Part shown: in pieces, positions 1 through 30,347 of the stretch
Numbering within the stretch: the stretch's first letter is position 1
Layout of the letters: each line of letters opens with the position of its first letter
Virus genome (UHGV): UHGV-1790783
Direction: 5' to 3' (one strand)
Source: a virus
DNA length: 30,347 nt
Made by a program: the position numbers and the translations under genes
The notes under the pieces: model-generated
Database searches by the model: none
What the model was told of the DNA's origin: nothing
The model's input: only the letters and a program-made list of their open reading frames with translations

Positions 1-284
1 GATGTTAATCCTTATGTAATATTGATAACTTAATTTGTTATTTATTTATCGTTAGCGCGTTCGCTTTCGATGTAATTAATTATCGACATACAGAAAATAA
101 AATCAAGAGTTTTTTTGCTCGGGAATGAAAAATTTTATTCAATAAAAATCAAAGTCTTAGAAATAAAATGCATTTTCTCGAAGGTGTTGCCTAAATAAAT
201 TCCCTATTCGGTCAATCACCCTTATATATTTAAACTGGAATCGTGGTGGGTGAAATAAATATAACTGGAAGTGACACGTAAAAT

Positions 285-308
285 AATAACCGGACTTAGC
301 CGGTTATT
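285..308 (-). terminator. Putative intrinsic terminator ending the minus-strand operon
   Basis: Seen in sequence: perfect 9-bp inverted repeat AATAACCGG / CCGGTTATT with 6-nt loop; on the minus-strand transcript the stem is followed by AUUUUA. Lies about 15 nt downstream of the stop of the 321..629 gene. Confidence 0.55.
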
Positions 309-320
309 ACCCTTATAGAT

Positions 321-629
321 TTATTGAGCAGACTCGACAATTTTTCGGTTAGTGTCAAAGAGTGCATCGACGAAGTGTGCCGATGACTCGCTGGCATCAC
401 ACTCCAACATCTCCCTTTGGTCAGCCGAACGCCCCTTACAGTTTTGGACACTCTCTCCAATTGTCTTTCCCGCTTTGACAGCGGCTGCGAACTGGTACAT
501 GCAAATCGACACATTGTCCGATGACGAACAGACGTCGTTCATGAGTGACTGAATAACTGGTTTATAGTCCATAGCTGAGGCTGCCGTGGACGATGCGAGA
601 AGAATTGAGGATAGTAAAATCGCTTTCAT
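321..629 (-). CDS. Small secreted (periplasmic) protein with predicted Sec signal peptide, unknown function
   Basis: ORF track 102 aa. N-terminus MKAILLSSILLASSTAASA has a basic n-region, hydrophobic core and AxA cleavage motif; mature part has 4 Cys. No obvious SD; ATG sits 3 nt after the upstream gene's stop (possible coupling). Function inferred only from signal peptide. Confidence 0.5.
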   Translation of the reverse strand: MKAILLSSILLASSTAASAMDYKPVIQSLMNDVCSSSDNVSICMYQFAAAVKAGKTIGESVQNCKGRSADQREMLECDASESSAHFVDALFDTNRKIVESAQ

Positions 630-632
630 AAC

Positions 633-1196
633 TTAAAACGGTAAAATTCGTTCAACCCAATCGAACATGACGACCATCTTCCGACCATCGCCAACGCTGA
701 GTGTGACCTGACAAGCGTCAACGCCTGAAGACACACCTTCAAGTTCACGGCCATCCGCCATGTAGACCCTTATAGACTTCTGCATCTCATGAGCCTGGCG
801 ACAAATTTTGAAGAAATCACGGCGAGATGGCTGATTGTCCACATAGTCTGGGTGTACCGTTGTCCGACCCGTGAAGTCGTGCGCAATACCTTCTGTCACA
901 CCTGATTCAATCGTGCTGATTCTCTCAAGTGGGAGCCTTATACGATTTTCTTTGTCGAACGGGGCAGGGCAAAGGTCGACTTTGTTGCGCGACGACATGA
1001 GACCCTGAACGTACATGCAGAACACCTGACCATCTTCCATCGTGACCCTTACAGGAATGAGAGACTTACGCCAGAACATCAGCGCCTTCTCCACGTTGGT
1101 GTAATCGCGCGGCCAGACTTCTGCAGGAATCCCGTAGGTGATGTCAGTAATATTCGTCATATCGTCACAGTGTCGTTGGTAGGATATCGATGTCAC
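633..1196 (-). CDS. Hypothetical protein with internal duplication (two related halves each ending in an ERI motif)
   Basis: ORF track 187 aa. Half 1 VRVTMEDGQ...RIRLPLERI and half 2 IRVYMADGR...VMFDWVERI are visibly related. Start uncertain: the longest ORF overlaps the upstream lipoprotein gene by 32 nt; an in-frame ATG at 1160 would remove the overlap. No family recognised. Confidence 0.5.
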   Translation of the reverse strand: MTSISYQRHCDDMTNITDITYGIPAEVWPRDYTNVEKALMFWRKSLIPVRVTMEDGQVFCMYVQGLMSSRNKVDLCPAPFDKENRIRLPLERISTIESGVTEGIAHDFTGRTTVHPDYVDNQPSRRDFFKICRQAHEMQKSIRVYMADGRELEGVSSGVDACQVTLSVGDGRKMVVMFDWVERILPF

Positions 1197-1587
1197 CTGC
1201 GTTGCTGGTGAACACCCGGAAGACTTTCGTCTCGCCAGCTTTGGTGATGGTCTCGCGTTCCTGACGAGCGGGGTTCAGTGCGCACAGTCCGGCGCCTTCC
1301 AGTGAGGCGCCAACAATCCATTGCCCGGCATCCAGATGGAACGTCGCTTTTTCACCGGTCTCCAGCTTTGCAACCGTCTCACCATTGATGAAGATGGACG
1401 CGTCACAGCCTGCACCTATCATACCTTTGTCCCTCATAACCACCAGCGTGGTTGGTGCAGACGTCTGGTATTTGAAAACTCTGGCCTGCGGCGCCGGTTT
1501 TGCATCGGCTACAGACACAGGGCGGGATGAACATGCACTCAGGAGTAAAACGGGGATGGTAATCAGTGGAAGTAGAACGTGTTTCAT
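1165..1587 (-). CDS. Outer-membrane lipoprotein (candidate superinfection-exclusion / receptor-masking protein)
   Basis: ORF track 140 aa. N-terminus MKHVLLPLITIPVLLLSAC-SS has a classic lipobox (LSAC) with Ser at +2 (no Asp inner-membrane retention signal). Function is inference by analogy to phage Cor/Llp-type lipoproteins; it is longer than those. Confidence 0.65.
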   Translation of the reverse strand: MKHVLLPLITIPVLLLSACSSRPVSVADAKPAPQARVFKYQTSAPTTLVVMRDKGMIGAGCDASIFINGETVAKLETGEKATFHLDAGQWIVGASLEGAGLCALNPARQERETITKAGETKVFRVFTSNAGDIDILPTTL

Positions 1588-1622
1588 GGCTTGAACTAAA
1601 TTCTTATCACTTCAACGAACAA

Positions 1623-1638
1623 GGCGTCTTGAGACGCC
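1623..1638 (-). terminator. Stem-loop between the 92-aa gene and the lipoprotein gene; possible weak terminator/attenuator
   Basis: Seen in sequence: GGCGTC-TTGA-GACGCC (6-bp stem); on the minus transcript it is followed by UUGUUCGUU. T-tract is weak. Confidence 0.3.
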
Positions 1639-1646
1639 CTTAATGC

Positions 1647-1925
1647 TTAATCGAGACGTTTGAGGATATCGGCCAGATCTTCTTTGGTCATACCCGAGTT
1701 TTCGTAAATCTTCATGACCTTTTCACGAGCCTTTGCAGTAGTCTCTAATGACGTAGCTATCTTATCAAAATCACCCATCGTCATATTGGACAGCACCAGA
1801 TTGATGATGTCTGCCTTTGACAGTTTTATGCTGCGTTCACGCAGTCGATTCTGAAAGGTCTCTAGTTTATCGTTTGCTTTTTCGGTTAACTGAACCTGGC
1901 AGTGTATAGCGCGTTTCTCGCTCAT
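1647..1925 (-). CDS. Small hypothetical protein, possibly ribbon-helix-helix-like DNA binding
   Basis: ORF track 92 aa. ATG lies 2 nt after the helicase stop (TAAGCATG), suggesting coupling. The N-terminal KRAIHCQVQLTEKANDKLETFQNRL pattern (beta-strand then helix) is RHH-like; weak inference. Confidence 0.45.
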   Translation of the reverse strand: MSEKRAIHCQVQLTEKANDKLETFQNRLRERSIKLSKADIINLVLSNMTMGDFDKIATSLETTAKAREKVMKIYENSGMTKEDLADILKRLD

Positions 1926-1927
1926 GC

Positions 1928-3487
1928 TTACTCTCTATTTAAAACAGTGAAATCGAATGTGCTGCCAACCGGCAAGACCCCCTCGGCAAACCCAGGCGTC
2001 GTGTCGATAATGTGTTTCCGCTCATATGAATGCGACATGAGGTATTTGTTGCTCACGTCGATGAAGTCGGTAATAAAGCACACGTTAGCCTGATTCTTTT
2101 TGGCTCGAAGACCGCGGCCCACACGTTGACGCATCTCCACTTCGGCTTTGCCGCCACCACCCAGAATCACAGCGCCTACGCTTGGAACGTCGACACCAAC
2201 ATCCAGAATGGTTGAACCAATGAGAACATCTATCTTGCCTACCGCCAGACTATTAAGTTTTGCTTGTCGGGTAGTCTGGTTTGATTCTCCGTAGATGAAA
2301 TCGACCTTGAGGCCACTCTCTTTCATCATTTCCATCAAGATCTGACCATGACGCTTCAGACGAACCAATGTCATACAGTTCAGACCGTGACTTTTGTACA
2401 TTAACGCTTCGCGCACAATAGCCTCGTTGCGGCCCAGATTGTAAACGATGCCTAACTGATAGGCTTTCTGGTAAGCCGTACTCATTCCAACCCGAAAGTT
2501 CAGGTGTTTCGAAGCAAGTTCGGCCCTAATCCGCACCTCGTCTGGAGTGTACGCGATTTTATGATATAGAAAGTAGGGTTTCGCTAAAATACCTCGGTCG
2601 ATCAAATATTTCTCCGTTACTTTTATCTCGATGCGACCCGCAACGGCCATGAGACGCATATTTGCTTCAGTCGAGTCCTTCATGAACGGCGTTGCTGTCA
2701 GCGCCAGACGGTAGTCGGCATTGATGCACAACCGGGCGATGTCGTAGAAGTTAGAACCAGATGATTCGTGTGCCTCTTCCAGAATCAGCAGAGAAACGCT
2801 GGACAGGAAGCGTTTAACCAGTTCCCGGCGCTTCAGGTGGTACTGTTTTTTCTCCGGTGATGCGTCGCGCGGTGGCTCTTCGAGAAAACTGGCCAGGGTC
2901 TGCACCGTGGCAACGTTGATATGGCGCGAGACCTGGAACTCACCCGATCCAATCACCCCAACTCTCTGACCTTTCAGCCACGGCTCGCCATTCTCCGCGC
3001 GGTAGTCGATGGATTTCTGGAAGTTCTCTGCCATCTGGAACATCAGAACCGATCGCGTGGTTAAAAACAGCGTCATACGACCAATGCGAGCAGCAGCCTT
3101 ACACGCTACGTTCGATTTACCGCCACCCGTCGCAATCTGGGCAATCATCATCCCTTCGCGCACCAGTGTTTCCACTGTCTGATCCTGATACGCATAGTCC
3201 GGGTTATACGGGAATGGGTTAACTACCGGGTTCGGCTTGCCCAGCGCGGGGGCTTTTTCCTTGCGCACATGCACGCATTTGATGCCAGCTTTCAGAAGGT
3301 TGGCTGCAACTGGCTTCGCAAACCCAGCCGGGAACGCGTTTTTGCTCCAGTTGAACATCGTGCTGGTTCCTTTCCAGTCCCCAGCCTCCACTTCATAGCT
3401 CAACATCTCCTGAACGAGCCGCTTCACGTTGTCATCAGCGCCAGAAATCAGCGCATTGACTGCATTCGATACAATCCGAACTGTCAT
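1928..3487 (-). CDS. Superfamily-2 DNA/RNA helicase (DEAH-type, ResIII-like phage replication helicase)
   Basis: ORF track 519 aa. Motif I ATGGGKS, motif II LILEEAH, motif III LALTATP, C-terminal motif VI QRVGRGLR. Strong SD (AAGGAAAGAGG) upstream of the ATG at 3487. Confidence 0.9.
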   Translation of the reverse strand: MTVRIVSNAVNALISGADDNVKRLVQEMLSYEVEAGDWKGTSTMFNWSKNAFPAGFAKPVAANLLKAGIKCVHVRKEKAPALGKPNPVVNPFPYNPDYAYQDQTVETLVREGMMIAQIATGGGKSNVACKAAARIGRMTLFLTTRSVLMFQMAENFQKSIDYRAENGEPWLKGQRVGVIGSGEFQVSRHINVATVQTLASFLEEPPRDASPEKKQYHLKRRELVKRFLSSVSLLILEEAHESSGSNFYDIARLCINADYRLALTATPFMKDSTEANMRLMAVAGRIEIKVTEKYLIDRGILAKPYFLYHKIAYTPDEVRIRAELASKHLNFRVGMSTAYQKAYQLGIVYNLGRNEAIVREALMYKSHGLNCMTLVRLKRHGQILMEMMKESGLKVDFIYGESNQTTRQAKLNSLAVGKIDVLIGSTILDVGVDVPSVGAVILGGGGKAEVEMRQRVGRGLRAKKNQANVCFITDFIDVSNKYLMSHSYERKHIIDTTPGFAEGVLPVGSTFDFTVLNRE

Positions 3488-3569
3488 AAACCTCTTTCCT
3501 TCGTGCCTTTTGTATGGTAATTGGCTATTATAGTAAGTAAGTACTTATACAATAGATTGTATCAGAATT
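3488..3569. promoter_or_regulatory. Divergent intergenic control region between helicase (leftward) and ParB-like operon (rightward)
   Basis: 82-bp gap between divergently oriented genes. Contains TAGTAAGTAAGTACTTATAC (3531..3550) with the perfect 10-bp palindrome TAAGTACTTA, and a perfect TATAAT on the minus strand (plus 3527..3532) suitably placed for the helicase. -35 elements are weak. Confidence 0.5.
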
Positions 3570-4250
3570 ATGGATGTGAAAATTACGATTCTGCAGGTGG
3601 AAGTCGCGAACCTGCGTCCGAATCCCTGGAATACCAACTCCGTTGGGGCGCAAAACTTCGAAAAACTGAAAGGCTCTATCGAAAAATTGGGCTTTTTTAA
3701 GCCAATTCTGGCGCGGGAGTTGGACGGGGGCATTTTTGAGATCCTCGGTGGTGAACACCGCTGGCGTGCCGCGATGGAGCAGGGCATTTCAACGGTTCCC
3801 GTCATCTCCGTGGGCAAAATTAACGACCTGGTGGCCAAACAGATGTCCCTCGTCGACAACGAGCGCTACGGCGAAGACGATCAGGTCGCTTTGCAGCGCT
3901 TAATCGAAGAAATCCAGTCTGAAATCGACTACCGGTTGTCCGATATCGCCCCGTATGACGACGAAATGGCGGCAACACTCGCCAAAGCGTCCGTTATCGA
4001 TCTTGAAGCGCTGGAAGCGCTCTCCCGTGGCGATGACGAGCCGGTCGATGAGGACAAACGCGAGAAAACCGAGCGAGTCGGCGCTGAACACCAGACGATG
4101 CGCTTCAAGGTGACGTTTGATGCGTCAGATCGGGTCGCCGACACCATCAAAACCATCATCAAAGAGCAGGGAATCAATACCGGTAACGAAATGGAGAACG
4201 CCGGGGAAGCCCTGGTGTGGCTGGTCGACTACTACAAGGAGCGTATGTAA
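3570..4250 (+). CDS. ParB/sulfiredoxin-like nuclease-domain protein (paralogue 1)
   Basis: ORF track 226 aa. ParB N-terminal motif ILGGEHRWRAA preceded by LRPNPWN. Stop overlaps the next start (TAATG). Confidence 0.8.
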   Translation: MDVKITILQVEVANLRPNPWNTNSVGAQNFEKLKGSIEKLGFFKPILARELDGGIFEILGGEHRWRAAMEQGISTVPVISVGKINDLVAKQMSLVDNERYGEDDQVALQRLIEEIQSEIDYRLSDIAPYDDEMAATLAKASVIDLEALEALSRGDDEPVDEDKREKTERVGAEHQTMRFKVTFDASDRVADTIKTIIKEQGINTGNEMENAGEALVWLVDYYKERM

Positions 4251-4918
4251 TGACCAAAAACTTTGAAATCGTCTATCGAAACCCGGCAGAACTCATCCCG
4301 TATGAGATGAACGCCAAAAAACATGACGAACAGCAGATCCGCGATCTGGCGGCCGCCATCAAAAAGCGCGGTTTTGACCAGCCGATCACGGTCGACAAGC
4401 ACGACGTCATCATTACTGGCCACGGTCGTCGCGAGGCGGCTCTTCTGGCTGGTCTGGAGCGTGTGCCGGTCATTGTTCGCGACGATCTGAGCGAAGAAGA
4501 AGTGAAGGCTAAGCGTCTGGAAGACAACCGCCTGGCCAGTATTGACTACGACGCCATCAAATTGCAGCAGGAACTGGAATCCCTGGTGCTGGGCGACGTC
4601 GAGGTCTTCGGTTTTGAAGAGCGCGAGCTGAACGTGCTTGTCGGCAGCATGACCGAAGAGATGGAAACCGGCTCTCTGGTGCTCGATCTGGGCGAAGAGA
4701 CGGAGCGCCAGAAGGAAGAGCACACCGAGATCAGTCGCGAAGTGGCCTCTGAAGAAGTCCGCGTCATCGACGTATTGGGCTTTAAAACGCTCCCTGCTGG
4801 CTCTGCCATTGTGGTTGGGGATTTGCTTGCCCACATGGAAGAAATCACGGGAGAGAGCGGGGTAGACGCTTTCGTGGCGTATGCGGAGAAAGTTTCTTCT
4901 GGGGAGCTGGCCGCATGA
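4250..4918 (+). CDS. ParB/sulfiredoxin-like nuclease-domain protein (paralogue 2) with acidic C-terminal half
   Basis: In-frame ATG at 4250 inside track ORF 4217..4918. ParB-type motif IITGHGRREAA. Stop overlaps the next gene's ATG (ATGA). Confidence 0.8.
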   Translation: MTKNFEIVYRNPAELIPYEMNAKKHDEQQIRDLAAAIKKRGFDQPITVDKHDVIITGHGRREAALLAGLERVPVIVRDDLSEEEVKAKRLEDNRLASIDYDAIKLQQELESLVLGDVEVFGFEERELNVLVGSMTEEMETGSLVLDLGEETERQKEEHTEISREVASEEVRVIDVLGFKTLPAGSAIVVGDLLAHMEEITGESGVDAFVAYAEKVSSGELAA

Positions 4919-5553
4919 GCAAATACACCATCAACGTATCGTTTCAGACCCGCGTGAACAAAACCACGCGCACGCTGGAGATTGCCGAATCGTTCGGTCT
5001 TGGCCTGGACGAAAAAGAGTGGACGCTTTACGACAATCTGGAGCTGGAAGTGAAGCAGGGCGATGTGGTGTACATCACCGGCCAATCCGGTTCCGGTAAA
5101 TCCGTTGTGCTGCGCGAGCTGCAACGCCAGATGAAGGATGAAGGGCTTTCTGTAGCCTCCATCGATGACTTTGCCTTCGACAATGAGGTTAACGTCATTG
5201 ACCAGCTGGGCAAAACCACCAGCGAAGCGCTGGGGCTGCTGTCTATGGCCGGATTGAATGACGCCTATCTCTTTGTGCGTAAGCCATCCGAGATGTCTGA
5301 CGGCCAGAAATACCGTCTCAAGATCGCCAAGCTGATCGAGTCCGGCGCGAAAGTCTGGGCTGCCGACGAATTTGGCGCTGTTCTCGACCGTGTAACCGCC
5401 CAGGTTGTGGCGTCGAACCTCCAGCGTGCCGCCCGTAAGGTTGGTGCGACGGTAATGGTGGCGACGACCCACGAAGACCTGAAGAACGCGCTGCGCCCGG
5501 ATATGCAGATCACCAAGCACTACAAAGAACGCGTGAAGGTGGAATATGCCTGA
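4915..5553 (+). CDS. Stand-alone ABC-type ATPase (single nucleotide-binding domain)
   Basis: ORF track 212 aa. Walker A GQSGSGKS, Q-loop-like IDQLG, ABC signature-like SDGQKYR, Walker B VWAADEFG, H-loop-like ATTHED. No transmembrane partner in the operon. Confidence 0.75.
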   Translation: MSKYTINVSFQTRVNKTTRTLEIAESFGLGLDEKEWTLYDNLELEVKQGDVVYITGQSGSGKSVVLRELQRQMKDEGLSVASIDDFAFDNEVNVIDQLGKTTSEALGLLSMAGLNDAYLFVRKPSEMSDGQKYRLKIAKLIESGAKVWAADEFGAVLDRVTAQVVASNLQRAARKVGATVMVATTHEDLKNALRPDMQITKHYKERVKVEYA

Positions 5554-5800
5554 TTTGAAGATCGTAGAGCTGAAGCCATCGAAAGAGACTGACAACAACA
5601 ACGTTGAAGTCATCCGCCTGCTGGAAGAAGCACTCCAGTACGCAAGAGAAGGCAAAAGTCAGAGCCTGGCTCTGCTGATGATCGACAACGACGGCAATGT
5701 TATGGATTGCTGGCATAACGGTGGGCGTCCATACGTCATGGTTGGGGCGATGGAATCGCTTCGCCTGGACTTCATCAATGCCAATATCGAGCGTAGGTGA
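5546..5800 (+). CDS. Small hypothetical protein (84 aa)
   Basis: ORF track 84 aa, ATG overlaps the ATPase stop by 8 nt; no recognisable motif. Supported mainly by operon context. Confidence 0.45.
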   Translation: MPDLKIVELKPSKETDNNNVEVIRLLEEALQYAREGKSQSLALLMIDNDGNVMDCWHNGGRPYVMVGAMESLRLDFINANIERR

Positions 5801-5805
5801 TCGAC

Positions 5806-6696
5806 ATGACAGGCATCATCATCAAACGCTACCGCCCGGAAGAGTTCCCGCGTCATCTGGACTTTCTGGAGCGTATGACCGTTACCAAAGGCACGGTTGA
5901 AGACTGGCACGCGCTGAAGTCGCTGCACTACAAGACGGATGGTAAGCCGTTCGCGCCAACGTATTATCGCTGCGAACTGGACGACCGGCTGGTGGGCGTC
6001 GTGGTTATGGCTTACCCGAAACTGCTGCTGGCGCCTCGCCATCGCATGTTTCCTAAGCTGAAGCCAACCACCAATACCACCGTGGCCAACCAGTATTGGG
6101 GCCGGTACGTGAACAACAACTTTGCCGTGATCAGCCGTTCCGTTGTTGACACTCAGTACCGCGGTGTCGGCGTCTCCTATCGAATGATTAACCTGGTTAG
6201 CAGGATGCACGACCGGCCAATCATCGAGATCCAGTCGTCGATGAGCAAATACAACCCGTTCGCCATGAAAGCAGGGTTCCAGTTCATCCGTCCGGAGCGT
6301 CCGAAGAGCTATGAGAGTGCGTTGCGCGTCTTCCAGCGTCATTTCCGTTCTGACCCTGGCGACAACGAAGCGATCGTCAAAGAGCTGTTCGCCATGAGTG
6401 AGTCTCGCCGTCGTCGTGCGCTGCGTGATCTGGTCGCTGACTACCACAAGAACAGTTCCCTGGCCAAAGCCGGGCGTAATCGTGGCACGACGATTCAGGA
6501 CATTGCCGACAGCCTGGTGGACGAGGCCAGCACCGTGAAGCTGCTCAAGGACATTCACAACCTGAGCTTCACGTCTCCGCTGTATGGCGTGTACCGAAAC
6601 CCGGACTTTGGTCGTCAGCTGCCGGACACGCTGCCACTGCTGGCATTCGACAAACAGCCTTTGAATAAACCTCTTGAAATTGCATTACCGGCATAA
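5806..6696 (+). CDS. GNAT-like acyltransferase-fold protein with ~130-aa C-terminal extension
   Basis: ATG at 5806 (AGGTGA SD 8 nt upstream) within track ORF 5797..6696. Segment FAVISRSVVDTQYRGVGVSYRMINLV matches GNAT motif A (R/Q-x-x-G-x-G/A after a hydrophobic strand). Motif-level inference only. Confidence 0.55.
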   Translation: MTGIIIKRYRPEEFPRHLDFLERMTVTKGTVEDWHALKSLHYKTDGKPFAPTYYRCELDDRLVGVVVMAYPKLLLAPRHRMFPKLKPTTNTTVANQYWGRYVNNNFAVISRSVVDTQYRGVGVSYRMINLVSRMHDRPIIEIQSSMSKYNPFAMKAGFQFIRPERPKSYESALRVFQRHFRSDPGDNEAIVKELFAMSESRRRRALRDLVADYHKNSSLAKAGRNRGTTIQDIADSLVDEASTVKLLKDIHNLSFTSPLYGVYRNPDFGRQLPDTLPLLAFDKQPLNKPLEIALPA

Positions 6697-6705
6697 GGAT
6701 TTGCC

Positions 6706-6972
6706 ATGACGTTGACCGACAAACAAAAAGACATCATCAAAACCATCAATTTAGGCCATGAGCGTGGGCATCTGCTCGATCTGGACGAGCTGCTTGAAGT
6801 GCTGCCGTACAAAACGACCAAACAGAGTATGCAGTTCTCTATCCGCGCACTGGTGAAAAAGGGGCTGGTGGAGAAAGGAATGTGCCGCCAGCGCGGTGAT
6901 TCCGGCTACCACCGTCGCACGCTGGGACTGACCACGTTAGGTCGTGCCAGAGCCAAATTACTGGTGATGTAA
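6706..6972 (+). CDS. Small basic protein, putative winged-helix DNA-binding regulator
   Basis: ORF track 88 aa, SD TAAGGA upstream. Lys/Arg-rich with a helix-turn-helix-like segment (TTKQSMQFSIRALVKKGLVEK). Low-specificity inference. Confidence 0.45.
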   Translation: MTLTDKQKDIIKTINLGHERGHLLDLDELLEVLPYKTTKQSMQFSIRALVKKGLVEKGMCRQRGDSGYHRRTLGLTTLGRARAKLLVM

Positions 6973-6997
6973 GTCGGTCTGGGAGCCAGTTTGAGAG

Positions 6998-7048
6998 CCT
7001 GCTTCCGTATATATAAATAGTGACTTATTAAATATATACGGAGGCAGG
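6998..7048. repeat. Large imperfect inverted repeat (17-bp arms, 17-nt AT-rich loop) between the accessory operon and terS
   Basis: Seen in sequence: CCTGCTTCCGTATATAT ... ATATATACGGAGGCAGG, one mismatch that is a G-U pair in RNA. No adjacent T-tract, so not a classic terminator. Confidence 0.7.
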
Positions 7049-7163
7049 TTCTGAATACTCCCCAGCCCGGTTTTAAACACCCAGAAAACAAATTGGTTAG
7101 GCACTGAATTAAACAAGTTGTTTAGGAGCGCAAGGATGCGCTCTGAGTGTTTTAGAGGGATCT

Positions 7164-7805
7164 ATGACTGTAGAAAAAGACGAGAGCAAAACTCGCCTGA
7201 CACCAGCTGAGTGGGCAGAAGCCGAAGCGAAGTGGACTTCCGGCGAATACACACTCTCCAGGCTGGAGGAAGAGTACGGCATTCGTCGTGAAACGCTCTC
7301 CAGACATTTCAAAAAGCGTGGATTAGAGAAAGGCGCGGACTCCGTTGGGAAGATGGTGCGCGAGTCGCTCAAATCCGACGCAGAGCTGCGTGCGAAGGCG
7401 CGTGCAGAGAAAATCGAAGAGCGCCGGACTCGTTACGACGATTGGGCGTTCGCACTCGGTCGTATGGTGATGCATGAGGTGGCCACAGCCAAGAAGGACG
7501 GCAGGCCACTGGCAGCCATCGAAGATGACCTGAAGAGTCTCCAGCGTGCCAGCGGCACACTCGCTAAGTGCTTCGAAATATCGTCGAAAGCGCTCGGTAT
7601 GGATCGCGTGGAGAACGAGGACGACGAAATCCCGAACCTGGTATTTGGCGAACTTACGCCTTCCCAGGTGGCGCAGCTGCGTAAGGAAGATGATGAGCCG
7701 GATCTGATTGATGACGATCTGCTTGAGTCACTCGAAGAGGAAGCACTGAGCGAAGCTGAGGGCGATTCTGAAGCGTCTGGTGATGAAAGTGATGGGAGCG
7801 TCTGA
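7164..7805 (+). CDS. terS: Terminase small subunit (putative)
   Basis: ORF track 213 aa, immediately upstream of and coupled to the large terminase; HTH-like N-terminus, highly acidic C-terminus; SD AGAGGGA. Call by position and composition. Confidence 0.65.
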   Translation: MTVEKDESKTRLTPAEWAEAEAKWTSGEYTLSRLEEEYGIRRETLSRHFKKRGLEKGADSVGKMVRESLKSDAELRAKARAEKIEERRTRYDDWAFALGRMVMHEVATAKKDGRPLAAIEDDLKSLQRASGTLAKCFEISSKALGMDRVENEDDEIPNLVFGELTPSQVAQLRKEDDEPDLIDDDLLESLEEEALSEAEGDSEASGDESDGSV

Positions 7806-7807
7806 CT

Positions 7808-9064
7808 ATGGCCATCCCGTCGTCTCTGAGTCTCGTACAGCTGCATTCTGGGCAGATGCAAGTCTTCCAGTCGCCACATCGTTTCAAAGTGGTGTGTGCG
7901 GGTCGACGCTGGGGTAAATCCCGGTTGTCGATCTCCACCATCATCCGCGCGGCAGCCAAAGAGAAGAAGCAACGTGTCTGGTACGTCGCACCGACTTACC
8001 AGATGGCTCGCCAGATCTTGTGGGATGACCTGCAGGAAGTTCTGCCGCGCAAATGGGTTCGTAAGAAAAACGACACCACGATGACCATCGTGCTGAAGAA
8101 CGGCTCTGAAATCGCGCTGAAAGGTGCGGATAAGCCCGATACGCTTCGTGGTGTGGCACTGCACTTTGTGGTGCTCGATGAATTTCAGGATATGAAGCCT
8201 GACACCTGGTACAAGGTACTGCGTCCGACACTGTCCTCCACCCGTGGCGGTGCGCTGATCATCGGTACGCCAAAAGGCTTCTCCGAGTTCCACAAGCTGT
8301 GGACTATCGGTCAGAACAAAGATTTGCAACGCAAGGGGCAGTGGAAGAGCTGGCAGTTCGTTACGGCCGATTCTCCGTTCGTACCGAGCGCGGAAATCGA
8401 AGCAGCGAAGAACGATATGGACCCTAAATCGTTCGCACAGGAATACCTGGCCAGCTTCGAAAACATGTCCGGACGCGTTTACTACCCGTTCGACCGCAAT
8501 GTGCATGTGAAGCCACTCCAGTTCAATCCGAAACTGCCGATCTGGGTTGGTCAGGACTTCAACATCGACCCTATGTCATCGGTCATCCTGCAGCCGCAGC
8601 CAAATGGCGAGTTGTGGGCCGTGGACGAGGTTGTGCTGTTCTCTTCCAACACGGCTGAAGTGTGTGATGAGCTGGAGCGCCGTTTCTGGCGCTGGAAGTC
8701 TCAGGTCACTATCTTCCCTGACCCGGCAGGTGCGTATCGCCAGCACGCACGCGGCGAATCGGACGTCGATATCTTCAAGGAAAAAGGTTTCCTTCGAGTC
8801 GATTATCCGAAGAAGCACCCGCCGATCGCAGACCGTGTTAACGCAGTGAACCGCATGTTGATGAGTGCCTCGGGCGAAACCCGGTTGTACATCGATCCGA
8901 AGTGCAAACACCTCATCGACTCGCTGGAGAAGGTGATCTACAAGCCAGGCTCACGCGATATGGATAAGACTGGCGGCATCGAACACAGTGCGGATGCGTT
9001 GGGTTATCCGGTTCATCGTAGGTATCCGGTTAAAAATCGTGTTATTCTTGGTGGATCTAGATAG
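7808..9064 (+). CDS. terL: Terminase large subunit (ATPase + nuclease)
   Basis: ORF track 418 aa. Walker A VVCAGRRWGKS, Walker B HFVVLDEF, C-terminal acidic nuclease-type segment VGQDFNIDP. Confidence 0.9.
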   Translation: MAIPSSLSLVQLHSGQMQVFQSPHRFKVVCAGRRWGKSRLSISTIIRAAAKEKKQRVWYVAPTYQMARQILWDDLQEVLPRKWVRKKNDTTMTIVLKNGSEIALKGADKPDTLRGVALHFVVLDEFQDMKPDTWYKVLRPTLSSTRGGALIIGTPKGFSEFHKLWTIGQNKDLQRKGQWKSWQFVTADSPFVPSAEIEAAKNDMDPKSFAQEYLASFENMSGRVYYPFDRNVHVKPLQFNPKLPIWVGQDFNIDPMSSVILQPQPNGELWAVDEVVLFSSNTAEVCDELERRFWRWKSQVTIFPDPAGAYRQHARGESDVDIFKEKGFLRVDYPKKHPPIADRVNAVNRMLMSASGETRLYIDPKCKHLIDSLEKVIYKPGSRDMDKTGGIEHSADALGYPVHRRYPVKNRVILGGSR

Positions 9065-9078
9065 GTAAGTGCTTACCT
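9063..9078 (+). promoter_or_regulatory. Short palindrome/hairpin AGGTAAG-TG-CTTACCT in the terL-portal spacer (variant of the recurring TAAGTA motif)
   Basis: Seen in sequence; overlaps the terL stop codon and precedes the portal SD. Function unknown. Confidence 0.35.
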
Positions 9079-9097
9079 AAGCGGAAAGGAAAATCAA

Positions 9098-10672
9098 ATG
9101 GAATTGACTGACAAGCAAATCAAAGACCTTGTGGCACGACGCCACCCTGAATATGAGAAGAAAAAAGAACATTGGGACTTCCTCGCCAGCACCTACGCTG
9201 GCGGGCGTGCCTGGTTCAACGACAATATCTTCCGTTACTTCAAAGAGGGCGATCAGGAGTTCAAAGAGCGCCTGGAACGCGCTTATCGCTTCAACCATAC
9301 GCGCGAAGTGGTAAACCTCATCAACAAATACCTCTTCAAAGAGGTCATTCACCGCAACACTGATGAAGCACCGGAGCAGATCCGCAATTTCTGGAAGCGA
9401 GCCACGCGCCAGAACGCCTCCATCGATGCGTTTATGGCGGCTATCGATCTGCAATCATCCATTTATGGCCGTATCTGGGTTGTCGTGGATAGCACGATGA
9501 ACGTCGATGTTGAGTCTGTTGCAGACGAGAAGAAAAATGATGCGCGTGCCTACGCTTACTGGATTTCGCCGCAGCAGCTGCTTGATGTTGCCTGGGATGA
9601 AGACGGCAATATGTTGTGGGCGCTGATTGTTGAAATCGCGCGCGACGACGAAGATCCGTTCACTTCAACCGGGCAGGAATACCAGCGTTACCGTCTGTGG
9701 ACGCAAAACGAGTGGTATCTGTTCCGTGAAGAAGTGAAGAAGGGTTCCGGAAATAGCGGTCGCCGTCAGGCCAAAGTCGTTCTGGAGGATAGCGGCCAGC
9801 ATAATCTGGGCGTGGTGCCGGTGTTCCCGGTGGATTGCATTGGTGAAAGCGAGTCTCCGTATTTTAGCCCGTCGTTGATTGACGATATTGCCTATCTTGA
9901 TCGCGCCGTGGCCAACTACCTGTCGAACCTTGACGCGATTATTCAGGATCAGACATTCAGCCAGTTAGCGATTCCGGTTCAGTCCCTGCTGCCGGGCGAT
10001 GAAAACCACACCAAAGTGCTCGAAATGGGGACAAAACGTGTCTTCACCTTCGATTCTGAGAGCGGTAATCAGCCATTCTATCTGTCTCCAGACCCGAAAC
10101 AGGCTCAGATGATCATCACCACGATTAAGACGGTGATTAATGAGATCTACCATTCCGTTGGTGTGGCTGGTGAGCGAACCAAGCAGGATAACGCGCAGGG
10201 TATCGACAACTCTTCGGGGGCAGCGAAGATGTACGACTTCCAACGTATTAACAGTCTGCTGGTGACAAAAGCAGAGCGCCTCGAAAGGGCAGAACGCCAA
10301 ATGATGGAGTTGGCTGCGAAATGGATGGGCATCGAATTGGATGAAGACCACTCTCTGATCGCTTACCCGGAGAGTTTCGATATTCGTGGTCTGACTGACG
10401 AATTTGCCGTCGCTGAGAAATTGTCGCTGTTACAGGCGCCTGATTCTGTACGTCGTCATCAGATGGAAATGCTCATAGAAAAGATCTTCCCGAATATTTC
10501 CGAAGCGATGCAAAAGGAATTTAAAAAAGATCTCTTGAAATTTCCTCTAAAAAATGCTCCTGGCGCCCTTGAAAATAAGTCAGTACTTACTTATGATCGA
10601 GATACAGTCCAAGAAAGCGGACGAGATCAACCCCGAGGGAATGGGGACTCATCTACTCAAGAGACCGAGTGA
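9098..10672 (+). CDS. Portal protein (putative)
   Basis: ORF track 524 aa, directly after terL and before the scaffold/capsid genes; SD AAAGGA. Assigned by size and conserved gene order. Confidence 0.75.
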   Translation: MELTDKQIKDLVARRHPEYEKKKEHWDFLASTYAGGRAWFNDNIFRYFKEGDQEFKERLERAYRFNHTREVVNLINKYLFKEVIHRNTDEAPEQIRNFWKRATRQNASIDAFMAAIDLQSSIYGRIWVVVDSTMNVDVESVADEKKNDARAYAYWISPQQLLDVAWDEDGNMLWALIVEIARDDEDPFTSTGQEYQRYRLWTQNEWYLFREEVKKGSGNSGRRQAKVVLEDSGQHNLGVVPVFPVDCIGESESPYFSPSLIDDIAYLDRAVANYLSNLDAIIQDQTFSQLAIPVQSLLPGDENHTKVLEMGTKRVFTFDSESGNQPFYLSPDPKQAQMIITTIKTVINEIYHSVGVAGERTKQDNAQGIDNSSGAAKMYDFQRINSLLVTKAERLERAERQMMELAAKWMGIELDEDHSLIAYPESFDIRGLTDEFAVAEKLSLLQAPDSVRRHQMEMLIEKIFPNISEAMQKEFKKDLLKFPLKNAPGALENKSVLTYDRDTVQESGRDQPRGNGDSSTQETE

Positions 10673-10694
10673 TAAGTAACGAAAAGGTATTTCT

Positions 10695-11591
10695 ATGAAT
10701 CTGTGGCAAATGCTTATGGCCCGTCGTGGCCTGATGGATGTAGCCGAAGCGCATGAGCGCGGCGGCGCTGGTGGCGGTGCTCCTGCTGGAGACAATGAGC
10801 AGAGCATTCAAGACCCAGGCAAACAGGGCGAGCAAAAAGAGCAACCGAAGGGTGACGACGATGAGTATGCCGGTATGACTCAGGAAGAGTTGCTGGCAGA
10901 ACTGCGTAAGTCTAAGAAAGCCGGTGCTGATCTGTTGAAAGAGAACATGAAGCGCAAGGAGAAAGAGCGCACATTGGCCGATCAGCTGGCTCAGTACGGT
11001 GATATTGACCCGACGCGTGCTCGTCAGCTTCTCGAAGCTGAACAAGCCGCAGAAACCGCACGTCGGGAGGCGGAGCAGGCTGAACTGGAACGTCGTGGTG
11101 AGTTCGATGCTGTGAAAAAGCAGATGATCGAAGCACACCAGACTGAACTGGCACAGCGCGACGAACGCTACTCCGCTCTGGAGAGCGAGAACGCCGCACT
11201 GAAGGCTCAACTGGTCGAAATGACTGTTGGTGTTTCCTTCAGCAGTTCTGCTTTCCTGCGTGACAAAGTTCTGATGACTCCGGCTAAGGCACGCGTTATC
11301 TACGGCTCTCATTTCGAAGTGGGTGAAGACGGTAGTGTTGTGGGCTTTGATAAGCCAGCCGGTCAGAAAGAACGTGCAGTTCTGGTTGACGGTGAAGGCA
11401 AGCCGTTACCGTTCGAATCCGCGATTGAGCGCATTCTGCGTGCAGATCCGGAAGCTGACGCACTGTTGCGTAGCGAAGCCAAGCAGGGTGCTGGTTCCAA
11501 TAGCAAACCGACCCACAAAGTAAGCCAGCCGAAGAGCAAGTCGACTATGGATAAGTTGACCTCCGGTCTGGGAAAAATCGGACTCAAGTAA
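10695..11591 (+). CDS. Scaffolding-like protein (putative)
   Basis: ORF track 298 aa; Gly/Ala-rich N-terminus, long charged helical (coiled-coil-like) middle, located between portal and major capsid gene. No protease motif recognised. Confidence 0.55.
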   Translation: MNLWQMLMARRGLMDVAEAHERGGAGGGAPAGDNEQSIQDPGKQGEQKEQPKGDDDEYAGMTQEELLAELRKSKKAGADLLKENMKRKEKERTLADQLAQYGDIDPTRARQLLEAEQAAETARREAEQAELERRGEFDAVKKQMIEAHQTELAQRDERYSALESENAALKAQLVEMTVGVSFSSSAFLRDKVLMTPAKARVIYGSHFEVGEDGSVVGFDKPAGQKERAVLVDGEGKPLPFESAIERILRADPEADALLRSEAKQGAGSNSKPTHKVSQPKSKSTMDKLTSGLGKIGLK

Positions 11592-11617
11592 CATCTTAAA
11601 TCATAGGGAAATGAAAG

Positions 11618-12493
11618 ATGCCATTACTGCGTGATGAAGCTGAAAAGCTGTCTAATAACGAACTTGAGCAGGGTGTGATCGAGACCATCATCGATCGCGA
11701 TGACCTGTTCGCTATTCTGCCTTTCATGAAGATTAATTCTAAGGCATACCTTTACAACCGCGAAGCTACCCTGAGCGAAGCTACCTTCATTGATGTGAAC
11801 GACACCATCACTGAAGGCGCAGCAACCTTCAGCGAACACGTTGCGAAGCTACGTATCCTGGCAGGCGACGTAGACGTCGACAAATTCCTGGCGACCACTA
11901 TGTCCGACACCAACAACCAGCTGGCAATCCAGGTTCGTCAGAAGGTGAAAGGTCTGGCTCGCGCATTCCGCCGCAACCTGATTCTGGGCGACTCCAGCAC
12001 CAACACCAAAGCGTTCGACGGTATTCCGAAACTGATGCACGACGATCAGAAGATCGATATCGAAGGCGCTTCCATGACCTTCTCCATGTTCGACGAACTG
12101 GTCGACGCGGTGAAAGATCTGGGTGCGGACTGCATCATGATGCGCTCCGAGCATCTGCGTGCTTATCGCGCTCTGCTGCGTACCGTTAATATCGGCCCGT
12201 CCGAAATTATGATGGAAAACTTCGGTCGACCGATGTTGTGCCACAACGGTGTACCTTTCATCGTGAACGACTTCATCCCGACTGACGCGGGCAAAGCAAG
12301 CATCTACTGTCTGCACCTGTCCGAAGAGAACGGTGTGACCGGTCTGTATGGCGGTGAAAACGCTGGTATCGTTGTTGAGAACATCGGTACTGTTCAGAAC
12401 AAAGACGCAACCCGTACCCGCGTTAAGTGGTACTGCTCTCTGGCGAACAAGCACGACAAAGCTATCGCCGCGCTGACCAATGTAAAAATTTGA
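11618..12493 (+). CDS. Major capsid protein (putative)
   Basis: ORF track 291 aa, strong SD, follows the scaffold gene and is followed by a strong intrinsic terminator. Assigned by position and size. Confidence 0.65.
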   Translation: MPLLRDEAEKLSNNELEQGVIETIIDRDDLFAILPFMKINSKAYLYNREATLSEATFIDVNDTITEGAATFSEHVAKLRILAGDVDVDKFLATTMSDTNNQLAIQVRQKVKGLARAFRRNLILGDSSTNTKAFDGIPKLMHDDQKIDIEGASMTFSMFDELVDAVKDLGADCIMMRSEHLRAYRALLRTVNIGPSEIMMENFGRPMLCHNGVPFIVNDFIPTDAGKASIYCLHLSEENGVTGLYGGENAGIVVENIGTVQNKDATRTRVKWYCSLANKHDKAIAALTNVKI

Positions 12494-12528
12494 TCAGAAT
12501 AGTAGGTAAATAGTTATCTACTTAATAT

Positions 12529-12554
12529 GGGTGGGCTATACGCCCACCTTTTTT
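12529..12554 (+). terminator. Rho-independent terminator after the capsid gene
   Basis: Seen in sequence: GGTGGGC-TATAC-GCCCACC (7-bp GC-rich stem) followed by TTTTTT. Confidence 0.85.
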
Positions 12555-12567
12555 GTAGGAGTGATAA

Positions 12568-12996
12568 ATGCCAGAACAAAAGATGAAAATCATGGAGGAG
12601 ACGTTTGCGGATTTCACAGGGCATATGTGCCGTGCCGGATTCACCAACTCCGTCTCCAACGAGCCTCTGAGCGAGCGCCAGCAGAACCATCTTGCGGCTT
12701 GCTTCCGGACAGTTCCGTTCACGCAGTCTGTCAGCGTGGAGTCTGTTGCTCTGACTCCTGATTCTGTCTCTGTTGAGAAGGGGAAGTCAGTCAAATTGCG
12801 AGTTGATGTGCAACCGTCAAACGCAACCAATCAAAAAGTCACCTGGACTTCTCAAAATAGCGACAAAGCGACCGTGGATCAGAACGGTAACGTAGTTGGC
12901 GTAGCCGTTGGTACGGCAACCATTGAAGTGGCTTCACAGGATGGCAGTCACAAAGCGACTGCGACCGTTGAAGTGACCGCAGCACCGGCTGCGTAA
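12568..12996 (+). CDS. Ig-like (Big_2-type) domain protein, probable capsid decoration/accessory protein
   Basis: ORF track 142 aa, SD TAGGAGTG. C-terminal ~80 aa (VTWTSQNSDKATVDQNGNVVGVAVGTATIEVASQDG...) resembles bacterial Ig-like group 2 domains and the C-terminus of the major tail protein in this window. Confidence 0.7.
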   Translation: MPEQKMKIMEETFADFTGHMCRAGFTNSVSNEPLSERQQNHLAACFRTVPFTQSVSVESVALTPDSVSVEKGKSVKLRVDVQPSNATNQKVTWTSQNSDKATVDQNGNVVGVAVGTATIEVASQDGSHKATATVEVTAAPAA

Positions 12997-13039
12997 CCAA
13001 CATATGGGCAGCATAGCTGTCCATTAAGTGAGAAGAAAA

Positions 13040-13474
13040 ATGAAACCAGCAAAAATTCGTTTATTGGAGCCTCAATTTTTGGGGTACACGGGGATTCTCT
13101 GCGGTATCAAGTTTGTAGACGGTATCTCAGTTGCTGAACTGCCATTCGTCGATCAGCAGCGGATTTGTGCTTCCATGCGTGCGACTACCGTTGAAGGTAA
13201 AAATGTATCTCCTTCTGCCGCGTACAGTAGCCGCAATAACTTGACTGCGGAAGACATTGTCGAGACGCCAGCCCCGGATATTGTGCCAATGAAACGTGGT
13301 GCGGCTGAAACAAAGCCCAAACCGGTACAGCGCTTTACTCGTGAAGAACTGGAGTCGATTGCGGACTGTGAAGGTATTGCGGGTCTTCGTCAGATCGGCA
13401 ACCAAATTGGCGTGAAAGCCAAAGGCATCGTTGAAATGATCGAGGGTATCCTGAAAGCACAGGGCGGTGAGTAA
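13040..13474 (+). CDS. Hypothetical head/neck-region protein
   Basis: In-frame ATG at 13040 within track ORF 13028..13474 (GTGAGAAG upstream). Stop overlaps next start (TAATG). Function unassigned. Confidence 0.5.
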   Translation: MKPAKIRLLEPQFLGYTGILCGIKFVDGISVAELPFVDQQRICASMRATTVEGKNVSPSAAYSSRNNLTAEDIVETPAPDIVPMKRGAAETKPKPVQRFTREELESIADCEGIAGLRQIGNQIGVKAKGIVEMIEGILKAQGGE

Positions 13475-14307
13475 TGGCACAGATCGACACGTACCGTAGC
13501 GGGGAAGCCGTTTCCCTGTCGTTTGCATTTAACGTTCTGGGTATTGAGTCGGCAACGTATACCGTCAGAGATGGCGCTGGTTCGATCATCGTTGATAACG
13601 AACCTCTCGATATTACTGAGGGGCAGATGTCCATTCCGGTTGTCGTGTCGGCCGAACACAACCTGCTTGCCGACAAAGAGCGCGATCTGCGTTACGTCCT
13701 CGTCAAAGCGGTGGCATCCGGTCTGACGCATGAAGAGCGCAAGATGTACGTTCTGCTAAATAGCTTCGAGCTGTCTATTCCAGGCCAGTCATTCGCAACG
13801 GTCGCAGACGCCCAGATGCAAGCCATCGACATGCTGAACGGCGACACTCTGTTGGCTGATGGTGACGGGCTGATGCGCAAACGTCTCATTGAGGCCACCA
13901 GACGCGTCAAAACGCTGCCGTTTTCAATCCGCAAAGTCCTTCGTATCGATTTCGATCGGTACGACCGTCCACAAAACATGCTGAACGTATATGACGTACC
14001 GTGGGGTGCTGACGGGGCATATCGTCACGATCTGATTGATTGGGAGAAGATGACGCAGGATAAATTCGACGAATTCCCTGACTACTTCAAACAGACATTA
14101 ATGCTGGCCGTGGTTAATGAAGCCTGCGAAATCGCTAACGGCAATGACGTAGCGGCAGCTCGCGAGGACGGCATCCTGTCTGAATCCATTGGTGAAACGA
14201 CAAATATGTACCGCACCGGCAAAGCGGCAAATTTACATGTGGCTCGCAGTACCTGGAGACTGCTGGTCAGCTACATCAACAACCGCATGATTGTTCGCCG
14301 TGCGTAA
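13474..14307 (+). CDS. Hypothetical structural protein (head-tail connector/adaptor region)
   Basis: ORF track 277 aa, coupled to the upstream gene; position between capsid and tail genes. No motif recognised. Confidence 0.5.
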   Translation: MAQIDTYRSGEAVSLSFAFNVLGIESATYTVRDGAGSIIVDNEPLDITEGQMSIPVVVSAEHNLLADKERDLRYVLVKAVASGLTHEERKMYVLLNSFELSIPGQSFATVADAQMQAIDMLNGDTLLADGDGLMRKRLIEATRRVKTLPFSIRKVLRIDFDRYDRPQNMLNVYDVPWGADGAYRHDLIDWEKMTQDKFDEFPDYFKQTLMLAVVNEACEIANGNDVAAAREDGILSESIGETTNMYRTGKAANLHVARSTWRLLVSYINNRMIVRRA

Positions 14308-14404
14308 CGCCAGTCGCATTATTTACTTCTGGTCGAAAGGCTCAAGACGCACAATCGCGCCTTCGCCTGGTAATGCGTGCGGATGCCAACCACAGGGAGA
14401 GTGC

Positions 14405-14749
14405 ATGAACATTTCATGGCAAGCAGAGATGGCGATTTACCGTCTGGGTTCGAAGAATGTCTACGGTGAAGTGCAATTGCAGTTCGTCAGGAAGACGAAC
14501 GTCGGTGTCGTTAAGTTTGAACAAAGTAATGAGAAGTCATCGGTACGTGCGGACAGCTCCGGCAGTCGCGGAAAAGCCAATATGGAATTGTTCGATGCCG
14601 TTCTGGTGGTCCCACTTGAGGCCGCAGTACAGCTTGATGACGTTCTCATTCTGGAGGGGCAAAAGCTGAAGGTATCCAGCGTGCATCGTCGCTGGGGACT
14701 GCGTGGGCGCCCTGGGCATCTGGAAGTAGGGGCAAACATATGGGTCTGA
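14405..14749 (+). CDS. Hypothetical head-tail joining protein
   Basis: ATG at 14405 with SD AGGGAGAG; the track ORF 14291..14749 starts at a non-ATG codon overlapping the previous gene, which I consider less likely. Confidence 0.45.
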   Translation: MNISWQAEMAIYRLGSKNVYGEVQLQFVRKTNVGVVKFEQSNEKSSVRADSSGSRGKANMELFDAVLVVPLEAAVQLDDVLILEGQKLKVSSVHRRWGLRGRPGHLEVGANIWV

Positions 14750-15213
14750 AGTACGACGCGCATCAGTTTAAGCGTGCTGGCGACAGGCTCAATAACAGCC
14801 AGAAAGCCTTTAAGCGTTATCTCATCCGTGACATGGAGAAGCTGGCGCGTCTGGTTGAGCGTCTGGCGCGGGCAATGGCTCCGCTGGAGACTGGCTCACT
14901 CGAAAGCGCGATCTTCGCGAGAGTGGTCAAAGAGGGTTATACCGGGCTGCGTATTGAGTTATCGGTATCCGGGGCCAAGCCACGCGAGGGGCATCCGGGC
15001 GTTGAGGTTGGCGATTATGCGGAGTACATGGAATTGGGTAAGTATCGTCTCGGCTATCTCTCTCGCATGAAGAGCGTCACCAACCCGCCAGTCGCTGGTG
15101 TGAAGCCACGAGTTGGGCCTTTGTTCCTTGAGAGAGCCGTACAGATCAGTGAGAAACAGTTCACTCAGACGATAGCTGAAGCGGCAAGGAAAGCAGGTTT
15201 TACGAGAGGTTGA
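14740..15213 (+). CDS. Hypothetical head-tail joining / tail completion protein
   Basis: ORF track 157 aa, ATG overlaps the upstream stop; SD GGAAGTAGGGG. Assigned by position only. Confidence 0.5.
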   Translation: MGLKYDAHQFKRAGDRLNNSQKAFKRYLIRDMEKLARLVERLARAMAPLETGSLESAIFARVVKEGYTGLRIELSVSGAKPREGHPGVEVGDYAEYMELGKYRLGYLSRMKSVTNPPVAGVKPRVGPLFLERAVQISEKQFTQTIAEAARKAGFTRG

Positions 15214-15214
15214 T

Positions 15215-15598
15215 GTGTTTATTGAAGCATTTGCGAGCCTGATGCAGAAGGCGAAGATCGGTACACTCGGCACTGACATCTTTTGTCACTACATGCCAGC
15301 CAATGTGAAGTCCGGTGTTCTGTTGGTTAATCCCAATACGGGGATCGCTATTGACCATGAGTTGAAAGGCTTTTATCACGACTCTTTTACCGTCATCGTG
15401 CGTAATGCGACGATCACAAAGGCGGTGGCGAAAGCCAATAAGATCATGGACATGTTTCCGGTCGAGGAAACCGTGTCAGATGGCGTTTACTTCCGGTTGG
15501 TACGACCAATGTCGATGCCGATAACTTATCCAAAAAACGAAGGCTCGTTGATTGAAGCGGGCATCCCGATTGAATTTGCGGGCTATTTGTTGAATTAA
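15215..15598 (+). CDS. Hypothetical tail component immediately upstream of the major tail protein (possible tail terminator)
   Basis: ORF track 127 aa with GTG start 2 nt after the upstream stop (GAGAGG SD). Role is positional inference. Confidence 0.45.
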   Translation: MFIEAFASLMQKAKIGTLGTDIFCHYMPANVKSGVLLVNPNTGIAIDHELKGFYHDSFTVIVRNATITKAVAKANKIMDMFPVEETVSDGVYFRLVRPMSMPITYPKNEGSLIEAGIPIEFAGYLLN

Positions 15599-15620
15599 CA
15601 AAATAAGTAAGTATATACTT
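15590..15620 (+). promoter_or_regulatory. Putative promoter for the major tail protein gene containing the ATAAGTAAGTA motif
   Basis: Seen in sequence: TTGAAT (15590..15595), 18-nt spacer containing ATAAGTAAG, then TATACT (15614..15619); contains the 12-bp palindrome AAGTATATACTT. Confidence 0.5.
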
Positions 15621-15672
15621 GCTATTGGCGCCATGAAGGTGCTGATTTAACGGAAAAAGGAGTTTTCCAACA

Positions 15673-16419
15673 ATGTCCAATACCCATGTAAAAAACATCA
15701 AACTTGGCGCCTGCAAAGTGTCGTTTGGTGGTGTTGATCTGGGTTACACCAAAGGCGGTGTTCAGGTTGAGGTTGCGACCGAAACTCTGAAAGTTACCGT
15801 AGACCAGCTAGGGCAAACCACCATCTCCGAGCTGGTACAGGGCCGTAACATCACTATCACTGCGCCGCTGGCTGAGTCTGTGTTGCAGAATATGGTCGAT
15901 CTGATGCCGGGTTCTACCCTGAGTGAAGAAGATAACTCTGTGACCATCACTTCCGCACAGGGCGTCAACCTGATCGACGTAGCTAAAGAGCTGGTTCTGA
16001 CCCCGCAGGATACCACCGACTACGTTCTGACCATCCCGAAAGCTGCGACCGCAGGTAACTTCACCATGACCTACCAGTCTGATGATGTTCGCGTGTTCTC
16101 GGTTCAGTTCACCGCTTACCCGGATGACGACGGTATTCTGGGGAAAATGAGCGGCCCAAAGCCGGTTAAATCCGTCTCTATCTCTCCGGATTCTCCGGAA
16201 GTTAAAGCCGGTGAGAGCGTGCAGCTGGCAGCCCAGATCACACCTGCAGATGCCGGCGACAAAACCGGTGTGTGGGAGTCCGACAATCAGGAGAAGGCTA
16301 CCGTTGATCAGACTGGTCTGGTTCGCGGAGTAGCTGAAGGTTCGGCAAATATCTCCTTCACCAGCAATAGCGGCGGCAAGAAAGCGACCAAAGCTGTAAC
16401 GGTTAATTCTGCCGAATAA
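15673..16419 (+). CDS. Major tail (tube) protein with C-terminal Ig-like (Big_2) domain
   Basis: ORF track 248 aa, strong SD AAAGGAG, flanked by promoter-like motif and terminator. C-terminal ~80 aa (VWESDNQEKATVDQTGLVRGVAEGSANISF...) is Big_2-like; the domain architecture resembles lambda gpV as I recall it. Confidence 0.8.
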   Translation: MSNTHVKNIKLGACKVSFGGVDLGYTKGGVQVEVATETLKVTVDQLGQTTISELVQGRNITITAPLAESVLQNMVDLMPGSTLSEEDNSVTITSAQGVNLIDVAKELVLTPQDTTDYVLTIPKAATAGNFTMTYQSDDVRVFSVQFTAYPDDDGILGKMSGPKPVKSVSISPDSPEVKAGESVQLAAQITPADAGDKTGVWESDNQEKATVDQTGLVRGVAEGSANISFTSNSGGKKATKAVTVNSAE

Positions 16420-16436
16420 TCGTGACGTGACTAAGC

Positions 16437-27200: not shown

Positions 27201-28840
27201 CAACTGTAGATAGCAGTTTGGCCACCATTGAAGAGATGAAAAAAACCGTGGCTGAAGTCGAGCACTCCAGTGCCGAAGTGACGACAAACATTGAGGCATT
27301 GGCTAAAACAAACATCGATTTAGCTTTGCGTCAGGATGAAGACCAGCACAAACAGATGGTGAGCAATGCCAGGATCGCCACAACTCAGAAGGCTTTTGCA
27401 GATGATATGTCCGCAATGGCTACGAAAATGGAAGAGATTAGAGCTGAAATAAATGAGGATATCAGAGCTTCAATCACTGAAGAGACTACGGCTCGTGTAG
27501 ATGCGGATAATGCTATTGGAAGCAGAATCACCAAACTTGAATCAAAGATTAACGATGACATTTCTGCCGCAATTGTGAGTGAACAAGAGGCGCGAGCCAG
27601 TGCCGATGAAGCACTTTCAAAAGAAGTCCTATCGTTACAAGCCAAAGTTGAAGGCGATATTAGTGCCGCTATATCTGAAGAAAAAAACGCCCGAGCAACT
27701 GCCGACGAATCTTTGGCACAACAGATAACTACATTGAAGAGTCAAACGGGCAAGGATATTAAGGCGGCTGTAGCTGAAGAGACGAAAGCCAGAACTGATG
27801 CTGATTCCGCTTTGGCTTCTAATATCACTAATCTACAGGCTCAAACGAGCAAAGATATTCATGCTGCGATTACATCTGAAGCGACTACGCGTACAAGCGC
27901 CGACAATGCACTAAGTGGGAGAATTGACACCTTAAAAGCATCAGTAGATGGAAATACAGCAACAATTCAACAACAGGCCACAGCTATTGCTGATACGAAC
28001 AAGAAGGTATCAACAGCCTGGACGCTGAAAATGGAAACCTCCACCAGCGGAGGCCAAAAATATGTTGCCGGCATAGCGTTGGGCATCGACACAACAGGTC
28101 TATCGCAGTTTTTGGTGCAGGCAGATCGCTTTGGTTTGGTGAACTCCGTTAATGGGAAAATTACAACGCCATTCGTTATTGATGCCGGTGTGGCTTATAT
28201 GAACGGAGCTTATATCAAGAACGGCACCATTGATAACGCCAAAATAGGCAACTTCATTCAGTCCAACGATTACTCAAGCGGAATGACGGGGTGGCATATT
28301 AATAAAAACGGGAACTCAGAGTTTAACAATGTAACTGTTAGAGGCACCGTTTACGCAACGAATGGCAAATTCACAGGAGAAATACAGGCTACCAGCGGAA
28401 CATTCAGAGGCACGGTACAAGCAGATCACTTCGTAGGCGATGTCGCTAACATGTATGTGGGCAATGACTTCTCAGTTCGTAACAGCGGCACATATACAAT
28501 GACATATACAGACTCTTCTTCGTCTGCATTGCCCAAAAATATTTATGTGGCAATAAATGTATATACGGGGGGCGTCGGCCCTGTTGCAGCCCAATTTACC
28601 TGCAATGGAGTGACGAAGACCGCAGCCACTGGTAAGGGGGCTACATACAGAGACCCTGATCTTAATTCGACAAGTTCTACAGGCGTCGGTGGCACTCTTT
28701 ACGCTGCTTTTAACAATGTTACCTCAAGAACTGTTGCTGTTACGGTAAAAGTGACCAGTTCATCACAGACACATATTTATTCGCCCGTGATGCTAATCAG
28801 CCGTGGAAGTGGCGCATTTTCCATGTCGGGCATCAGTTAA
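24266..28840 (+). CDS. J: Central tail fibre / host specificity protein, lambda gpJ-like
   Basis: ATG at 24266 (SD AAGGA) within track ORF 24260..28840; ~1524 aa. Segments NYPNSALVGLKVNSEQFGS, FGCTSRGQAHRVGLWLL and the C-terminal FLVQADRFGL region match my recollection of lambda J. Contains tandem 33-aa repeats and a divergent C-terminal tip. Confidence 0.9.
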   Translation: MEQFKKKRLPLLIAGAGGKKSSSSSRTPVEADDTVNSRAMASILDLLGEGVIGGLVDGAKSIFIDDLPILNEDGSANYSGITWDFRDGSQDQTPMAGFDFVETPKSINIQLKKTHDVTVSIDNDEADRVRLILKFPSLRSVDKKSGDTNGTTVKYKFQIANGDGTFADVVAEGEKDVEIALTAKKTGVYYRSYELKLPKPGRAYKVRVIRLTDDSKTQYLYNDTWVDSIGEIVDTPMNYPNSALVGLKVNSEQFGSTMPSRSYLVRGIKIRVPSNYNEYTNTYVGVWDGTFKLLSSSNPAWILFDLLTNARYGLGQYVSESMIDLGQLYQIGRYCDEEVDDGFGGKEKRFAINTQITSRQDAYRLIQDIAGAFRGMVFWAGGMVNIMQDSPSDPVMMFTNSNVKDGLFTYKGSARKDRPSVALVTYNNKEDGYKQNIEYVEDQDAMRRYGERKTEVVAFGCTSRGQAHRVGLWLLYTARMESDVITFTAGLDASFLMPGETVLIQNKYRAGKRNSGRIVAFTKNSVTLDAPVSLAKGGCFIRILNQEGKIVERDVLETGENITKVTFSKALSSAETPVLNGVWTITEPDLEPMRVRIVNIAQGETSGSFDITAVENNPSKYEAIDNGATLIPQNTTVLDPTYSKPSNLQITEGTYLSSPGNLSVKLTATWEGKSPEYWISWRRSDANNVSNWQSARVTEEQYEIVNVAENGRYDFQLYAVSFNGKKTEIISTVYKVQGTMTPPDAPTALTAVGDYRNVILNWVNPDSIDLDHINVYASRTNNLDTAKLIAEAASTTFTHAGLGDSETWFYWVRAANKRGMLSQPNSNLGTEAMTKDVLSFLTGKITSSELGQELLEEIDTKASQEAVDAINKQMEESLKSLDDKFTETDQRIEEAQNVLRTEVSNTVSKVEEALKEVENSNAALIQLKETVSEQDKVVAGAVEAANAALDNSSALVAEEREARVEGDLANAKEIEAMKSTVDSSLATIEEMKKTVAEVEHSSAEVTTNIEALAKTNIDLALRQDEDQHKQMVSNARIATTQKAFADDMSAMATKMEEIRAEINEDIRASITEETTARVDADNAIGSRITKLESKINDDISAAIVSEQEARASADEALSKEVLSLQAKVEGDISAAISEEKNARATADESLAQQITTLKSQTGKDIKAAVAEETKARTDADSALASNITNLQAQTSKDIHAAITSEATTRTSADNALSGRIDTLKASVDGNTATIQQQATAIADTNKKVSTAWTLKMETSTSGGQKYVAGIALGIDTTGLSQFLVQADRFGLVNSVNGKITTPFVIDAGVAYMNGAYIKNGTIDNAKIGNFIQSNDYSSGMTGWHINKNGNSEFNNVTVRGTVYATNGKFTGEIQATSGTFRGTVQADHFVGDVANMYVGNDFSVRNSGTYTMTYTDSSSSALPKNIYVAINVYTGGVGPVAAQFTCNGVTKTAATGKGATYRDPDLNSTSSTGVGGTLYAAFNNVTSRTVAVTVKVTSSSQTHIYSPVMLISRGSGAFSMSGIS
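27458..27952 (+). repeat. Five tandem 99-bp (33-aa) coiled-coil-type repeats inside the J-like gene
   Basis: Seen in translation: DIRASITEETTARVDADNAIGSRITKLESKIND / DISAAIVSEQEARASADEALSKEVLSLQAKVEG / DISAAISEEKNARATADESLAQQITTLKSQTGK / DIKAAVAEETKARTDADSALASNITNLQAQTSK / DIHAAITSEATTRTSADNALSGRIDTLKASVDG. Nucleotide copies are diverged. Confidence 0.75.
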
Positions 28841-28897
28841 TTGATAGGAATAATGAGCAGCAATGTATATAGCGTGTTTTCTTAGTGCAAAAGGATT

Positions 28898-28928
28898 TTG
28901 TATCATTGATAATAAGTAAGTATATACC
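28898..28928 (+). promoter_or_regulatory. Putative sigma70-like promoter for the tail fibre gene, containing the ATAAGTAAGTA motif
   Basis: Seen in sequence: TTGTAT (28898..28903), 17-nt spacer containing ATAAGTAAG, TATATA (28921..28926). Confidence 0.5.
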
Positions 28929-28933
28929 TATTT

Positions 28934-28955
28934 GTGTGGGCAAGGACGCCCACAC
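28934..28955 (+). promoter_or_regulatory. GC-rich hairpin in the tail-fibre 5' leader
   Basis: Seen in sequence: GTGTGGGC-AAGGAC-GCCCACAC (8-bp stem), followed by the SD AAGGAG, not by a T-tract. Stem sequence resembles the capsid terminator stem. Confidence 0.55.
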
Positions 28956-28975
28956 TTCAAGGAGTGAAAAAGAAC

Positions 28976-30347
28976 ATGTGGTACAGGGAAGGTACTGTTA
29001 CATTTACAAAAGGAAGCGACACAATATCAGGCATCGGAACACGTTGGAATTTGACCGAAAAAGGCGTGTTACCGGGCATGATTGTCATTGGTCCTGACAA
29101 TAAGTTGTATGAGGTCAAGCGCGTAACCAGTGATACGGTCATTGTCCTCTCAGAACCTTATACCGGCGAAACTCAATCTAAAGTTCCGTGCCGAATCATT
29201 ACGACCTATGAAGGCGACTTAACTCAGTTTAGTGCGCGCTTTACTGCACTAATGTCGCGTATGTCGGCTGATTCCAAGTCCATGCGCAGTTGGTTGACCG
29301 CTCTGGATGATGTGACAATCGAGCGTGAAGACGGTACAGAAGTGACCGTTAAGCCGCTAATGCAGATCGTCAACGAGCATAACGAAAACGTTGAGTGGTA
29401 TAAAAATAACACCGATGCGATTGAGGCCGCTGGAGACAAAGCTCGGGAGGCGGCGGCCAGTGCTGTCGCTGCGGCAGAAAGTGCCAACACTGCTGTAGAA
29501 AAAGCCTCTCAGGCATCTCAAAGTGCATCCGCTGCGGTATCTTCACAAAGTGCGGCGAGTGAGAGTGCAGCTGCTGCGGAAAAATCTGAAACAAACGCAG
29601 AAGCGGCAAAAGAAGCGGCAGCAAAATCAGCATCTGTGGCGTCGACTAAAGCATCGGAGGCAGCCACATCAGCGTCCAGTGCCTCTGCATCTAAGGATGC
29701 GGCTAAATTATCAGAGACTAACGCTTCATCGAGTGCAAACGCGGCAGCATCATCAGCTACAGAAGCTGCAAATTCATGTAAGGCAGCAAAAGCATCAGAG
29801 ACAAACGCAAAAGCGTCTGAAGCTGCTGCCGAACAGAGTGCATTGTCTGCAAACAGTTCTAAATCTGCGGCAGAAACGTCAGCGAGCGCGGCCTCAATAA
29901 GCGCGGATAGTGCTTCATCAAGTGCAACGTCGGCAGAAAAGTCTGCGGAAAGCGCTTCGTTATCTGCGGCAAATGCCACCGCTAAAGCGACAGAGGCGAC
30001 GGAACAGGCAACAGCTGCGGAAAAGTCAGCAGAGGCGGCAAAATCTTCTGAAACCAATGCAAAGACTTCAGAAGACAATGCCGCTGCTTCTAAGGAGACA
30101 GCAGCCGAATCTGCAAGCTCTGCCTCTGTTTCAGCTTCCTCGGCGTCATCTTCAAAAGATGAGGCCGCTCGCCAGGCGTCAGCGGCAGCAGAGAGTGCGA
30201 CAACGGCATCAACGAAGGCGACGGAAGCGGCAGACAGTGCGACGGCGGCTGCGCAGAGCAAAAATGCGGCAGAATCCGCGGCAACACGCTCTGAGACAGC
30301 GGCAAAACGGGCAGAGGATATTGCATCCGCCGTGGCGCTTGAGGATG
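28976..30347 (+). CDS. Side tail fibre protein (5' partial; runs off the window end), lambda Stf-like Ala/Ser-rich shaft
   Basis: ATG at 28976 with SD AAGGAG; open to the window end (no stop), so absent from the track as a complete ORF. Globular N-terminal ~150 aa followed by an A/S/E/K-rich region ending ...SKNAAESAATRSETAAKRAEDIASAVALED, closely matching my recollection of lambda Stf. Confidence 0.85.
   Translation, partial: MWYREGTVTFTKGSDTISGIGTRWNLTEKGVLPGMIVIGPDNKLYEVKRVTSDTVIVLSEPYTGETQSKVPCRIITTYEGDLTQFSARFTALMSRMSADSKSMRSWLTALDDVTIEREDGTEVTVKPLMQIVNEHNENVEWYKNNTDAIEAAGDKAREAAASAVAAAESANTAVEKASQASQSASAAVSSQSAASESAAAAEKSETNAEAAKEAAAKSASVASTKASEAATSASSASASKDAAKLSETNASSSANAAASSATEAANSCKAAKASETNAKASEAAAEQSALSANSSKSAAETSASAASISADSASSSATSAEKSAESASLSAANATAKATEATEQATAAEKSAEAAKSSETNAKTSEDNAAASKETAAESASSASVSASSASSSKDEAARQASAAAESATTASTKATEAADSATAAAQSKNAAESAATRSETAAKRAEDIASAVALED

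Follow-up and report, generated by a model that had tools for sequence, protein, structure and literature searches.

We found that the distal part of the J-like central tail fibre encoded by virus genome UHGV-1790783 (the whole 30,347-nucleotide stretch that we analysed, hereafter the window) is built from five tandem 33-residue units, and we consider it fairly probable that they form the centre of a metastable stretch of the trimeric fibre, one that refolds from a coil to a prism. Every unit carries a strand motif in two opposite orientations, the array is predicted to be helical, the protein is homologous to the central fibres of F-type pyocins, and the number of units varies among relatives. 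In an F-type pyocin, a related fibre segment switches from a three-helix coil to a compact β-sheet prism when the particle meets a cell, which opens the tail (He et al., bioRxiv 2026, PMC12874032). By analogy, the array probably stores energy as a spring does, and is not just a passive spacer; for the J-like fibre we infer the trimeric coiled coil, the β-prism state and the trigger alike from this comparison.

The window derives from an SSU5-like E. coli phage-plasmid. The open reading frame of its J-like gene encodes 1526 residues if counted from the listed TTG; translation probably begins at the ATG at 24266, the start chosen in the annotations of SSU5, PhiR41_1 and Cyrano. The protein matches PHROG 31 (‘central tail fiber J’), and Pfam assigns FNIII-A_GpJ to residues 103–237, Phage-tail_3 to 359–522, fn3 to 646–729 and Phage_Tail_Tip to 1235–1370. 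A search of the PDB returned both lambda J (E 2.5e-134) and the F2 pyocin fibre (E 5.9e-163). The gene and its parts are as follows:

24260..28840, + strand: J-like central tail fibre / tip attachment protein gene (open reading frame list; Pfam, PHROG and PDB matches)
26849..27457, + strand: upstream helical shaft, aa 864–1066 (lambda J alignment gap, hydrophobic period, AF2)
27116..27214, + strand: isolated degenerate unit copy, aa 953–985, SSALVAEEREARVEGDLANAKEIEAMKSTV (unit-profile match)
27458..27556, + strand: Unit 1, aa 1067–1099, DIRASITEETTARVDADNAIGSRITKLESKIND
27557..27655, + strand: Unit 2, aa 1100–1132, DISAAIVSEQEARASADEALSKEVLSLQAKVEG; absent from four-unit relatives
27656..27754, + strand: Unit 3, aa 1133–1165, DISAAISEEKNARATADESLAQQITTLKSQTGK
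27755..27853, + strand: Unit 4, aa 1166–1198, DIKAAVAEETKARTDADSALASNITNLQAQTSK; a type duplicated in six-unit relatives and expanded in those with 9–10 units
27854..27952, + strand: Unit 5, aa 1199–1231, DIHAAITSEATTRTSADNALSGRIDTLKASVDG; conserved as the last unit of all relatives
27953..28006, + strand: half-unit, aa 1232–1249, with one reverse motif, ATIQQQATAIA (1234–1244)
28007..28369, + strand: putative β ‘seed’ strand VSTAWTLKMET (aa 1250–1260) and tail-tip β domain PF09327 (Pfam, lambda J, AF2)
28370..28837, + strand: variable C-terminal end, aa 1371–1526 (differs from SSU5; lengths vary among relatives)

The C-terminal end is presumed to be the receptor-binding part; nucleotide similarity to SSU5 ends at gene position 3960 (~aa 1320), and total protein length differs between relatives that have the same five-unit array. 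The upstream shaft is a possible ‘spine’ and a candidate docking region for side fibres. It has a heptad-like hydrophobic period of 3.54, without a clear 33-residue repeat. By eye, looking for a pyocin-like acidic kink, we noted candidate side-fibre docking sites, RQDEDQH near aa 1025 being one example. A gene for a Stf-like side fibre lies downstream of the J-like gene.

An earlier note on this DNA had placed five tandem 99-bp units at 27458–27952, and these boundaries are exact: codons 1067–1231 make up five in-frame 33-residue units, each opening with ‘DI’. The consensus that it gave holds as well, with D1, I2, A4, E9, R13, A16, D17 and L27 invariant in the five units, and the periodicity is statistically well supported. 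At lag 33 the BLOSUM62 score averages 2.18, whereas 2000 shuffles give −0.36 ± 0.17 (z = 15); at lags from 5 to 99 the shuffles never exceeded 0.73, and the observed peaks fall at lags 33, 66 and 99 only. In leave-one-out profiles, four units detect the fifth at 32–37 bits (E ~1e-12 to 1e-13 in a single-sequence search). The composition of the region is biased (A 19%, S+T 22%, D+E 18%), as would be expected if the periodicity were no real repeat and just a by-product of Ala/Glu/Thr-rich low-complexity sequence; we give this explanation practically no credence, as it is refuted by composition-preserving shuffles that fall far below the observed lag-33 score, by the recovery of every unit with leave-one-out profiles, and by the colinearity of orthologous units among relatives. 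Degenerate copies also occur upstream of the array: the isolated one gives a weak unit-profile match at 955–984 (11.5 bits, i-E 1.2e-5) that is kept in SSU5-like relatives, and there are motif pairs at aa 956/971, 988/1003 and 1037/1052. Across aa 864–1231 we obtained no Pfam match at E ≤ 1 and no NCBIfam match at E ≤ 0.1; uncharacterised PHROG tail-fibre families are the sole family matches over the array.

The array is old, in agreement with the earlier suggestion of a duplication that has since diverged at the nucleotide level. Pairwise identity between units is 40–64% in DNA and 36–55% in protein, and third codon positions are near random (21–36% identity, with one pair at 52%); orthologous units of the window and SSU5 are 69–79% identical in DNA, compared with the 40–64% between units within the array. 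Tandem Repeats Finder, run on the DNA, reports no repeat at the array locus because the units are too diverged. Among close SSU5-like relatives the unit number is 4, 5, 6, 9 or 10, on otherwise near-identical backbones; the full-length sequences compared come from viral contigs and from phages in GenBank, the protein search having given mostly fragments of <700 aa. As a site of recombinational variation within this genome the array is a poor hotspot, with runs of at most 10 identical bases shared between units. A present-day slippage hotspot was rejected on the same grounds, the longest exact match between units being 10 nt and the closest pair 64% identical. Metagenomic fibres contain arrays of 20–30 units, and the unit profile picks out 2343 protein clusters (50% identity), short-tailed phages included, which may use the same device.

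In the AF2 monomer, the array lies in a continuous helix whose pLDDT is ~90 or above at aa 1040–1170; in this model, which starts beyond aa 1000, the helix begins at aa 1010 and reaches 1219 with an alignment and 1252 without. The hydrophobic period of the array is 3.66 residues, i.e., that of a hendecad, 33 residues corresponding to three hendecads, and spectral power is 3.01 at a period of 3.67 vs 0.06 at 3.50. This period rules out a canonical heptad coiled coil (3.5) for the array. The segmented coiled coil of the earlier note is upheld in its predicted helix and its coiled-coil-type hydrophobic period, but this is no ordinary heptad, and the note had missed a strand pattern, SxSxxMxxLxS (see below). 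With the 89-sequence alignment, AF2 places strands at 1222–1229, 1232–1244 and 1250–1261 directly after the helix (junction pLDDT 59–78), and further ones in the tail-tip region, whereas from the single sequence aa 1222–1252 are helical; the second half of Unit 5 and the half-unit both change from helix to strand when the alignment is supplied. The contrast between the two runs is informative for aa 1222–1252 only. It goes in the same direction as the effect described by He et al. (PMC12874032), in which a deep alignment yields β structure and a shallow one yields coil, and for that reason we count it in favour of a fold switch; against one, AF2 holds units 1–4 helical even with the alignment. 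In a Foldseek comparison of the AF2 model with the PDB, the best match was the open state of lambda J (8xcj, E 6.8e-9), and the lambda-type tip domain was the only part matched.

The strand pattern SxSxxMxxLxS occurs twice in every unit, in opposite orientations: reverse at unit positions 4–14 (aa 1070, 1103, 1136, 1169, 1202) and forward at 19–29 (aa 1085, 1118, 1151, 1184, 1217), with one extra motif of each orientation beyond the array (reverse at aa 1234, forward at aa 1250). There are 15 matches in total, vs 7.0 ± 2.4 in shuffles (p = 0.002); in the upstream shaft the motif is weakly enriched (10 matches vs 5.5 expected, p = 0.05). We examined conservation in 265 distinct homologue units, gathered with a profile of the window’s own units and to that extent biased towards its consensus. 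The six S positions (4, 12, 14, 19, 21 and 29), all of which lie outside the helical core, are 96–100% A/G/S/T/V, and L positions 6 and 27 are 97–99% L/I/V/M/F. At one M position, 95% of units have Glu, with Arg13 as its partner at +4 (likewise 95%), and at the other, 98% have I/V/L; Glu9 and Arg13 are invariant in the window’s five units. Boundaries between units are rich in Asp/Gly/Asn, and such stretches recur every 16–17 residues. The residue frequencies that He et al. (PMC12874032) report for the S, L and M positions match these, and they too describe an acidic residue at M with an Arg at +/−4.

The F-type pyocin fibres (F7 PyoF10 and F2 PA0641; PDB 25vf) have the same domain order as the J-like protein: a J-like hub, FNIII domains, a long helical shaft and a PF09327-type β domain. 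In phmmer against the PDB, aa 1136–1352 align with residues 970–1185 of the F2 fibre (25vf_A, E = 1.9e-28), a stretch that takes in the final ~100 residues of the coil in that structure (resolved over 907–1084) and the tip domain; the half-unit, aa 1232–1249, is the last stretch aligned to that coil (to ~residue 1085). He et al. (PMC12874032) define homologues by similarity to the C-terminal ~400 residues of the F-type pyocin central fibre, and the J-like protein shows this similarity through 25vf_A. The array also sits where the pyocin switching segment does, between the FNIII domains and the PF09327 β domain and adjoining the latter, and it is nearly the same size: the strongly patterned F7 segment that switches is 163 residues long (921–1083; PMC12874032), compared with 165 in the array. 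Pyocin fibres likewise contain SxSxxMxxLxS in alternating orientation, with the acidic M residue and an Arg at +4. In F7, mutation of S positions to Gln abolishes killing while leaving assembly unaffected (PMC12874032). The two systems are not identical. The J-like units are crisp 33-residue tandem copies whereas those of F2 are far more degenerate (in the aligned part of its shaft), and the helical insert is ~390 residues long, compared with ~165–180 in pyocins. The J-like protein ends in its own ~150-residue C-terminal extension where pyocins add the separate proteins PyoF11/F12, and it belongs to a DNA-containing phage-plasmid whereas a pyocin is a tailocin.

Lambda J (gpJ; PDB 8iyk, 8xcj) is homologous to the J-like protein over its N-terminal 860 residues and again in the PF09327 tail-tip β domain (query 1232–1419 aligns with lambda 841–1027), and the gene order M-L-K-I-J-Stf is the same in lambda and in the window. 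That lambda J lacks the array, as the earlier note stated, is correct: it aligns to query 22–863 and 1232–1419 only, has nothing equivalent to aa 864–1231, gives no match to the unit profile, and reaches no more than 0.27 in a sliding lag-33 comparison. Against the NCBIfam model lambda_TipJ (NF049904, an exception-level model), the J-like protein scores 563 bits, far below the cut-off of 1950. The hub and the tip domain are common to it and lambda J, but the two are different types of protein.

The central fibre gp33 of phage T1 (PDB 9l9p) and other Drexlerviridae J-like proteins are also close systems. Tandem copies of the same unit are present in gp33, e.g., DDIQASLTDIREVIATETEALSREIDQLKAQIG; there are only ~3 recognisable units, diverged from the consensus. 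Its C-terminal 350 residues, longer than those of lambda, were too flexible to be resolved, and the T1 paper offers an AF3 ‘alpha/beta-helix’ model only, with no mention of a switch. In the short fibre gp56 of DEV, an N4-like podovirus (PDB 9ze4), the same unit is followed by the same tip-type β domain, and in the T7-type P0148, 11 units are joined to a T7 tail-fibre N-terminal domain; these phages have short tails and lack a J-like hub. In DEV the fibre lies alongside the tail tube, and its model was fitted at 8.5 Å only. We had considered 9ze4 as a post-ejection model of the F7 pyocin and rejected it, the entry being DEV gp56 at 8.5 Å and uninformative on conformation. A literature search on the J protein of SSU5 found nothing specific.

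We propose the following mechanism. Before infection, the insert of ~390 residues that separates the FNIII from the tail-tip β domains in the assembled particle would form a predicted three-stranded α-helical shaft. The array within it would coil in hendecads, every 33 residues making nine turns, and its core would comprise unit positions 2, 6, 9, 13, 16, 20, 24, 27 and 31, including a buried Glu9-Arg13 pair. Each unit would also encode two antiparallel β-strands (positions 4–14 and 19–29) between Asp/Gly/Asn-rich turns; by comparison with the pyocin, one unit is probably one β-hairpin and five units would supply ten strands. Receptor contact at the distal end would allow the preformed β strands from aa 1250 to seed conversion, as in the F7 analogy, of the coil into a triangular β-prism, with one chain per face and one unit per hairpin, such that 5.5 units would give ~11 strands. 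Standard geometry suggests that a helix of ~25 nm would collapse to a prism of ~5 nm (a shaft helical throughout aa 864–1252 would measure up to ~55–60 nm); the collapse would pull the tail tip to the cell and swing the fibre aside, and the tip would open for the tape measure and DNA to exit. Unit number (4–10 in relatives) would set both the resting length of the fibre and the size of the stroke.

The predicted helix, at high confidence and with a coiled-coil-like periodicity, together with the range of 4–10 copies among relatives, would also suit a passive shaft, a coiled coil of three strands that is stable, never refolds and only determines how far the fibre reaches, its copy number tuning length to the thickness of the host’s surface layers. 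Such a shaft might carry side fibres: the F-type pyocin coil is their docking site, and in the window J is followed by a gene for a Stf-like side fibre. We nevertheless think this unlikely. A plain coil offers no reason for six non-core positions being 96–100% small, or for Asp/Gly/Asn-rich stretches every 16–17 residues, and the homologous pyocin segment does refold, mutants in which refolding is blocked being dead although they assemble normally. The earlier proposal that repeat number sets fibre length is in keeping with the variation from 4 to 10, but as a spacer reading it leaves the strongest conservation unexplained; it is insufficient because of the small non-core positions, the buried Glu-Arg pair and the Asp/Gly/Asn-rich boundaries. 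The strand motif, on the other hand, is perfectly periodic, AF2 with the alignment predicts strands for the final 1.5 units, and 30% of the homologous phage fibres came out as a prism in AF3 (He et al., PMC12874032), all of which would be expected if the array were already a β-prism or β-helix in the mature virion and never a coiled coil. This we judge quite improbable: AF2 makes units 1–4 helical with pLDDT near 90, the 3.66 hydrophobic period suits a helix and not strands, and the resting F-type pyocin is a coiled coil in three independent cryo-EM studies.

Some observations weigh against the fold switch itself. Lambda and T5 tails do not work in this way, according to He et al. (PMC12874032), who find no such extensive switch in lambda. 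The coil of the array may differ in detail from that of F2, since the array is a hendecad and the F2 shaft is reported to be mostly heptad. To our knowledge, the switch has been seen experimentally in an F-type pyocin only. We still favour a refolding segment, given the homology to pyocin fibres, the position and size of the array, its motif, conservation and predicted helix, and the phenotype of the F7 mutants.

The source of the energy with which non-contractile tails breach the cell envelope is a long-standing question. What is new here is a putative switching segment made of clean, countable tandem hairpin units, together with a natural copy-number series that suits tests of stroke length, stability and host range against unit number. 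The unit is not yet covered by any curated family (Pfam, NCBIfam). SSU5-like phage-plasmids are common in E. coli of animal and human origin, and our plasmid search returned duck, chicken, pig and human isolates; resistance genes are frequent in phage-plasmids in general (PMC9600943). We suggest, tentatively and as a somewhat doubtful extension, that a modular spring is at work here with the 33-residue unit as its quantum (one hairpin of the post-ejection prism, three hendecads of the resting coil), phages tuning stroke and stored energy by whole units. If so, the series of 4, 5, 6, 9 and 10 units and the arrays of 20–30 units would represent adaptation to the depth of the envelope or capsule, and one module would be common to siphovirus J-like fibres, T7-type fibres and the short fibres of N4-like phages.

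The distal part of the J-type central fibre protein carries a repeat array that lies exactly where the earlier note had placed it: nucleotides 27458-27952 (codons 1067-1231) encode five tandem, in-frame units of 33 residues (99 bp), each starting 'DI'. Eight columns are invariant in the five units (D1, I2, A4, E9, R13, A16, D17 and L27, numbered 1-33 from the 'DI' of each unit). We confirm this observation as written because the mean BLOSUM62 score at a lag of 33 residues is 2.18, versus -0.36 ± 0.17 in composition-preserving shuffles (z = 15), and a profile built from any four units recovers the left-out fifth at 32-37 bits. Chance periodicity is excluded: no lag in 2000 shuffles gave a score above 0.73. 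As had been proposed, the copies are diverged at the nucleotide level: pairs of units are 40-64% identical in DNA and 36-55% in protein, third codon positions are near random, and Tandem Repeats Finder, run on the DNA, detected no array at this locus. The array reaches slightly further in both directions than first noted; additional, degenerate motif pairs lie between aa 924 and 1066, and the features are as follows.

24260..28840, + strand: J-type central fibre gene, 1526 aa from the listed TTG, the largest distal tail gene of the window
aa 953-985, + strand: weak isolated copy of the unit, upstream of the array, found with the unit profile
aa 1232-1249, + strand: half-unit, directly after the array

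We assign the protein to the J-type central fibres on the strength of its database matches, which comprise PHROG 31 ('central tail fiber J') and the Pfam domains FNIII-A_GpJ, Phage-tail_3, fn3 and, at 1235-1370, Phage_Tail_Tip. The ATG at 24266, six bases past the listed TTG at 24260, is the likelier start, since the annotated genes of SSU5, PhiR41_1 and Cyrano begin at the equivalent position. Two opposite-strand ORFs of 86-97 aa inside the shaft and repeat region, 27385-27645 (-) and 27006-27315 (-), fall entirely inside the J reading frame; most likely they are spurious.

A key to the array's possible function comes from the F7 pyocin (He et al., bioRxiv January 2026, PMC12874032), whose central fibre contains a trimeric coiled coil of 163 residues, 921-1083. 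Receptor binding turns this coil into a triangular β-prism, whereby the tip of the tail is opened and the tape measure freed; glutamine at small residues that are exposed on the helix and pack in the prism corners abolishes killing and leaves assembly unaffected (PMC12874032). Each prism strand bears SxSxxMxxLxS, in which S is small, L is L/I/V and M is hydrophobic or charged (an acidic M often being paired with Arg at ±4), and successive strands carry the motif in opposite directions; of 24 related phage fibres, 21 are predicted in both folds (PMC12874032).

At the sequence level, the units of the window match this published description exactly. All five carry the motif in reverse at positions 4-14 and forward at 19-29, and after the array follow one more reverse motif at aa 1234 and one more forward motif at aa 1250 (15 matches, versus 7.0 ± 2.4 in shuffles). 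Conservation agrees among 265 distinct homologue units, with the caveat that they were collected by means of a profile of the window's own units. Each of the six S positions holds A/G/S/T/V in 96-100%, even though none of them belongs to the helical core, and the L positions hold L/I/V/M/F in 97-99%. Of the two M positions, one is Glu in 95%, with Arg at +4 in 95%, and the other is I/V/L in 98%; between the motifs, at positions 15-18 and 30-3, Asp, Gly, Asn, Ser and Thr are abundant. PDB entries related in sequence to the region are the central fibre of F2 pyocin (25vf), T1 gp33 (9l9p) and DEV gp56 (9ze4). The 25vf alignment (E = 1.9e-28) pairs query 1136-1352 with residues 970-1185, spanning the tip domain and the end of the coil resolved there (residues 907-1084).

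An AlphaFold2 monomer model of aa 1001-1420 places a single long helix across the array, with pLDDT of about 90 or above at aa 1040-1170 when an 89-sequence alignment is supplied; constitutive β structure is thus a reading to which we attach little probability. The earlier suggestion of a segmented coiled coil stands insofar as a helix is predicted and 'coiled coil' is reasonable, but the coil is not of the ordinary heptad type. It is a hendecad coil, 33 residues making nine turns, because the hydrophobic period is 3.66 residues and the spectral power, 3.01 at 3.67, is only 0.06 at 3.50. Helical core positions of the unit are 2, 6, 9, 13, 16, 20, 24, 27 and 31, which puts Glu9 and Arg13 in the core. 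Upstream, aa 864-1066 (26849-27457) comprise some 200 helical residues that have no counterpart in lambda J and contain only degenerate unit copies; their period is heptad-like, peaking at 3.54. In F-type pyocins, side fibres dock onto an acidic kink in the shaft.

The explanation that we favour, with rather better than even confidence, is that the J protein adds a member to the class of fold-switching central fibres described recently. A small piece of direct in silico support may be seen at aa 1222-1252, which AlphaFold2 predicts as strands with the alignment and as helix from the single sequence. That the array is instead a passive shaft seems to us unlikely. For the fold-switching fibre, what goes beyond the helix (trimeric coiled coil, prism and trigger) is our inference, drawn from homology and motif content. 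The segment would be held in the virion as a metastable three-helix shaft; upon distal receptor binding, the existing β strands from aa 1250 would nucleate refolding, in which one unit would become one β-hairpin, five and a half units would supply about eleven strands per chain, and each chain would form one face of the prism. A helix rises 1.5 Å per residue and each strand adds ~4.8 Å; by this standard geometry, rather than a computed model, a helix of ~25 nm would shorten to a prism of ~5 nm. The earlier reading is partly upheld, in that the array is old and helical, varies in unit number and is missing from lambda, but it missed the most likely function.

The earlier statement that lambda J lacks such an array is borne out: lambda J yields neither a unit-profile match nor a lag-33 signal. 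Because its alignment covers only query 22-863 and 1232-1419, a stretch of ~368 residues, including the whole array, is an insert relative to lambda J. Lambda and T5 are without the fold-switch device (He et al., PMC12874032). The window is assigned by sequence to an SSU5-like phage-plasmid, its J gene being 80% identical in DNA to that of Salmonella phage SSU5 across the first 3960 bases. Similarity to SSU5 ends there, inside the tip domain, and similarity to Cyrano and Klebsiella phage-plasmids ends at gene position ~2611, ~aa 870, where the shaft starts; given these breaks, the shaft and the distal end behave as exchangeable modules, with mosaic breakpoints flanking the shaft and the receptor-binding end. 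Plasmids of E. coli of ~106 kb, among them NZ_CP079773.1, share the distal 2 kb at 100% identity, with no annotation there beyond 'phage tail protein'.

Also in the window, a 1528-aa ORF (17133-21719, +) is followed by ORFs of 111, 244, 274 and 197 aa; from synteny alone, this block (17133-24249, +) would encode tape measure, M, L, K and I, in SSU5 order. Downstream of J, a lambda-Stf-like side-fibre gene begins at 28976 (+) and is cut off by the window's end at 30347, where it closes with the lambda-like '...AAKRAEDIASAVALED'. From ~29500 onwards it is a long stretch rich in Ala and Ser, in which 'SETNA'/'KSAE' motifs recur, and Tandem Repeats Finder reports a 21-bp period at 30038-30081; the 247-aa opposite-strand ORF at 29518-30261 probably only shadows this stretch.

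Comparison across 68 related loci with otherwise similar SSU5-like backbones reveals that unit number varies: arrays adjoining the tip domain have 4, 5, 6, 9 or 10 units. The first and last units are kept in every form; unit 2 is missing from the 4-unit form, unit 4 is duplicated in the 6-unit form (copies 69% identical in DNA), and the 9-10-unit forms have expanded unit-2-like and unit-4-like copies. The five units of SSU5 are colinear with those of the window, and since orthologous units are 69-79% identical in DNA, above the identity between paralogous units, the array predates the split of the two lineages, in keeping with the old duplication envisaged before. As to the proposed site of recombinational variation, no two units within this genome share a run of more than 10 identical bases, so that the array does not qualify as a hotspot of slippage today.

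The unit itself is widespread. Its five-unit profile, searched against 1.84 billion representative proteins, matched 2343 clusters at E ≤ 1e-3, of which 1038 reach E ≤ 1e-10. It is covered by no model of Pfam or NCBIfam, both searched with the J protein. Among the best 150 matches listed, proteins have 4-33 matched stretches, and on re-scanning these the commonest spacing is 32 residues, then 36, 39 and 33. One representative, P0121, has a very long array (26-29 units in 2850 aa). Not every carrier has J-type domains: P0148 combines the unit with a T7 tail-fibre N-terminal domain, and in the N4-like podovirus DEV the unit is present in the short fibre gp56. The published work is extended in two respects: by the explicit architecture of tandem units (the word 'repeat' is absent from the preprint text, PMC12874032), and by a natural series of copy numbers on which the mechanism could be tested.
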